Source: a virus. From it: a stretch of DNA of 64,000 bases. Shown piece by piece: positions 1 through 64,000 of this stretch (within the stretch, counting starts at the first letter, position 1; the number at the start of each line of letters is the position of its first letter). Below the pieces are notes generated by a model. The model was not told the DNA's origin and made no database searches. It saw only the letters and a list, made by a program, of their open reading frames with translations. Location: IMG/VR virus record IMGVR_UViG_3300015259_000001. One strand, 5' to 3'. A program made the translations under genes and the position numbers.

Positions 1-644
1 CGAGTTTGAGGAGCAGTGTATTGTTTAGATATATTGTAACTACCATGAACGAATAACTTAGGTCTAGTAGCAAAGGATACTTTATTGAGCCCTTCTGAAT
101 TAGACTTTATATTACCAAATTGAGCCCCGATAGGGCCTTGATGAGCTAGCACCAAATCCATTGGACCTTGAGAACAAGCTTTCTCGATCTCAGACCTAAG
201 ATACTTACCTTCAGTAAGTTTACAATCCATAGAATTATATACTGTAGGACTAAATACTTTGCCTACGCCTACTATAGTCATAGACTCTGAAGCGCCTCGT
301 AATAGAGTAGAATATCCATTAACTAACCAATGTAGGTTGGGTAGAAGCATCATTTCTTGTCTAGCTTTTTTTAAGTTTAACCAAGCATGATCTTCATGCT
401 TACCAGCTACGAATAGGGTAGGACGAATAAGAGGAGTACTATGCAGATAATATCGTTGAAAATCCCCGGCTCCACCGTGCTTTTTAACCGCTCTTCCGGC
501 TCTCATAGGATCGGGCCAAATACCGAAATTCCCAGTATTCAACACCCATTCAGCCTTAACACCTATCTTTTTTTCGGTAGATAGGATAGCTTCTTGGAAC
601 TTATCCAGTTGTCCAAAGATTGGACCAGTAAGAAAGATTATCAT
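1..644 (-). CDS. Partial (runs off window) calcineurin-like metallophosphoesterase-fold protein, Dbr1-like, with degenerate metal ligands
   Basis: Hand translation from ATG 644, no stop to the edge: MIIFLTGPIFGQLDKF...VLNTGNFG...GDFQRYY...PTLFVAGKHED...LVLAHQGP...LFVHGSY. Motif spacing matches MPE motifs I-V. Not in the ORF track. Confidence 0.7.
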   Translation of the reverse strand, partial: MIIFLTGPIFGQLDKFQEAILSTEKKIGVKAEWVLNTGNFGIWPDPMRAGRAVKKHGGAGDFQRYYLHSTPLIRPTLFVAGKHEDHAWLNLKKARQEMMLLPNLHWLVNGYSTLLRGASESMTIVGVGKVFSPTVYNSMDCKLTEGKYLRSEIEKACSQGPMDLVLAHQGPIGAQFGNIKSNSEGLNKVSFATRPKLFVHGSYNISKQYTAPQT

Positions 645-652
645 ACGTAGAC

Positions 653-1030
653 TTACTGTCCTATGCCTTTAAACATTTTATCTAATTTTTTAAGGTCTTC
701 TCGTAAATCCTCTGCGATCTTCTTAACCGCAGCTACCTGTAGTTCATACTTAGCAATGCGCTCTTCTACACTCTTGACTGTACTATCTACCTTCTTATCT
801 AAAGTGTCGATATCCTTTTCCATAGCCAAAAAGCTATTATGTACGCGTTTCTGTAGTCGCTCAAAGATCTCTATAGTAGCTTCATTAGCTACGTTTCTAA
901 CTCCTTTAGAGAACGTATCACCAATTCGTTTTAGTTGATCTAGCTTATTCATAGAGACACTTCCATGAATAACACGGAAAAGATCACTAACTATATCATA
1001 CATAATTTCATTAGCGGGTTTTTGGTTCAT
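653..1030 (-). CDS. Hypothetical protein, coiled-coil
   Basis: 125-aa ORF in a tightly packed minus-strand run; heptad-like C-terminal half. Confidence 0.6.
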   Translation of the reverse strand: MNQKPANEIMYDIVSDLFRVIHGSVSMNKLDQLKRIGDTFSKGVRNVANEATIEIFERLQKRVHNSFLAMEKDIDTLDKKVDSTVKSVEERIAKYELQVAAVKKIAEDLREDLKKLDKMFKGIGQ

Positions 1031-1385
1031 CGAATACCTCTCCTAATTGTTTGTCTGCGAATATTAAGTGATCTGCCATAGCTTTAGCTACTCGGGTACC
1101 TAAATCCCCTTGTGCAGCAGTTATAAACTCTCTAATTGCCTTCTTGCTTGTCGGGAACTGTCGTAATCGAGCAAGAGATTCTTTTACGGGGCAGGATTTA
1201 CCTGACGGAAAATAGATAGCGCCTTTACGAAGAGGGCTTATACCTCCCTCAAGATCGGCAATGATCTGAGAAATAAACTCAAGAGCCAGAGTAACATCCG
1301 GTACTATATCCGGATTTACTACAGGTTCAGGTTTCTGTATTCCACGTTCTGCGTTTATATCAATAGGATCGAAATATTTACTCAT
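1011..1385 (-). CDS. Hypothetical protein
   Basis: 124-aa ORF overlapping neighbours, operon context. Confidence 0.6.
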   Translation of the reverse strand: MSKYFDPIDINAERGIQKPEPVVNPDIVPDVTLALEFISQIIADLEGGISPLRKGAIYFPSGKSCPVKESLARLRQFPTSKKAIREFITAAQGDLGTRVAKAMADHLIFADKQLGEVFDEPKTR

Positions 1386-1660
1386 ATATTCCTCGGCAAT
1401 TCAGGGTCTAGTGATACCTCCTCAATAGAATATTCAGTCCCAGTATAGTCTATTACCATATAATAGTCATAAGGGTTGATCCCTATATGGCGCAAACGAC
1501 CTGCACGACCTGCACGACTCTTGAACAATTCGGACGCATACTTCTGAGCCCCTTCTTTCCACTCCTCGGCTCGTTTAAGATCTGTAAATGCCGCTACCAC
1601 CCATTCAGATCTGTCGGAGTACTCTCCGGTACTTCCATGTACTATAAAAATACTACTCAT
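1382..1660 (-). CDS. Hypothetical phage protein
   Basis: 92-aa ORF coupled to the recombinase stop. Confidence 0.6.
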   Translation of the reverse strand: MSSIFIVHGSTGEYSDRSEWVVAAFTDLKRAEEWKEGAQKYASELFKSRAGRAGRLRHIGINPYDYYMVIDYTGTEYSIEEVSLDPELPRNI

Positions 1661-2474
1661 AGAACTCTACCTCTAAATCATCATTGATTGCTTGCCAATA
1701 ATAATCAAGCGTTGTACTAACCTTATTGTGTCCCAATACTTTTGCGACATCTCTAGGACTCCAGCCACTCTCAAGTGCTAGTGTCGCAAACGTGTGTCGG
1801 AGTCCGTGGAACGTTAATACAGGTATTTTAGCACATCTACACAGAGTCTGCAATGCCTCATTTGGTACCTTCCCTTTGAACAAAAAGTCACCCTCTTTGC
1901 CGGGTTTGATATAGTTACTGATTACTGTTTCTACTTCAAGAGTCATCTTAACCGTGCGTGGTTTACCCGTCTTAGTATTAACTATACTAAGTTTTCTGTT
2001 TAAAAGATTAATATCCTTTCCCCGTAACCCGAAGATCTCTCCCGGCCTCATGCCCGTATGTAGTCCGATAAGCATCAAATCATATAGGTATCTGTTTGTC
2101 TCTAGGGCTGTTTTTAGCGCAGTTCTTGCTTGATCCTTGGTCCATGCCTTAACCGGCTCCTGATTGTGGTTCTGAAGCGATCTGGTGAGGCGAGGAGCTT
2201 TTATGTCTATTCCTCTATTTATTCTAACCCATCGTTTAAATATAGCTGCTAGTAACCTTATAGTGCCCGGTTTAAGATCATTTCCTTCCCATGTTTTAAC
2301 CATACCGATTAGAGCCGATTCATCCCACTGTTTAACACAGCATAGATACGGCTCGATATGATTTTTAAAAAGAGACCGCTGTGATCTTATTGTGGTTTTC
2401 CGACCGAAAAAGAGTTCTTCCGACATGTGAGGAAGTATAGCAAATATCTCGGCAGTTTTCAGGCCGGTTTTCAC
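1653..2474 (-). CDS. Tyrosine recombinase/integrase (short, Xer-sized, no arm-binding domain)
   Basis: TGMRPGEI (R), KTGKPR (K), FHGLRHTFAT (HxxR), LGHNKVSTTLDYY (H/Y). Confidence 0.92.
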   Translation of the reverse strand: MKTGLKTAEIFAILPHMSEELFFGRKTTIRSQRSLFKNHIEPYLCCVKQWDESALIGMVKTWEGNDLKPGTIRLLAAIFKRWVRINRGIDIKAPRLTRSLQNHNQEPVKAWTKDQARTALKTALETNRYLYDLMLIGLHTGMRPGEIFGLRGKDINLLNRKLSIVNTKTGKPRTVKMTLEVETVISNYIKPGKEGDFLFKGKVPNEALQTLCRCAKIPVLTFHGLRHTFATLALESGWSPRDVAKVLGHNKVSTTLDYYWQAINDDLEVEFYE

Positions 2475-2490
2475 TTTAGTAATTACAAAA

Positions 2491-2503
2491 TGGTATACTA
2501 TTA
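2491..2503 (+). promoter_or_regulatory. Recurrent extended -10-type promoter motif TGGTATACTATTA
   Basis: TGn-TATACT directly upstream of SD GAGGAG and the first plus-arm gene; motif recurs upstream of other plus-arm genes. Confidence 0.7.
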
Positions 2504-2516
2504 TTGAGGAGACTAT

Positions 2517-2771
2517 ATGTCTGAACCAATGATTCTAGTAGGCTTTGGTAAGCATGATTTAAAGGATCTTTGGGCAAATAGAAATACGCTTGAAGGTGAA
2601 GCATTACTATACGAAGCTATCACTGTAAAACATTGGCCTCCACGATATAGACGCCTTGCAATTTGCAATACAGAAGAGGTAACGGTATTCCAAGAATACC
2701 TAAGATGGATGCTTAATTCTATGTCTCAATCAGAGGAAAATTCAGAAGATGCTGACGACAATCGCTCCTAA
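2517..2771 (+). CDS. Hypothetical protein
   Basis: 84-aa ORF with GAGGAG SD. Confidence 0.6.
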   Translation: MSEPMILVGFGKHDLKDLWANRNTLEGEALLYEAITVKHWPPRYRRLAICNTEEVTVFQEYLRWMLNSMSQSEENSEDADDNRS

Positions 2772-3063
2772 TTACACACGCCTTACGCTAGCAGCTAATA
2801 GAACTATAACATCTGCTAGTATTGTTGTTTTTGGCTGGTCTGTAACTAGTTCAAGTGCTACCCAACGTACAGTAACGTTTCAAGACAAAGATGGTAATGT
2901 TTATCAGGATGTTGTTATTGGACCCGGTAATGCGGGTGTTAGTTCATTCGAAAAAAGCAATATACCATTTCTTGCTGCAAACGGATTAACTGTAGCTATC
3001 AGCGCAGCCGATGCAGATGTTAAATTCACTGTATTCCATACTAATATCGCCGGCGCGAGTTAA
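2749..3063 (+). CDS. Small beta-rich virion protein, paralog family A (with 14624 and 15530)
   Basis: Shared pattern (I/T)VFG...V..qD......v.p....F/W(L/I)A..GL.(V/I)...V.V.VF with the other two copies. Confidence 0.65.
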   Translation: MLTTIAPNYTRLTLAANRTITSASIVVFGWSVTSSSATQRTVTFQDKDGNVYQDVVIGPGNAGVSSFEKSNIPFLAANGLTVAISAADADVKFTVFHTNIAGAS

Positions 3064-3065
3064 TA

Positions 3066-3392
3066 TTGTCATGGACGGTCTTAGCCGAACCCACTATTAC
3101 CTCGTCCACATGGTATGTGGATGCCGATCTTAGTGGGTCCCTTGCTCTTTGGTACGTCAGAAGCAGTGCTCATGACCAAGCCAAAGGCGAGTGGTATGTT
3201 GCGGCTATAGACTTAGATGACAGCGAGCCGTGGAGAGCTTGGATTTCAAACCCGGATTTGCCGAATACAACGTTCTTAAGGAAGAGTGAAGCCCCGGAAG
3301 ACTTCCTAGTTAATCCTGAGGATGTAGGTACAACGCCTGAAAATACCCAAGCTGATTATGAGGACTGGACAATACTTCCTGACCCGGATTAA
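3066..3392 (+). CDS. Hypothetical acidic protein
   Basis: 108-aa ORF, start apparently TTG. Confidence 0.55.
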   Translation: MSWTVLAEPTITSSTWYVDADLSGSLALWYVRSSAHDQAKGEWYVAAIDLDDSEPWRAWISNPDLPNTTFLRKSEAPEDFLVNPEDVGTTPENTQADYEDWTILPDPD

Positions 3393-3394
3393 GT

Positions 3395-4093
3395 ATGAGC
3401 GTAGATACACTAACATTCTACCATCCTTTGCCTGTATTCGGGGTAGCATTAAGCCGACAATGGGATGAATTCCGGCACGACTTCCGACAACTATCCACGC
3501 TAGTTCGAGCCGCCTATGCGGACATTTCAAACACCCCGGGGGATCATGATCTGTCCGGTTGGGCCTTAGGCGAACTCGACTTTCATAACCGCTTCAGAAC
3601 ATTCTACGATAAAGTTAATAGACAATTTAAAATTCAGATAAACACCGGCACTGTAGCCGTTCCTATCTGGACTGACGCTCTACAGATCCGTAGGAGCGAC
3701 GGTCGTGTTATTGCAGCGGGTACTGGTGGATTCCAATCTTTACAGGGGTTCTATCAACTTGACCCACCGGATGTAACATTTAGGGAAACGGCTGGACCTG
3801 AATTTACCGGCAAGGACGTAATTGAATTCCTATCTAATGATTTCTACCTTACTGGAACTGCTCTAGGTAATCCTCAACTTGCACTAAATAATCCAAAAAT
3901 GAAGCAAGTTGTTCATTTTGATGGGGTAGTAGAGTTTAATGTTTCCCATTCATTCCCTGATGATAACTTTACATATGCTGTATATGATGACGATAAAAAG
4001 TCAATTATTCCAGATGCAGTATTCGCGTATAGGACAGGGGTGGATTTCTACTTGCCTAGACAAGCTAGTGGAAGAGCAGTGCTTATATGGTAA
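3395..4093 (+). CDS. Putative virion/tail-associated protein sharing a ~45-aa module with the 15820 fibre
   Basis: GFYQLDPPDVTFRETAGPEFTGKDVIEFLSNDFYLTGTALGNPQLAL resembles two segments of ORF 15820. Confidence 0.55.
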   Translation: MSVDTLTFYHPLPVFGVALSRQWDEFRHDFRQLSTLVRAAYADISNTPGDHDLSGWALGELDFHNRFRTFYDKVNRQFKIQINTGTVAVPIWTDALQIRRSDGRVIAAGTGGFQSLQGFYQLDPPDVTFRETAGPEFTGKDVIEFLSNDFYLTGTALGNPQLALNNPKMKQVVHFDGVVEFNVSHSFPDDNFTYAVYDDDKKSIIPDAVFAYRTGVDFYLPRQASGRAVLIW

Positions 4094-4097
4094 TGAA

Positions 4098-4110
4098 TGA
4101 TATACTATTA
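4098..4110 (+). promoter_or_regulatory. Promoter motif TGATATACTATTA
   Basis: Intergenic copy; downstream TAGGACTATA is shared with the copy at 30074. Confidence 0.7.
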
Positions 4111-4136
4111 CTAGGACTATACCTAAAGGAGAGGAT

Positions 4137-4460
4137 ATGAGTGACGAAAAAGATTACAGTAGAGAAGATCAGGCCGCAATAAGGTCAATAGAGAAACGAC
4201 TAAATAGACAAGAGCAGCTTGCTACCGCGTCTGCGGAAATGGTTAAGAAGCTGGCTAAAGAGGCGTTTAGAGATAAAGCAACCAGAAACTCTATTGCACG
4301 GGATTGTATCGAGGGAATTCAGGGTAGAATAAGAACAAGTGATGACCCTCGTAGGTTTGTTGGCAAAGATGGAGCTAGAGTCCCATCTAGCATGATCGAG
4401 GAACCATTACCTACAGGTTATGATAAGTTCCCATGGCAGGATGATAGCGAGGACGAATAA
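4137..4460 (+). CDS. Hypothetical protein
   Basis: 107-aa ORF, SD AAAGGAGAGG. Confidence 0.65.
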   Translation: MSDEKDYSREDQAAIRSIEKRLNRQEQLATASAEMVKKLAKEAFRDKATRNSIARDCIEGIQGRIRTSDDPRRFVGKDGARVPSSMIEEPLPTGYDKFPWQDDSEDE

Positions 4461-4798
4461 TGGCTTTATGGGGAAAGGACAAGGAGTTTATTTCTTTAAT
4501 AACTGCTCAAATAGATCAGTTAAAGGAAGAGAATAAGTATCTTCGAAAACAAGTAGAAAATCTACAAGAGGCTTTGATTGCTAAAGAATCACCTCTAGCT
4601 TATAGAGATCTTAAAGCAGATCAAGCTTCTATTAATACTCCTGATAAGGATAGAAACGTAGATAGTAGACTTCTTAACGAATTTATAGCTGCTAGAGAGA
4701 AAGACCTATTTGTCGATGTAGATGAATTAATTTCAGCATTAGGACAATTAGGCGGTGTTCCGCAAGCAGCGCCTATCGGTGATGGAGAAGAAGGTTAA
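4460..4798 (+). CDS. Hypothetical coiled-coil protein upstream of the portal
   Basis: TAATG coupling; heptad N-terminus. Confidence 0.65.
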   Translation: MALWGKDKEFISLITAQIDQLKEENKYLRKQVENLQEALIAKESPLAYRDLKADQASINTPDKDRNVDSRLLNEFIAAREKDLFVDVDELISALGQLGGVPQAAPIGDGEEG

Positions 4799-5181
4799 TG
4801 GCTAAGAAACTACCTAAAGGTGCTCAATCTCTTAGTGATATCGCTAAAATGCGAGGTAGAGGAGGGCAAATACTTAGCAGAGAACGAGTTAGAAGTAATG
4901 TATTATTTTCGGGTAATCTCCCTGAAGAAACTAGAAAAGGTGTAAAAGCATGGGGGGTTAGTAAGACTGCTAAGAAAGTTGTTGGAGATCCTGAGGTTCT
5001 TAAAGCTATAACTAGGTCTGTATATCAAAGATCCCATATGGCAGAACAACTTGCTAGGAAAGCAAGTAAACTTGGAGCTATAGGACAAATAGCTACTCTA
5101 CCATCTCAACTAGAAGAGTATAAAGAACGCATGAAGCCTCTTCATAAGAAAGAGCAAGAACGAAGTGCTAGAGGTATTTAA
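4798..5181 (+). CDS. Basic hypothetical protein
   Basis: K/R-rich 127 aa, TAATG coupled on both sides. Confidence 0.6.
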   Translation: MAKKLPKGAQSLSDIAKMRGRGGQILSRERVRSNVLFSGNLPEETRKGVKAWGVSKTAKKVVGDPEVLKAITRSVYQRSHMAEQLARKASKLGAIGQIATLPSQLEEYKERMKPLHKKEQERSARGI

Positions 5182-7385
5182 TGGCTAATCAGCAGCTAAA
5201 CGAGAAATTTAAACAGGGTCAGTTATACCTAGCTGATCATCTTAAATGGATGGATCCCGCAGCCGCAGCAGCTATTTCTAGTTATGCTAATGCTGTAGAT
5301 ATTAATCGCCAGAGTCGAATGTGGCGTAGATCTTTAGGTTGGGTAGAAAATATATTCTTCGGTGCAGGTAAGCACTATGTAGATGATATTCTCATATCTC
5401 GATTGTCTAGAGACGGTAATACAGGTGAAATATCTAGCTTACGCGATTCTGCACGTAATATGCCTAGACCAGTAAATGATTTACTTGGTCGGTATATTGA
5501 GACTAATGTTGCCCTTTTAACAGAAAATAGACCTCGTCCCCGTGTAACAGCTAAGAGTGATCGGCGCGACGATATGAAATCGGCAGAGCTTTCAGAGTTA
5601 ACCATGGAGTATCTATGGGAAGCTCTAACTATGCCAGAAAAACATCGTGAACTAGCTCGAATGATACTTTATTGTGGAACGGCGTGGCTTGAGGTCTTTT
5701 ATGACGAACTGGCTGTAAGACATCCAGTAGGGGGACAAACTGAAGAAGAAAGTTCCTTCGCTGTTCCTAGCGAAGAGGGGGAACCTGTAAATATAAATTT
5801 CAGTAGAACAGTAACCTCTCGAAGAGGTCAAAAGTCTAAGATTGAATTCGGAGAGGTTGTTGCTAATGTTATCTCTCCTTTTGAAATGCACTTACCTATG
5901 GTTCATTACTGGAACGGTGAAGATATGGGATGGGTGCTTAGGGAGTATTATACTCCTATTTCAGCTTTACAAGATAAGTATGGTTCTTCTGGAACTACAG
6001 GAGTTCTAACTAAAAAGAATGGTTGGAATATTGATGCTCTTAAGGAATTACGAGATGGAGTAGGAGGTAAAGGTAGTGTCTCTCCGCAGAATTTGCCCTT
6101 ATGGTGGTATGAACGGCTTACTGATCTCGTTGAAGGTCCGGGGCCTTCTCTTTACGTTGGTACTCCTGAAACTTGGTCGGGCTATACTGTAGTTAGAGTA
6201 TTCGATAGAAAGCCTTCTCCAATGTGGCCTAATGGTAGAACTATTATAGTAGCTGGAGATCAACTTCTATATGACTCACCTAAAGATAAAGGTGCTAGAG
6301 CTTTTGACCCCCGCTGGCCTAATCGTTGGCATCCTTATATAAGATATCATTGGGAATCAATGATCGGTAGTATATATGCTAGATCTCTAGTATCTAAATT
6401 GCTACCCAAGATTAAAAGAGTTAACAATATAGATACAACAGCAATAATGTATCGAAGAACAGTACCCATTGCATCATGGATTGTACCTAAAGGTACTGTT
6501 GTTGTTGAAGACTTCTTTACAGGTGGGCAGGGTGGGCAGATACTCGAATACGATCCTAGACGAACCAATAATCAGGCTCCCGAACCAATATTTCCTGCAG
6601 CTTTTCCTGATGCTATTCTCAATGAAAGAGCAACTCAGATCGCAGAAATGGAAGCAATTGCAGGTACAGAAGGAGTTCTTCGTGGAGAACGTCCTGAAGG
6701 CGTTAACTCTGCTACTATGTTAGAGGTACTACGAAAGCAAGCTTTGGCTTCTAGATCTGCTATTCTTCAGGCATGGGATGAATCCTTACAGGATACCGGA
6801 ACTGCTCTACTTCAGGAAACTGTTAAGCACGTTAAGAAAGACAAACGTTATGCTGAGCGTATTCGTTTGCTTGCGCGCGAAAAGGGCATTAGCCGTATGA
6901 CTATACAGGATTTTAGCGGCTCTGATCTACAAGATAACGTTATTGTTCGAGTAGATACTGCCAGTATGGCTCTTGTATCTAAGGAAGCTAGACAACAAAG
7001 AGTACTCGAAGTTCTACAATATCTACCTAATCTAATGAATGTACCGCTAGGACTTCAGCAAAATATGTTCGACGAACTACAGATTAAGGGAGATCTAAAC
7101 CCCGCTGGACCTGATGTTGATAGAGCTAAGGCAATGATCGTCTGGATTAAGAACGGCACATTTGAAAGAGTTATACCGTTCCCAGAGGATAACCCCTATG
7201 TATTCCACGAATTGCTTGTAGCTGAAATGAAGGACGAGTCTTTCTATGATTGGCCCGAACAGTCACAGATGATGCTATTCGAGATGGTAGGACTATACCA
7301 GCAACAGATTGAGCTAATCGAGAAACAGCAACTAGACATGCAGAAGAAGATGATGCAAGAGGGTGGCGGTGGACAGCCAGCTTAG
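5181..7385 (+). CDS. Portal protein (P22/podovirus-like)
   Basis: 734 aa upstream of scaffold/MCP; ENRPRPRV, ISPFEM, GERPEGVNSA, helical barrel-like C-terminus. Confidence 0.85.
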   Translation: MANQQLNEKFKQGQLYLADHLKWMDPAAAAAISSYANAVDINRQSRMWRRSLGWVENIFFGAGKHYVDDILISRLSRDGNTGEISSLRDSARNMPRPVNDLLGRYIETNVALLTENRPRPRVTAKSDRRDDMKSAELSELTMEYLWEALTMPEKHRELARMILYCGTAWLEVFYDELAVRHPVGGQTEEESSFAVPSEEGEPVNINFSRTVTSRRGQKSKIEFGEVVANVISPFEMHLPMVHYWNGEDMGWVLREYYTPISALQDKYGSSGTTGVLTKKNGWNIDALKELRDGVGGKGSVSPQNLPLWWYERLTDLVEGPGPSLYVGTPETWSGYTVVRVFDRKPSPMWPNGRTIIVAGDQLLYDSPKDKGARAFDPRWPNRWHPYIRYHWESMIGSIYARSLVSKLLPKIKRVNNIDTTAIMYRRTVPIASWIVPKGTVVVEDFFTGGQGGQILEYDPRRTNNQAPEPIFPAAFPDAILNERATQIAEMEAIAGTEGVLRGERPEGVNSATMLEVLRKQALASRSAILQAWDESLQDTGTALLQETVKHVKKDKRYAERIRLLAREKGISRMTIQDFSGSDLQDNVIVRVDTASMALVSKEARQQRVLEVLQYLPNLMNVPLGLQQNMFDELQIKGDLNPAGPDVDRAKAMIVWIKNGTFERVIPFPEDNPYVFHELLVAEMKDESFYDWPEQSQMMLFEMVGLYQQQIELIEKQQLDMQKKMMQEGGGGQPA

Positions 7386-7407
7386 CATGGAAAAGGGAAG
7401 ATAGATA

Positions 7408-7602
7408 ATGAAATCTATAGGACATTCTTTTGGTATCCTAAAAGGTTATAAATCAGGAAATCCTGAAGAAGCTAAGCAATTTATTGGAAATATGCATCCT
7501 GCTGAAGTACGAGAACGAAGTAGGCAGGAGTCACAGAATAAGAATAAACTTAGAAAAAAAGCTTTAAGGGTAGGTACAATGCCTAGAAGATGGGATAAAT
7601 AA
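7408..7602 (+). CDS. Small basic hypothetical protein
   Basis: 64 aa, coupled to next ORF. Confidence 0.55.
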   Translation: MKSIGHSFGILKGYKSGNPEEAKQFIGNMHPAEVRERSRQESQNKNKLRKKALRVGTMPRRWDK

Positions 7603-7862
7603 TGGCGATTAAAGATAAAGTAAAAAGTAAATCCAAGTCTAATGGTTCTCTAGCATCTAAGGCTAAGGCCCGCGCTAATGAACCTGTTACTGTCGGTGCA
7701 GAACAAACGGTAAAAGAAGCTGCAACAGGTAATTTATCGGCTCCTGCTCCATTACCTACACAGGTAAAAGAACCTCTTCCTGATTATCCTTATATAAAGT
7801 CGTATGCTATGATTCCCGCACTACGTAAGGGTGGTGGTCTACAAGGCGGCGGAGCCTCGTAA
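7602..7862 (+). CDS. Small basic hypothetical protein
   Basis: 86 aa, K/A-rich. Confidence 0.55.
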   Translation: MAIKDKVKSKSKSNGSLASKAKARANEPVTVGAEQTVKEAATGNLSAPAPLPTQVKEPLPDYPYIKSYAMIPALRKGGGLQGGGAS

Positions 7863-8474
7863 ATGATCTTAATTACGGGTGAGGGCCGTTCTGGAACAAC
7901 CTTAATGTGGGAGATATTTACTCTGTTAGGGTTTGATGGCGGAGGCCACATAGAATACTTAAGAGAAGTTAAAGTAAATAATACTACTAAATTTCCAGAG
8001 GTTATTAAGCATGGTGGTTTCTCAGAGAACTTGAAAAAATGGATAGATGAATATCACTGGAAAGTGGATTATTTATTCTATATGGCTAATGATATGGAAA
8101 CATGTGTAGCTAAACGATTATATGGTAATAAAGAAGTAGCACAAACTTCCCCATGGTATAAAGCCCCTATTATTTCTCCTAAAACTCTTAATGTGAGTTC
8201 AGAAGAGTTTAATTCTTGGTCGCAAAAAGAACAAGAAAAAGCGGTCTCTAGTTTATACTACAGAAGATTAGGTCATGCAGCTTATAATGCTATTGAATGC
8301 GAAATACCGTTTACAGCAGTTCATTATCAACGATTCTGTAAAGATTTCCAATACGCTTGTTCTATAATCGAGCCACTATTAAAGCTTAATAAATTTACTA
8401 TGGATCAATTTAAAAAAGTGCATAATGAACATATCGACCTCAAACAAGTAAGACCTTGGGCTAGACATGACTAA
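7863..8474 (+). CDS. Sulfotransferase-like P-loop protein
   Basis: N-terminal ILITGEGRSGTTLM matches the 5'-PSB loop; VHYQRF resembles the (V/I)xYEDL motif; the 3'-PB motif is degenerate. Confidence 0.55.
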   Translation: MILITGEGRSGTTLMWEIFTLLGFDGGGHIEYLREVKVNNTTKFPEVIKHGGFSENLKKWIDEYHWKVDYLFYMANDMETCVAKRLYGNKEVAQTSPWYKAPIISPKTLNVSSEEFNSWSQKEQEKAVSSLYYRRLGHAAYNAIECEIPFTAVHYQRFCKDFQYACSIIEPLLKLNKFTMDQFKKVHNEHIDLKQVRPWARHD

Positions 8475-8499
8475 CTATTCTACGTTAGGAGATAACCTT

Positions 8500-8622
8500 A
8501 TGAGAAAGTACCCACAAGGCGTACCTGCCAAAGGTAGACCGGATTTATGGACTTTAGGTTTGCTTAAAAGTAATAAACGTTTACTCGATCTTAAAGGACG
8601 AGCAAAGCAAAGGATAAGATAA
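8500..8622 (+). CDS. 40-aa basic microprotein
   Basis: Hand translation MRKYPQGVPAKGRPDLWTLGLLKSNKRLLDLKGRAKQRIR; SD TAGGAG; TAATG coupling. Confidence 0.5.
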   Translation: MRKYPQGVPAKGRPDLWTLGLLKSNKRLLDLKGRAKQRIR

Positions 8623-8771
8623 TGCCACTAGGAGAATACTTTAAAGGAAAAGGACGTAAAGTCTTAGAATCTATGAAAAAGAAATACGGAGAAAAGAAGG
8701 GAAAATCCGTATTTTATGCCACAGCCAAAACAAAAAAAATGGAACCTAAGGATAAAAAGAAAGAAGACTAA
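8622..8771 (+). CDS. 49-aa lysine-rich microprotein
   Basis: Hand translation MPLGEYFKGKGRKVLESMKKKYGEKKGKSVFYATAKTKKMEPKDKKKED; coupled at both ends. Confidence 0.6.
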   Translation: MPLGEYFKGKGRKVLESMKKKYGEKKGKSVFYATAKTKKMEPKDKKKED

Positions 8772-9172
8772 TGCGTTGTCGCATTCTATTCCTAGATGAT
8801 GACCCAAATAGAGCAGCTATCGCATATCAACGATGGCCTAAGGATAAGTGCGATAATACTATTTGGTGCTCTACTGCTAGAGATGCTATATTTATATTGA
8901 AAGATTACGGTCAAGATATGGCTGAAGCTCATCTAGACCACGATCTAGGAGGCGAAACATACGTTAATAGCGAACGTGAAGATTGCGGTATGGAGGTTGT
9001 TCGCTGGTTAGAGTCACTATCTAACGAAGATATTAAAGTATTTGAATCAACATTATTCATATGTCATTCACACAATACTAGAGCAGGTAAGAATATGGCT
9101 AAGAGAATTAGAACTCTTGGCCTTAAATCTAAACAGGTACCGTTTGGGGAGAGTGAGGTTTTTTATGATTAA
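8771..9172 (+). CDS. Stand-alone receiver-fold protein, cyclic-phosphate-processing REC (cREC) type
   Basis: ILFLDDD, HLDHDLG, GMEVVRWL, CHSHN motif set. Confidence 0.7.
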   Translation: MRCRILFLDDDPNRAAIAYQRWPKDKCDNTIWCSTARDAIFILKDYGQDMAEAHLDHDLGGETYVNSEREDCGMEVVRWLESLSNEDIKVFESTLFICHSHNTRAGKNMAKRIRTLGLKSKQVPFGESEVFYD

Positions 9173-9503
9173 ACTTAAGGCAGGGGTAGATATGTGCGGC
9201 ATTAGGCCGGAACTATCACTAGCTCTAGTAATATGTGATCAGGTGTATGAGAATAAGGGTGTTTATGAAATGGTAATAACATCACTAAAGGATGGTACTC
9301 ATAAACCCGGAAGTTGGCATTATTATGGTTGGGCAGCGGATATAAGATCAAAGAATGTCGGTACACTAGAGAATAAAAACATCATATTAGAAACTTTAAG
9401 ATCTACCCTTGGAGCACAATGGGAGGTATTCTTAGAGAATACAGGTAAACCACAAGAGCATTTCCATTTGGAGCCCAGCCCTTTAATGAAAGCGAAGAAG
9501 TAA
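9165..9503 (+). CDS. Peptidase M15-family endolysin (start reassigned to ATG 9165)
   Basis: ITSLKDGTH...SWHYYGWAADIR...HFHLE Zn-peptidase signature; SD GAGG before 9165. Confidence 0.8.
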   Translation: MIKLKAGVDMCGIRPELSLALVICDQVYENKGVYEMVITSLKDGTHKPGSWHYYGWAADIRSKNVGTLENKNIILETLRSTLGAQWEVFLENTGKPQEHFHLEPSPLMKAKK

Positions 9504-9505
9504 TT

Positions 9506-9518
9506 TGATATACTATAA
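9506..9518 (+). promoter_or_regulatory. Promoter motif TGATATACTATAA
   Basis: Intergenic copy upstream of SD AGGAG. Confidence 0.7.
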
Positions 9519-9532
9519 CTAGGAGATAACTA

Positions 9533-10357
9533 GTGGCTGAAGATATCTATTCAAAAGTGCTAGGGCAAACTAAAGCCTATGCAGAACACAAGAAAAGAGT
9601 GACTGATCAATTGGCTAAAAAGACAGCCGAACGTGCTAGAGCTACAGCAGCCCAAGCAGTATCTCAAGTAGTAGCAGAAGCTCCTAAGGCTCCAGTAAAA
9701 GCCGCAGAAGAACCTATAGAATTGGCAGCTCATATGCGGGGGCGAGGTAGAACTCTTACTCCAAAACCTATTCATGAGTTAGGGATGGAAGTAGAGCGTA
9801 GAGCCGTTTCTGATATGGCGGCTCATGTACAGGGGCGGGGTAGAACGCTTACTCCGCAAACTGTTCATGAACGAGGTATAACTCTTCAGGAAAGAGCCGC
9901 AGTTAAACGCGAGAGTATGAAGGTTGCGGGTGAACAAGTTACACGCGCTACCAAGAGCGTTTCTAAAGTAATAAAGGCTTTACCGCTAGGAAAGTTTGCT
10001 AAGGCTGCTTCTTTAACAGTAAGACCCGGTGGAGTTGCCGGTAAGGTAGCTGCGGCAACAGTAAAAGCTATACCTCTTGTAGGTAGAACAGTAAAGCCAA
10101 TGACTAGTTTTGTAGGTAAAAGGGTATTAGGCCCTGCCGCTATAGTCTCAGATGTAGCTACTACAGGATATGCTGGACATCGAGGGATTCAAGCATACAA
10201 AGAGTATTCAGCATTGAGAACAAGAGCCGAAAAGCTTAAAGTTCCAATGAAAAGACGAGGGTTTGGCGGCATAGCTATTGAAGCTATAACCAAACCAAAT
10301 GCAGATATGGACCCCGAAGTAAAAGTTTGGAATCCTAAGACGAAAAAATGGGATTAA
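9533..10357 (+). CDS. Basic Ala/Lys/Arg-rich protein with a 31-aa internal duplication
   Basis: AAHMRGRGRTLTPKPIHELG / AAHVQGRGRTLTPQTVHERG; GTG start. Confidence 0.65.
   Translation: MAEDIYSKVLGQTKAYAEHKKRVTDQLAKKTAERARATAAQAVSQVVAEAPKAPVKAAEEPIELAAHMRGRGRTLTPKPIHELGMEVERRAVSDMAAHVQGRGRTLTPQTVHERGITLQERAAVKRESMKVAGEQVTRATKSVSKVIKALPLGKFAKAASLTVRPGGVAGKVAAATVKAIPLVGRTVKPMTSFVGKRVLGPAAIVSDVATTGYAGHRGIQAYKEYSALRTRAEKLKVPMKRRGFGGIAIEAITKPNADMDPEVKVWNPKTKKWD
9724..9909 (+). repeat. Imperfect 93-bp tandem duplication (9724-9816, 9817-9909)
   Basis: ggcagctcatatgcgggggcgaggtagaactcttactcc vs ggcggctcatgtacaggggcggggtagaacgcttactcc. Confidence 0.85.
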
Positions 10358-10367
10358 GGAGATATAA

Positions 10368-10667
10368 ATGGCAGCAGCAATAGTTGAGTTTCAGCTATAC
10401 CATCAGGTCAAGGTAACTAACCAGACCTTCGGTATTCATAAGGTTAAATTACTAACCTCATCGGATCACGTTGGCGTACCAGCATTGGCAAATGCTGCCA
10501 ATCCGAATTTGTCTATTGGGCGTCTCGATGACGGTAATAATGGGACATTATCTACATTTTATGCGGCTAATAAGTTCCAAGTAGACCTTGAGGGGGGTAC
10601 AGCAGGCGATAGCGTCTGGTTCGTTACTAGACACGTTGGTCGTCTAAACTATAGACCGGAGGTATAA
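10368..10667 (+). CDS. Small virion (decoration-like) protein, paralog family B copy 1
   Basis: FGIHKV...LDDGNN...GGTAGDSVWFVTRHVGRLNY. Confidence 0.7.
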   Translation: MAAAIVEFQLYHQVKVTNQTFGIHKVKLLTSSDHVGVPALANAANPNLSIGRLDDGNNGTLSTFYAANKFQVDLEGGTAGDSVWFVTRHVGRLNYRPEV

Positions 10668-11249
10668 GGATAAATCATGGCAGCACTAATCCCTACATTT
10701 CAGGAATTTGAGCACGTTAAAGTCGGAGGCAATAGCTTCGGAATTCATAAGGTAATTCTAGTTAGTGCAAGTGACACTCTAACCGTGCCAACTCTAGCAC
10801 ATGCAACTCCTGCTAACGCGGTAGTTGAACTAGATGACGGTAATAATGATACCGGAGTAGCAGTTTCTGCTTCGGGCGCTAACACCGTAACACTCATCGG
10901 CGGGACTGCTGGTGGAGTGGTTTGGTTTATGACTCGGCATAGAGGCCGAATCAATTACGTTCCAGAAGCATAATAACAAGGAGATATAATGGCAACTTTC
11001 ATCCCTCTTAAACAACAGCAAATTGATGACAAGGCAGGTAATGTATTTTTCCTACATTGGCTAACCTTGGATAACAGTACTGAGACTGTTATCGCTACGC
11101 CTCCGGGTCTAGTAGATGCAGCCGTACTTTACGGTTCAACTGATCAGTCCAAGCCAACCGTAACCGTTTCACAGTCTAATAAGACTGTAACTCTTACAGT
11201 AGGTACTGGTACTAACGGAGAAATCTGCATCGTTACTAGACACGTTGGT
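10621..11249 (+). repeat. Exact 20-bp direct repeat TCGTTACTAGACACGTTGGT at 10621-10640 and 11230-11249
   Basis: Read directly from the sequence. Confidence 0.9.
10677..10973 (+). CDS. Paralog family B copy 2
   Basis: FGIHKV...LDDGNN...GGTAGGVVWFMTRHRGRINY. Confidence 0.7.
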   Translation: MAALIPTFQEFEHVKVGGNSFGIHKVILVSASDTLTVPTLAHATPANAVVELDDGNNDTGVAVSASGANTVTLIGGTAGGVVWFMTRHRGRINYVPEA

Positions 11250-11264
11250 TCCTCAGCAGCTTAA
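10989..11264 (+). CDS. Paralog family B copy 3 (divergent)
   Basis: Same N-terminus style and C-terminal IVTRHVG. Confidence 0.65.
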   Translation: MATFIPLKQQQIDDKAGNVFFLHWLTLDNSTETVIATPPGLVDAAVLYGSTDQSKPTVTVSQSNKTVTLTVGTGTNGEICIVTRHVGSSAA

Positions 11265-11266
11265 TT

Positions 11267-11458
11267 ATGCCTAAGGAAGCTCCCGTAATCGACCAGATTC
11301 GGGCACATAGGAAGTTCCTTCAAAGGAGCGATCTAGCGGCTGAATCTGAATTAGAGTATCCCCGCACTAGAAAAGCTAGTGCTATTCTATCTGCTAAAGA
11401 ACCACCTACATTAGCCGGTGCTCTACGTAAAAAAGCTAGAGATCGCTATAGTAATTAA
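11267..11458 (+). CDS. Small basic hypothetical protein
   Basis: 63 aa, K/R-rich. Confidence 0.5.
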   Translation: MPKEAPVIDQIRAHRKFLQRSDLAAESELEYPRTRKASAILSAKEPPTLAGALRKKARDRYSN

Positions 11459-11460
11459 AT

Positions 11461-11745
11461 ATGGCTAATGAATACAGTGCCGAAGATGATGTTACTCAGT
11501 ACCCCATAGGGGTATTGGGTAAGATTATGGGTCCAGAGCTTCTTAAAAAGAAGAAGCCACCTAAGGGTTCTCCGGTTCCAGATAGTCCTCTATCAGCTAA
11601 AGCCAAGGAAATTGGCTCCTTAGGAATGCCTGAACAAAGATTTGCTAATGTAGCAGATCCCGGTACTATGCCCGGTAACGCACCAACTTCGCTAGGATTA
11701 GCGGCTCAGGCAGGTAAAAAGTTAGGTAAAAAGCCAAGAGTATAG
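11461..11745 (+). CDS. Small Pro/Lys-rich hypothetical protein
   Basis: 94 aa in operon. Confidence 0.55.
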   Translation: MANEYSAEDDVTQYPIGVLGKIMGPELLKKKKPPKGSPVPDSPLSAKAKEIGSLGMPEQRFANVADPGTMPGNAPTSLGLAAQAGKKLGKKPRV

Positions 11746-11759
11746 GAAGAGGATAAAAG

Positions 11760-12020
11760 ATGCCACACAATAATATACCACCGCCTAGAGACTTAGAAGG
11801 TCTTAGAAAATGGCGGGCTGAGAGATACGCAGAGAAGAAGACTGAAGAATATGAACGACATATTGATCAGCTTGTTAATCGTCCTGTAACTCCTAGGAAA
11901 AGAGTGGCTCCTACCCTAAAGAAGAAAGCTGTAGAACCCGGACGATTCCCTTTAATTGGTTCTAGGGCTAAAGGTAAAAAAGGTCAGACTCAAGAAGGCG
12001 AAAAAGGTTACGTAGAATAA
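11760..12020 (+). CDS. Small basic hypothetical protein
   Basis: 86 aa, SD GAGGA. Confidence 0.6.
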   Translation: MPHNNIPPPRDLEGLRKWRAERYAEKKTEEYERHIDQLVNRPVTPRKRVAPTLKKKAVEPGRFPLIGSRAKGKKGQTQEGEKGYVE

Positions 12021-12052
12021 AGTCCTTCGCCGTTACGTACGCGCGGAGGCCC

Positions 12053-12094
12053 GAGGTCACCATGTCCCTCCCCCATGGTGACCTCATTTTTTTT
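12053..12094 (+). terminator. Intrinsic terminator
   Basis: Perfect 12-bp stem GAGGTCACCATG/CATGGTGACCTC, loop TCCCTCCCC, then A and T8. Confidence 0.85.
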
Positions 12095-12100
12095 ATAAAG

Positions 12101-12127
12101 TTGCAAACCTTATAAATATATGATAAT
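12101..12127 (+). promoter_or_regulatory. Possible sigma70-like promoter for scaffold/MCP
   Basis: TTGCAA then GATAAT with a short 15-nt spacer; resembles the 19011 promoter. Confidence 0.35.
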
Positions 12128-12143
12128 CTAAATATAGGAAGTA

Positions 12144-12243
12144 AACTTAATCTATCGCTTTATGCGTTGCCATAAACCTTCCTTGGCGTAAAGATAAGTT
12201 AGATTCGGCAAGATCTCCAATTGCCGTAAACTAGGAGATAACA
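12144..12243 (+). promoter_or_regulatory. Structured 5' leader of the scaffold gene with an SD-sequestering pseudoknot
   Basis: Stem CGGCAA(12206-11)/TTGCCG(12221-26); loop ATCTCC(12213-18) complementary to GGAGAT(12234-39); upstream stems CTTTATGC/GCGTAAAG and AATCTA/TAGATT. Confidence 0.6.
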
Positions 12244-13188
12244 ATGGCGAGTAATACAGATGATCTAACAAAGGCTTTAGAGGCAGTAGCCGAAGAAGCT
12301 GAAGTAAAAGATGATCAATCAGAATCCGCCTCTGATGAAGGTAGTGACGAAAAGGAAGCTTCAGCGGAAGCATCCAAAGGCAAGGGCAAGTCTCAGGCAG
12401 TTCCCTATAGTCGTTTCAAAGAAGTAAACGAGAAATATAGTGATTCTGCTAAAGCAGTTGAAGAACTGAATCAGAAACTTGTTCAGCGCGACGAAGAGTT
12501 ATCAAAGTTAGTCCATCTGCTCTCAGAGCGTGAAAGCGCTAATAAGACCGTAGAAAAGATTAACGAACTCTACACCACGAAACCAGAACTTCGAGAACTT
12601 ATTGATACGCTGGATGCAGCGGTAAAAGGTCAAGAAGTCGCTATTTCAAAGGCTGAAGATAAGAAAACCGAGGCAGAAGCCAAGGGTGACTTTAAAGCAG
12701 TCAAAGAGATAGAAAAGGTTACCAAGCAACTTGAGGCCACGAAGAGTGAACTTGAGCAGAGCTTGGCCGAAACTCAGGCTGATCTAATCTTAGATAAGGC
12801 TGACCGGATACTGGAAGGGTACTTTGGTAATCTCCCAGAGCAGTATGGAGATGACGACAAGCGGGTCCTATCGGATCGCCTAGTTGACAAGATCAATTGG
12901 GATGAAATCGAGAAAGATCCTAGTAAGTTAGTTTCTGTACTCGCCAGAGACTTCAAGTCAACGGTTGAATGGTATGGCGCACCCCGAGGGGCTAGTAAAG
13001 CTGAAGTAAATGATGAAACAACTAAAGAGGCTACCAAAGAGCCTACGGTCGATGACCTTAGAAAAGCTAATTGGGGCAAGTTGAAGGTTGTAGAAGACGC
13101 AAAAGGTAGAAAAGTTCTCCCTGCTGTATCTGATGATGACTTCACTAAGGCCCTAGCTAGAGCTATAAGGCAAGACAATAAGCGATAA
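12244..13188 (+). CDS. Capsid scaffolding protein
   Basis: Acidic disordered N-terminus, VPYSRFKEVN motif, long coiled coil, directly upstream of MCP. Confidence 0.8.
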   Translation: MASNTDDLTKALEAVAEEAEVKDDQSESASDEGSDEKEASAEASKGKGKSQAVPYSRFKEVNEKYSDSAKAVEELNQKLVQRDEELSKLVHLLSERESANKTVEKINELYTTKPELRELIDTLDAAVKGQEVAISKAEDKKTEAEAKGDFKAVKEIEKVTKQLEATKSELEQSLAETQADLILDKADRILEGYFGNLPEQYGDDDKRVLSDRLVDKINWDEIEKDPSKLVSVLARDFKSTVEWYGAPRGASKAEVNDETTKEATKEPTVDDLRKANWGKLKVVEDAKGRKVLPAVSDDDFTKALARAIRQDNKR

Positions 13189-13219
13189 GGTTGCCTCCCT
13201 TTACTAGAGGATAACTTAA

Positions 13220-14431
13220 ATGACTAATTTCCAGACATTGGGCGATATGCTTCTACGACGTTATGTCGTAGACTTCATCGCTCAGGCACAGCAGCTATCG
13301 ACGCCGATTTATTCGATGCTGCGGGAAAACACGCGCTTCCAGCCTTCGGGTGATGGTGCGTACTTCCCAATCCGCATCGACGGTAATGAGGCCGGTGGCG
13401 GATGGCGCGGGACTGATGATAACGCGCTTCCTACTAGCTCAAATGAACGCATCAAGCAGCACAGAGTACGCCCAAAGAAGTACTACCATGTAGTAGAATT
13501 CTCGGGTCTCGCTGAGGCTGTATCCGCTCGTGGCGGCGAAGATGCATTCGCAGCCGGTATTACTGACGCACTTTCTGCGGCAGTAAAGCGTGCCGGTGCT
13601 AACTTCGAGGTTACGTTCCTTCGTGGTGATGGTACTGGCCGTCTAACTAACGTTAACGGCACTCAGGCCAGCGTAAGCACTCTTGACGTAGATGATGCTA
13701 GACCTTTCCGCGTAGGTCAGGTTGTTGTTTTCCTAAGCAACAGCACTGGTTTAAAGCAGGCTGGTCCAGTTACCGTAACATCTAGATCGGTTGCAAACGG
13801 TACCATTTCGGTATCGAGTGCAGTATCCGTAACGGATAATGACGGTATCTACATTTCCGGTGAGCAGAGCGAGTCTGCACCTCCGACCGAGGTAACGGCT
13901 CTTGGTCTACCAGCCATTGTAAACAATACTGGTACGATCTATAACCTCAGCCGAACAACTTACCCAATCCTTCAGTCGAAGGTTATTGCGGCAAGCTCAA
14001 CGGCTTTGGATGAGTCGCTCCTTAGACGGCTCCGCAAGCAGCTATTGACTGAAACCGATGTTGGTTCAATGGACGGGTTCGCCCTCATTTCCAACTGGGA
14101 TCAGTTTGATCGCTACACGGAAATCGCTCTTCCATTCAGACGCTTCAATGATATGAAGCTAGAACTTGGTGCCGAGCAGTCGGTAACTACGTTTGAGGGT
14201 CGCCCTTGGTACATTTCTTGGGCTGCTCTACCTGATGAGGTCTTCATGATCCGAATGGACGCAATCGAGCGCGGCGTCGTAAGGCCCCTTTCGATTGATG
14301 AGCGCGTAAACATGGCATGGGTACCCGGTACTGACTCATTCACCGTACTCCTCAAGATGTACGCTGAGAACGTAGCCAGAATCGTTAACCAGACGGCTAA
14401 GATTACGGGCCTAACGACTCCTACGTACTAA
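13220..14431 (+). CDS. Major capsid protein (HK97 fold inferred)
   Basis: 403 aa after scaffold, followed by a strong terminator; more C-ending codons than neighbours; FLRGDGTGRL. Confidence 0.85.
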   Translation: MTNFQTLGDMLLRRYVVDFIAQAQQLSTPIYSMLRENTRFQPSGDGAYFPIRIDGNEAGGGWRGTDDNALPTSSNERIKQHRVRPKKYYHVVEFSGLAEAVSARGGEDAFAAGITDALSAAVKRAGANFEVTFLRGDGTGRLTNVNGTQASVSTLDVDDARPFRVGQVVVFLSNSTGLKQAGPVTVTSRSVANGTISVSSAVSVTDNDGIYISGEQSESAPPTEVTALGLPAIVNNTGTIYNLSRTTYPILQSKVIAASSTALDESLLRRLRKQLLTETDVGSMDGFALISNWDQFDRYTEIALPFRRFNDMKLELGAEQSVTTFEGRPWYISWAALPDEVFMIRMDAIERGVVRPLSIDERVNMAWVPGTDSFTVLLKMYAENVARIVNQTAKITGLTTPTY

Positions 14432-14454
14432 TAGTTAGCTAAGCTTTAATTAGC

Positions 14455-14492
14455 AAAGAAGGCTAGGATTTCGGTCCTAGCCTTCTTTTTTT
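14455..14492 (+). terminator. Intrinsic terminator after MCP
   Basis: AAAGAAGGCTAGGA-TTTCGG-TCCTAGCCTTCTTT then T-run. Confidence 0.9.
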
Positions 14493-14504
14493 GGTATACT
14501 ATAA
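14492..14504 (+). promoter_or_regulatory. Promoter motif TGGTATACTATAA
   Basis: Abuts the terminator T-run, upstream of SD AAAGGAG. Confidence 0.7.
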
Positions 14505-14521
14505 ATGAAAGGAGAAATAGT

Positions 14522-14608
14522 ATGTTCTATTTAACTTTAATTAAGGTAATAACAGTATTCGTATTTCTAGCTCAGTTTCCCGGTAATATGGGGTGCCGAG
14601 GTCAGTAA
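14522..14608 (+). CDS. 28-aa hydrophobic peptide
   Basis: MFYLTLIKVITVFVFLAQFPGNMGCRGQ; SD AAAGGAGA plus own promoter motif. Confidence 0.5.
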   Translation: MFYLTLIKVITVFVFLAQFPGNMGCRGQ

Positions 14609-14623
14609 TACTTAGGAGACAAT

Positions 14624-14962
14624 ATGTCTAGATTCTTAGAAGGGGTTAGCGAACAGGTTAACGTCGGTAGTGCCGAAGAAATATATCATGCAGATTTGAC
14701 TACTAATAGAATTATTCTTGATGATAATGAAATAGCTACTGTATTTGGTATGGAATTCGCTAATAGTTCTGGATCAGCCGCTGAAGTAACGGTAACAGAC
14801 GGTGTTGGTAGTGTAAAGTTTACTGCTACCATGCCTCCCCGACAGAGCGTTCCTTGGCCGGTAAAATTCTTAGCAGAAGATGGTCTTATTGTAGAGGGAC
14901 TTACCGGCGGGCAAGCTGATGATGTTTTCGTATCTGTTTTTTATACTGCCGGAATTGTTTAG
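14624..14962 (+). CDS. Paralog family A virion protein
   Basis: IATVFGMEFAN...FLAEDGLIV...VFVSVF. Confidence 0.65.
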   Translation: MSRFLEGVSEQVNVGSAEEIYHADLTTNRIILDDNEIATVFGMEFANSSGSAAEVTVTDGVGSVKFTATMPPRQSVPWPVKFLAEDGLIVEGLTGGQADDVFVSVFYTAGIV

Positions 14963-14970
14963 ATACCACG

Positions 14971-15363
14971 ATGAAAATTTGTGCGAAATGTAATACAGAG
15001 AAACCTCTATCTTCGTTTGTGAGAAACAAAAATGGGAAGAATGGATTACATTGTTATTGCAAATATTGCATGAATCTATTATCGAAGACATGGCGTGATA
15101 AAAATAAAGAATATCAAAGGAACTATAATTATACTTTATTGTATGGTATTACCTTAGAAGAGTATAATAGAATGTATAGTTTACAGAATGGTTCCTGTGG
15201 TATTTGTTTTAACAAGACAAAGAAATTGTACGTGGATCACTGTCATAGTACCGGAAAAGTTAGAAAACTTTTATGTAATAGGTGTAATGTCGCTGTGGGT
15301 TTCATGGAAGATAAAAATATAGTTAAAGCTATAAATGATTATTTAGAGGAGACTTTATGTTAG
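14971..15363 (+). CDS. Endonuclease VII-type HNH (free-standing homing endonuclease-like)
   Basis: N-terminal CxxC...CxxC; YGITLEEY...QNGSCGIC...VDHCHSTGKVRKLLCNRCN. Confidence 0.9.
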   Translation: MKICAKCNTEKPLSSFVRNKNGKNGLHCYCKYCMNLLSKTWRDKNKEYQRNYNYTLLYGITLEEYNRMYSLQNGSCGICFNKTKKLYVDHCHSTGKVRKLLCNRCNVAVGFMEDKNIVKAINDYLEETLC

Positions 15364-15521
15364 AATATGGCGCATTGTCACTTTTTGTAGTTTATGCTGT
15401 GGCTGTAAATGTACAACTTTTTCTATTAAAAAGATCAATTAACTCTCTATCTCAGCCGGTGGTATCAACCCCACCTAAGCAGAAAGTATTAGTTAGTTCA
15501 AAGCGGGTCCTTAATTACTAG
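15357..15521 (+). CDS. 54-aa single-TM protein
   Basis: Hand translation MLEYGALSLFVVYAVAVNVQLFLLKRSINS...; SD GAGGAG. Confidence 0.5.
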   Translation: MLEYGALSLFVVYAVAVNVQLFLLKRSINSLSQPVVSTPPKQKVLVSSKRVLNY

Positions 15522-15529
15522 GAGGACAG

Positions 15530-15820
15530 ATGAATTATCGGGCAAGTATATTAACCCGAGTTGAGTTAGACCAAGATAGAACCATTGGTAATGGGAAAAC
15601 TATAACTATCTTTGGTATTACTATAGCCAATGCTGAAGATGTTCCCGCTCTTGTAGATATACAAGATGCTGCTGGAACCAACAAACTTACTATTGTGGTA
15701 CCTTGTAAAGAGACTCATAGCATCCCCTATGAGTGGATCGCTGATGGTGGTCTTCAAATCGACGGAATAGGGTCTGCAAACGTTATAGTTACAGTGGCTC
15801 ATAGTCAGGCAGGATCATAA
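15530..15820 (+). CDS. Paralog family A virion protein
   Basis: ITIFGITIAN...WIADGGLQI...VIVTV. Confidence 0.65.
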   Translation: MNYRASILTRVELDQDRTIGNGKTITIFGITIANAEDVPALVDIQDAAGTNKLTIVVPCKETHSIPYEWIADGGLQIDGIGSANVIVTVAHSQAGS

Positions 15821-17598
15821 TGTCTGAGCTTCTCACATCCTGTCCTTCGACCGGAGGTGGAGGGTTCTACGGACTTCTGGTTAAAGAATCCGAATCTGGA
15901 GGTTTCTCCCAATCTTCAGATGAGATAGTATTTGATTCGTCCTATTTCTATGTTTCCTCTTCTGGTAATAGTAAACCTCTCGTATCTCTAATAGATGGAG
16001 CATTAGATTCTAGATATGTAAATATAGATGGAGATACAATGACCGGCAACCTACTCCTTCCAGACGGAAGTATTTCAGCTCCCGCTCTGGCCTTCTCGGG
16101 GGATACCGGGATGGGGATTCGGAGGAGTGGCGGCGGATTTATATTTACGAATGATGGTGTGGATATCTTAACCATATCTGGATCTCCCACGTTTCTTGCA
16201 TCCGTCAACAATTTCAATGTTGGCGGGACTCTAACTGCCGGGGGGGTAATAACCGCTAATGGAGGCATCATTACTGGTGCCGGAGACACTATTACATTAG
16301 GATTAGGATCCCAGATATTGGGAGACTCTCCGGCTGTCGGTAATATTAATCCTACTTACGCCTTTGTTGACGATACCACTAGCGGAGTGTATTTAGATGA
16401 AGACCACGATGGAATAGGAATAGCTATCAGATCTGAGACAGAACTGGTAGTCAAAAGAGATGCTGTGTTAGTTAGGGGAGGATTTTATGCTGTTACCGTA
16501 GAAGTTCCTTCTAATGGTAGAATATACACGGGTGATGGTTCGGCAACTTTACCCAGTTATGCCTTTGCTTCTGACCCAACTTCAGGATTATGGAAAATAG
16601 GAAATAGTTTATTCTTTGGTACTCAAGGTGGAACTAATTTCGCATCTGTAGGTACTACAGGATTAACAGGTAGTGCCCTACAAGTAAGTGGTGCTTCTGG
16701 GGCCTCGGCAATAGTAGGCGGGTTAACTCTATCTACCGTCGGTGGTGGAAATTTAGTAATAGGAAGCTTTCTAGATTCTGATAGCCGTGTACAGATCAAT
16801 GATGGTACGGCTGCATCACCCGGTATTCAATTTAGAAATGATACCGATAATGGTATGTTCCGAATTGGAACTAATAAATTAGGGTTCTCTGCCGGTGGGG
16901 CTAAACAGGTTACTGTAACTAGACAAGCAGTAACCGTAGCAGGAGGGTTTTATTCTGCGACATTTGGAGAACCTCTATATGAACTAACGGTTCAGGAGAC
17001 TAATGGTGGAGACTCTTACGATGGTTTAGACTCTATAGAGTTTGAAGGTGCATTCTTTTATGTAACACCAAGTTCTTCATCTAAGAGAGCTATAGTAAAT
17101 TTCATACCTCCAGTAGTTAGAAAAGTCAATCCAGTTAGTGTTGCTAGCACAGCTACTAATATAGAGGTATTTAGACATACACTACCTGCTAATTTTCTTG
17201 AGTCCACAGGTGCCGTACGTACAAGGTTACTATGTAATTATCTCAATAATAGCGGTTCTAATAGAAATCTTACTGTAAGAATAACATTTGGATCAACAGT
17301 AATATTTGAAGACTTACTTGCAATTACAACTGGAGCAGCTACTAGAGCATTAATATTAGAGTTTACATTAGGCAATAGAGGAATCTCAAACTCACAAATA
17401 CTTGGTGGAACGATGTTATTATCTGGGGTAACTGCTCCGACAACTGGTATAGGTGGATTTGCCATAGGTGCTGGTGGTGCATTTACTGGAACCGCCAGTG
17501 AGGATACTACTCTATCTAAAGATATAATAATAGGTATAAGTAATAGTAGTACTGGTACTTTGTTTACTCTATTACACTCTACTGTAGAGAGGATTTAA
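15820..17598 (+). CDS. Tail fibre/spike protein
   Basis: G/S/T-rich; four copies of a DG(S/T)xxxPxxxFxxDxxxG repeat typical of phage fibres. Confidence 0.75.
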   Translation: MSELLTSCPSTGGGGFYGLLVKESESGGFSQSSDEIVFDSSYFYVSSSGNSKPLVSLIDGALDSRYVNIDGDTMTGNLLLPDGSISAPALAFSGDTGMGIRRSGGGFIFTNDGVDILTISGSPTFLASVNNFNVGGTLTAGGVITANGGIITGAGDTITLGLGSQILGDSPAVGNINPTYAFVDDTTSGVYLDEDHDGIGIAIRSETELVVKRDAVLVRGGFYAVTVEVPSNGRIYTGDGSATLPSYAFASDPTSGLWKIGNSLFFGTQGGTNFASVGTTGLTGSALQVSGASGASAIVGGLTLSTVGGGNLVIGSFLDSDSRVQINDGTAASPGIQFRNDTDNGMFRIGTNKLGFSAGGAKQVTVTRQAVTVAGGFYSATFGEPLYELTVQETNGGDSYDGLDSIEFEGAFFYVTPSSSSKRAIVNFIPPVVRKVNPVSVASTATNIEVFRHTLPANFLESTGAVRTRLLCNYLNNSGSNRNLTVRITFGSTVIFEDLLAITTGAATRALILEFTLGNRGISNSQILGGTMLLSGVTAPTTGIGGFAIGAGGAFTGTASEDTTLSKDIIIGISNSSTGTLFTLLHSTVERI

Positions 17599-17599
17599 T

Positions 17600-17863
17600 A
17601 TGCCTTTTTCTATAAGAATAAATGCTACGTTTGATAATGGATTTAATCCAGATACAAAGGCATGGACAATAAGTATCTCTAGTATAAGAGAAATATTAGA
17701 TAATGGTAATATAGTCGGTATTGTCAATCTAGCTAAAGCTACAGATAGTTTATCATTTAATGAACTATTAAATGTACTTCAATCAGAATTGATGGAATTT
17801 TCTAATAGATTAGAAAAAATTCCTGTCGATTTAAGTCGAACATCTTCATTGTCTTCCAAGTAA
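17600..17863 (+). CDS. Hypothetical protein (possible fibre chaperone)
   Basis: 87 aa directly after the fibre gene. Confidence 0.5.
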   Translation: MPFSIRINATFDNGFNPDTKAWTISISSIREILDNGNIVGIVNLAKATDSLSFNELLNVLQSELMEFSNRLEKIPVDLSRTSSLSSK

Positions 17864-17867
17864 AATT

Positions 17868-17876
17868 TGCTATAAT
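17868..17876 (+). promoter_or_regulatory. Extended -10 promoter TGCTATAAT for tRNA-Asn
   Basis: Consensus TGn-TATAAT 13 nt upstream of the tRNA. Confidence 0.7.
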
Positions 17877-17889
17877 ATCAACAGTTTAT

Positions 17890-17964
17890 TCCGTAGTAGC
17901 TCAATGGCGGAGCAGTGCTCTGTTAAAGCACGGGTTGTTGGTTCAAGTCCAGCCTACGGAGCCA
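17890..17964 (+). tRNA. tRNA-Asn (GTT), CCA encoded
   Basis: TCCGTAG/CTACGGA acceptor, GCTC/GAGC D-stem, GTGCT-CTGTTAA-AGCAC anticodon arm, TTCAAGT T-loop. Confidence 0.95.
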
Positions 17965-17980
17965 TTTAGAAAGGGAGAAA

Positions 17981-19009
17981 ATGGATATTCTAGTAACAGG
18001 GGCAGCCGGACTAGTAGGTTTTAACGCTTGTAAGTATTTCCAGCAGCAAGGTCATAACGTTTTAGGGATAGATAATCTAGAGAGATCTTCTCTTCTTGGA
18101 CACAAAGTATCTGAGGATAGGAAGCTATTTAATGTCCACGCTCTAGAACGCCTTGGGATCTCTTGTTTACGCTGGGACGTGTCGAATGCTGACATATGGG
18201 AAGATCTTCCGGCTATGGACGCTGTAGTGCATCTAGCAGGGCAATGCGGAGTACCTACCTCTATTGCTAACCCCCGCCGAGATTTCGAAATAAACACTAT
18301 TGGTACATTTAATGCTTTAGAGTTCGCTAGGACCTTTGGTGCTAGATTTGTATATGCCTCTACAAATAAGGTTTATCCGATCCATGGAGGATGGCATCTA
18401 GAGGATAGACGATGGCGGTGGACCAATCCCGGTAGGCATCAATCTGGCTTTCCTGTTATGGCTATGGATCAAAGCGGCAGAACGCCCTATGGAGCGTCCA
18501 AATACGCCGGGGACGTACTTGTACAGGAGTACGGTGATATCTTTGGCCTACGGACAGCCTGCTTCCGAATGAGTTGTATTTATGGTCAGAACCAGATGGG
18601 GTTCGAGGAACAAGGGTGGTTGACCCACTTTATTATATCTACCCTTAAGGGAGAACCTATTACAATATACGGAGACGGGATGCAAGTACGAGACTGTCTC
18701 TACGTAGATGATTTAATCAAAGCTTACGAAGCATTTTTAATCAATGATAAGATTAAATCTAATGTTTTTAATATCGGAGGTGGACCAGAATATACATTAT
18801 CTCTTCTAGAATGTATTGATCTTATCGAGAAGTATACGGGTAAGAAAAGTCCCATTAACTTTCAGGATTGGCGACCATCGGATCAAAGGGTATATACTTC
18901 ATCATTTTTTAAAGCAAAATTAGAATTAGGATGGCAACCGACAGTATCTCCAGAGGAAGGAATTAAAAAGGTTCTGGAATGGGTAGAGCCTAATATTAAC
19001 ATATTTTAG
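17981..19009 (+). CDS. NAD-dependent nucleotide-sugar epimerase, CDP-paratose/tyvelose 2-epimerase-like
   Basis: TGAAGLVG, HLAGQ, STNKVY, YGASK, FRMSCIYG, EEQGW. Confidence 0.85.
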   Translation: MDILVTGAAGLVGFNACKYFQQQGHNVLGIDNLERSSLLGHKVSEDRKLFNVHALERLGISCLRWDVSNADIWEDLPAMDAVVHLAGQCGVPTSIANPRRDFEINTIGTFNALEFARTFGARFVYASTNKVYPIHGGWHLEDRRWRWTNPGRHQSGFPVMAMDQSGRTPYGASKYAGDVLVQEYGDIFGLRTACFRMSCIYGQNQMGFEEQGWLTHFIISTLKGEPITIYGDGMQVRDCLYVDDLIKAYEAFLINDKIKSNVFNIGGGPEYTLSLLECIDLIEKYTGKKSPINFQDWRPSDQRVYTSSFFKAKLELGWQPTVSPEEGIKKVLEWVEPNINIF

Positions 19010-19010
19010 G

Positions 19011-19038
19011 TTGCAATCAGTTTGAAATATGCTATAAT
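19011..19038 (+). promoter_or_regulatory. Sigma70-like promoter TTGCAA-16-TATAAT with TG extension
   Basis: Read directly; no SD/ORF follows immediately. Confidence 0.7.
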
Positions 19039-19048
19039 TTATTTACTA

Positions 19049-19197
19049 GGTTCCTCCGGCAACGTCACTTTAAGACCGACGCCAAGACCCGTTAGTTGCC
19101 TATGTGCAGCTAATGGCGAGCAGGACGGCTAGCGCGCAAGTGACGTGGAGAACGGCCCTGAAGGGTGGCAAAGCTTCCCCCTTTGGGGCCGACTTTT
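19049..19197 (+). ncRNA. Candidate structured non-coding RNA (unassigned family)
   Basis: GC-rich island after a promoter; ACGTCACTT/AAGTGACGT perfect 9 bp, CCGTTAGTTGC/GCAGCTAATGG 11 bp, 3' GGCCC...GGGCC hairpin then TTTT. Confidence 0.6.
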
Positions 19198-19386
19198 ATG
19201 TATGAAATAACAAAACATAAACATAGATATCCTGAAAACTGCCGACATTGTCAGATTGGTTGGTGTAATCATACTTTTCATGGTTTTATATACGATGAAC
19301 ATGGATGTATAAGATGTATGAAAAAAACTAAAAAATGGTATACTATGAATAGAGGTATGAGATATGACAACAGAAATAATCACTAA
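19198..19386 (+). CDS. Possible small Cys/His-rich protein
   Basis: CRHCQIGWCNH...HGCIRC; no clear SD; overlaps the next promoter motif. Confidence 0.35.
   Translation: MYEITKHKHRYPENCRHCQIGWCNHTFHGFIYDEHGCIRCMKKTKKWYTMNRGMRYDNRNNH
19336..19346 (+). promoter_or_regulatory. Promoter motif TGGTATACTAT
   Basis: Upstream of SD AGAGGT and ORF 19364. Confidence 0.6.
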
Positions 19387-19552
19387 AGATGAACCCTGTC
19401 ATGATAGGAATTGGACTAGGGATGTTGAACCTTGGGATCAAGTAAATTGTCCTGAGATGGCAGCACATAAGGAGATGGAAGAGAGAACTGGAAATGGTTA
19501 TCATACCGTCCCCGCACCGGGCGAGCCGATTAATTACGATTACGAAAATTAA
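19364..19552 (+). CDS. Small acidic hypothetical protein
   Basis: 62 aa. Confidence 0.55.
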   Translation: MTTEIITKDEPCHDRNWTRDVEPWDQVNCPEMAAHKEMEERTGNGYHTVPAPGEPINYDYEN

Positions 19553-19563
19553 GGAGTACAGTA

Positions 19564-19755
19564 ATGTTTAATAGAATTTGGTTAGCTTTAGCTAGAAGTG
19601 TTGTTTTAACGGCTCTCAATATTGCTGCACAGAGCGTGTTAGAGTCTATTGATCACACAAACAAGATCTCTGAGGCTGAGAAAATAGCGGCTAGAGGGGC
19701 AGTTCTTCAGCTAGTACAAGAACTTGGTAAGGAATTAGGGATTCCAACCGCGTAA
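19564..19755 (+). CDS. Small helical protein with hydrophobic N-terminus
   Basis: 63 aa, SD AAGGAG. Confidence 0.6.
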   Translation: MFNRIWLALARSVVLTALNIAAQSVLESIDHTNKISEAEKIAARGAVLQLVQELGKELGIPTA

Positions 19756-19758
19756 ATT

Positions 19759-19771
19759 TGCTATACTATTA
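19759..19771 (+). promoter_or_regulatory. Promoter motif TGCTATACTATTA
   Basis: Intergenic; followed by a ~95-nt leader. Confidence 0.7.
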
Positions 19772-19867
19772 ATGGAAGCGGACTCTGATAAAGAGCCCGT
19801 ATAACACACCATAGCAGGATTATACCTCATTCCAGCGTGAACGGGGCATCCGATAAGGAAACAAAAA

Positions 19868-20245
19868 ATGTCTACTTCTGTAAGAGTAAGACGGCGCTGT
19901 TCGCTCCCGGGCGCTGGTTTTGATAGTGCTGGTAATGCCAGTCAGAGTAAGGAGCAGGTAGTTGGTAAACTCGTGGTTACTAACTATAATCGTGGTGGTG
20001 AGACTCTACGCCCTGTTGATTTAGGGCTAACGTCTCTTGACTACCTGTCGCTTCAGCTAGAGGAAGGTCTAGCCGAGGCAGCACACGGCGTTAGAAGCGT
20101 AGTATATTCGGTTTCTGCACAGCAATTCTACGTTTTCGTAGAGACAGGTGCAACCGAGCAGCAAGACGAAGTAGCAGCTACTTCAGACCCGGTTGTAAGC
20201 TTCCTCGCTGAGGGCGATGCAGTCCGAAGACCTGAGCTTCTCTAA
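19868..20245 (+). CDS. Putative capsid decoration/minor virion protein
   Basis: 125 aa beta-rich, YNRGGETLRPVDLGL; own promoter and terminator. Confidence 0.55.
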   Translation: MSTSVRVRRRCSLPGAGFDSAGNASQSKEQVVGKLVVTNYNRGGETLRPVDLGLTSLDYLSLQLEEGLAEAAHGVRSVVYSVSAQQFYVFVETGATEQQDEVAATSDPVVSFLAEGDAVRRPELL

Positions 20246-20309
20246 TATCACCCCCTAACCCTAACAGGTTAGGCCCCCTATAAGTTACGATTTATAGGAC
20301 AACTGAATA

Positions 20310-20352
20310 AAGACCCGGTAGAGGATCTCACGCCTCTACCGGGTTTTCTTTT
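20310..20352 (+). terminator. Intrinsic terminator
   Basis: CCCGGTAGAGG/CCTCTACCGGG 11-bp stem followed by TTTTCTTTT. Confidence 0.85.
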
Positions 20353-20356
20353 GAAT

Positions 20357-20491
20357 ATGACTTATACGTGTTCAGACTGTTTTCGCAAGTTCAATAAAGA
20401 CTTTGGTAAAGGAAGAAAACCAAAGCGTTGCGAAAATTGTCGTGAAAAGATTAAAGACAAGTGGCGTAAAAGCCACACTAAGGAGAAATAA
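20357..20491 (+). CDS. 44-aa zinc-ribbon basic microprotein
   Basis: Hand translation MTYTCSDCFRKFNKDFGKGRKPKRCENCREKIKDKWRKSHTKEK. Confidence 0.5.
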   Translation: MTYTCSDCFRKFNKDFGKGRKPKRCENCREKIKDKWRKSHTKEK

Positions 20492-20755
20492 ATGGCGGCA
20501 GTAACAACTTCAAATGGTCCTTTCGTACTAGCTCTCGGTCCAATCAAGCTAGAAGTAGCTCAGATTGCATCAGTAGATGACGCAGATACCTATTCCAGCA
20601 GAATTCAGAGACCTGTATTCGGTTGCTTTGTACCGAATAATGACTCGAACGCGGCAATTGAATCTGTAAACCTAGGGATAAGCGGTAAGACGATTACGTT
20701 TAATAACGACGCTCTTTCTGCACACGCTGGCGTATTGTTCCTATTCGGTTTCTAA
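20492..20755 (+). CDS. Small beta-rich virion protein
   Basis: 87 aa, SD AAGGAG. Confidence 0.6.
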   Translation: MAAVTTSNGPFVLALGPIKLEVAQIASVDDADTYSSRIQRPVFGCFVPNNDSNAAIESVNLGISGKTITFNNDALSAHAGVLFLFGF

Positions 20756-20777
20756 TCAATTAGGGGAGGAGATAGAA

Positions 20778-21470
20778 ATGGGATATCTACCACAGACGTT
20801 CCGTCCTAACGGACTACCTCATAAAGAATTTCGTCCCGGTGACGATCTTCCTGAAATGTTTCATTACCATCTCAAGGCACTAGACTACGATCTTTACTGT
20901 GTATGGCATCCATATAGGTGCCTTTGGGATGATGTAATGAATAAGTATTATGGCTCTCTTGAAGATCCACGATATCAAATTCAGGAATCATTCGGGCAAG
21001 AAGTATGGGGTTGGGCTGTAACTGATGGTAAAGGCGCACCAATTCTCGATGAGACTTGGCATGTTTGGCGTCTAAGTCAAGTAGGCTGGCATCATATTAT
21101 CCAGATAAAATCAAAGGAACCTCAATATTTAAATAGGGTTTTGGAGTCAATCTGGGAGCAAAAGCTAGTTGAAAAGTATGGTCGCAAAGCAATAATTCGC
21201 ATGAAAGAGGAACAGGCTGAAGCGGCTATGGAAAAGACAAACCAGCAAAAGACTCAAGCTTTCGAAGATCTCCAAAAGGAAAATAAATCTGCATTTCGAA
21301 AAGCAATGGAGAACTACGAAAGAGGATATATTGAAGCTACCGATCAAACTGTTGATATAATCACTAGTTATAGCGGGCAAGGTAATAGGTCAAGAATTAC
21401 TAGACCTAGTACCGATGAAGATGGCGGTATTGTAGGTTGGGACGGAAAAGCAATAAGTAAGGTTAAGTAA
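20778..21470 (+). CDS. Hypothetical protein upstream of the adaptor
   Basis: 230 aa, Trp-rich N-domain plus coiled coil. Confidence 0.65.
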   Translation: MGYLPQTFRPNGLPHKEFRPGDDLPEMFHYHLKALDYDLYCVWHPYRCLWDDVMNKYYGSLEDPRYQIQESFGQEVWGWAVTDGKGAPILDETWHVWRLSQVGWHHIIQIKSKEPQYLNRVLESIWEQKLVEKYGRKAIIRMKEEQAEAAMEKTNQQKTQAFEDLQKENKSAFRKAMENYERGYIEATDQTVDIITSYSGQGNRSRITRPSTDEDGGIVGWDGKAISKVK

Positions 21471-22150
21471 TGCCTAGAACATTTCAAAATCTAAAAGCTG
21501 GAGTAAGACGGTACACTAGAGAAGTAAACGCTGCCACATCTTATTGGTCTGATGCTTTCGTTAATCAATTATTTAATGCTTCGTACCGTAGACGATGTGC
21601 TCAGCTTATCATGGCATATGAAGGCTGGTTCGTATCTATTGCAACAAGAAATCTAGTTACGGATACGGCACAATATGCTTTCCCATCTGGTTTCCTAAGG
21701 TTGCAAAAGATTGAGCTTGTTAGATCCAACGGTAATACTGTTCCTCTCAAGCGATGGGAACGACATGAAGGTGTTAATCCTAATAATTCTTCTCTTGGTG
21801 ATCAGTATCACCCCTGTTATCGCCCACTTGGTAATGGGTTCATTTTAGAACCAACTCCTAAAGAATCGGTAACTGGCGGTATAAGAATAGAGTTTGCTGG
21901 TGTACCCGCAGAGCTTAGCGCAGATGGGGACACAATGCATACCAGTTTTCCAGAGATCTTTGAAGAGCTTATAGTTCTTGATACGGTTATTGCGTGCTTC
22001 GATGCGGAAGGTCAACAAGAATCAGGTCAGGTTCGATCTATTCTCCGGCTTAGGGCAGAGATGGAAGAGGATTGGACTAGATTCATTGACGCAAGAGTAA
22101 TAGCTAAACAGGAAATCCAACCCTTCAAGGGACACTACGAAGACGCCTAA
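21470..22150 (+). CDS. Head-tail adaptor (P22 gp4/T7 gp11-like)
   Basis: N-helix WSDAFVNQLFN, central beta-domain YAFPSGFLRL, ILEPTP, C-terminal helices; position. Confidence 0.7.
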   Translation: MPRTFQNLKAGVRRYTREVNAATSYWSDAFVNQLFNASYRRRCAQLIMAYEGWFVSIATRNLVTDTAQYAFPSGFLRLQKIELVRSNGNTVPLKRWERHEGVNPNNSSLGDQYHPCYRPLGNGFILEPTPKESVTGGIRIEFAGVPAELSADGDTMHTSFPEIFEELIVLDTVIACFDAEGQQESGQVRSILRLRAEMEEDWTRFIDARVIAKQEIQPFKGHYEDA

Positions 22151-22162
22151 TCAGGAGGCGTA

Positions 22163-23881
22163 ATGGCAGAATATAAAAGGGGATTTCCTAGCCAAGATAT
22201 TAGGTTACGAAATTGGCCTGCTGGACGGGTTGCTGCAATGCGGCTCATGGTTAGCAGGCTAGAGACCACCCTAAATGATACATTAGCGGCTCAGGTTCAC
22301 CAGAGCGCCGCTAGAATACTAAATACTGAAATACCCTTTATACTTGATCTAACGATTACAGCAGGGTTTAAGCAGTTTAAGGTAGACTTTACAGTCCCAC
22401 CCGGACTAGGAGGTACGTCGCGCGGCGCCTCTAAGCATCCGGATCGTCAACTTCTCTTCTATGAAATTCAACACTCCTCTACTAATGCATTTAGTGATCC
22501 TGTTATTCTTCAAACACCTCAAACAAGTACTCTAGTTTCAGGAGTTGCAGTCGGTCAAGTTCGGTTCTTCCGAGCACGGGTGATTAATACAAAGAATGAA
22601 GCTAGTCCATGGTCTGCTACGGTTAGAAGCCGAGCAGCCAGAGGACGGATTAGCGTCAATGCTATGGAAGTAGGAGATAAGTCTACTAGACTTGTAGCTG
22701 GAACAGGTCAATGGCAAACTATATTCTCTGAAGAATACGAAGCTGCCGAATCAGCTATAAGCGCTATGACCCATATAGCGGTAGGCGCTGTGCAGGAAGA
22801 TGTGGGATTTTATGCAGGTGGTCCTGCTCATGTACAATTTCGTTGGCTCATAGATATAAATAATACTACAGAATTTCGAGAGATTGAAGGCGGCAGCCGG
22901 TGTGTTATGTCCGCAGTTCCCGGCAGTACTATAACTAAAAGGGGTAAAGCCCCGATGGCTTTTGGTAGTTTTATGACCCCATTCCTTAATGCACCCGGTA
23001 CAGGCGTGGTAGGAATAAGACTTCAGGCAGCTAAACGTCCCGGTACCGAATGGAGTCCCGGAGGCGCGGTAGATACATCACTTGATCTTTCTATAGATAG
23101 CGGAAACTATGCTTCTTCTAGTTCTCTAACCCACTGGTGGAGATTAGGAAGTAATAGTTCCGATATAGGTAAAGATTATATTGGTTCTATTGATATGGAT
23201 CAAAATGCGCAGAATATAGGTGCGGGAGATATATTTACTACACCGCCTATAGATGGACCGTATGTAGATTTTGATGGTATTTCTGAATTTTTAGCCAATA
23301 CATCAGATAATATTTATGGGCTAGGTGCTTCTGGGTCTATCTCGTTATGGTGTAGAGTAGATGGTGGACTTGGACTAACTACAGTTATAGTGGACTTTAA
23401 TGTTGGTACTACTCAAAGTAATAGATGGTTAATCTTTAAGCCTGCTACTGATTTGTTATCCTTTAGATCCGCAAACGCTGCCGGGACGGCTAATGAGACC
23501 GCTAGCGGTACTACTGTAGTAGCTGGTGATTTAGGTAAAACATGGTTTCATATAGCGGTAACTAAGACTGGTACAACGTCTCAAACTATATATATTAATG
23601 GGGTAGCTACCGCAGATGCAGTAGGTGGAGTAGTAACTTCTGATGCATCTAGAAGAGCAGTATTTGCAGCTAATACTACTAACTTAACAGCAAATAGGTT
23701 TAATGGAGCTATTCATTCAGTTGCAACATGGAGTACAGTATTAACTGCTGCTGAGGTTACTGAGATATTTAATGCCGGTCATGGAGCAACAATAACAGTA
23801 CAAGAGGCTGATCCTATTATCTTTATTAGAAATAATAAAGTATTAGAAGTAATACAGGACTTCGATAGCAATGCCGTATAA
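22163..23881 (+). CDS. Tail protein with FN3-like domain and inserted LamG/concanavalin domain
   Basis: FYEIQHS...FFRARVIN...SPWS; WFHIAVT...IYING...FNGAIHSVATWSTVLTAAEV. Confidence 0.7.
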   Translation: MAEYKRGFPSQDIRLRNWPAGRVAAMRLMVSRLETTLNDTLAAQVHQSAARILNTEIPFILDLTITAGFKQFKVDFTVPPGLGGTSRGASKHPDRQLLFYEIQHSSTNAFSDPVILQTPQTSTLVSGVAVGQVRFFRARVINTKNEASPWSATVRSRAARGRISVNAMEVGDKSTRLVAGTGQWQTIFSEEYEAAESAISAMTHIAVGAVQEDVGFYAGGPAHVQFRWLIDINNTTEFREIEGGSRCVMSAVPGSTITKRGKAPMAFGSFMTPFLNAPGTGVVGIRLQAAKRPGTEWSPGGAVDTSLDLSIDSGNYASSSSLTHWWRLGSNSSDIGKDYIGSIDMDQNAQNIGAGDIFTTPPIDGPYVDFDGISEFLANTSDNIYGLGASGSISLWCRVDGGLGLTTVIVDFNVGTTQSNRWLIFKPATDLLSFRSANAAGTANETASGTTVVAGDLGKTWFHIAVTKTGTTSQTIYINGVATADAVGGVVTSDASRRAVFAANTTNLTANRFNGAIHSVATWSTVLTAAEVTEIFNAGHGATITVQEADPIIFIRNNKVLEVIQDFDSNAV

Positions 23882-26321
23882 GAAAGGCCAATTTCAAGGA
23901 GGTCATCCTAGAGTTCCTCTACGAGGATTTGCTAATCTTTTTAGAGAATTAGATCCTGCCGTTGCAGATAATCTTCGTAATATATTTGCCGAAGCAGAAG
24001 ATCTAATGGATTATCATGCTCGAAGTGTACCTCAAAGACAGACTAGAAGAAAACTTAGCGGACTTGTAGATTCTCCCACTATAGTTGCAGAAGCATCTTT
24101 TATTGGAGCATCAATACGATGGAATAGGTTAGATGATAACCGTATTACCATGTATGAGGTACAAATTTCAGATACAGATTCATTCGGTAACCCAGAGACA
24201 CTACCAGTTTTCGAGACATTCTTTGCTATTGAAAACCTTACTGGGCCGAAATGGATACGAGTTAGAGGCGTTCGATATGACGCATTGACGGGTAATTGGT
24301 CAAATACTGTTAGAGTGGATCCGGAAGTAACTGCTCCACAAGTATATACATCTGTATTCTATCAAAATTATAGTTCTCATTCAGAACCTAATCTTACTAG
24401 TAAAGTTAGATTTGCTGGATCGAAACTTCCAGATTTCTATACCTTACATTCTAAGACTTTTATTCCTACTGAAGATGTAGGAGGTATGTTACTATTTGGA
24501 CAGGTATCAAATAGATTAACCAAACCAACTAGTAGTGCAAATAGAATATGGGATAGAGTACGTTGGAGAGTTAATGGTCTCACTCGCATGGAGCAAATGT
24601 TTGCTCACTCAACAGATCCAGCCTATAACGACCCAGATACACCTGTAATTCTACCCGGAGATGTTCCTGCATCCTTTTACGGCGGAGGTGGATATACCGC
24701 AGCATTCGGTCCTATAATGGTAACTTTCCCTCCAGTACTAAGAGGACAAGGACCGCAAGATCCTAGAACAGTACAAAATCTTTATGTATCTCCATTCGGA
24801 CTAACATGGTCACAACCAAAAAGTGTATTTAGACCTTCTAGATATGATCTTACCCCATTAGATATTCTCAAAAGATCAGGCGCTAAAGCGAATGAATCTG
24901 ATGTCTTTATATCTCCCGGAGCAGCAAGTCAATACCTTAGGACTTATAATTATGGATTTGAAGTACCATCAAATGCTACAGTTACAGGATTGGAGGCTCA
25001 AGTTAAGCGTCGAATGGAGATTGTTCGAGGGGATAGGATAACTATTGATCTAGGAAAAGCTGAAGAGAATAGACCTCTATTAAGTAAAGCTAATAACGTT
25101 GTTTCTAACGATATATTTACTGATAGTTCTTATGGCACCATGATTAACTTAAGTCCAGATTCCACTACGGATGGATTATTATGGAGTTTAGAAGATGATG
25201 TACCCGGCGATGCAAAAGTTGGAATATTCAATGAATGGACTCTTTCAATATGGTTTAGATATTCTAATACTGAAGGTTTAATAATAGGCGCTGCCGGAGC
25301 AGGACAGGCATCTAGAGGTGTATTTAAGGTAGGGGAAACGGATGAAAGTAGTACAATAACTATTCTATTTAATACCTATGATGTCGATGCTGGAGCCGGT
25401 ACAGATAATAGATATTTATTTAGTTTTACTGTAAATGATGAAACAACTCCAACTAGAGAAACAGCTTATGTATTTAATGATGTACTTAGTAATCTAATTA
25501 TAGATGGTAATTTACATCATATAGTTATACGTAGAGATGATGTTACTGGTGCAGGAGCAACAACATTAACGCTAGATGACGTAGAAAGAACTCCTACTAT
25601 AGTTATAAATCTAAATGGAGGAATTTTATCTACTGGAGATGGAACTAGAAGAGGTATAGGTATAGCTTCGGGTGAGAGCGGCGCTAGTGGACTTGATGGA
25701 GCTTACGCTTCCGCTGCTATATGGAATCACTTTCTTCGTGACGATGAAATACATGAACTATTTGAAGCAAAAAGTAGTATAGATTACCGATTTAATTACG
25801 GTGAATATTCCTCTGCTCAGTTCCTACAACACTGGTATTTAGCGTTTCCTACGGATACAGATATACGTGATGAATCGGTATTACTCGTCACTAGACAAGG
25901 AGGGTCAGCTATACTTCGAGATGATCTTCCTGATAAGGCATCTCCGGAGATCTGGCCCTTCTTGTCTCAGTTTAATTCGGATGGTACTGCACCGGGGATA
26001 CCTCATGATAACGTTAATGCTATAGGATATCAAACATACGGTGGACCCGGAGATTTATGGGGTTTTTATCCTTCGCCTTCTACTGTTAATGACTTTTACT
26101 TTGGGTTTGCCGTTGCTGCAGGAAACTTTAACGTTACATTCGGCGGTTATGGATTCATAGATCACGTTAGAATGACCGTATATTATGACGATCCAGATAA
26201 AGATAATGAAATGGAGTTATCTATAGAGGCGGAGACAGTTAACTTTTACGAACTGAAAAGAGAAGTATTTGGAGGACTATTTAACGGCCTCCAAGTTGCT
26301 GAATCTTTCTACTTAATATAA
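23871..26321 (+). CDS. Tail protein with FN3-like domain and nested LamG domain
   Basis: MYEVQISD...IRVRGV...GNWS; WTLSIWF, LHHIVIR, SAAIWNHFLRDDEI. Confidence 0.7.
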   Translation: MPYKKGQFQGGHPRVPLRGFANLFRELDPAVADNLRNIFAEAEDLMDYHARSVPQRQTRRKLSGLVDSPTIVAEASFIGASIRWNRLDDNRITMYEVQISDTDSFGNPETLPVFETFFAIENLTGPKWIRVRGVRYDALTGNWSNTVRVDPEVTAPQVYTSVFYQNYSSHSEPNLTSKVRFAGSKLPDFYTLHSKTFIPTEDVGGMLLFGQVSNRLTKPTSSANRIWDRVRWRVNGLTRMEQMFAHSTDPAYNDPDTPVILPGDVPASFYGGGGYTAAFGPIMVTFPPVLRGQGPQDPRTVQNLYVSPFGLTWSQPKSVFRPSRYDLTPLDILKRSGAKANESDVFISPGAASQYLRTYNYGFEVPSNATVTGLEAQVKRRMEIVRGDRITIDLGKAEENRPLLSKANNVVSNDIFTDSSYGTMINLSPDSTTDGLLWSLEDDVPGDAKVGIFNEWTLSIWFRYSNTEGLIIGAAGAGQASRGVFKVGETDESSTITILFNTYDVDAGAGTDNRYLFSFTVNDETTPTRETAYVFNDVLSNLIIDGNLHHIVIRRDDVTGAGATTLTLDDVERTPTIVINLNGGILSTGDGTRRGIGIASGESGASGLDGAYASAAIWNHFLRDDEIHELFEAKSSIDYRFNYGEYSSAQFLQHWYLAFPTDTDIRDESVLLVTRQGGSAILRDDLPDKASPEIWPFLSQFNSDGTAPGIPHDNVNAIGYQTYGGPGDLWGFYPSPSTVNDFYFGFAVAAGNFNVTFGGYGFIDHVRMTVYYDDPDKDNEMELSIEAETVNFYELKREVFGGLFNGLQVAESFYLI

Positions 26322-27265
26322 TGCCACCGCGTAACCCAAATAAGCAATTTAGACTGCCAAGTATAGCAGCTAAGATGTCCACTATTACGGGACTTGATGG
26401 GTCTGAAAAGGCGCTGATGGTCCGTATAGGTAATCTTATTGATGCTTTCACAGTACAGCAAAGAAACGTCAATAATCCCGGTATAGTAGGTCCCCGAGTA
26501 TTATCTAATAGAATACCTAAGGTTAGTAATTTAACTTTAACAATAATAGGTGGAGGTGTCGATGCTGTATGGGATGCGGTTGAACAACACTTTAGTAACT
26601 TTGAAACTTACGAAGTAGAGTATGCTGAGAATACTACATATGTAGATTCTACCGTATTAATTGCACCTACCAATAAGATATCTATTAAAGGTTTACCTAG
26701 TGGTTCTTCAGTAGCAGTTAGAGTACGAGTTGTAGATAGAGTAGGAAGAGTAGGATTATGGACTAGTTCAGAGACTACTCCTATCGGTACGTTACCTCTA
26801 TTCTCTGTAGATGGGGATTCTGCTGATTTTGAGAATAGAACAGTAGTCTTTCCTGCTCCTGAACTTTTTGGAGGAGCATCTTCCGCCTCATCTCTAGTAA
26901 CATCTATAACCGGAGTAGGGGGTGCAGTCGGACCTAGCCCTACAACATTCTACGATGCGTCGGATGGCGGCCGACCCGGAAAGATTAATCAGATATCTTA
27001 TAGTCTAATAGAGAATGAATCTATTATTTCTCAGGTAGGAGTAATGGGTCTACCTACTCTTTTTTATGAGTTGGGCGATACTTTATCCGATGCCAATGGG
27101 AGGCATTATATGTCTTTCCCCGGGTCATTCGTAGACTTTTTCGAGCCTGAAGAGGCTGATTTTGACCCTAGCGTTATGGGGATAGTATTCTTACTATACA
27201 CTGAAACACCACACGAACAAATGGGTACTATACATAATGCAACTATGGGAACAATCAAGCTATAA
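26321..27265 (+). CDS. Tail protein with FN3-like domain
   Basis: AVWDAV...YEVEYAEN...VRVRVVDRVGRVGLWT. Confidence 0.65.
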   Translation: MPPRNPNKQFRLPSIAAKMSTITGLDGSEKALMVRIGNLIDAFTVQQRNVNNPGIVGPRVLSNRIPKVSNLTLTIIGGGVDAVWDAVEQHFSNFETYEVEYAENTTYVDSTVLIAPTNKISIKGLPSGSSVAVRVRVVDRVGRVGLWTSSETTPIGTLPLFSVDGDSADFENRTVVFPAPELFGGASSASSLVTSITGVGGAVGPSPTTFYDASDGGRPGKINQISYSLIENESIISQVGVMGLPTLFYELGDTLSDANGRHYMSFPGSFVDFFEPEEADFDPSVMGIVFLLYTETPHEQMGTIHNATMGTIKL

Positions 27266-27278
27266 TGATATACTATAG
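27266..27278 (+). promoter_or_regulatory. Promoter motif TGATATACTATAG
   Basis: Immediately after a stop, 8 nt before ATG 27287 (leaderless-like). Confidence 0.6.
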
Positions 27279-27286
27279 TTAGAACC

Positions 27287-27586
27287 ATGCTTAAGTACGA
27301 CCCATACGCGCATAAAGCTAAAGTTGAAAGGACACGATTAGACCGTGAATCTACCCTTACTAGTCTCGCTGATGAATTCTCTACTGGTACGCTCAAACAG
27401 TCAGCAGCTAACCGACGACGGGATTATAGTCAGCAACTTCGGGATGAGACTCCTACTGGGAAATTCAGAACAATAGCTAAAGAGAAAAAGAAAGTCGCAT
27501 ATCAAGCTCCTCAGTTAAAGAAAAAGGTTAAGTTCTCAAGTATGATGGATAGATATGCTCAGCTTGGGCATATCAAGAGGTTCTAA
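27287..27586 (+). CDS. Small basic hypothetical protein
   Basis: 99 aa, TAATG coupled to the nozzle gene. Confidence 0.55.
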   Translation: MLKYDPYAHKAKVERTRLDRESTLTSLADEFSTGTLKQSAANRRRDYSQQLRDETPTGKFRTIAKEKKKVAYQAPQLKKKVKFSSMMDRYAQLGHIKRF

Positions 27587-30069
27587 TGGCTGATCGTGGA
27601 AAGCTGCCCTACATAGACATAAAAACATTAACTGGGCTAGTCACTAAGGGGTCTGAAGAGGCTGTCCTAGACGTAAGTCTTAGAACAGCTAAGAATGTAG
27701 ATTTCTTTACCCATTATGGCGCGATAGGTAAATGTCCCGGTACTACTAACGTATTAAGTGAAGTATATACTGAATCTAGCGTAGCTAAACCTATTAGTTG
27801 GATTGGTTTTTATAAGGCGGCGGATCTGAATGGTGAGATCCTTCGCCACATTCTAGTCGCTGCAGGAACCAAACTGCACAAGTTAACTGGAACACAACCT
27901 ACAGCTTCTTTAACTGCTCTAACTGGAGTAGGTTTTCCCATCACCGAAACTAGACTTTCTGGGTTATTTCATAGTCATGCCATGTTCGATGACTTCATGC
28001 TTATCTCTAACCGAGATCCTTATCTTATCGGTAAGGGTAATCTTATGGTTAAATACGATGGTGCTCAGGTTCAAAGATGGGGAGTTTTAGCTCCCGGTAC
28101 TGTTGAAACTGAAATTGAAACTTTTGCTGATTCTACTGTATTCACGGCAGATGGAGGTACAGCATCTAATGAGACGACTACAACCAAAGATGGTAGTTCG
28201 GTTAAGTTCTCTAAGACTAGCACCTCACAACAGAATGGCGATCTTAGTAAAGCATATAGTGCCTTTAGTGTTAGTGCTCTAATACCCAATAGAGGTCAAA
28301 TATCTCTTTATATCCCGAGAGGTGAGATAGCTAACTTTGACCAAACTGCTGCGGTACAGATCTTTGTAGGTTCAAATGGCGATCTAACTAATCATTACTA
28401 TACCTTTACATTTGGAATTGGTGAACTGGTAGAAGGATGGAATGATCTTGCTTTAGACTTTAGTTCTCCTACAGCTACTACTGGTACACCTGACTCTTCA
28501 GCACTTAACTTTGCTAGATTCCGTATTAACTCGGATGCTAATTCCGACCTTATTTCAAACGTCCGATGGGATAATTTCGTAACCTTTGATACTGGGGCTC
28601 CTACAACAGCGGTTGGAACGGCAGCTACGACAAGTGCTGAAACAGTGTTTGCCGACGCTGGAACTTACTCATATCGTATAACATATGGTACTAAGTATGG
28701 CCACGAAAGTAATGCATCTCCAGAATCGGTTGAATTAACTATTACTTCAGGAGTAAGTACATTCGGCAGAACTAACATTCTTTTGACTAATATCCCGGTA
28801 TCTGATGATCCTCAGGTAACATCTAGAACTATATATCGGACAGTTAATGGCGGCGTAATACATCTATTTGTAGCTACTATTAACGATAATGAGACTACTA
28901 CCTATACTGATACTACTTCGGATACGGCTCTTGGTCAAGTCAGTCCTCCTATTGCTGGAGACCTGAATGACGATAACAGTCCTCCCCCACTTGGAGGCAT
29001 CGTCAAGACATGGAAAAGAACAGTATTCATTTCTGGCGATCCCGCTCAACCTAATTCGATTTATTTCTCAGAGGATAGCGAACCAGAAAGCTTCCCTCTC
29101 CTTAATACTATAACATTCGATGATCGTGTTACTGGTATGTATGAAACATACTCTGGTTTTGTTATTGAAACAGAAACAGGTAAATGGCAGGCAACTGGTG
29201 AGAATCCTGACTTTGCATTTAATAAGATTCTAAATAAGTTAGGCAATGTTGGTAGACGAGCAGTAGGCGAAACAAAGATTATGGGTTGGTCCGTAGATAG
29301 AGACGGTATGCGTTTGTACGATCTAAATACACCACAAAAGATTTCTGAGCAGATTAGAGATAAGTTCGATAGTGAATTTAGTCAAGTTAATCTAGAATTC
29401 TTATTTACTTTTCATTCTAAACGCTTCAACTCTATCGGGTTATTTGCTCAGAATAGCGGTGGAGATTACACTCATACTTATGTATACCAATATCCAGTAG
29501 ATGATATTCTAAATGGTCAATGGTGGCAATTAGATCTACCTGATTCTTTCAACCCTCAATGTGCCGAAGAAGTAGAAGACTCAGATGGAGATAATCATAT
29601 CTATATTGGAGACGAAAATGGTATGATGTATGAGTTATTCGATCTGGACGTAGATCGGTTTCAACTTGCAGCTAGCGGCACTTATGAGGCTATTACTACT
29701 GTATTTACAACTAAGTATTTCCGACTCGGTGATGCTGGGCAGGAAGCTGAAGGAGTTACCGGAAGAGCCGCACCCAGATTTATTGAGATAAGACACGATG
29801 GGGATGCTACGACTTGGGACGTATTGATCGAGACCGCTCATGGTCCTAATCAAAGTACTCCTACATCTAGTGCCACGGTAAGTGTTGTTTTCGCCTCTGG
29901 AGAAGATTGCCGCAGGTATCCAATACCACATACACTTCAGCCCGGAGATTATGTTAGACTAACCTTTACCAATGACGATGAAGGAGTTAATACCTATATT
30001 ACCGGAATAAGGTTATATTTCCACGTTCAACCCGGTCAGTCCGTAAGAGAAACAGGACAAGCTGGATAA
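27586..30069 (+). CDS. Tail nozzle/stabilisation protein (P22 gp10/T7 gp12-like)
   Basis: 827 aa beta-propeller-like blades (NSIYFSEDSEPESFP, WSVDRDGMRLYD); podovirus position between adaptor and ejection proteins. Confidence 0.7.
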   Translation: MADRGKLPYIDIKTLTGLVTKGSEEAVLDVSLRTAKNVDFFTHYGAIGKCPGTTNVLSEVYTESSVAKPISWIGFYKAADLNGEILRHILVAAGTKLHKLTGTQPTASLTALTGVGFPITETRLSGLFHSHAMFDDFMLISNRDPYLIGKGNLMVKYDGAQVQRWGVLAPGTVETEIETFADSTVFTADGGTASNETTTTKDGSSVKFSKTSTSQQNGDLSKAYSAFSVSALIPNRGQISLYIPRGEIANFDQTAAVQIFVGSNGDLTNHYYTFTFGIGELVEGWNDLALDFSSPTATTGTPDSSALNFARFRINSDANSDLISNVRWDNFVTFDTGAPTTAVGTAATTSAETVFADAGTYSYRITYGTKYGHESNASPESVELTITSGVSTFGRTNILLTNIPVSDDPQVTSRTIYRTVNGGVIHLFVATINDNETTTYTDTTSDTALGQVSPPIAGDLNDDNSPPPLGGIVKTWKRTVFISGDPAQPNSIYFSEDSEPESFPLLNTITFDDRVTGMYETYSGFVIETETGKWQATGENPDFAFNKILNKLGNVGRRAVGETKIMGWSVDRDGMRLYDLNTPQKISEQIRDKFDSEFSQVNLEFLFTFHSKRFNSIGLFAQNSGGDYTHTYVYQYPVDDILNGQWWQLDLPDSFNPQCAEEVEDSDGDNHIYIGDENGMMYELFDLDVDRFQLAASGTYEAITTVFTTKYFRLGDAGQEAEGVTGRAAPRFIEIRHDGDATTWDVLIETAHGPNQSTPTSSATVSVVFASGEDCRRYPIPHTLQPGDYVRLTFTNDDEGVNTYITGIRLYFHVQPGQSVRETGQAG

Positions 30070-30073
30070 GATT

Positions 30074-30086
30074 TGATACACTATTA
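30074..30086 (+). promoter_or_regulatory. Promoter motif variant TGATACACTATTA
   Basis: One mismatch to the motif; followed by TAGGACTATA as at 4098. Confidence 0.6.
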
Positions 30087-30109
30087 TTAGGACTATATAG
30101 AGGAATATT

Positions 30110-31201
30110 ATGCCCTCTCAGAAACGTTATGCTGCCCAATATAAACAATTAAGCGCTTTAGCGGCGCATCAGCCTCGGGAGATTCGGGAGCGTCGAACAG
30201 CCGCAGAAGAGGCTTATGGAGCGGTACGGGCTCGTCTAGGTGCGGCTGGTACCTATGATGTTCCCGGTTCGACTGCCGGAGGCGGAGGCGGCGGAGCGGC
30301 GCCTACAGAAGAGACTCCCGGTATTATTAAGAGTAAATCTTTAACTACCTCAGAAATAGGCATGGGCATCGACGCTAGATATTCTGGGTGGGGAGAACAA
30401 AAAGGTTTCGAGATAACTAAGGTCGATAAAAACGCTTTACTAGGCCAACTTGAAGGATCTGCCGAATTCCGAATTGCCTCTCGCCTTACTGCTGAAGCTG
30501 AACAATTAGTAGCCAGAGAGGGTCCTCTTTGGAATGAAATGATTAAGAATACCCAGCTTCCTATTATTGAAGGGCTTGGTGCGGCTTCTAGAGAGAACGC
30601 CGAAGCTATCCGTAAAGCAGTTCAGAAAGGCGGATCAGCTAGACGCGAAGCTATGAGTGCTATGGTCAAGATGCAGGAGCAAAGTAAGATCAACTCTATG
30701 CGGGTAAAACAGATCTCTGAGAGCCGCGTAGCCCTAGATAAGTGGGCCAGAGAAAACGCCAGAACGCAACTTGAATTCAATGAAAATTGGGCTAGTAACG
30801 TTGCTGGTGTTCGTGAATCATATAATAGCGCAATGGATAGGGCTTCTGAGTTAATGCTAAATTCGGCTCTTCCTGTAATGATGGAAGCTACAGCAAATGC
30901 TATCCAGTACCGTGAAGCAGCACATGCTAAGCAGCGAGCTAAGGTTAATAATTGGATTCAAGGAGCTATCGGAGTAGCTAGTATAGCGGCCGGTGGACTT
31001 GGCATGATGGCTGCAACCGGCGTAGGCATGGGCGCTCTTGGGGCTATGGGTAAGATAGGACAAGTTGCTGCTGGTATTGGTAAGGCAGTTGCTGGACCTG
31101 TTGATCAATATGGAAATAGAGATCCATCTACCGCTGGTGGTTTGATTAGTAGAGGTCTTGGAACTCTAGGCATAGGCGGTGGCGGAATGGAGAGAGGCTA
31201 A
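30110..31201 (+). CDS. Internal virion/ejection (DNA pilot-like) protein
   Basis: Helical; C-terminal glycine-zipper hydrophobic stretch GAIGVASIAAGGLGMMAATGVGMGALG. Confidence 0.65.
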   Translation: MPSQKRYAAQYKQLSALAAHQPREIRERRTAAEEAYGAVRARLGAAGTYDVPGSTAGGGGGGAAPTEETPGIIKSKSLTTSEIGMGIDARYSGWGEQKGFEITKVDKNALLGQLEGSAEFRIASRLTAEAEQLVAREGPLWNEMIKNTQLPIIEGLGAASRENAEAIRKAVQKGGSARREAMSAMVKMQEQSKINSMRVKQISESRVALDKWARENARTQLEFNENWASNVAGVRESYNSAMDRASELMLNSALPVMMEATANAIQYREAAHAKQRAKVNNWIQGAIGVASIAAGGLGMMAATGVGMGALGAMGKIGQVAAGIGKAVAGPVDQYGNRDPSTAGGLISRGLGTLGIGGGGMERG

Positions 31202-32877
31202 TGCCGTTACCCGAAGTTAGAACAGATGTACCTAGTTTAATTACTGATACGATTCGTGACAGGTTCTATAAGAACCAATTCGAGCAGTTTATGCAGAATG
31301 ATTATGCATCCTATCAGCAAGAGTTAAATAACCTTTCTGGTGCGTTAGCGGATCCGTCTGATCCGGATATGGCTTCAAAGATTCTTAAGTCATATAGTGC
31401 GGCTACTAGCAAAATGATCACAAATGCTACCCGATTTAAGAGCAATCCATATATTACTCAGCTAGCACAGGCTCATTTCCAGCACGATATGAAGCAATTC
31501 GATAACATTACTCAACTTGCTACAGCTAGTATGGAAGCTCAAGGTGAAGGATCTGCAGACGCCGCTAAGAGAGAAGCAGATGAGGCTCTAGCTGGAAAAA
31601 GAGTAGCTGAAACAGAAGAGATTCAAGAACGAACCAGACAACTTCGAGAAAAGCCTGAGATTGCCAAAAATATTTTCCATAATTGGGATATTAGTAATCC
31701 TACCATGGCGGTCGGTGCCCTAAACCGAAATGATAGTCCAGAAATTGTTAAGGCTAGAGACCGAGAGAAGCTAGAGATCCAAAGATCAATTGGTGAGCAG
31801 CTTATTCGAGAACGGGCCAGAACGAAACAAGTTAATCCCAATACAGGTATGGTATGGGGTTCTGGTGGTGAGGACGAGTTGACTAGTGTAGTAGCTACTG
31901 AAGTTAATCCAACTCAGATTAATGAAATATGGGAGATGCAAAAGCTTAAGAGTGATTTCGTTAGACAGACCGGCGCTACTTCGGAGCAGGTTGAATCAAT
32001 GTTCCCGCAGTATAATTGGCCTAAGCAGGTTGATCCTAATACTATTCCAAAAGGTAATCTAACGCCAGAACTTACTGGTAGACTTATTCTTGGGGATACT
32101 GGATTTGCTAACGTTGCAGGCGATCAAGCAGTGTTTAAGAGTGTCAAAGATATTACCGATAAACTACCAAATGATATTAATTCGCTTGGACCTAACGTTG
32201 TTACGGCTACATTCAATGCTATCTATTCGGAGAATGGTGGAAATCCTCATACCCACGAACCCTTTCAAAACTATTCAGAGTATAAGAGTTGGCTACAGAG
32301 AAGCCTACGAGGTTGGGTTAATGAGCGAATTGGAGGGATAGCCGTATCTGATGCTGAGTTAGATAACGAGACTAGAGGGTCACGTCAAAGAGCTAGAGCG
32401 TTTATGGATGCAGTTGTTGAGAAATACGGACCTCATGTGGCTAGAGAGTTACGCATACCAAAGACTCCTGAGGCACCCGGATTCTTTGGTAGATTGGTAT
32501 CTCCCGAGACTAGAGCCGGTATAGCTAAGACGGTAGGGGGGTTCTTCGGTGAAGAAGTAGTAGGTGCTCCTATTACAGAAACCCAACCCGGCGTTATTGG
32601 TCCCAGACAAAAGGCTGTTAGTAAACCAGTTGCCCCGCTAGTAAATACAGCAAAAGTAATGATTCAATCTTTGGATAATGTAAAACAGAATAAATATTTT
32701 CGAGTACAGCAAGCATTTATGGGGTCGTCTGGATTCGAGGACTGGGAACCTATTGGTCCCAATAAAGATGGGGATCTAATTATCAAGAACTCAAAGACAG
32801 GTAAGATGTCCCTCGCAACATGGGACGGGCAGATAAAGCCAGTAGCTGGGTTAAAGAAACAACCCAAGAAGAAGTAA
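31201..32877 (+). CDS. Internal virion/ejection protein
   Basis: 558 aa helical; position. Confidence 0.6.
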   Translation: MPLPEVRTDVPSLITDTIRDRFYKNQFEQFMQNDYASYQQELNNLSGALADPSDPDMASKILKSYSAATSKMITNATRFKSNPYITQLAQAHFQHDMKQFDNITQLATASMEAQGEGSADAAKREADEALAGKRVAETEEIQERTRQLREKPEIAKNIFHNWDISNPTMAVGALNRNDSPEIVKARDREKLEIQRSIGEQLIRERARTKQVNPNTGMVWGSGGEDELTSVVATEVNPTQINEIWEMQKLKSDFVRQTGATSEQVESMFPQYNWPKQVDPNTIPKGNLTPELTGRLILGDTGFANVAGDQAVFKSVKDITDKLPNDINSLGPNVVTATFNAIYSENGGNPHTHEPFQNYSEYKSWLQRSLRGWVNERIGGIAVSDAELDNETRGSRQRARAFMDAVVEKYGPHVARELRIPKTPEAPGFFGRLVSPETRAGIAKTVGGFFGEEVVGAPITETQPGVIGPRQKAVSKPVAPLVNTAKVMIQSLDNVKQNKYFRVQQAFMGSSGFEDWEPIGPNKDGDLIIKNSKTGKMSLATWDGQIKPVAGLKKQPKKK

Positions 32878-32880
32878 TAA

Positions 32881-35800
32881 ATGGCTGAGCCTGAAGTTTC
32901 ATTATCTGAGTTACTAGCGAGGAGAGGATTTGATACCGGACCAAAGACTCCCGGTATTATACCTGAAGGTGAAGATCACGTTTCTTCTGTAATAAAAAAT
33001 ATTACTCAAAACTACCAAACCTCTCAAGCTCAAAGCTATAACAGATTAGATTTCCTTCCTCCTATTCAAGAGAGAAAGAACATTTTCGTTGATGTACCGA
33101 ACATGTTGTTCGGCGATGAGATGAACTCAGTCGGTATATCTCTCGATGAGACTGGGTTTAAATGGGATCTAGAAACAGCTAAAGATGCATGGACTGAGCA
33201 TCCTGTTAGAACGGGGATTGCTGTAGGACTAACTACACTACCTATTTTAGGAGCAATTCATAAAGGTATTCGAGCTACTAAACTTGCTAATATTCCTGCC
33301 TTTGAGTTGAAGCCTTTCGTAGAAGAAGGTATAGACTTTGCTCAATTAACTAATCGAGAACAAGAAACTATCCGAATAAATGCTTGGTCTCATATCCGAA
33401 AGCGCGATATGGAGGCTAAGATTTCTTCTGGTCAAGCCTCCCCATGGGATTCTTTTAAATATAGATTCGAACAACGATTCTCGAACCAATACCTTGATCT
33501 AATGGATCCTAATAAGCCCATTGCTGCTAGAGCCCAGCATTATAATAAGATGCAAGAAGCGATTAAAGGTGCTGAGATCAATAAGCATATGGCGGATCTT
33601 CCTCCTGAAGAGATGGGTCCTTCTATTACTCGTTACTTCAAAGACGAAAATATGCTTTCTAAGATTCCAGAAGCCCATAGACCATGGGCAATCCGAATGA
33701 AGAATCAGGGTCGAAAGCTTATGGATAATATGGAATCAGAAGGATTCGTTACTGCTGAAGAAAGAGCTAAGGTTGGCGATGTATGGTTCTCACTAGTACG
33801 TCGTGGCACTCCTATGCGTCATGAAGGAGCAGAAGTAGGACTAGTTACGGCGGTTAAAGACAAAGGAGGAGAAGTTCAGCTTATTAATATTCCAAGAACT
33901 GAGAGCGTCCACCTACTAAAGAGAAAAACAGAGTTAAAAGATGCCGGGCGAATGATCAACCGAACAGAAGCCCTTGATCTTCTTAAAGCCGGAAAAGATG
34001 AGAAAGCATTAGAACTTCTAACCCATTCCGATGATGCTGATATCTCTAGTCTGATTAAACAGGGAGCAAGAGAGCAGGCTAAAGTTGCTCTTATAGAAAC
34101 GAAGGAAATATTAGACATTTCTTCTTCGGATCTAACAATAAAGAATTTGCTTCAACAGCACTTGCTGTTCGAGAACTTCAGGTATATCCGCGATATTGCT
34201 ATGAACCCGAAACTAACCAAGAATGCAGATGAATATTATGCTCTAACCCCTGCGGCTAGAGCTGATTACGTCAATCTAGATGCTGTACCAAATGCTCATA
34301 TCATCCGCAGAATGATAGGTAAAAAGGTAGGTAAAGAGTATAGTGATGAGGGACTTGGATGGATTCGTGGTGAGCTATTCAAAGAGTTAACTAATTCCAA
34401 GACCGGACAGCCTGCCATGATTCATGGTGCGGTTAATATGATCGAGTTTCTTACCGTTCTGCATAAGACTGGTAGAACTGCTCTTAACGTCCCTACTCAA
34501 CTACAAAATGTAGGCGGTAACGTTATTAACATGATGTGGGCAGGAATGAATCCTTTTAGTAAGGAGAACTTCGATCTTCTCAAGACATCTGTAAACGCTT
34601 CATGGAAGCGAATGAAGGCAAATAAGAAAAATGTAACTCTAGGTAAAGTTGGGACCATAAAGTCTCATATCCCCGGAGCAAAGGATATCGACATTGCCGA
34701 AGAATTCAACTCTGGTAACCTAGCTGAACTTCTTGACGAGTCAACCTTTAATAAAGCAGAAGGACTTGAATCACTACAGAGAATGTTGGATAACACTAGT
34801 GATACTCAAATGTTTCTTAAAGGATTACTTGAGTATACTCAAAAGGCCGCTAAAGCTAGAATAGGACCACTTTCGATTGAGAATGCTGCAGATATGTATA
34901 CAAACGTAGACTCTGCATTCAAATTGGCTTACTATCTTAATCTTCGCCAGAGAGGACTATCGAAAGCTGGTGCTGTTCTTGAAGTTTCTAGACGATTTCC
35001 TATCTATCATACGGTAGCCCCAGTAGCTAGAAGCGTAAGAAGACATCTACTACCGTGGATCTCGTTTCCTGTAGAGACTATGCGAATTGTTAAGAATAAC
35101 ATTATTGATCATCCTCTACGAATGGCTCCTTGGTTACATGCTACCCAATTTATGCAGTCTTTAATGTATCCTTTTATGGATGAAAGTGCTGAGGGTACGA
35201 AGGATGCTCAACGGAATCTGCCTACATGGGCGCAAAAGCCTAATACAGTAATGACTCCGTTCCGAGATAAGAATGATGATATGAGAGCAATGGTCATTGA
35301 CTGGCTGCCTCATGCTTCATTCCTCCCTCAGACTATAGCACCAGAAGCTCCTATTATGCAGAAGTTTCCTTTAGGGTTAGGTGAACCTATACCGATTCTA
35401 CAAGGTATTATGAATGCTTGGACAGGTAAGGATCAATTCGGTAATGATATTCCTTACGATCCTTCTAATCCGGCACAGCTAATGCAAGCACAGACGATGA
35501 ATCTGATAGCGGCTATAACACCTCCAATAGTAGGAAAATATCTATTCAATGCTACGACCCCAGATCCTACTTATAAATTAAGACAAGAATTCGGAGAAGC
35601 GGTCATGCCTACAACCGGGAAGCCGGGAGATCCCATATGGGATTTCTTCATGAATAATATAGGTATGCCGGGTAAGTTCTATCCTGCCTCTGGCGAGCAG
35701 TATCTTGCAAATCAATCCCTAACACAGAGAGGCATTGAAGCTTATCGTGGTAGTTTATCCAAGAAATGGGGGGCATACGTTAAGAATGGTGACTGGCAAC

Positions 35801-36135
35801 GGGCTCTAGAAGTTGCAACAGAAGTACAGGAAACCTTTGTACAAGAGTGGAAAGATCCCGGTCCTGCTACTCAGAAGTTCAGGGAATGGTTAGAGCGCAA
35901 CAAAAAAGGTATAGAAAAACATCCTCAATTACGGGGATACTCGGCAGAGCAATTAAAGCGCATGATGAATCAGGCGGCTAATGATAGCGCCATAAAGCGT
36001 AGTAATGCTGCCCGAGCAAGATTAGCAGCTATGAGACACGAATCCGCTGGGCGAGGATTCTCAAGCAATAATGGATCTGTTAACCCTATGTTAGGTGACA
36101 TGGGCATAAAGATTAAAATACAAGGAAATCAATAA
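32881..36135 (+). CDS. Large internal virion/ejection protein (T7 gp16-like position)
   Basis: 1084 aa, last large gene of the morphogenesis arm. Confidence 0.65.
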   Translation: MAEPEVSLSELLARRGFDTGPKTPGIIPEGEDHVSSVIKNITQNYQTSQAQSYNRLDFLPPIQERKNIFVDVPNMLFGDEMNSVGISLDETGFKWDLETAKDAWTEHPVRTGIAVGLTTLPILGAIHKGIRATKLANIPAFELKPFVEEGIDFAQLTNREQETIRINAWSHIRKRDMEAKISSGQASPWDSFKYRFEQRFSNQYLDLMDPNKPIAARAQHYNKMQEAIKGAEINKHMADLPPEEMGPSITRYFKDENMLSKIPEAHRPWAIRMKNQGRKLMDNMESEGFVTAEERAKVGDVWFSLVRRGTPMRHEGAEVGLVTAVKDKGGEVQLINIPRTESVHLLKRKTELKDAGRMINRTEALDLLKAGKDEKALELLTHSDDADISSLIKQGAREQAKVALIETKEILDISSSDLTIKNLLQQHLLFENFRYIRDIAMNPKLTKNADEYYALTPAARADYVNLDAVPNAHIIRRMIGKKVGKEYSDEGLGWIRGELFKELTNSKTGQPAMIHGAVNMIEFLTVLHKTGRTALNVPTQLQNVGGNVINMMWAGMNPFSKENFDLLKTSVNASWKRMKANKKNVTLGKVGTIKSHIPGAKDIDIAEEFNSGNLAELLDESTFNKAEGLESLQRMLDNTSDTQMFLKGLLEYTQKAAKARIGPLSIENAADMYTNVDSAFKLAYYLNLRQRGLSKAGAVLEVSRRFPIYHTVAPVARSVRRHLLPWISFPVETMRIVKNNIIDHPLRMAPWLHATQFMQSLMYPFMDESAEGTKDAQRNLPTWAQKPNTVMTPFRDKNDDMRAMVIDWLPHASFLPQTIAPEAPIMQKFPLGLGEPIPILQGIMNAWTGKDQFGNDIPYDPSNPAQLMQAQTMNLIAAITPPIVGKYLFNATTPDPTYKLRQEFGEAVMPTTGKPGDPIWDFFMNNIGMPGKFYPASGEQYLANQSLTQRGIEAYRGSLSKKWGAYVKNGDWQRALEVATEVQETFVQEWKDPGPATQKFREWLERNKKGIEKHPQLRGYSAEQLKRMMNQAANDSAIKRSNAARARLAAMRHESAGRGFSSNNGSVNPMLGDMGIKIKIQGNQ

Positions 36136-36401
36136 TGAAGAAACTAATATTGGTAGCAGTAGCTGTAATGCTGCTAAGTGGGACCGCTTCCGGACAGAAC
36201 GACACTCCACCTGTAACGTGCGAGTACGCAAGAGAAGTCAAGCAGCTATCAGCATACCAGCTTAATAAGCTGGATATGGCAATCGGAAAAACGGCCCCGT
36301 TCTCTGCTCCTAGAGAAGTTCTATCGGCTCAAGCTCTTGGTATTCTACAATTGTTGGATGTCGTTGAGAGTTGGGAAGAGAGGAACTGCCGAAAGCACTA
36401 A
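36135..36401 (+). CDS. Secreted/periplasmic protein with signal peptide
   Basis: MKKLILVAVAVMLLSGTASG signal; two Cys. Confidence 0.6.
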   Translation: MKKLILVAVAVMLLSGTASGQNDTPPVTCEYAREVKQLSAYQLNKLDMAIGKTAPFSAPREVLSAQALGILQLLDVVESWEERNCRKH

Positions 36402-37174
36402 GGTAGAGGTCGATCAAACGCTATACCGTGCCCACGAACCTCTGGCCTATCGAAGATATGCCAGTCTAAGCCTTCATTTGTAAGATGTTGTCGCAGTGTT
36501 TTATGGGGATCCAACCATTTATACCATGCTTGCTTATGTGTCTCTTCGGTGATATCCCACTGTTCCATCTGTAAACAGATATTAACTATATTAGGATAAA
36601 TATTAGAATATTTATCCATATCTTCTGAAGAACCATAAGCAAACCAGTCCGATAAATCATACTTTAAATTATGTAGAAAGATTGTATTATTTTTCTGTCG
36701 TAATGGAGAATGATTAATTTCCCACCCTCTATCTATGCGAGCCCGAATAACTATATCGTATATTTGACCTATTCGCCTCTCATGTACTTTCTTTAATTCA
36801 TTGCATTTCCAGATCATGTAGAATAAATTCAACATATTCTGGCGACCCCAACTTGTTTTAAACTTTTTCTCCTCTGGATATCCTTTACGAAAGTTCTCCC
36901 ACCTTGTCTTACGCGGGTATTCGTCCATAAACTTATCCGTAAGTTCTGTTCGTGGGGGATCGCCTACAAGTTTCTGGTATTCGGTATAGTATAGAATTGG
37001 GTTATATACGCTTATAGCGCGCTTGTGCTCTGATTCCCAACATGTAGTATAATCATTTTCCCAACAAGCCACAAATACATCAGGCTGAAATTTATCTAAG
37101 ATTCCAACCTTTGTTGTATTATAGTACTGATCAAGATTATGACTAAGGCCGCTCAGACAAAGCGCAACTCGCAT
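36398..37174 (-). CDS. Glycosyltransferase-like protein (MRVALCLSG family)
   Basis: VALCLSG, DVFVACW, YDIVIRARID, SDWFAYGS. Confidence 0.55.
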   Translation of the reverse strand: MRVALCLSGLSHNLDQYYNTTKVGILDKFQPDVFVACWENDYTTCWESEHKRAISVYNPILYYTEYQKLVGDPPRTELTDKFMDEYPRKTRWENFRKGYPEEKKFKTSWGRQNMLNLFYMIWKCNELKKVHERRIGQIYDIVIRARIDRGWEINHSPLRQKNNTIFLHNLKYDLSDWFAYGSSEDMDKYSNIYPNIVNICLQMEQWDITEETHKQAWYKWLDPHKTLRQHLTNEGLDWHIFDRPEVRGHGIAFDRPLP

Positions 37175-37347
37175 TACTCTTCTTCTTCATCTAGTTGATT
37201 TTCTTCAGGTTCATTAGCGTCCTCCTCTGGGGGGACAGGCTCAAAGGTTTCTTCATCTGAAGAAAAGGGGATAGAGGACCGGCAGCTAGTACAGGCCAAT
37301 CCGTAGGTAGTCCATCGTCCACATCGACATCGCATTAACTGATTCAT
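37174..37347 (-). CDS. 57-aa zinc-finger microprotein with acidic tail
   Basis: Hand translation MNQLMRCRCGRWTTYGLACTSCRSSIPFSSDEETFEPVPPEEDANEPEENQLDEEEE. Confidence 0.6.
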   Translation of the reverse strand: MNQLMRCRCGRWTTYGLACTSCRSSIPFSSDEETFEPVPPEEDANEPEENQLDEEEE

Positions 37348-38102
37348 AGTGTGCCATTCTTATGCCAATCCTCTAGTACCGGGTTAACCGGATAAGATTT
37401 AATTCTTGTTTTTAAAATTGGCAATTCGTCTAGTAGGTTTATTTCTGTTTCTTCTCCCCTAAGATAAGTTGGCTTTTTCTTCCGGTCTAATCGACCATGA
37501 GTTTTAGCGTCCATAGGTGATCTCAAGGCTCCATGTAAATGCCAGCAGATGGCACCCTTTGGTAGCCACATCTGATTGCCCGGTCTGCCTTCATATATCT
37601 GATATTCATTAGGATGAGGGCCACCGAAAATTGCAGTTCTATGATAAAGTCTATGATGAGGTACCCTATCGTGTACCCCATATGCAGTCTTTAGGTTTGC
37701 TTGAACCTCTATTCTAGGTACCATTCCGTATAATAGTCCAGTTTCTTCGTAATACTGATAAAGATTATCGGCATATCCTACAATAGTATTAAGGGATTCA
37801 TTGGTGTAGATCTCGTCCCCATCCACCATAAAGTACCATTCGCTTCGAGCCTCAGCAATCATGGAGTTACGGAAAGCACCCTGTACAACAGGTGGACAAT
37901 CTGGCATCATTCGGACAAAGAACTCTGAATCTTTTCTTTCGCTCTGAACGAAGTTGTCTATAATCTCTCTTGTTCCGTCCGTACTGCCTACATCATAGAT
38001 AACATATCTAGAAAAATGATCACGAAGACTTTCAAGAACATAGGGTAACCAATACGCTTCATTCTTGACTAGTATCGTAGGAACTAGTTTATCCGTTTTC
38101 AT
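37344..38102 (-). CDS. GT2 family glycosyltransferase
   Basis: ILVKNEAYWL, IYDVGSTDGT, FMVDGDE (DxD). Confidence 0.85.
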   Translation of the reverse strand: MKTDKLVPTILVKNEAYWLPYVLESLRDHFSRYVIYDVGSTDGTREIIDNFVQSERKDSEFFVRMMPDCPPVVQGAFRNSMIAEARSEWYFMVDGDEIYTNESLNTIVGYADNLYQYYEETGLLYGMVPRIEVQANLKTAYGVHDRVPHHRLYHRTAIFGGPHPNEYQIYEGRPGNQMWLPKGAICWHLHGALRSPMDAKTHGRLDRKKKPTYLRGEETEINLLDELPILKTRIKSYPVNPVLEDWHKNGTL

Positions 38103-38725
38103 TATAGATATCTCTGCACGAAGTTTAGATTAACCTCATTAACATCATCAACTTTTATGACATTCGCCCCTGTAGCATGTGCGGCTACGATACCATTTTC
38201 ATTATCCTCTAGAATTAACGTTTCCTCTGGATAAGATCTAATATTGATCATAGCTTTAATATAACCTTCAGGATGAGGCTTATTAAATCTCACGCTATCG
38301 TTAGTAATAATAGTAGAGAAAAAATGGCTTGGAGATTCAGATAACGTCAACTTACGAAGCATCTCCATTGCAGTTCCTTTACTGCAATTGGTTACTACCC
38401 CCAAGATATACTTTTTCTTTAGTTCCATAACCATTCTAATCTTATCTGAGTTATAGAGATTAGCAGTAATTATTTCATCAAAAGTATATCTCTGCTTAAC
38501 TTGATAAATCTTATCTAATTGGTTATCTAATACGCGCTTCTGTTTTATTAAGAGCGATAATTTAGTCTTCGTAGGAAGACCATTGAACTTCAAATCGTGC
38601 TCTGAGTGGTCTATCTCAAACCCACAAGTCTCTCTAAGAGCACGGTTAAGAGCCCGGTAATGAATCTCCGTAGCATCTACCAACACTCCATCCAAATCAA
38701 ATAGAATTGCACGTATTGAGGACAT
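38102..38725 (-). CDS. HAD-superfamily phosphatase (beta-PGM-like); start reassigned to ATG 38725
   Basis: ILFDLDGVLVD, KPHPEGY, ILEDNENG. Confidence 0.9.
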   Translation of the reverse strand: MSSIRAILFDLDGVLVDATEIHYRALNRALRETCGFEIDHSEHDLKFNGLPTKTKLSLLIKQKRVLDNQLDKIYQVKQRYTFDEIITANLYNSDKIRMVMELKKKYILGVVTNCSKGTAMEMLRKLTLSESPSHFFSTIITNDSVRFNKPHPEGYIKAMINIRSYPEETLILEDNENGIVAAHATGANVIKVDDVNEVNLNFVQRYL

Positions 38726-38726
38726 T

Positions 38727-39746
38727 TTACTTCCGTACTGCCATTTCATCATGATAAGATCTAGTAACCTCTACGAACTCAGCTTTTCGCTGTAGCTCTG
38801 TAATGTTTCTCGCGCCTCCGTACGTAAATCCGGATCTAATTCCACCACATAAGGTATCAATTAGTTTCTTCGCAGATCCGCTTATAGGAGCCCAAAATGA
38901 TTCACCTTCAGGAACAGTACCTGACTTTAATTCTCCAAAATAATCTTTTTGAAAGTCCTCACTAGCCTGTCCACGATATTTAGCTTCAAATAAAAGACCA
39001 TTATCTAAGACAGTCGTCCCTACAATCTGACGTTTTTCTGCTGCAGATTCGGCGGTCAGAGCAAACAGCTTGCCGATCATAACCGTAGAAGCGCCTGCAG
39101 CTAACGCTAGGACGATATCTCGGCTATCCCTGATACCACCATCGGCTATGATAGGAATACGTAGCTTCTGGCCCATCCTAGCGCATTCCTGTATAGCTGT
39201 GAACTGTGGTACTCCGAAGCCTGTGACTGATCTAGTCGTGCAGGCTGCTCCGGGACCTATACCAACTTTTACCGCATCAGCACCAGCATTGTAAAGATCC
39301 ATTACTGCTTGTGCTGTGCAAACATTACCTGCAATAACTTGAGAATCAGGGTTCATAATCTTAAACTGACGGATAGCGTATACCATCTTTTCGCAGTGTC
39401 CGTGAGCCACATCAAAACAAACATTCACTACTTTGCCAAAAGAGTTAGCTTTTTCTAAATCATCGTATCCTAGTCCAAAGGATAGAAAACATTGAGAATA
39501 TTCTGTAGCCCAAAACTCTTGCTGTTTAATATCGCAAAACCGATGAAATATAGGTAGAGATCCATAACTAACCATTACGTCTGCAAGTTTATCCCCAATT
39601 ACAGTATCCATATTGGCAGCTACAATAGGTATACTTATTTTAATCTTTTTAGTTAACCAAGAGTCTAGAGTAGGCTCAGTTCTTGATTCGATGTTGTTAT
39701 ATTGAGGTACTAAGGCTACATCATCGAATGTTAGTGCGCGATTCAT
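38727..39746 (-). CDS. IMPDH/GMP reductase family (no CBS domain)
   Basis: [43 protein letters not shown]. Confidence 0.9.
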
Positions 39747-39973
39747 TATTCATCACTCTCATACTGTATAGCATCTTGTATGCTGTCTATTATAGCAAAT
39801 TCCCGTTTAACGAGAACACCTGTTAAACATTCTCTACATGGAGATTCCTCATAGGAAGCATGTTTATAATGTGGGCACATAAGTATATCTTCACCTTTCA
39901 CAGGAAAAGGATACTTTTTCCGCCATTCTCTATCGAACTCATGTATAACATCTCTAAGGTGTTTGATCTTCAT
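39746..39973 (-). CDS. Small hypothetical protein
   Basis: 75 aa, CPH...CxxC. Confidence 0.5.
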   Translation of the reverse strand: MKIKHLRDVIHEFDREWRKKYPFPVKGEDILMCPHYKHASYEESPCRECLTGVLVKREFAIIDSIQDAIQYESDE

Positions 39974-40896
39974 GATACAACCTCTAGTATCTGTTGAACT
40001 CTGTGTTTTATTAGATGTTTATTTATAACTTCTTCGTACGCTAGCTTTGCCATAAGTATAGCATCTGTTGGCTTATTTACAACCCATTTCATTGCTTCCT
40101 CAAGATCACTATAGTCTACATTATAAGGAACATAATGTTTTTCTGCCTCGAATAATAAATCCATACCAGAGTCTACATCTCTATCGCAAACTAATGGGGC
40201 TCCGTTAGCCATACTTTCAAAAATCCGTAAATTAATATCGTGCTTCTGACCTTTATTGAAAAGGTTACGACAGCGGCTCATAGCTATACCAGTCATAGGC
40301 CACTTAGGTTTATAAGTTTTAGCTAGTTGACGAACATCGTAAGTCCAGCTATGCTTTTTGCATATCTCTATCATAGGGTGTGCTCTATCCAGACCGAACT
40401 TACTACCGAAAAAGCCGAAGTCGAATTCAAATTCGGTAGACATAGCTTTGGACCTATCACTTCCAAACCATTCAAGGTCGGTCGCATTAGGGGACCAGTG
40501 GGCAGATTTATGTTTAGCGAATATATCTCTACGACTGTACACTGCAAAGAATACATGGCTATAGTAAGGTGCTAACCTATGGTGAAGACTTGCTTGTCCA
40601 TGACTGTCAGTAAAAATCACAGCCGTAGGAATAGCCCACTTTGGGCCTTTAGTTACAAAGCAATGTCCAATGAAGGGTAAATTACCATCGGGATTTCGAC
40701 CATTGTCTATATCAAGTACCAGATCCCATTGATTAAGATTAATAGTATGTAGCTGATCTAGTGATACATCTTGGTTCTCGCCTAGCGTAAGGACATCATG
40801 GCCCAGTGCTTTAAACTCTCTAACATAACTATTAGCATAGCAGGGAACCTCTATACCGTTATGCAGATCTTTTCTGTATGAGACTATAAGTTTCAT
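39970..40896 (-). CDS. GT-B glycosyltransferase (CgeB/Glyco_trans_1_2-like)
   Basis: INLRIFESMANGAPLV, HYVPY, KHLIKHRVQQIL. Confidence 0.8.
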   Translation of the reverse strand: MKLIVSYRKDLHNGIEVPCYANSYVREFKALGHDVLTLGENQDVSLDQLHTINLNQWDLVLDIDNGRNPDGNLPFIGHCFVTKGPKWAIPTAVIFTDSHGQASLHHRLAPYYSHVFFAVYSRRDIFAKHKSAHWSPNATDLEWFGSDRSKAMSTEFEFDFGFFGSKFGLDRAHPMIEICKKHSWTYDVRQLAKTYKPKWPMTGIAMSRCRNLFNKGQKHDINLRIFESMANGAPLVCDRDVDSGMDLLFEAEKHYVPYNVDYSDLEEAMKWVVNKPTDAILMAKLAYEEVINKHLIKHRVQQILEVVS

Positions 40897-41051
40897 TAAT
40901 TACATCGAGGTTTTTTAGAGCACTTTTTGTCTTCTAACTCCAACAGTCTTCTATCAAATTCTACTAAAATCTGCTGTAGCATCGCTACACCTTCCGATCT
41001 TGTAGCAGTTGGCCATAGATCTATTAACTCTTGAAGCTCTTCTCTAGTCAT
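40896..41051 (-). CDS. 51-aa hypothetical protein
   Basis: Hand translation; fills the gap with overlaps at both ends. Confidence 0.5.
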   Translation of the reverse strand: MTREELQELIDLWPTATRSEGVAMLQQILVEFDRRLLELEDKKCSKKPRCN

Positions 41052-41791
41052 GGCATCTCCAAAGGAATATATATCTGACCACTAGCATTTACTTTCTTCA
41101 ATACATTTCTATTTCGCTTTAGTTCTTCCTTGGTGCGAGACTTCTCGAAGTTCCAACGCCCGCCCTCAGTATCCCCCTTCTGGATAAACATATCTCGGGC
41201 TTCTTTAATATCTACATATTTAAGAGGATGACCGATTAATCCTGCCCTATTAATTCTATCCGTCCATTGTCCATGAGCGTATCCCATTCCTACGAATTCA
41301 GGATGTAACGCGCCCACCTGTCTAATAACTTCGGCGGTTATAAAGGTTAGATCTCCTCTAGGAGAAGAAGCATATACTGGTGTAAGTTTAAGGTTTTCCT
41401 GCATCCAAATAGTAAATTCATTATGAGATTCAGTGATCTCTTTGTCTTGAACCCGGCAGAAATGATTAATACCGGAGTGAATAGCTGCTCGTTCATAAGT
41501 TTCAAACCATCCTTTAGATGTCGGGAAAAGATCATCTTCAAGAAGACAGATGAAATGACAGTCCTGTAAAAGGTATAGGGCTCTATTCTTATTGGCAGCT
41601 ACTCCAAGATTAGGACCACGTACATAAGTTATATCGAATTTCCTAGCTACTTCAGCCGTAAAATCAGTGCTACCATCATCACATAGTATAATTTTTGCGT
41701 CCTTGGGAGCGGTATCTATAACGGATTGAATAAACTCCCGTAGGTAATTACTACGATTGTAGGTTAGAAGTCCTATTCCTCTAGCTATCAC
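41048..41791 (-). CDS. GT2 family glycosyltransferase
   Basis: LLTYNR, CDDGSTD, NLGVAANKN, LLEDD, GMGYAH. Confidence 0.85.
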   Translation of the reverse strand: MIARGIGLLTYNRSNYLREFIQSVIDTAPKDAKIILCDDGSTDFTAEVARKFDITYVRGPNLGVAANKNRALYLLQDCHFICLLEDDLFPTSKGWFETYERAAIHSGINHFCRVQDKEITESHNEFTIWMQENLKLTPVYASSPRGDLTFITAEVIRQVGALHPEFVGMGYAHGQWTDRINRAGLIGHPLKYVDIKEARDMFIQKGDTEGGRWNFEKSRTKEELKRNRNVLKKVNASGQIYIPLEMP

Positions 41792-41918
41792 GAAACGTAT
41801 CCTTAATGCTATTAATATTTTCTACTATTAGTTCAAATATAAAAGATAATAAACAAAATCCGAATGCCATCCCAACTGCCCAAGCCATTATTACTGCAGT
41901 TGTCTCTAAGATCCACAT
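41781..41918 (-). CDS. 45-aa membrane microprotein
   Basis: Hand translation MWILETTAVIMAWAVGMAFGFCLLSFIFELIV... Confidence 0.45.
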   Translation of the reverse strand: MWILETTAVIMAWAVGMAFGFCLLSFIFELIVENINSIKDTFRDS

Positions 41919-44900
41919 AATTCCTCCACAACTCGCTCAAGCGAGTCTATACATTCTGTGGAATCTACGTATCTTTCTGCGGTGCGATAACCTTCGAAAC
42001 CTAGTCTAACCATCTTAGATGGCTCAATAATAAGACTATCAATCGACGAAAAGATCATATCAGGTCTAGATATAGGTACTAATAAGCAATTCTTTTCATG
42101 CTCTGTAAATTCAGTATGAACGTCAGTTAGTACACAAGCAACACAAGCACTCATTGCTTCTAGTGCCATTCTTCCTAAACCTTCAGTATGGCTTACGCCA
42201 ACCCAGATATCTGTGTTCTTAAATAGATCTGCCATGTGTTGTCTAGATAGGGACTCATGGTATTTAATCCATGGAGGCATAAGTAGTTTATCTTTAGGAT
42301 ATTCTCCTACCCCCTCGATCTTGACCATATCTCCAAACTTTTCCTTAATCTTAGTTAAAGCTTGGATAGCATCACCGCTACCCTTTAATGGGTACTGGTG
42401 AATGAGAGTACATATTCTAACTGGTCCGTCTACTCTCCCAGTTCGATAAACTTTCTGTGATGGGATAGTCTGAAATACCTCATGTCCGTAATGAAACCAA
42501 CCAATCCGAGTAGCATCTGATGGTTTATTGTTCCATGTCGGAAGAGGATTTCGACATACATTAGCTAACCATTCTGTACTAGTAATGATCTTATCCCACT
42601 TAATATTTAGACTCTTCTCCTCATACTCCTTAAACCTTTCATTGTGAGAAAGCTTGAGCATGATTTTCTTCTTCGCTTGGGGCAGTTCGGAGAAGTAATC
42701 ATTAAGTGGGTTATCAGAGTTGACAATTAGAACATCGCACTCGGGTATATCCTTATGCTCTAAGCTAATTGGCAGATCTGTAAATCCTAGTACTTCAGGA
42801 GTGACATCAGCGTATACAGATGTAATAGATACATCATGTCCGCGATCTGCCAGACCATTTGCTAAAGTTAAGATAGTAGTAGGGCCACCATGTTTTCTCA
42901 TATGGGGGGTAACAAATACGATACGGCGCTTAGTCTGGCGAAGGTGAAGATTCTTCTCTAGCGCTTCAATAAAAGTATTTACCGAATTATCTCTATCGTG
43001 TTCCTCAAGACTTTCTAAAGCGGATTTTTGTAATTTAGCTCGCTGTTCAGGATTCTGCAATAGAGCTATAACTGAATCAGCAACCTCAATAGGAGGCATA
43101 CTATTCGGTAGTTTTAACCCATTCTTACCGTGTCTAACATACTCTCCAATACCCTTATTATCCCAACAAATTACTGGGACACCAGAAGCCATAGCCTCAA
43201 GACAAGGCATTCCGTATGAGTGAATATAGGAGGGGTCAATAAATACATCGACTTCATTCCTTAGGAGGTTAGCAAGACGGGTCTGAGATATTGGTCCTAA
43301 AGCGATAGCTGTACCGCAAACTTCAGGAATAGAGTCAACACCATAAGTCATTATTCTGGTATTAAGCCCTGCTTTGACGCTCTTATTGTACAAGTATTGA
43401 ATAAGCTGGATAGCTCTGTCATATCCTTTGAAAGGATAAGAAGCGGAAATAGGAACCATAACTGTAACCCGATCATCTCCTGATTCTCTATTCCCGGGAT
43501 AAAATAGTTTCCTATCTACGCCCGGAGCAACGGTTGATACGACATTAACTCCATCCTCGATTAGCTTCTTAGTAATCCAATGCGAGCTAGATATAACTTG
43601 AGGAGCCAGTTTAAAGAATCGTTTAAATTCCTCAGCAGTCGTAGAATCAGCGCCGACTAGATCAGGCTCATAAGACTGTGTGTGTAGGACGTGTTTGAGC
43701 TTTTTCTCTACTTCACACAAACTGCTTACAAGAGGAGCTAATTCAGAAGTTGAAGAAATGATTACTCCATTTTTAAACACCTTAGAAGTAAAGGTTTTTA
43801 AGAACTCTTCTTCGCTGGCGAAGTTAATAACACCAGTCCGTAGTTCACCAAGTGGTTCTGGTAGCTTAGCTCTGATATCTCTAGCTACAACCGCTACTCT
43901 AGCGTCACCGCCACGTTCATTAATCTCGTTAACAATATCTGTAATAAACTTCATTCCACCACAGAAGGCTGCGGATCTAACTACCCAACATACTCTGTAG
44001 GGTACCTTTCGACTGGAATTTAGGATAGAAGAAGAAATATCATTCTTTATGTGTCCTAAACTTTTATCAATATGAAATGTTTTTTTCCACTGGGTAAATT
44101 GAGGCCATATTCGGTTAAACCGATTAGCAGCGTGCTTTCGGAAACCCATATGTTTTTCTTCTCCAAGGCTGGAGAACGAGCTACCTCTCTCATGAAATAC
44201 GTAAGTATCATCTGCCATTACCGCTCTGTATCCCTTTACCGTAGGACCACGACGATAGGTAATCGTCTTCATCCAATGGTCACTCTCTTCTCCAAAGTTC
44301 GGGTATGACTCATCGAAGGGACCAATTTCGGACAGAAGAGATCGTCTGAACATATAGCAAAATCCGGTAGGCATTATCTCGGGATACTTAACATCACCCC
44401 TATTCTGTAGTATCCTATTCATATCTAGATATGAAGCTCCGGGAGACATATTTACGTTAATTACTGCCGTATTATTAGTAACGGGATTAACTATCTGATT
44501 CCTAGAATTAGCTTCAAGAGCAAATACCAGTTTTGTTAACCAGTCTTGAGTAACTAATACGTCTGAATTAAGAAGACATACATACTTACCGCGCCCGATA
44601 GTAATGCCCCTATTAACAGAGGCAGCAAACCCTTTATTCTTAGCATTCGTAACGAGTATAATCTTATCGGGATGTTTTTCGTATAAGTCTTTTAATACTT
44701 CTTTAGTTTTATAGTCTGATGCATCATCTACGATAATTAACTTATAAGGCCATCGGGTCCTAGATAGAACTGTTTTGATAGCTTTATCTGCAATATGAAT
44801 AGAATTATATACAGGCATAACTATATCAACTGGATATCGTTCTTTAGATGCGACATTTATAGCCGCGTTGTATAGTGTCTCTTTGCTATTTTGAAAGAAA

Positions 44901-45082
44901 TTATCTTTAGGTAATAAGGTAGATATTGCAGAGGCAAGTTGCCCCTGTAATTCTCCGGTCATTGGAACTTCTACTTCATCAGTAGATTTGGGATTGATTA
45001 AGTCATCAACCCTTCTAGCTACCTCGTCAGAAGTGGGGGCTACCCATACATAGGTATTATCAGACTGACGATGGAATGACAC
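41906..45082 (-). CDS. Three-module glycosyltransferase GT2-GT4-GT4
   Basis: VDIVMPVYN/VDDAS/LLNSD; GGMKFI...YGMPCLEAMASG; GGPTTI...EGLGRMALEAMS. Confidence 0.9.
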   Translation of the reverse strand: MSFHRQSDNTYVWVAPTSDEVARRVDDLINPKSTDEVEVPMTGELQGQLASAISTLLPKDNFFQNSKETLYNAAINVASKERYPVDIVMPVYNSIHIADKAIKTVLSRTRWPYKLIIVDDASDYKTKEVLKDLYEKHPDKIILVTNAKNKGFAASVNRGITIGRGKYVCLLNSDVLVTQDWLTKLVFALEANSRNQIVNPVTNNTAVINVNMSPGASYLDMNRILQNRGDVKYPEIMPTGFCYMFRRSLLSEIGPFDESYPNFGEESDHWMKTITYRRGPTVKGYRAVMADDTYVFHERGSSFSSLGEEKHMGFRKHAANRFNRIWPQFTQWKKTFHIDKSLGHIKNDISSSILNSSRKVPYRVCWVVRSAAFCGGMKFITDIVNEINERGGDARVAVVARDIRAKLPEPLGELRTGVINFASEEEFLKTFTSKVFKNGVIISSTSELAPLVSSLCEVEKKLKHVLHTQSYEPDLVGADSTTAEEFKRFFKLAPQVISSSHWITKKLIEDGVNVVSTVAPGVDRKLFYPGNRESGDDRVTVMVPISASYPFKGYDRAIQLIQYLYNKSVKAGLNTRIMTYGVDSIPEVCGTAIALGPISQTRLANLLRNEVDVFIDPSYIHSYGMPCLEAMASGVPVICWDNKGIGEYVRHGKNGLKLPNSMPPIEVADSVIALLQNPEQRAKLQKSALESLEEHDRDNSVNTFIEALEKNLHLRQTKRRIVFVTPHMRKHGGPTTILTLANGLADRGHDVSITSVYADVTPEVLGFTDLPISLEHKDIPECDVLIVNSDNPLNDYFSELPQAKKKIMLKLSHNERFKEYEEKSLNIKWDKIITSTEWLANVCRNPLPTWNNKPSDATRIGWFHYGHEVFQTIPSQKVYRTGRVDGPVRICTLIHQYPLKGSGDAIQALTKIKEKFGDMVKIEGVGEYPKDKLLMPPWIKYHESLSRQHMADLFKNTDIWVGVSHTEGLGRMALEAMSACVACVLTDVHTEFTEHEKNCLLVPISRPDMIFSSIDSLIIEPSKMVRLGFEGYRTAERYVDSTECIDSLERVVEELCGS

Positions 45083-45623
45083 TGGAATTCTTTCCCAAGA
45101 TAATAGAATCTATTACCAAGAATACAGAAGGTAATTCTCCTGTTTTAGCTATAATATCGTATTCAAACGAATAGTTATCTAGTGAGCTTTCGCTGCTATG
45201 CGTATCCGCAGATACCATATCTGATCTTTTCATCCTAATTATTTTACCACCTAGACTTTCAATAGCTTTTACTTCGTTAGGAAATCTGGTATCACTAATA
45301 ACTACATTATTACCTTTAGCTATCTCTTCTTTAATGGTTTCAAACCCTATACGAACCCAAAAATCATCCATAAAGTTTGTTCGAAAAAGATCAGTACCTA
45401 CCACCTGTAGAACTTCTCTAGGGGACATTTCCCATCTAGGATCTACTATTTCTTTCTCAATAGGATCATACATTTGTGCATGTGTAAAACGAAATAGTAG
45501 TTTACCTATTATTTCTTTAAGTGGGTATGCCCAAGATACCTCTACGAATCCGTGCTTCTCAACTAAGTAGGTCGCTACACTGGACTTACCAGAGAGCTTC
45601 TTACCTGACAATGATATAATCAT
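45060..45623 (-). CDS. Deoxynucleoside monophosphate kinase
   Basis: ISLSGKKLSGKS, SPREVLQVVGTD, ISDTRFPNE, HSSE. Confidence 0.9.
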   Translation of the reverse strand: MIISLSGKKLSGKSSVATYLVEKHGFVEVSWAYPLKEIIGKLLFRFTHAQMYDPIEKEIVDPRWEMSPREVLQVVGTDLFRTNFMDDFWVRIGFETIKEEIAKGNNVVISDTRFPNEVKAIESLGGKIIRMKRSDMVSADTHSSESSLDNYSFEYDIIAKTGELPSVFLVIDSIILGKNSSVIPSSV

Positions 45624-45973
45624 TATATCTTACCATCAAGAACATTCAATGCCGTATTAGCATCCTTTCGGTGACCCTCATCACATGCATAATCGAAATT
45701 ACAAACAAAGTTGGAAGCCCATTCTGGAAGAGTCCTTACTGCCTTATAAAGTGTACTAGAGAAGTGGGAGATATCTAATAGTTCTGGGTAGTGCGAATAA
45801 GAACTCCCGTCTACAGCGTACCCTGTAGCATCCGCTAGAGGACAGTTAATAGAATCACACTTATACGTTTTTCCACCGTTCCAAATCGTTTTGACCAGAT
45901 AGGCACGAAACTCAGACTTCTTAATAAATGGTCCCGGTTTTTCTATATTTAACTTTTTCATGGTGTCTCCCAT
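45623..45973 (-). CDS. Hypothetical protein, tandem paralog 2
   Basis: NCPLADATGYAVDGSSYSHY...TLPEWA. Confidence 0.7.
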   Translation of the reverse strand: MGDTMKKLNIEKPGPFIKKSEFRAYLVKTIWNGGKTYKCDSINCPLADATGYAVDGSSYSHYPELLDISHFSSTLYKAVRTLPEWASNFVCNFDYACDEGHRKDANTALNVLDGKI

Positions 45974-46350
45974 TCTCCTGTTTCGTCATTACGTCTAATT
46001 TTATTATCTATAATAAGCAATGCAGTCTTCGCATTCTTTGGAAATACTTTACCACTATAGAAAGCATCTCCAGTTACTGCATCAAATACGGTAACAAACT
46101 TTTGAGCCCAGTCCGGAAGTGTTTTAACTATTCCTTTTAAATAAATACTATGATGATTTTCTAGTAGCTCAGAATAATGAGAATATGAGATTCCATCTGT
46201 AGCGTAACCTGTAGCTATAGCTAATGGACAGTTTTCAAGTGTACATTTATATGTTTCGTTTGTCTTAATAGCCTTCAATAGAAATTGTCTAAACATATAT
46301 TTAGAAATAAACTTACCAACTGGTGAAATATCATTCTTAAGTCTTCTCAC
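45958..46350 (-). CDS. Hypothetical protein, tandem paralog 1
   Basis: NCPLAIATGYATDGISYSHY...TLPDWA. Confidence 0.7.
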   Translation of the reverse strand: MRRLKNDISPVGKFISKYMFRQFLLKAIKTNETYKCTLENCPLAIATGYATDGISYSHYSELLENHHSIYLKGIVKTLPDWAQKFVTVFDAVTGDAFYSGKVFPKNAKTALLIIDNKIRRNDETGEWETP

Positions 46351-47689
46351 GATACTGCTCCGTGTTTAAGTGAAATTTTAAGTCTGGGTACTTATACGAC
46401 AATAACAGTATAGCATATTTTCGCAATTTTTCCGCTTCTTCCTTAGAGTCACACACAGGTAAATAGATTGTAGGACGCCATTTACCTGATTCTTTATGGA
46501 CGCCAGATTTAGTAGAATTTCTTACATTTTGTATAATAGTACATGCTCGCAAATTATTCAAGTTGTTATTTAACTTATCATGATCAATATGATCTACAAC
46601 ATAACCAGATTTAATTGGTCCATTAAATGCTTCCCATACAACTCTAGATACTTGCTTCCAATAGTATCTACCTGAATTAGATAACCCCACCTGATAATAT
46701 CCACTATTAGATAGTTTAAACTTAATAGACTGTCCGGGGATAGTCCTTCCTTTATTGTCTTTTCTAGTTAAAGACCGTATTCGTCCAAAAGAACTAGCTT
46801 CATATTGCTCTTCGAACCCTAATACCGGACCCCACATTTCAACATCATTTAGTCCACTTACTGCCCGTCCTTTTAATAGTAACCAATCCATTTCGGGTCT
46901 TACTTCTAGATTTTTAATCCATGACCCAACACTAGTAGCTGGATATACACCATTATGGACAGAAAAGTCTAAGTAGGCAGATAAGTCTTTCGGAAAACAC
47001 GACCCAGAAAAACCATATTTACCGTCCGTACCGGGGACTAAAAAGTGCGAACGTCCTATTCTCCCATCATTCAAGATTTCAGCTATAACTCGTTTAGAAT
47101 TAACTCCAATAGCTTCGCAGATCTGGTGTAGCTCATTAAAGTAAGCTAACTTATTGCAAAAAAAAACATTAGTCCCATATTTAACTAAAGCAGCTTCATC
47201 CCATGTCATCCATACTATAGGAACAGCAGGAAATCTAGTATTGAATAAATCTTCTAAAATTCTATGGCTAGAAAAGTTATCGGATGTACCAAGAATTATC
47301 CGACTTTGTTGAATAAAATCAAGATCAGCAGTTTTTTCTGTTAGGAACTCCGGCGAATGTATTACTATTAGATTTCTGTGTTTTGCATTCAACTTTCTCG
47401 CGCTTCCGGGAGGTATAGTGCTTTTTATGATAACAATCTTTACATCATCCTCCGGCAAGGTACGTGATAAATCACTTAAAGCGCTATCTAAAATAGATAG
47501 ATCTACTGATCCGTCAGCCTTCATTGGGGTAGGTAAACAAATAAATAGTATATCTTGATTAACTACGTCAGCGTATTTAAACCCCATATCCTTGAATTTG
47601 TCATAGATCTTTACATTTGTATAGGTATGGAATGCTTTGCATACGGCGGTCCCTACGAAACCCGCGCCGATTATACCTACTGAGTACAT
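46337..47689 (-). CDS. ugd: UDP-glucose/GDP-mannose dehydrogenase fused in frame to a NUMOD4-HNH endonuclease; start reassigned to ATG 47689
   Basis: GAGFVG, ICLPTP, IKSTIPPG, SPEFL, GFSGSCFPKD; then YEASSFGRIRS...VVDHIDHDKLNNNLNNL after about 46855. Confidence 0.85.
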   Translation of the reverse strand: MYSVGIIGAGFVGTAVCKAFHTYTNVKIYDKFKDMGFKYADVVNQDILFICLPTPMKADGSVDLSILDSALSDLSRTLPEDDVKIVIIKSTIPPGSARKLNAKHRNLIVIHSPEFLTEKTADLDFIQQSRIILGTSDNFSSHRILEDLFNTRFPAVPIVWMTWDEAALVKYGTNVFFCNKLAYFNELHQICEAIGVNSKRVIAEILNDGRIGRSHFLVPGTDGKYGFSGSCFPKDLSAYLDFSVHNGVYPATSVGSWIKNLEVRPEMDWLLLKGRAVSGLNDVEMWGPVLGFEEQYEASSFGRIRSLTRKDNKGRTIPGQSIKFKLSNSGYYQVGLSNSGRYYWKQVSRVVWEAFNGPIKSGYVVDHIDHDKLNNNLNNLRACTIIQNVRNSTKSGVHKESGKWRPTIYLPVCDSKEEAEKLRKYAILLLSYKYPDLKFHLNTEQYREKT

Positions 47690-48321
47690 ATACTTCTCCA
47701 TTCCAATGCATCCGATATAGTTGGAAACTCCTCAGTAAAGATATTTTTTATCTCTAAGGCTATTTCTCTATGTTCTTTTTGGGTGTGGGGGTCAGTACGA
47801 AGCTCTATATAATGAATCCAAGATCTTAAACTACCTTTCATGTATATCGTAGTTTGAGTAGTTAATGGCAGTACCATTCTTGCTGTCTCTTTGGATACAC
47901 CATTAGCGATTAGCTGGTCATAGGTATATCGGGCAAGAGATACCGTAATAGCAATCATTTTATTTAGAGTATCATCTTTAAGTACAGCCTCGGAAGACTG
48001 TCTATTATTTTTAGCCTGTCTACGAAGCTCTACTGGTTCAAAATTCGTAGGAGAACTATAGCGTTGTGAGAACTCTTGGAATGAAAAGCTTCTATGACGT
48101 AGAATCTGGGCTGCTATAGCTCTACTAGTTTGGATCTCTACGGTCATATCGACCATTTCAAACGGCGACCAATGCTTATTTTTGATCAAGTATTTTAATA
48201 GTTTAGGTGCCGTTTCAGTATTCATCTGATTATCTGGATTGCTTACCCGAGCAATATAAGCCACCAGATCCTCAGTCCGTGAAAGAAAAGATTTAGTGGT
48301 GGATATGATTCTGACGTTCAC
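47677..48321 (-). CDS. thyX: Flavin-dependent thymidylate synthase
   Basis: HWSPFE, RHRSFSFQEFSQRY, ARMVLP, QKEHR. Confidence 0.95.
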   Translation of the reverse strand: MNVRIISTTKSFLSRTEDLVAYIARVSNPDNQMNTETAPKLLKYLIKNKHWSPFEMVDMTVEIQTSRAIAAQILRHRSFSFQEFSQRYSSPTNFEPVELRRQAKNNRQSSEAVLKDDTLNKMIAITVSLARYTYDQLIANGVSKETARMVLPLTTQTTIYMKGSLRSWIHYIELRTDPHTQKEHREIALEIKNIFTEEFPTISDALEWRSICTQ

Positions 48322-48761
48322 TTCTTATCCGCCTCTAAATGTGCTCTAAGAAACCATGCCATCTTCTCATGTTTAGCTGCCCACTCTAGAAGAATATTAG
48401 CGGTTACAGAATCCTGAGTGTTTACAGCAGCAGAAGTTCTCCTAATATCCTTAATTAAATCTTCATGATCCATCACTAAATGATTTATCATATCAGTATA
48501 GTTAAATGGTACAGTAGTATCTTCATATAGCGTACCTGTAGATATAAATTGCTGCATAGACCCGAACGGTTGACCTTTAAGCTGTCTAATTCTCTCAGCT
48601 ATGGTATCGGTTAGAGAGTTCAATTGATTGTACTGATCACCGAATAGTTCATGCAGTGGACCAAAGAATGGTCCTGTTACGTTCCAATGGAACCCACGGG
48701 TCTTTACTAATACTTTGTACTCATCTGCTAATAGTATATTTAGTGCTCTATTTATATCCAT
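48318..48761 (-). CDS. dps: Dps/ferritin-like DNA protection protein
   Basis: FHWNVTGPFFGPLHELF, DTIAERI, HEKMAWFL. Confidence 0.92.
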   Translation of the reverse strand: MDINRALNILLADEYKVLVKTRGFHWNVTGPFFGPLHELFGDQYNQLNSLTDTIAERIRQLKGQPFGSMQQFISTGTLYEDTTVPFNYTDMINHLVMDHEDLIKDIRRTSAAVNTQDSVTANILLEWAAKHEKMAWFLRAHLEADKK

Positions 48762-48874
48762 AATTTATCCTATATTAATATGTTTGAATCTACTTCACAA
48801 TGATAGTTTTATTATGCATAGCTACAAAAATAAATAAAGCTATAGCCACAATAAATGATAGTATAAGAAGAGGT

Positions 48875-49207
48875 CTATCTAACACAAGAATATCCCGCCC
48901 AATTACATAGAATTGATGACCAATTAGGTCTAGGACGTAAAGCATTAATAGCGAGTATTGTTTTTTTCAGATTACGCCAATTAATCTTTGCCCCACAGAA
49001 TGGGCAAAAATTATACTTTGTTGCCATACCAGAACGACCATCGAGAAGCGATCTCATATCTTTATGAGATCTAGTATCCCCTATTAGCTCCTCGATGCAC
49101 CATGACTTTCCGTCACCCTCTAATACAGTATGGTCACAGTCAGAATTGGTAGCGGGGGCGGGACTCGAACCCGCGTTCTGAAGCTTATGAGACTTCCGAC
49201 TTACCAC
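48875..49207 (-). CDS. Possible Zn-ribbon protein whose 5' end overlaps the tRNA
   Basis: CDH...WC...FCPFCGAKINW; GTG start lies inside the tRNA; same frame as RNR. Confidence 0.4.
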   Translation of the reverse strand: MVSRKSHKLQNAGSSPAPATNSDCDHTVLEGDGKSWCIEELIGDTRSHKDMRSLLDGRSGMATKYNFCPFCGAKINWRNLKKTILAINALRPRPNWSSILCNWAGYSCVR

Positions 49208-49221
49208 TTGTCCACCCCGCT
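49147..49221 (-). tRNA. tRNA with CAT anticodon (Met; initiator-like acceptor, non-initiator anticodon stem), CCA encoded
   Basis: AGCGGGG/CCCCGCT acceptor, GAAGT-CTCATAA-GCTTC, GCGGG-TTCGAGT-CCCGC, ACCA. Confidence 0.92.
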
Positions 49222-50809
49222 AGGATCCACACACGCCACCTTTACAGGACTCGTCATTTTCCTCGTATATGACGTCTTTATGTTTTTTCGCTGTTTCATA
49301 GTTTATAGGTACTATAGGCTGGCCCGGTCTTGCTCCATCCGGATACACCGTGATACCTCGTAGCTTCGGAAGATATTGTAGCAAAGTTTCAGCAAATTTC
49401 TTGGCATTGTTGTTACCGGGTTCGCCCCATTCCGGCAAGTTAATAGTAGAAGAGATCGCTTGATCTACGAAACCCTGAACAAAAGCCTGCATTGCTATTC
49501 GCTTCTCAACATCTAAGGATAAGGTCTTCGAGTCTTCAATATCCTCTGGTTTTATTCCTTCCTGAATTAGACGCTCTGCTGTTGGGTCTATAACATAACT
49601 AAACTTCCACTTTCCATCCTTATCAAGAAAGCGTCTCTTATAAGATACACAAAAAATGGGTTCAATCCCTGTAGTAGTCTCGCCAATGATACCTATCGTC
49701 CCTGTAGGAGCTATAGCTCTAACCGCAACAGGACGAATGTCTTTGCTAGCAGTGGCGTACGTATTGGCCTCGGTATCTGAAGCATACATCCATGCTGATA
49801 ACCATTTTTCAAGCTTATTACTGGGGGCGTAAGGATGATTATTCTTTAAGCACCACTCATGCAGTCCCATTAACCCCAATCCTATACGGCGGTTATTAGA
49901 ACGCACCCTAGAGAAAGCAGGATCAGGAGCCCAACTACAATAGGTTCCATTATATAGGAACTGGACACCTAACTCTGTAACCTTAACCAATTCATCTATA
50001 TCTTTAATGTTAGCAAGGTTAACACTACCAAGATTACAAGAATCACTGTCAGTATTGGATACAACCTCACAGCAAGGATTTCTAAGATCCTCTTTCCATT
50101 TAGACCCTACATTAACAGAAAATCCCGGCTCACCTGTCTTGCACATGCTCTTACAAATTCTATAGTAAAGGTCCCAAACATGTTTTTCAGTATTAACTGT
50201 GGCAAAGAAAGCATCATCTAACCCTACTGAAATATTTGTCATATCCAGATCAGCCGGGAAATTGAAGTCTGCCTCTTTTGCTGCTTTAACAGCAGTGGCC
50301 CAATTCTTAACTAATAAGAATTCTTCTATATCGGAATGCATCCAATTTAGACCCGCCCACAGGGCAGAACGTCTTTTGCCTCCAGCCATTACCTGACGGG
50401 CCACTTCATTGACCATTTTCATCAGGGAGATAGGACCACTGGCGACACCTCCAAATCTTTTAATCGGAGTGCCTCGTCCACGGATTAGGCTATACTCAGT
50501 ACCTACCCCGCCGCCAGTGGATAATGCCATTATATGTTTCCCTACTAGGTCTTTCCAACCCTCTCTTGAGTCTTCGGCTCTAAGTAGAAAACAATTATAG
50601 TATTGAGGTATATCTCTACCGGCGGAATAAAGATACCGTCCACCGGGTATGAACTTCCTGTCTCTAATGATCTCAAAAAATGCCTGTTCTTGTTCAGGAT
50701 TTCTAGCAATAGTCTTAGCTACTCTAGCAGCGCATCCTTCCCAATCTTCAGACTCGTTTATCGCATATGTGCGTTTAAATATTGTATTAGCGAATGGACC
50801 AAGCATCAT
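49220..50809 (-). CDS. nrdJ: Ribonucleotide reductase, class II (B12) type inferred
   Basis: PGGR, YNCF, GGGVG, RRSA, NPCCE, CNLGS, APTGT, C-terminal CKGGVC; no ATP cone, no YY dyad and no nrdB in window. Confidence 0.85.
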   Translation of the reverse strand: MMLGPFANTIFKRTYAINESEDWEGCAARVAKTIARNPEQEQAFFEIIRDRKFIPGGRYLYSAGRDIPQYYNCFLLRAEDSREGWKDLVGKHIMALSTGGGVGTEYSLIRGRGTPIKRFGGVASGPISLMKMVNEVARQVMAGGKRRSALWAGLNWMHSDIEEFLLVKNWATAVKAAKEADFNFPADLDMTNISVGLDDAFFATVNTEKHVWDLYYRICKSMCKTGEPGFSVNVGSKWKEDLRNPCCEVVSNTDSDSCNLGSVNLANIKDIDELVKVTELGVQFLYNGTYCSWAPDPAFSRVRSNNRRIGLGLMGLHEWCLKNNHPYAPSNKLEKWLSAWMYASDTEANTYATASKDIRPVAVRAIAPTGTIGIIGETTTGIEPIFCVSYKRRFLDKDGKWKFSYVIDPTAERLIQEGIKPEDIEDSKTLSLDVEKRIAMQAFVQGFVDQAISSTINLPEWGEPGNNNAKKFAETLLQYLPKLRGITVYPDGARPGQPIVPINYETAKKHKDVIYEENDESCKGGVCGS

Positions 50810-50834
50810 GTAACTTTCTTTATTCTATTTTACC

Positions 50835-51518
50835 TTAGTCACGGAAAAACTCTGGTTCTATATCCATAGCTTTTGCCCAAGAACCATGCTTAACTGCTAC
50901 TATTACTCGCTTTAACCTTATTCCCCTACTCCACCAATGGGTTGAAATTTCCTTATGTCCACCCTCAATATTTCGGGAATTAGATATAGCATCTAAAGAA
51001 CGGCCATCCATGAGATGTCTACAAATACCGTCTCTGCCTTCCATTTTATTATCAAATTCAGAAACAACTTCTAAACCTAATCGCGCAGCCGCCTCTCTCA
51101 TACGATCAGCCTGTGCTGTTAGCTCATTAAACTTTTCTTCGATGTGATACTCTCTCAAAGGATATCGACCGGCACCCTTAGGAGTATACCAAATATTCGG
51201 TCGAGATTCAAGATGTTTTACCATCCAATTAATCGCCTTATCAAGATCAGAGAAACAATCGTTAACAGATCGCCGCTGATAATCAATCTCGTGATGGAAA
51301 CCATGAAGTTCGGCGATCATTCTACCGGCCTTAACTTCTTCCTTGACGTACTCAATACACTGAGGAAACTGTTGAATCTCCTCCGTGAGAATAGCTGGAA
51401 CATGTACGAAGTGCTCCGGCACTTCTGCGATCCAACGGTGTATCTGTCTAAATCGTTTAAACGGATCAGGCCATTCTCTAGAAGGAACTAGAATATCATC
51501 GTCTCTAACTCTTATCAT
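50835..51518 (-). CDS. Polysaccharide deacetylase-like (CE4/NodB fold) protein
   Basis: IRVRDDD, HVPAI, ELHGFHH, YTP. Confidence 0.6.
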   Translation of the reverse strand: MIRVRDDDILVPSREWPDPFKRFRQIHRWIAEVPEHFVHVPAILTEEIQQFPQCIEYVKEEVKAGRMIAELHGFHHEIDYQRRSVNDCFSDLDKAINWMVKHLESRPNIWYTPKGAGRYPLREYHIEEKFNELTAQADRMREAAARLGLEVVSEFDNKMEGRDGICRHLMDGRSLDAISNSRNIEGGHKEISTHWWSRGIRLKRVIVAVKHGSWAKAMDIEPEFFRD

Positions 51519-51756
51519 TATCTACTGCCTTCTCAACACAACTTATATGAGCATAAGTACATAATTCCATTATAATCATATACATCTGCATCGTATCAAT
51601 AGCTTCCCTACAAAAACAACACTTATGATCCTCAGGAAGCATACCTGAACCGCCGTATATCGGATCAAAAGGATTGAAGCCGTAATAGGCAGCAAACTCT
51701 ATGTACTCAGAATTAATCATTAGTATAGATAACGTTAGGTTCTGAGTACGGGACAA
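51505..51756 (-). CDS. Small Cys/His-rich hypothetical protein
   Basis: CCFC...AHISC. Confidence 0.45.
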   Translation of the reverse strand: MSRTQNLTLSILMINSEYIEFAAYYGFNPFDPIYGGSGMLPEDHKCCFCREAIDTMQMYMIIMELCTYAHISCVEKAVDNDKS

Positions 51757-51807
51757 AAATAAATAATGCTGCTATCCAGACTAATACCAATGCTAGATTA
51801 ATATATC

Positions 51808-52614
51808 TCATGGCATAACTTCGCACTTAATAGTACCGTCCTTATTCAATCGTAAAACGGACCAACCAGTTCTTTGTATACTCATTACACCTTTTCTAGC
51901 ATAATTAGAGTATCTTAGAGAACTGCCGCCGCGTACAAACCATTGAATTCTTAGGTGCTCTCCATGACCATCGAAAGATAACGAATCAACTGGCTTAGTG
52001 TATAGTTGGTGGTTATGACCTAAGAAGAATACATCTGCTTGAGAATATACTTCTTTTAACTTATATAATTCTAGATCTCCATTCTTAGCTGAAGATACAC
52101 CATGACCAGAGGCTAAAAGCATATTATTCTTTTTATGCTTGTTCTTATTAGCTACGATATTAGCATAGCAGGGACCGTCAACAAAAGGTACATCTAGCGT
52201 TCTAGCTAATATCTTAATAACATCAAAGTCACAAAGTCTAGCTGAACGGTCAGAGTCATGATTTCCGCCCCGCATGAATAAGCATTTATCTGCGATAGGT
52301 AGTAGTAATTCCGCTGCTTCAATAAACTGATCATCAGGGTAATTATACTGTTCTCTTTGAGTAATCCCCTTGTATGCGGGAGGTATAAACTCTAATAGAT
52401 CTCCATTACCGAACCAGTAAGCATTAGGGGTATTTTTAACTGTTTCGATCTTTGCAGCGAACATAGATCTATCGTGTTCATTGGCCCCAACGTGATCGTC
52501 TGTGAACCCATGGATCTCAAAAGAATCATGAGGTAAACTTATCTTCAACCCGTTAGATGGAGTTACCATAGTAAATTTATTCTTTATCATTTGTTTTCTC
52601 TTTCCATAGTGCAA
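51808..52614 (-). CDS. Calcineurin-like metallophosphoesterase
   Basis: FTDDHVG, GNGDL, GGNHD, ASGHG, GHNH. Confidence 0.85.
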   Translation of the reverse strand: MHYGKRKQMIKNKFTMVTPSNGLKISLPHDSFEIHGFTDDHVGANEHDRSMFAAKIETVKNTPNAYWFGNGDLLEFIPPAYKGITQREQYNYPDDQFIEAAELLLPIADKCLFMRGGNHDSDRSARLCDFDVIKILARTLDVPFVDGPCYANIVANKNKHKKNNMLLASGHGVSSAKNGDLELYKLKEVYSQADVFFLGHNHQLYTKPVDSLSFDGHGEHLRIQWFVRGGSSLRYSNYARKGVMSIQRTGWSVLRLNKDGTIKCEVMP

Positions 52615-52939
52615 GGAACTCTTGAAAGTTCATTGTTATCATAGTACAGTCTGTGCCTTTACCGTGAGGCTGCCATACTACAGCAGGCGTAGTATCTTTT
52701 TTTGCGTTTGCTTTAGCTTGCTTATACTCTGCATGACCCGGATGTTTTCTAGTATGCTTACATTCAACAGAAAATGGAAACTTACGTTTAGCGGCCGGTG
52801 ATAGCATGATATCTACACCACCAGAACCCATAGGTCTACTCTCTACGTCTCCCTCTTCAAGCTCAAAAATACGACCTAACTCACTAGCAACAAATTTCTG
52901 AGTAGAACGACCTTTAGCTTTTGCACTAGCGGTTTTCAT
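52577..52939 (-). CDS. PD-(D/E)xK Holliday-junction resolvase-like nuclease
   Basis: AKAKGR, SRPMGSGGVDI, SVECK. Confidence 0.75.
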   Translation of the reverse strand: MKTASAKAKGRSTQKFVASELGRIFELEEGDVESRPMGSGGVDIMLSPAAKRKFPFSVECKHTRKHPGHAEYKQAKANAKKDTTPAVVWQPHGKGTDCTMITMNFQEFLALWKEKTNDKE

Positions 52940-53150
52940 CTGTAGCCCACCTATATGCTCCTACTAAGTCTATAGCTATAAAGAGCAATCCCCAAACAAC
53001 GATAGAAGATAGACCCAAAACGAACCCTAGTCCTACCCAACCTAATTCTCCGATTACTCTTAACCACCATCCTACTCTCAATCCGAAAGCAATACATATC
53101 ATACCGGCTAACAGGAAAGCATAGAAGATATGACCGTATACATCAATCAT
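52926..53150 (-). CDS. Small 3-TM protein, PnuC-like half
   Basis: Three hydrophobic segments, GWWL..GELGW, GAYRW. Confidence 0.5.
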   Translation of the reverse strand: MIDVYGHIFYAFLLAGMICIAFGLRVGWWLRVIGELGWVGLGFVLGLSSIVVWGLLFIAIDLVGAYRWATDENR

Positions 53151-53446
53151 ACACGCTTAGAAGATTTCTTAGACTTCTTCTTTGCCTGTACAGCGCGATC
53201 AAGTCTAATATGAGCTTGATCTGCTACTGCAGCGATATCGTCTAGTTTAACATTAATACCGCTAACTTCAGAATCAAGACCTAGGATATGGGTATCGAGT
53301 ACTTTTAGATCAGCAAGTATGTTTACACGAAATTTTTCTAAATAAACAGACTCTGCATCTACTTGAGCTATTAACTCATTTACGGTGCTATAAAAGAACA
53401 AAATAGCAATAACAAATACAATTAGAATCATAACAAGTGTCATCAT
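53147..53446 (-). CDS. N-terminal TM plus coiled-coil protein
   Basis: 99 aa. Confidence 0.55.
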   Translation of the reverse strand: MMTLVMILIVFVIAILFFYSTVNELIAQVDAESVYLEKFRVNILADLKVLDTHILGLDSEVSGINVKLDDIAAVADQAHIRLDRAVQAKKKSKKSSKRV

Positions 53447-54102
53447 ATCCTCCTTAGTATATCATCTGCCAAGCCTTCTGCCACAATCGCTTCACCACCA
53501 AGAACCCAATATTCTGCTTTCTTATCGGTAATCTTTCTCCAGTAGGAAGCATCCTTATCCCCCTTGCGTTTAGAGGTACACTTACCTAACAGGACTATAA
53601 ATCTTTCCCCTATCCAGTCTTCCCACTTTCGTCGATCCTTAGCTTCTGAATGACGAAGGGCTACTTCCCCGGAGAAAGTTGATTCGTGATTCATCATAGT
53701 ACAGTTTTCAGTAACATATACTTTATGCCCGCAAGCTAGCATAAGAACACCCGCTGAAGCTACTCCACCTGTACCTATAATAGTTATCGGGGCTGGAGAA
53801 TTGATAACCAAATCATAGAACATAAAGGCTGCCTCAACATCACCGCCCGGTGTACTAAGCCAAATAGTTATAGGTTCATGGCTTTGGTTAAGTAGATGTC
53901 TAAAGGTCGCCAAGAACTGATTGGCGAAGTCTCCATCTATTTCTCCTACGATATAGATCTCTCTCTTATCGAGGTCTACCCAAAACTCATGGATCCAATA
54001 GAGAGCAGGAGCATTAATCGGAGGATTATTAGCTCCTATATAAACATTACCTCCTGTGGTGTTGTTATTTGATCGTGGTGATACCATTATTCTTCTCCAC
54101 AT
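53443..54102 (-). CDS. clpP: ClpP-family peptidase
   Basis: REIYIVGEI, STPGG, VASAG (Ser), MNHE (His), GLAD. Confidence 0.85.
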   Translation of the reverse strand: MWRRIMVSPRSNNNTTGGNVYIGANNPPINAPALYWIHEFWVDLDKREIYIVGEIDGDFANQFLATFRHLLNQSHEPITIWLSTPGGDVEAAFMFYDLVINSPAPITIIGTGGVASAGVLMLACGHKVYVTENCTMMNHESTFSGEVALRHSEAKDRRKWEDWIGERFIVLLGKCTSKRKGDKDASYWRKITDKKAEYWVLGGEAIVAEGLADDILRRI

Positions 54103-55921
54103 GTATATTCGTCGGAATTAATGTTTTTAGAGATTCTTCGTTAGAAATGAGCAAAATAGTCTCTCGTCTGCTCGATATTCCTGTCAGGTAGTTTATCAAA
54201 TTTTCAGCATTCCGTTGGTCTAAAGATACGAAAGGTTCATCAAGAATAAGGATTTTACTTATACCCACAGCTTGACTCTCAGCCAAATCTGCAAGGGCTA
54301 GACCTACAGCAAATGAGACTATCTGTTGCTCTCCGCCGCTGAGAGAATCGTAACCCTTGCCTCCACTATTAGAACTTACTTCACAAGTAAATTCATCCCT
54401 ATCTTCTCCTGACTTAAGTTGTTTGGTAGTACTGAATGTAACCTTTAATTGAGAGTTACCAAGCCCTTCCAAATGTTTATTAACTCTTTCCGTTAAGAAA
54501 GGACAAACTCTATCTAGCATGAATATCTTTAAATCCTTACCAAATGCCCCTTGCCAGAACACTAGTTTATCCCGCTCCTGAATAAGAAGGGATAGAGAAG
54601 TTTGCTTAGCCTTTAATTTGTCTTCCTCCAATGATAATTCCTGCTCTAGTTGTCGGACAGAAGACACGAAAGGATTTAGATCAGCATTAAGACGATCTAG
54701 TTCTGCCTTCCATACGGGTCGAGAATCTTCTCCTAATTGCTCTTTGGTCTTGAGAATGCTAGATTGTATATTTGCCCGTTTCGTAATTATGTTATGTTTA
54801 TGGACTGAATTTTCAAGTAGTTTATTGTATTCGGCAAAAGCTGTAATGTGTTTATTGTTCCAATACTCTTTAGCAGTTTCAGCTTTATTAAGGTTTACTT
54901 TTGCTGTATCTAATTTATCCTTAGATCTACAAAGGTTAACTTCATAGGAAGTATAGACAGCATCAGGAAACTTTTGACCACAAAGGTTACAGGTATTAGG
55001 AGGTTGTTCCATTATGACACGATTATGTAGTCTTATCTCTTCATTCCACTGATTATGTGAAGTTACAGCTTTATCATAATTAGCTTTATATTCCTTTACC
55101 CTCGCTATAACAGACTCTATATCTACATCATCATAACTAGGTATAACTAATTCTTTTAAACTAACTTCAAGATTATCAATAGTATCTAAAATACTCTTAT
55201 GGCATTGTTCGTAATTTAGAATGTTTCTTTTAATGCTGCTAATCTTTAATTGGTTTTCTGCTTCCCACGTAGATATCTTCCTAGTTTGTACCTCGTAGTT
55301 TGTCTTAATCCTATTGATGCCTCCCTCAAGGAACGATATAGACTTCTCTTCAGCTTGAATATTCAGGTTAATCGTAGCCTTAAATGTGGCGGATAACACT
55401 TCCCATTTGCTTACTTGAGAAATTGGCAATATTCGTTCTAGTATTGCCTTCTGATCCTTAGGATTGAGGGATAGGAAATTATCGTCTCTGCCTTGTCCAA
55501 AGAAATCCGAATAAACAAATGTCTCATAATTTCGACCTAATGCCCGATTGATTAGCTCTTGAGTCTCTTTCTCATTACGCTGTGTTAATCTTTCCGTACC
55601 GCAATGAAGTTCTAAAGAGGACGGTTTTCTACTGCGTTTAACAATATAATCTTTTCCATCAGAACCTTGAAATGTAATCTCTACAAAGCAAGGTGGAGCG
55701 GTATGGCGATTAACTACTTCATCTGCCCTAAGTCCTCCTGCGGTCTGACCAAATAAACACCACAGTATAGCTTTATTAGCGAGCGAACTTTTCCCTGCTC
55801 CGTTAGCCCCACCTTCATCGGCAGAATACCCGGTAACAAGAACAAGTCCTCTATTATGCAAAGGTACCTGTACCTCTCCCAGAGAGAAAACATTGCTTGC
55901 GCTGAGATTTAAAATTCTCAA
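54065..55921 (-). CDS. sbcC: SbcC/Rad50/gp46-like ATPase
   Basis: GANGAGKSS, central coiled coil with CxxC hook, LSGGEQQ, LDEPF. Confidence 0.9.
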   Translation of the reverse strand: MRILNLSASNVFSLGEVQVPLHNRGLVLVTGYSADEGGANGAGKSSLANKAILWCLFGQTAGGLRADEVVNRHTAPPCFVEITFQGSDGKDYIVKRSRKPSSLELHCGTERLTQRNEKETQELINRALGRNYETFVYSDFFGQGRDDNFLSLNPKDQKAILERILPISQVSKWEVLSATFKATINLNIQAEEKSISFLEGGINRIKTNYEVQTRKISTWEAENQLKISSIKRNILNYEQCHKSILDTIDNLEVSLKELVIPSYDDVDIESVIARVKEYKANYDKAVTSHNQWNEEIRLHNRVIMEQPPNTCNLCGQKFPDAVYTSYEVNLCRSKDKLDTAKVNLNKAETAKEYWNNKHITAFAEYNKLLENSVHKHNIITKRANIQSSILKTKEQLGEDSRPVWKAELDRLNADLNPFVSSVRQLEQELSLEEDKLKAKQTSLSLLIQERDKLVFWQGAFGKDLKIFMLDRVCPFLTERVNKHLEGLGNSQLKVTFSTTKQLKSGEDRDEFTCEVSSNSGGKGYDSLSGGEQQIVSFAVGLALADLAESQAVGISKILILDEPFVSLDQRNAENLINYLTGISSRRETILLISNEESLKTLIPTNIHVEKNNGITTIK

Positions 55922-56973
55922 ATGTCTTTACCTTCGTAGCTATATGTACCTTCCATTATTTGTTCGCCTACTTTACGAGTGCCCATATCAAGACGTTTAA
56001 TATCCATATAAGCACCCACGATACTAGACAGAGAATCGAAACTGCCAGAGTTAGCTGTAGAAAGCTCTCCGCTTCGCTCAACTGAGCTACGAACCATTTC
56101 ACAGCTTCTCGCACCATAACTCATTACCTTCTCTTTGATGTTAGTTATATCCATATTATCCGAAATCTCGATCTTAATAAAGTTACCTTCGCAATTATCT
56201 AAGGTAATATCTTTCTCTGTTAGACTAACAAATCTTGGAGACGAGATATTAATTGGGACTACTTCGAGGGGCTTATCTGAATGCCATATTACATCCAGTA
56301 ATCCCCTATCCTCTCCTGAATCTGTCCATGTTAATTGCAATGGAGAACCGGGACTCCATATTTTTTTGTTATGAACTTGAAACCTAGAGTGATAATGCCC
56401 GACGAATGCTCCTGCGACATGATCCGGTACCATAGAAGGATGTAGAATTTCGTTAATCGTAAACCCTTTGGAGTTTACCGGCATACCGTTAAGCCCCTGA
56501 TGCATTAATACAATAGAGTTTACTGGAGACTCGTCCAAAAACTTCATGAGTTTTTTCTGATCTTCGGTGTAGCTCATGGCCCAAAAAAGATCCCCATATC
56601 GACCGGGCTTGTCTACTACATCTCCGAATTCTTTCAGAAAATCAATAGAGTGAAGGTCACCTTCTTTGTCTGAGTAGTCATGATTTCCTATAATAAAGGT
56701 TGATTTGATCCCTTCACGTTTAAGCGCACTCAAGAAGTTATGGGCAGCCCATAAAACTTCTGAGCGAATAGATGAATGGGTATGGAAAAAGTCTCCGGTA
56801 AAAACTATATCCTTAATGTCATGTTGGACCGCATGCATCAGTACGGCCCCAAGAACCTGCACCTGATCTAGTAGTCTACTGTTCCGTCTATTGACGGTAG
56901 AAGCACCATAGCTCCACAGGTGCAAGTGAAGATCACTAAATACTATTATTCGTTTCCCTGTCGTCATTCCCAA
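55918..56973 (-). CDS. sbcD: SbcD/Mre11/gp47-like nuclease
   Basis: SDLH, TGDFFH, GNHD, GHYH. Confidence 0.9.
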   Translation of the reverse strand: MGMTTGKRIIVFSDLHLHLWSYGASTVNRRNSRLLDQVQVLGAVLMHAVQHDIKDIVFTGDFFHTHSSIRSEVLWAAHNFLSALKREGIKSTFIIGNHDYSDKEGDLHSIDFLKEFGDVVDKPGRYGDLFWAMSYTEDQKKLMKFLDESPVNSIVLMHQGLNGMPVNSKGFTINEILHPSMVPDHVAGAFVGHYHSRFQVHNKKIWSPGSPLQLTWTDSGEDRGLLDVIWHSDKPLEVVPINISSPRFVSLTEKDITLDNCEGNFIKIEISDNMDITNIKEKVMSYGARSCEMVRSSVERSGELSTANSGSFDSLSSIVGAYMDIKRLDMGTRKVGEQIMEGTYSYEGKDI

Positions 56974-57125
56974 GTCTTATATAATGTTAGGCTAAGTTGA
57001 AATAGAATAAACTGCAGGAATAAACCAATACAAGGTATACCGGGACCTTCGTTTACCTCAGGGTATCCAAACCATAATTTCCAATTTCTAGGATGAAAAA
57101 CTAAGGCAAACGATAATTCGATCAT
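56964..57125 (-). CDS. 53-aa hypothetical protein
   Basis: Hand translation MIELSFALVFHPRNWKLWFGYPE...; ATGA overlap with the recA stop. Confidence 0.45.
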   Translation of the reverse strand: MIELSFALVFHPRNWKLWFGYPEVNEGPGIPCIGLFLQFILFQLSLTLYKTWE

Positions 57126-58234
57126 TCCTCTTCTTCTTCCTGAATCGAAATTACTGTATCAGTATCCGATCCATAAGGAGTAATCTTTCCAACCTTTTCT
57201 GCTTCTTGTAGAAAGAAATCGTACACCTTAGAAGGACCGCCCATTCCATCAACGAGCGCTTTCCATTCTTTCTTCATGAATGTAGTCCCGGTGGGAACAT
57301 AATGCCAAGACTGCTGGTTGACTGACTCTATTAGTCCTATCGCAATCAATCCATCCATTATGCCCTCATAAATATCGAATCCGGTAACCCCGTTCTTTAC
57401 ATCGAACTCAGGGCTATCAGTTGAGTTAATCTTATTCTTTCGAATAGCGATTTTAATGCTTTGACCTTTATAGTGTCTATCATCCTTTTGACCATCAACA
57501 AGTTGGCTAAGGAATGTAAAATCTATCCGCAAAGAAGCGAAAAACTTCAAGGCATGTCCACCTGCGGAAGTCTTAGGATTACCAAATCCGATATTTGCAA
57601 TAGCATGGTTAATGAATATCGCACAAGTTTTTCTAGTCGAAATCCGACTAGTAAGTCTACGCATAGCTTTTCGAATGATTCTAGCATCCTGTCCTACTCG
57701 TGCTTCCTCGCGTATTTCTTTAACGCTGCTACCTTCAGACTCCACACCAGTAATAGAATCTACTACGATCATACTTGGGAATCGCCAGTCTTCTTTCTCA
57801 AGTTTATCTAAGAAAGCGTCAATAGTATCAAATACCTTCTCAATACTATCGGCCTCTGCTAAAAGCAAGTTATCTACATCTACCCCAATCTTCTTGGCTC
57901 TAGGTCTAGTTAGATCGAACGTATATTCTGTATCAATATAGATTACTTGACCTCCTAGACGTTGACATTCAGCAATAGCATGAAGGGCGGCAGTAGTCTT
58001 ACCGGAAGATTCAAATCCAAAAAACTCTAAAACTCTACCGGCAGGATAACCGGGCTTACCAATTGAAAGCTCAAGTAACGGCAATCCTGAAGGGATGGCA
58101 AAGGGAACATGAGATGCGATATTAAGATCGCCTCCTGTAGTGATATTAATTCCACCTACTTTAGTAAGTCCCTTATTTTTCCCTAGCTCTTTGTTCATCT
58201 CTTTAATAAATTCTTTTGTAATATCATTAGGCAC
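57122..58234 (-). CDS. recA: RecA/UvsX recombinase
   Basis: GFESSGKTT, IDTE, IVVDS, SAGGHALKFFASLRI. Confidence 0.95.
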   Translation of the reverse strand: MPNDITKEFIKEMNKELGKNKGLTKVGGINITTGGDLNIASHVPFAIPSGLPLLELSIGKPGYPAGRVLEFFGFESSGKTTAALHAIAECQRLGGQVIYIDTEYTFDLTRPRAKKIGVDVDNLLLAEADSIEKVFDTIDAFLDKLEKEDWRFPSMIVVDSITGVESEGSSVKEIREEARVGQDARIIRKAMRRLTSRISTRKTCAIFINHAIANIGFGNPKTSAGGHALKFFASLRIDFTFLSQLVDGQKDDRHYKGQSIKIAIRKNKINSTDSPEFDVKNGVTGFDIYEGIMDGLIAIGLIESVNQQSWHYVPTGTTFMKKEWKALVDGMGGPSKVYDFFLQEAEKVGKITPYGSDTDTVISIQEEEEE

Positions 58235-58250
58235 TTAATACCTCTTTAAC

Positions 58251-58481
58251 TTACTGTCGCCATATCATTAGTCCACGTATAGACAGACAAAAGTAGATTA
58301 TATTGTTCAAGAATGACATAGGAGAACCTATCAAGCATGAGAATATTGTCCAGAATGCCCCACCGATAAGTGCCCAATACCACCCTCTATGGTCCATATT
58401 CCCAAGCTTCCACTTAGCTACCACACCACAAAGTATGGCAATAGCACCTACAGATTCCCGAGCTAGGGTATAGTAGTCCAT
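58251..58481 (-). CDS. Small 3-TM protein, PnuC-like half
   Basis: GWYWALIG, NIIYFCLSIRGLMIW. Confidence 0.55.
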   Translation of the reverse strand: MDYYTLARESVGAIAILCGVVAKWKLGNMDHRGWYWALIGGAFWTIFSCLIGSPMSFLNNIIYFCLSIRGLMIWRQ

Positions 58482-58490
58482 ACAAATGTT

Positions 58491-58512
58491 GCTAGCCGAT
58501 TACTCGGCTAGC
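58491..58512 (-). terminator. Intergenic 9-bp hairpin with GUAA (GNRA) loop, weak U-tract
   Basis: GCTAGCCGA-GTAA-TCGGCTAGC on the minus strand. Confidence 0.45.
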
Positions 58513-58522
58513 GTATGGGTGG

Positions 58523-58786
58523 TTAGAACGATACTACGCGCTGCGGTGAAACCACTTCGTCAGTAGTAACGGAACCATCTGTAGGGAATAGAGTGTTGCT
58601 TACTACGGCCTTTTCGCTAGTGCGAGGTCGGCCACGAGGGCGTACTACTACTCCTGTACTTGCGATCAAACGTCGAACCGTCTGAGAATTAGCACCAAAC
58701 TTAACTCCAATACTCTTTAGCGATTCCCCTGCCTCATATAGAGATACCATTTCATTTACTTGCCCATCAAACTTCGACTGTCGCAT
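58523..58786 (-). CDS. HTH DNA-binding protein with AT-hook-like motif
   Basis: LYEAGESLKSIGVKFGANSQTVRRLI; RPRGRPR. Confidence 0.7.
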   Translation of the reverse strand: MRQSKFDGQVNEMVSLYEAGESLKSIGVKFGANSQTVRRLIASTGVVVRPRGRPRTSEKAVVSNTLFPTDGSVTTDEVVSPQRVVSF

Positions 58787-59381
58787 GATTATACTCCTTA
58801 GTTATTGTTAATTTACCAATTCTTCGTTCTGTTTCTATTACTTCAAACTCAAAACCTTTTGAATTCTTACTTGTCAATCTGCCCCAAAATTTACGGGGAC
58901 CTTTCTCATTCAGATCATGAAATATCACACAATCCCCCGGTATCAAAAAAGTCTTAATCGCATTCCAATCATTGATGACCGATTCCCTCTTATGATCACC
59001 GTCGATAAAGAATATAGCATTTTTTCGAGAGATTGCAAATTTTTCGAGTTGAGCTATAACTCCCACATTAAACGGCTGTATATGTATATTAATTTTATCA
59101 GGAAGAGGAGACATATCTATATGCTCCCAAATCTTGGGGCGACAAACAATATCAAAGGTATAAACTTCTGCTCCTGCTGCGGACAAAATACAACCACTAA
59201 AACCATGAGCCGTCCCGCTCTCGAAAGCTAGGGAGAACCCCCTAGCGTTCGAGAACAGAACATCAGCTTCCTTATCTGTAATAAACCGAGCTACTTTAAA
59301 CTTATCCAAAGGAAGCTTAAGCCTACTTAATTTAACCTTATTAAGCACTAGGTGGCTCTGGAATCTCAGGAGCCGGAACAA
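58767..59381 (-). CDS. Class I SAM methyltransferase (Methyltransf_24-like)
   Basis: FESGTAHGFS, FFIDGDH, VIFHD. Confidence 0.75.
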   Translation of the reverse strand: MFRLLRFQSHLVLNKVKLSRLKLPLDKFKVARFITDKEADVLFSNARGFSLAFESGTAHGFSGCILSAAGAEVYTFDIVCRPKIWEHIDMSPLPDKINIHIQPFNVGVIAQLEKFAISRKNAIFFIDGDHKRESVINDWNAIKTFLIPGDCVIFHDLNEKGPRKFWGRLTSKNSKGFEFEVIETERRIGKLTITKEYNHATVEV

Positions 59382-60195
59382 TTGAGATCCCTGATACCTG
59401 AATAGGAGCAGCTACAGTAACAGGAGTAACTGCAGGAGTAGCTACATGAGCAACTTGGTCTGTTACGCCAACACCTACTGCTACGGCAGGGAAACCAAAT
59501 ACTCGGGCCTTACCTTCGATAGCTGCTAGCATCTCCTCAACAGGCCGAGGAGCAGGAATTGCATCCTTAAGGTTAAACTGGGTGAAGTTAGAAGGATCAA
59601 CATTCTGAGCCTTTAGTACCTCAACGAGGTTTGTGCGGTCACGGAAAGGCTTTACGCTATACCGTGTATCTTTAACCCCATCACCCGTTCGTTCTACCGC
59701 AAGCATGAATCCTTCGGTAATACTAGTAATATTACCATAACCCTCAGAGAAAGCACATTCCAATTCTAGGAATCCTTTCTTAACGGTTATACCAGACTTT
59801 AATACCTTTACACCTTCCTTAGCTGTAGTACCGGCACTATCAGATAGAACAATAACATTGAATAGATACGCTCTCTTAGGCTGGAAATCCTTGAACGAAG
59901 ACTCTCCTGCCTCAGATAGCTGTTCGCCTTTATCACAGATAACACAATTCCCACCGAAGGGTCTTGCACATGTGAAGTTAGCAGTTTTACCTCCAAGCTG
60001 TAGTCTATGCTCATGGTACTCTTTAAACCATACACCCTCAGCGTCGAATGGCGGAAGAACTCTAATAATAGTCTTACCCTTCTTGAGGTAGTAAAATGGT
60101 ACCTTTGCCGTCTCATCCTTGATCGCCTGTTTGCGATCTTTATTATACTCATTCTCCATTACTTTCGTATTAGTTTGATGCTGCACAAATGACAT
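59341..60195 (-). CDS. ssDNA-binding protein (gp32-like)
   Basis: IRVLPPF, EH...C...C..C Zn-type motif, YLFNVI, DTRYSV. Confidence 0.7.
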   Translation of the reverse strand: MSFVQHQTNTKVMENEYNKDRKQAIKDETAKVPFYYLKKGKTIIRVLPPFDAEGVWFKEYHEHRLQLGGKTANFTCARPFGGNCVICDKGEQLSEAGESSFKDFQPKRAYLFNVIVLSDSAGTTAKEGVKVLKSGITVKKGFLELECAFSEGYGNITSITEGFMLAVERTGDGVKDTRYSVKPFRDRTNLVEVLKAQNVDPSNFTQFNLKDAIPAPRPVEEMLAAIEGKARVFGFPAVAVGVGVTDQVAHVATPAVTPVTVAAPIQVSGISIVPAPEIPEPPSA

Positions 60196-60446
60196 TATTT
60201 TGCTCCTTTAGTGATTAATTTAACTGTCTTTAAAAATTCATTCTTACGCTTATTGTAGTTCTTTATAAAATCCTTATCTCCATGAAATGTCAGAGTCTCA
60301 TTAACACTCTTACCTGTTGGCGTCTCGTAATAGTATAAATGAGCGTTGATTAACTTTCTCTGTTCAGGATCAGGATGTGATAGGTTGCTGTGTATCTGAA
60401 ATGATACGCTAAGTTCGCCTGTTGGCTTTATAACAGATTTAGACAT
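60195..60446 (-). CDS. Hypothetical protein
   Basis: 83 aa, coupled. Confidence 0.5.
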   Translation of the reverse strand: MSKSVIKPTGELSVSFQIHSNLSHPDPEQRKLINAHLYYYETPTGKSVNETLTFHGDKDFIKNYNKRKNEFLKTVKLITKGAK

Positions 60447-60458
60447 TAATTTATTCCT

Positions 60459-60890
60459 TTATTTTTCCAGTTTAATCATTTTGGTTTCACGATAACTCAT
60501 ACTTAATAGGCAGTCCGCTTTCTTCTGTAAAGCGACCATGACCCACCGCATTATATTAGCATTTTTTGTGGACTCGTGCAACGACGCTATCGCTGCTGAA
60601 TAATCAGGGCTAGAAATGATCATATTCTTTACCCTGTTTTCGGTCATCTTGTCTCCTGAACTCTTGGCTCCCATTCTAATCTCTGAATCTTTATCTGCCT
60701 CTAACTTCTCAAGCGCAGCTTCCTTGCGTGCGACCTCAATCCGAAGCTCAGCTTCAATGGTTCCACACTCTACAAGATGGTTACCAATAATACACATAGC
60801 CCGATCTAGGTCAGCAGGATCTATGCTAAAAAGTTTATCGTCTAATAGAACCTTTTGTCTTCCGTTTGGTTTCTCTATGAATACTTCCAT
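60459..60890 (-). CDS. UvsY-like recombination mediator (tentative)
   Basis: Helical ~140 aa, KMTENRVKNMIISSPDY; near SSB and RecA. Confidence 0.5.
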   Translation of the reverse strand: MEVFIEKPNGRQKVLLDDKLFSIDPADLDRAMCIIGNHLVECGTIEAELRIEVARKEAALEKLEADKDSEIRMGAKSSGDKMTENRVKNMIISSPDYSAAIASLHESTKNANIMRWVMVALQKKADCLLSMSYRETKMIKLEK

Positions 60891-61100
60891 TTACTTTATC
60901 TCCAGTATTTCTCTTGCTGTTTGTTTAATCTGATTAATTATTTTCCACCCTGCTTCATCTACTCCTTTATCACCCCACGAATGCCATCTTTTATCCGCGT
61001 CTGTATGCCAAACATTCCACTCTTGAGCATCGTAGTTAAATGAGATGCTAATACCTAGATCAAATAATCTCTTTAGTTCTTCATGCAATTCTGGGTTCAT
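60891..61100 (-). CDS. Hypothetical protein
   Basis: 69 aa. Confidence 0.5.
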   Translation of the reverse strand: MNPELHEELKRLFDLGISISFNYDAQEWNVWHTDADKRWHSWGDKGVDEAGWKIINQIKQTAREILEIK

Positions 61101-61297
61101 ACCTTATTGTTCCTTATCCAGTATGCAATATCTGTTAATAGTTTTAACTGATCTATACCCTTAAACTCTTCTTCCCATTCGCCGTAAAATGCGTAGGCTA
61201 ATCTGTCATGTTCTATTCTTAGAAGAGTATCACCTATACCTTCAGGAACACCACTAGTACCATAGGTGAACATAGGTTTATCACACTTACAACTCAT
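61097..61297 (-). CDS. Hypothetical protein
   Basis: 66 aa. Confidence 0.5.
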   Translation of the reverse strand: MSCKCDKPMFTYGTSGVPEGIGDTLLRIEHDRLAYAFYGEWEEEFKGIDQLKLLTDIAYWIRNNKV

Positions 61298-61650
61298 TAA
61301 AATTTCCTCCCATGCTTATAGGGTCTACTCTTATTATACTCTATTTTGGCAAGAATTGCACCGGCCACATCGAGATTAAAGGCGGCTGAATAATCTAGGA
61401 TCCGGATAACGGTATCCGCCAATTCGACCTCTTCTGCAGTGTACTCTGGTACTTTAGGATCAGGGTTATTGCCGTCTCGAATAGCTTCAAGAACCTCGCT
61501 AAGTTCACTATGCATCAGGGCAATACATTCTCCTTTATTCTTTTTATCTCCTTCCTCCCAAAATCCTCTAGATTTATTGCCCTCGTGTACCCAATAGGCT
61601 AGGTTATCCCATTGTAGCGCGAAATCACTCATAGATTTACTGTGTAGCAT
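61297..61650 (-). CDS. MazG-like NTP pyrophosphohydrolase
   Basis: IALMHSELSEVLEAIR, EEVELADTVIRILD, KIEYNKSR. Confidence 0.85.
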   Translation of the reverse strand: MLHSKSMSDFALQWDNLAYWVHEGNKSRGFWEEGDKKNKGECIALMHSELSEVLEAIRDGNNPDPKVPEYTAEEVELADTVIRILDYSAAFNLDVAGAILAKIEYNKSRPYKHGRKF

Positions 61651-61661
61651 TTCTTACTCCT

Positions 61662-62261
61662 TTAGCTGATTACCAACTCAATATTATCAAAGGGTATAAG
61701 CCCTGTACCTGAATAATGACCATAATGTAATTCAACCTTAGTACGATTTTTTATATTTTTCCATGTATAATTAAGCTCAGGAAATCTCTTATAGTTTATA
61801 TCATCCATAATTAATAACCCAGAAAAGGACGACTCACAAATTCTGTCATAAATTTGTCTCTCATCTGCCCCATTGTGGCTGATATCTAACATAATAATAT
61901 CGTAGTTATCGTAGAATGAAGTAGCTAACTCTACTGCATCATCTATATTGAATGTTATATTACTAGGGAATTTAAAGTATAATTCTCCCCATACATCTAC
62001 ATGCTTATTATTTTTATCTACATCTAAAGATAATACTTTATTAGTAGGATTAGCAGCTAAACAAAAAGCACTAGCCCCATGAGAAGTACCTAAATCTAGA
62101 AAAGAAGCATTATTAAACTGTCTTGTTAAACTAATCAATAGTCTATAATGCTCTCTTGCCCTAGGTTCAAACCTATTTAAATAATCAAAATGAACATTAG
62201 ACAATAAGTCAGAAATATCCATTGATCTGACAGATGATTTAGTTAATTCTAGACGGATCAT
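61662..62261 (-). CDS. Class I SAM methyltransferase
   Basis: FLDLGTSHGAS, IIMLDISH, LIMDDI. Confidence 0.75.
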   Translation of the reverse strand: MIRLELTKSSVRSMDISDLLSNVHFDYLNRFEPRAREHYRLLISLTRQFNNASFLDLGTSHGASAFCLAANPTNKVLSLDVDKNNKHVDVWGELYFKFPSNITFNIDDAVELATSFYDNYDIIMLDISHNGADERQIYDRICESSFSGLLIMDDINYKRFPELNYTWKNIKNRTKVELHYGHYSGTGLIPFDNIELVIS

Positions 62262-62270
62262 ATCTTATTC

Positions 62271-62843
62271 CTATAGTTTTTTAGCCATTACTCTAATAGA
62301 TTTATCTTCATCGGAAAGTTCTATTATTTTCGGATCGAACCCTAATCTATGTAGATAAAATCTAATAATCTTTGGACTGTATAAACAATGCCGATTCCGA
62401 TTCTTTAGAGGACCGGGAGAATCACTAAATGCTTCCGCATTTCGACATGTAAAAGCTAATATACCATTTACTTTAAGTAGTCTGTACCAACAAGTGAATA
62501 GTTTAAACGGATCTGAAAATGTGTCTATGTAATTAGATATTATATAATCCATAGACTCATAAGATTCATCAGTTATTTCATCTCCAGAATAATGTTTATC
62601 TGCCGCTATCTTAGCTTCATTGGAATCTACCCCAATCGAATCCTCTCCTATAATAAAATCTCCGCAACATATATCCATTCCTGATCCTATGGCAAACTGT
62701 TCAAGCCATAAACGATCTTCCTCTCCTCCAGTCCATTTCTGCTCAAGGACGAGTCTTTTTAATTTCTCATAACGATGAAGAAGTTTAGTTACTCGTCTAT
62801 CTATTCTACTATAGGCAGATTGTATTTTTTCTTCTTCAGTCAT
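62271..62843 (-). CDS. Class I SAM methyltransferase (type 11-like); start reassigned to ATG 62843
   Basis: GMDICCG, IGVD, MDYIIS, WYRLLKVNGIL. Confidence 0.7.
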   Translation of the reverse strand: MTEEEKIQSAYSRIDRRVTKLLHRYEKLKRLVLEQKWTGGEEDRLWLEQFAIGSGMDICCGDFIIGEDSIGVDSNEAKIAADKHYSGDEITDESYESMDYIISNYIDTFSDPFKLFTCWYRLLKVNGILAFTCRNAEAFSDSPGPLKNRNRHCLYSPKIIRFYLHRLGFDPKIIELSDEDKSIRVMAKKL

Positions 62844-64000
62844 TACCCCTCCGCATGAGCCCAACTGATATCGCTCCATGCTGTTTCTACTTTAAACTGG
62901 TATCCACCGAACTCAGGGACAGGACGTTGTGCAACTGTTTTGAATACCATATCAAACCATTCAACGTGATCTTTTCGTACTCCGTAGGCTAGCGAATCGT
63001 GGACACTCGATAAGAAGCGAACTCTATCAGGACCCACCTTCTTGTCCATAAGTATAGCATCTATTGCGTTCGCTGTCCTAGTGGTTAAATCTCCCGCTGG
63101 TCCTTGGATTATACAGTTAACTGCTTCTCGTTCCGCCGCCTGTCTAGTCCCCATATCCGGATCATTAAGACCGGGGAACCGACGCTCTCTCCCAAATACA
63201 CTACGAAGAACACAGCCTTGGGATCTGGCTATATCAGGGGTTTCATCTAGGAATTGAGCTACTCTTGGGAATCGTTCTCGATAAGAATTAACCATGTCTT
63301 TCGCTCTCTCATATCCGATGACTAATTCTTTACCCGTAATAGGATCTTCATAGGTTACCTTGGCTAAGGCATGTCCTTGAGATCCGTAGATGATACCGAA
63401 ATTCATCTTCTTACCTACGTTAGTTCTATTCTTTTTGGATACCTTATCTGGAGTTATGTTTAGCATTGCCGCTGCAATCTCTCTATGCAAGTCGGCCCCG
63501 GGAGTATTTAAGATCTTAAGAATAGATTGCTCTTGAGTTAGTAGTCCGAATATATGAAGTTCGATCTGGCTGTAGTCGCCGAAATAATATACATATCCAT
63601 CGTCTTCTGTAAAGATATCACGAAGCTCAATATCGGTATAATCTGTTTCATCCCAGTCCGAATCCTTATTAGGAATCTGGTGTAATAATCGTGCGGATAA
63701 ACGACCATTAACCGTTCCTGAGAGATTGAAGGAATATCTGATCCTTCCATCGTCATCAATATCCTCCATGATTCGCTGGACGTAGGTGGTATGCACCTTT
63801 CTTGTTTTACGGTACTCCAATATATGAGGTATAACGGGATGTTTATCTTGTATGGGTACTAGTATATCTTTACTGGTAGAGTAACCCTTAGAGGCATCTT
63901 TCTTTAGTATTTCATTCCCTAATCCTAAACTCTGTAGAAGAGAAGCGACTTGATCTGTACTACCCGGGTTGAAGTCTGGAGTAGTATACTGACGGCAGTC
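62843..64000 (-). CDS. polA: Family A DNA polymerase, C-terminal part (continues beyond window)
   Basis: Frame stays open to 64000 (DCRQY...FNPGSTDQ); motif A DYSQIELH, motif B KKMNFGIIYG (Phe at the E. coli 762 position), motif C VHDS. Confidence 0.95.
   Translation of the reverse strand, partial: DCRQYTTPDFNPGSTDQVASLLQSLGLGNEILKKDASKGYSTSKDILVPIQDKHPVIPHILEYRKTRKVHTTYVQRIMEDIDDDGRIRYSFNLSGTVNGRLSARLLHQIPNKDSDWDETDYTDIELRDIFTEDDGYVYYFGDYSQIELHIFGLLTQEQSILKILNTPGADLHREIAAAMLNITPDKVSKKNRTNVGKKMNFGIIYGSQGHALAKVTYEDPITGKELVIGYERAKDMVNSYRERFPRVAQFLDETPDIARSQGCVLRSVFGRERRFPGLNDPDMGTRQAAEREAVNCIIQGPAGDLTTRTANAIDAILMDKKVGPDRVRFLSSVHDSLAYGVRKDHVEWFDMVFKTVAQRPVPEFGGYQFKVETAWSDISWAHAEG

Follow-up and report, generated by a model that had tools for sequence, protein, structure and literature searches.

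Bacterial initiator tRNA (tRNA-fMet) is characterized by A11:U24, the fMet discriminator in the D stem (PMC1635315), together with a mismatch at position 1:72 and three consecutive G:C pairs at positions 29-31 of the anticodon stem (3GC). The determinants for formylase are G2:C71, C3:G70, G4:C69 and A73, and MetRS recognises the anticodon (PMC9976931). In Escherichia coli, the middle G:C pair of the three is enough for initiation, and the au/GC/gu and cg/GC/cg stems are viable but less fit; the mutants listed in the same study lack the exact au/GC/ug stem (PMC5389676). Exceptions in nature are the unconventional initiators of mycoplasmas and alpha-proteobacteria, of which the stems are au/GC/GC, GC/GC/gu and au/GC/gu (PMC5389676). 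As for position 1:72, an overexpressed tRNA-fMet with A1-U72 sustains the growth of E. coli, and formylase tolerates a weak pair at this position (PMC5393177). Mutation to U1:A72 gives a tRNA that is formylated and works poorly in elongation, and E. coli can live on dual-function mutants of tRNA-fMet (PMC6265465).

The anticodon arm of tRNA-fMet is also a site of attack, as enteric VapC cuts the tRNA between A38 and C39 (PMC4105405). Van den Berg et al. put forward a hypothesis on toxin-resistant phage tRNAs (PMC10264068), and an inverted stem pair was found to shield a tRNA-Lys from AriB (PMC11464382). Phages have been reported to avoid, in general, encoding the target of VapC-LT2 (PMC10264068). 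The papers searched that deal with phage tRNAs and VapC did not describe an initiator class of the kind presented below, and in both of them fMet was taken to be lacking in the phages under study (PMC10264068, PMC12482277).

A phage gene for an initiator-type tRNA-Met

The window, namely the whole stretch of 64,000 nucleotides analyzed here, belongs to a virus record of 121,061 bases (IMGVR_UViG_3300015259_000001), and contigs matching it were found in freshwater-sediment runs. The features of the locus are as follows.

49147..49221, minus strand: tRNA gene with a CAU anticodon, an initiator (fMet)-type body and CCA encoded (ARAGORN, Rfam, fold, profiles)
49215..49221, minus strand: 5' strand of the acceptor stem; A1 is 49221, followed by G2, C3 and G4-G7 (sequence, ORF end)
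49147..49157, minus strand: 3' strand of the acceptor stem; U72 is 49151, discriminator A73 is 49150, followed by CCA (sequence, fold)
49198..49212, minus strand: D arm with a 3-bp stem (G10:C25, A11:U24, C12:G23) plus A13·A22 (sequence, profiles, orthologs)
49180..49196, minus strand: anticodon arm with A29:U41, G30:C40 and U31·G39; the anticodon is 49187-49189 and G39 is 49184 (sequence, survey, orthologs)
49220..50809, minus strand: ribonucleotide reductase (RNR) gene upstream of the tRNA (ORF; context, outside the tRNA)

ARAGORN called tRNA-Met(CAT) at 49147-49221 on the minus strand, the same segment matched the tRNA family RF00005 of Rfam with 66.7 bits (E 2.5e-12; cut-off 29), and its minimum-free-energy fold is a full cloverleaf of -27.2 kcal/mol, of which z is only -1.45 against shuffles. 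The three lines of evidence agree with the initial annotation in placing a CAU tRNA here, and each base named in that annotation is present. The acceptor stem reads A1:U72, G2:C71, C3:G70 and G4:C69 with A73 and CCA in the DNA, and the D stem contains A11:U24 and C12:G23. The anticodon stem, GAAGU/GCUUC, comprises G27:C43, A28:U42, A29:U41, G30:C40 and U31·G39, and closes the loop CUCAUAA. No letter differed between the tRNA region of the window and the contigs of two DNA runs, which are possibly the source samples, and the same arm was found in independent relatives (see below). Assembly error is thus ruled out, and 49147-49221 is a real phage gene for an initiator-type methionine tRNA.

The genome encodes seven tRNAs, namely Ile(UAU), Arg(UCU), Leu(CAA), Thr(UGU), Lys(UUU), Asn(GUU) and the CAU tRNA, the last being the sole one with this anticodon in the 121 kb. 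The tRNA-Ile (G000 956-1031; L371) bears an encoded UAU anticodon and U38, and bypasses lysidine. That the host is bacterial follows from other products of the genome, among which are a family A polymerase, two sigma-70 proteins, an RF-1-domain protein and an RNA ligase; an archaeal host was considered and rejected on account of the sigma-70 factors and the family A polymerase.

Initiator identity of the body

We compared the tRNA with position profiles built from cellular CAU tRNAs (108 fMet, 15 elongator Met and 18 Ile2), with resampling to equal set sizes; as the control tRNAs are small in number and were assigned to their classes by published rules, the profiles serve as a check, not as a substitute for tRNAscan-SE or TFAM. 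In addition, a single initiator-like-body pattern was run on viral and cellular collections, and the counts of this survey are among the matches listed (120 each), in which the distinct tRNAs numbered 119 on the viral and 107 on the cellular side. The survey pattern fixes G2, C3, G4 and A11 by design, and the viral contigs may include host tRNAs.

The fMet profile won in all of the 200 equal-size resamplings. The whole tRNA scored 48.4 bits on the fMet profile, 37.6 on elongator Met and 15.4 on Ile2, and the body without the arm 50.3, 32.6 and 7.7 bits, respectively. Most of the fMet signal came, in agreement with PMC1635315, from A11, U24 and G9, which were found in cellular fMet but in 0/33 of the elongator Met and Ile2 controls. 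The anticodon arm alone fell below zero on the fMet profile and scored slightly best on Ile2, being a good fit to no class. The best identity of the tRNA to a cellular fMet was 0.79 over the standard columns and 0.86 without the anticodon arm.

The tRNA shares G2:C71, C3:G70, G4:C69, A73, A11:U24, G30:C40 and the loop CUCAUAA with tRNA-fMet of E. coli (metZWV, metY). Neither the pyrimidine 11:purine 24 (usually with G1) of elongator tRNA-Met nor the features of tRNA-Ile2 (a pair other than C3:G70, C11:G24 and frequently C4:G69/C5:G68) were found in it. On the other hand, it differs from bacterial tRNA-fMet in bearing A1:U72 in place of C1xA72 and AU/GC/UG (A29:U41 and U31·G39) in place of three G:C pairs, both of which were seen in 0/107 cellular controls, and C12:G23 with A13·A22, where G12:C23 was conserved in 107/107 of those controls (among the matches listed). 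Departing from tRNA-fMet in three textbook features (the 1:72 mismatch, 3GC and G12:C23), the tRNA is classed as a phage variant, not as a canonical tRNA-fMet.

The initiator-type body recognized in the initial annotation is thus upheld by A11:U24 and G9, but not by the acceptor-stem pairs also cited there. The four formylase determinants are all present, and yet they are common to many elongator Met tRNAs; every cellular control of the elongator Met class has C3:G70, and 67% of them have G4. Furthermore, an elongator Met of Streptomyces (L408) possesses A1:U72 and the same pairs from 2:71 to 4:69, so that the acceptor stem by itself is no proof of initiator identity. Altogether, we consider it probable that the gene encodes a functional initiator-type tRNA-Met.

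Orthologs in related phages

No cultured relative was found by megablast of positions 45000-55000 against phage records. A CAU tRNA occupies the corresponding interval in the phages of which the RNR is 87% and 81% identical to that of the window, whereas no tRNA was found in this interval in the relatives with RNR identity of 70-75%. Among the three orthologs near RNR, 6/20 pairs were changed on both sides and 98% of the cells pair, and these compensatory changes indicate that selection maintains the gene as a tRNA. No variation was seen in the D stem, in pairs 29-31 or in the anticodon loop, implying that the AU/GC/UG arm predates this genome; CCA, A73 and the T loop were likewise intact and conserved, as was G30:C40. 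The stems of the CAU tRNA are under purifying selection across the relatives.

Position 1:72 varied among the orthologs. L253 has A1:U72, a bulged acceptor stem and a tRNA located 145 bases from the RNR stop, and L255 has U1:A72, suggesting that position 1:72 needs only a weak pair. The idea that A1 is dictated by the overlap with the RNR TAG was rejected, as L253 keeps A1:U72 away from the stop. Acceptor stems bulged by one base were seen more widely, in about 12/119 viral initiator-type tRNAs (e.g., L052, L070, L109, L003 and L253) and 0/107 cellular ones among the matches listed.

Anticodon arm in viral and cellular tRNAs

Among the matches listed, the full 3GC was retained in only 19/119 viral initiator bodies in comparison with 80/107 cellular ones, while G30 was kept in 114/119 and 107/107, respectively. 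An altered 31:39 pair was found in 53/119 viral tRNAs and 1/107 cellular tRNA, and Watson-Crick 1:72 pairs of any kind in 34/119 and 4/107 (among the matches listed). G39 occurred in 39/119 viral tRNAs (p 6e-13, with rows that are not phylogenetically independent), U31·G39 in 20/119, the AU/GC/UG arm in six and A1:U72 in five, as opposed to 0/107 cellular tRNAs in each case, among the matches listed. Where C39 was lost in the viral initiators listed, 39 of the 51 cases changed to G with a matching change at 31. As for elongators, A31·G39 or C31:G39 was found in some cellular elongator Met tRNAs.

A scan on the anticodon arm alone detected the same arm in at least 119 viral contigs. In the 116 distinct viral tRNAs among the matches listed, G1:C72 was present in three and G2:C71 in 91, C3:G70 was found in most, and the combination of the arm and A1:U72 was seen in seven, being less common but not unique. 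Of the loci holding another CAU tRNA beside the arm-bearing one, 23/26 had a separate G1-type elongator (among the matches listed). The arm is found in cultured phages as well; E. coli phage phi92 and Klebsiella phage phi1_175008 have AU/GC/UG, Vibrio phage phi-ST2 and Synechococcus phage S-PM2 have GC/GC/UG, and Salmonella phage PMBT37 combines A1:U72 with AU/GC/UU. The CAU tRNAs of these five phages combine a body having A11:U24 with a third pair that is remodelled, as does the tRNA of the window, but are annotated only as tRNA-Met and vary in 1:72 and the loop bases. The rarity implied in the initial annotation is therefore not borne out, since this variant is common among phages, and the arm of the window tRNA is one member of a widespread phage class. 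In the tree of 60-column tRNA bodies, of which the resolution is too low for origins to be counted, G39 clustered with 24 state changes against 33.8 expected. Part of the G39 frequency is thus inheritance, and the number of changes, about 24 on this low-resolution tree, points to repeated gain or loss.

The absence of 3GC claimed previously is accurate for the first and third pairs, which are replaced by A29:U41 and U31·G39, but not for the middle pair. G30:C40, the pair sufficient for E. coli, is retained, and we do not regard the feature as lost. The mycoplasma and alpha-proteobacterial initiators resemble the phage tRNA in the middle G:C pair, an A:U first pair and a wobble at the third. 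Nevertheless, the phage wobble is inverted with the pyrimidine on the 5' side (U31·G39), and breaks the pattern of three purine:pyrimidine pairs kept in those variants. The change of the first pair is found in bacteria too, but that of the third only in phages in our data.

A1:U72 was also put forward as an archaeal/eukaryotic trait of a hybrid tRNA. The pair is present and common to the archaeal/eukaryotic initiators, but these retain the three G:C pairs (PMC5389676), which the phage tRNA does not, and neither an archaeal nor a eukaryotic system was found here; the genome encodes bacterial sigma-70, the close relative L255 has U1:A72, Watson-Crick 1:72 pairs are frequent in the viral tRNAs listed and an A1-U72 tRNA-fMet is viable in E. 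coli. The CAU tRNA gene is not an archaeal-bacterial hybrid.

In the literature searched, the coverage of which was incomplete, no phage initiator was found to be described with A1:U72 or with a changed 31:39 pair. The single gene is unremarkable beside many phage look-alikes, and more interest attaches to the class, which adds to the exceptions to 3GC known from nature and marks the sites under selection in the initiator tRNAs of phages, with G30 kept and position 39 changed to G. Being annotated as plain tRNA-Met, phage initiators appear to be under-recognised.

Two further variants were noted. One is a recurring phage initiator-type subfamily in which the D arm is reshaped (GACUGGAG...CCAGC), A11:U24 is not formed in register and U31·G39 is nearly always present (L001:5509-5584, L039:3346-3422, L056:4009-4083, L097:1307-1383 and L123). 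The other is in PMBT37 (L431:2500-2574 and 2754-2827), where two CAU tRNAs have U37 (loop UUCAUUA) and U31·U39, and a third, elongator-like CAU tRNA is adjacent. A U·U third pair was seen in the survey of initiator bodies as well.

Possible function and alternative explanations

The best reading of the sequence is that the window tRNA would be a working, perhaps less efficient, initiator, with some use as an elongator possible. Host RNase P would cut the tRNA out of the RNR transcript, host MetRS would charge it via CAU and A73, and the easily opened A1:U72 would permit formylation. G30:C40 would give the tRNA entry to the P site, and the initiator pool of the host would be supplemented during infection. 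The weak Watson-Crick pair at 1:72 may let an unformylated share serve elongation too.

The initial annotation proposed a nuclease-resistant tRNA, and it is a reasonable inference that the window tRNA may dodge host tRNA-cutting toxins, as the altered position 39 borders the A38/C39 cut of enteric VapC, G39 is strongly enriched in phages and most losses of C39 in the viral initiators listed lead to G. G at 39 would remove the recognition site of host enzymes inactivating tRNA-fMet at the junction of the anticodon stem and loop, of which VapC is one example, and G30:C40, the pair required by the ribosome, would be kept despite the change. The T5 tRNA-Lys resisting PARIS is similar in bearing anticodon-stem changes beside a known nuclease site, but the resistance has been demonstrated for that tRNA-Lys and for no fMet (PMC11464382), and is hypothetical for the window tRNA. 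Some findings disagree with an explanation by VapC only. U31·G39 is also frequent among the phage tRNAs for Leu, Val and Ile (57 cases, 51 with A35), which lie outside a VapC-type specificity for fMet, and G39 is partly inherited and present in some cellular elongators. From these patterns, the chance that U31·G39 reflects escape from some anticodon-arm enzyme of the host seems close to even, if slightly short of it. More tentatively, many unrelated phages, that of the window included, might carry a class of initiators keeping only G30:C40, with G at 39, that resists fMet-destroying host toxins and sustains the translation starts of the phage after the host pool is cut. As phi92, cultured on E. 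coli, has the same arm, the escape from fMet toxins is testable in laboratory strains. The phi92-type tRNAs also call into question the avoidance of the VapC-LT2 target by phages (PMC10264068).

Alternatively, the tRNA may be an initiator of which the stem change is unrelated to toxins, reflecting weaker constraint on an auxiliary gene copy or a general preference, structural or in decoding, among the A35-bearing tRNAs of phages. Most stem positions are divergent in viral tRNAs, U31·G39 tracks A35 across isotypes, and G39 clusters on the tree, all of which fit this explanation. However, drift from G:C should yield transitions, while the changes at 39 were largely C-to-G transversions matched at 31 (39/51 among the matches listed), the 31:39 pair was invariant across the orthologs in which neighbouring pairs changed, and the state changes on the low-resolution tree suggest repeated gain or loss. 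We regard this alternative as possible but rather doubtful. In the non-CAU phage tRNAs (L013-L132, L259-L370), U31·G39 was observed in 19/51 Leu(UAG), 11/19 Leu(CAA), 9/47 Val(UAC) and 7/47 Ile(GAU); A35 accompanied it in 51/57 viral cases, and 1/125 cellular non-CAU tRNAs had U31·G39.

A single tRNA-Met serves both starts and internal codons in mitochondria. Likewise, the paired 1:72 could admit EF-Tu, and the window tRNA, as the sole CAU tRNA of the genome, could read internal AUG in addition to or instead of starts. The bases A1 and U72 do pair, the profile for elongator Met came second and not far off, a tRNA of phage BUCTxx99 with A1:U72 and A11:U24 scores as an elongator, and dual-function mutants of tRNA-fMet sustain E. 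coli (PMC6265465). A dual or mainly elongator role is nonetheless unlikely, given that A11:U24 and G9 were in none of the 33 elongator Met and Ile2 controls, that the arm-bearing phages usually have a separate elongator-type CAU tRNA and that U1:A72, as seen in the ortholog L255, makes a poor elongator (PMC6265465).

It is improbable that, instead of acting on the ribosome, the RNA is a decoy titrating a host enzyme that targets fMet, or a processing signal behind RNR; the gene shares sequence with the stop codon of RNR and with the region where the next ORF starts, and is missing at this position in more distant relatives, but the parts of a functional tRNA (CCA, A73, T loop, G30:C40 and anticodon loop) are intact and conserved, and the tRNA of L253 stands clear of the stop codon. 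Finally, an Ile2 identity, in which host TilS would convert C34 to lysidine for reading AUA, was left open in the initial annotation and now appears very improbable: AUA is frequent (620 of the 25,239 codons in the genome, against 558 internal AUG) and the arm alone leans to Ile2, but AUA is already read by the tRNA-Ile(UAU) of the phage, the whole-tRNA score is far below that for fMet, C3:G70, A11:U24 and U72 were in 0/18 Ile2 controls (3:70 being circular, as the class was assigned by that rule) and G4:C69/G5:C68 is inverted with respect to C4:G69/C5:G68, the determinants for TilS of E. coli (PMC1635315).

Transcription and neighbouring genes

The TAG stop of RNR (window 49220-49222, minus strand) shares its last two bases with tRNA positions 1-2, its A being position 1 (A1) and its G position 2 (G2). 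No promoter above chance was found near the CAU tRNA, and hence RNR and the tRNA are probably on one shared transcript. Two metatranscriptomes gave no evidence of transcription, containing only short pieces of the region and one 30-base match to the 3' half of the tRNA flanked by unrelated letters. If RNase P cuts at tRNA position 1, the RNR message would be left without a stop codon and end in U. The genome encodes an RF-1-domain protein (G000 110671-111042; PF00472), which could be a candidate rescuer of ribosomes on the stop-less RNR message. The RNA ligase (G000 113121-114035; L374; PF09414) is a candidate tRNA-repair enzyme.

On the 3' side of the tRNA, there is a Cys-rich ORF at 48875-49207 (minus strand), resembling the ORF behind the L255 tRNA (L255:3279-3602) with 36% over 90 aa. 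It lacks ATG and the first residues, and the sole upstream start is a GTG within the D loop of the tRNA. This ORF may have been cut short, or its translation may run through the tRNA.
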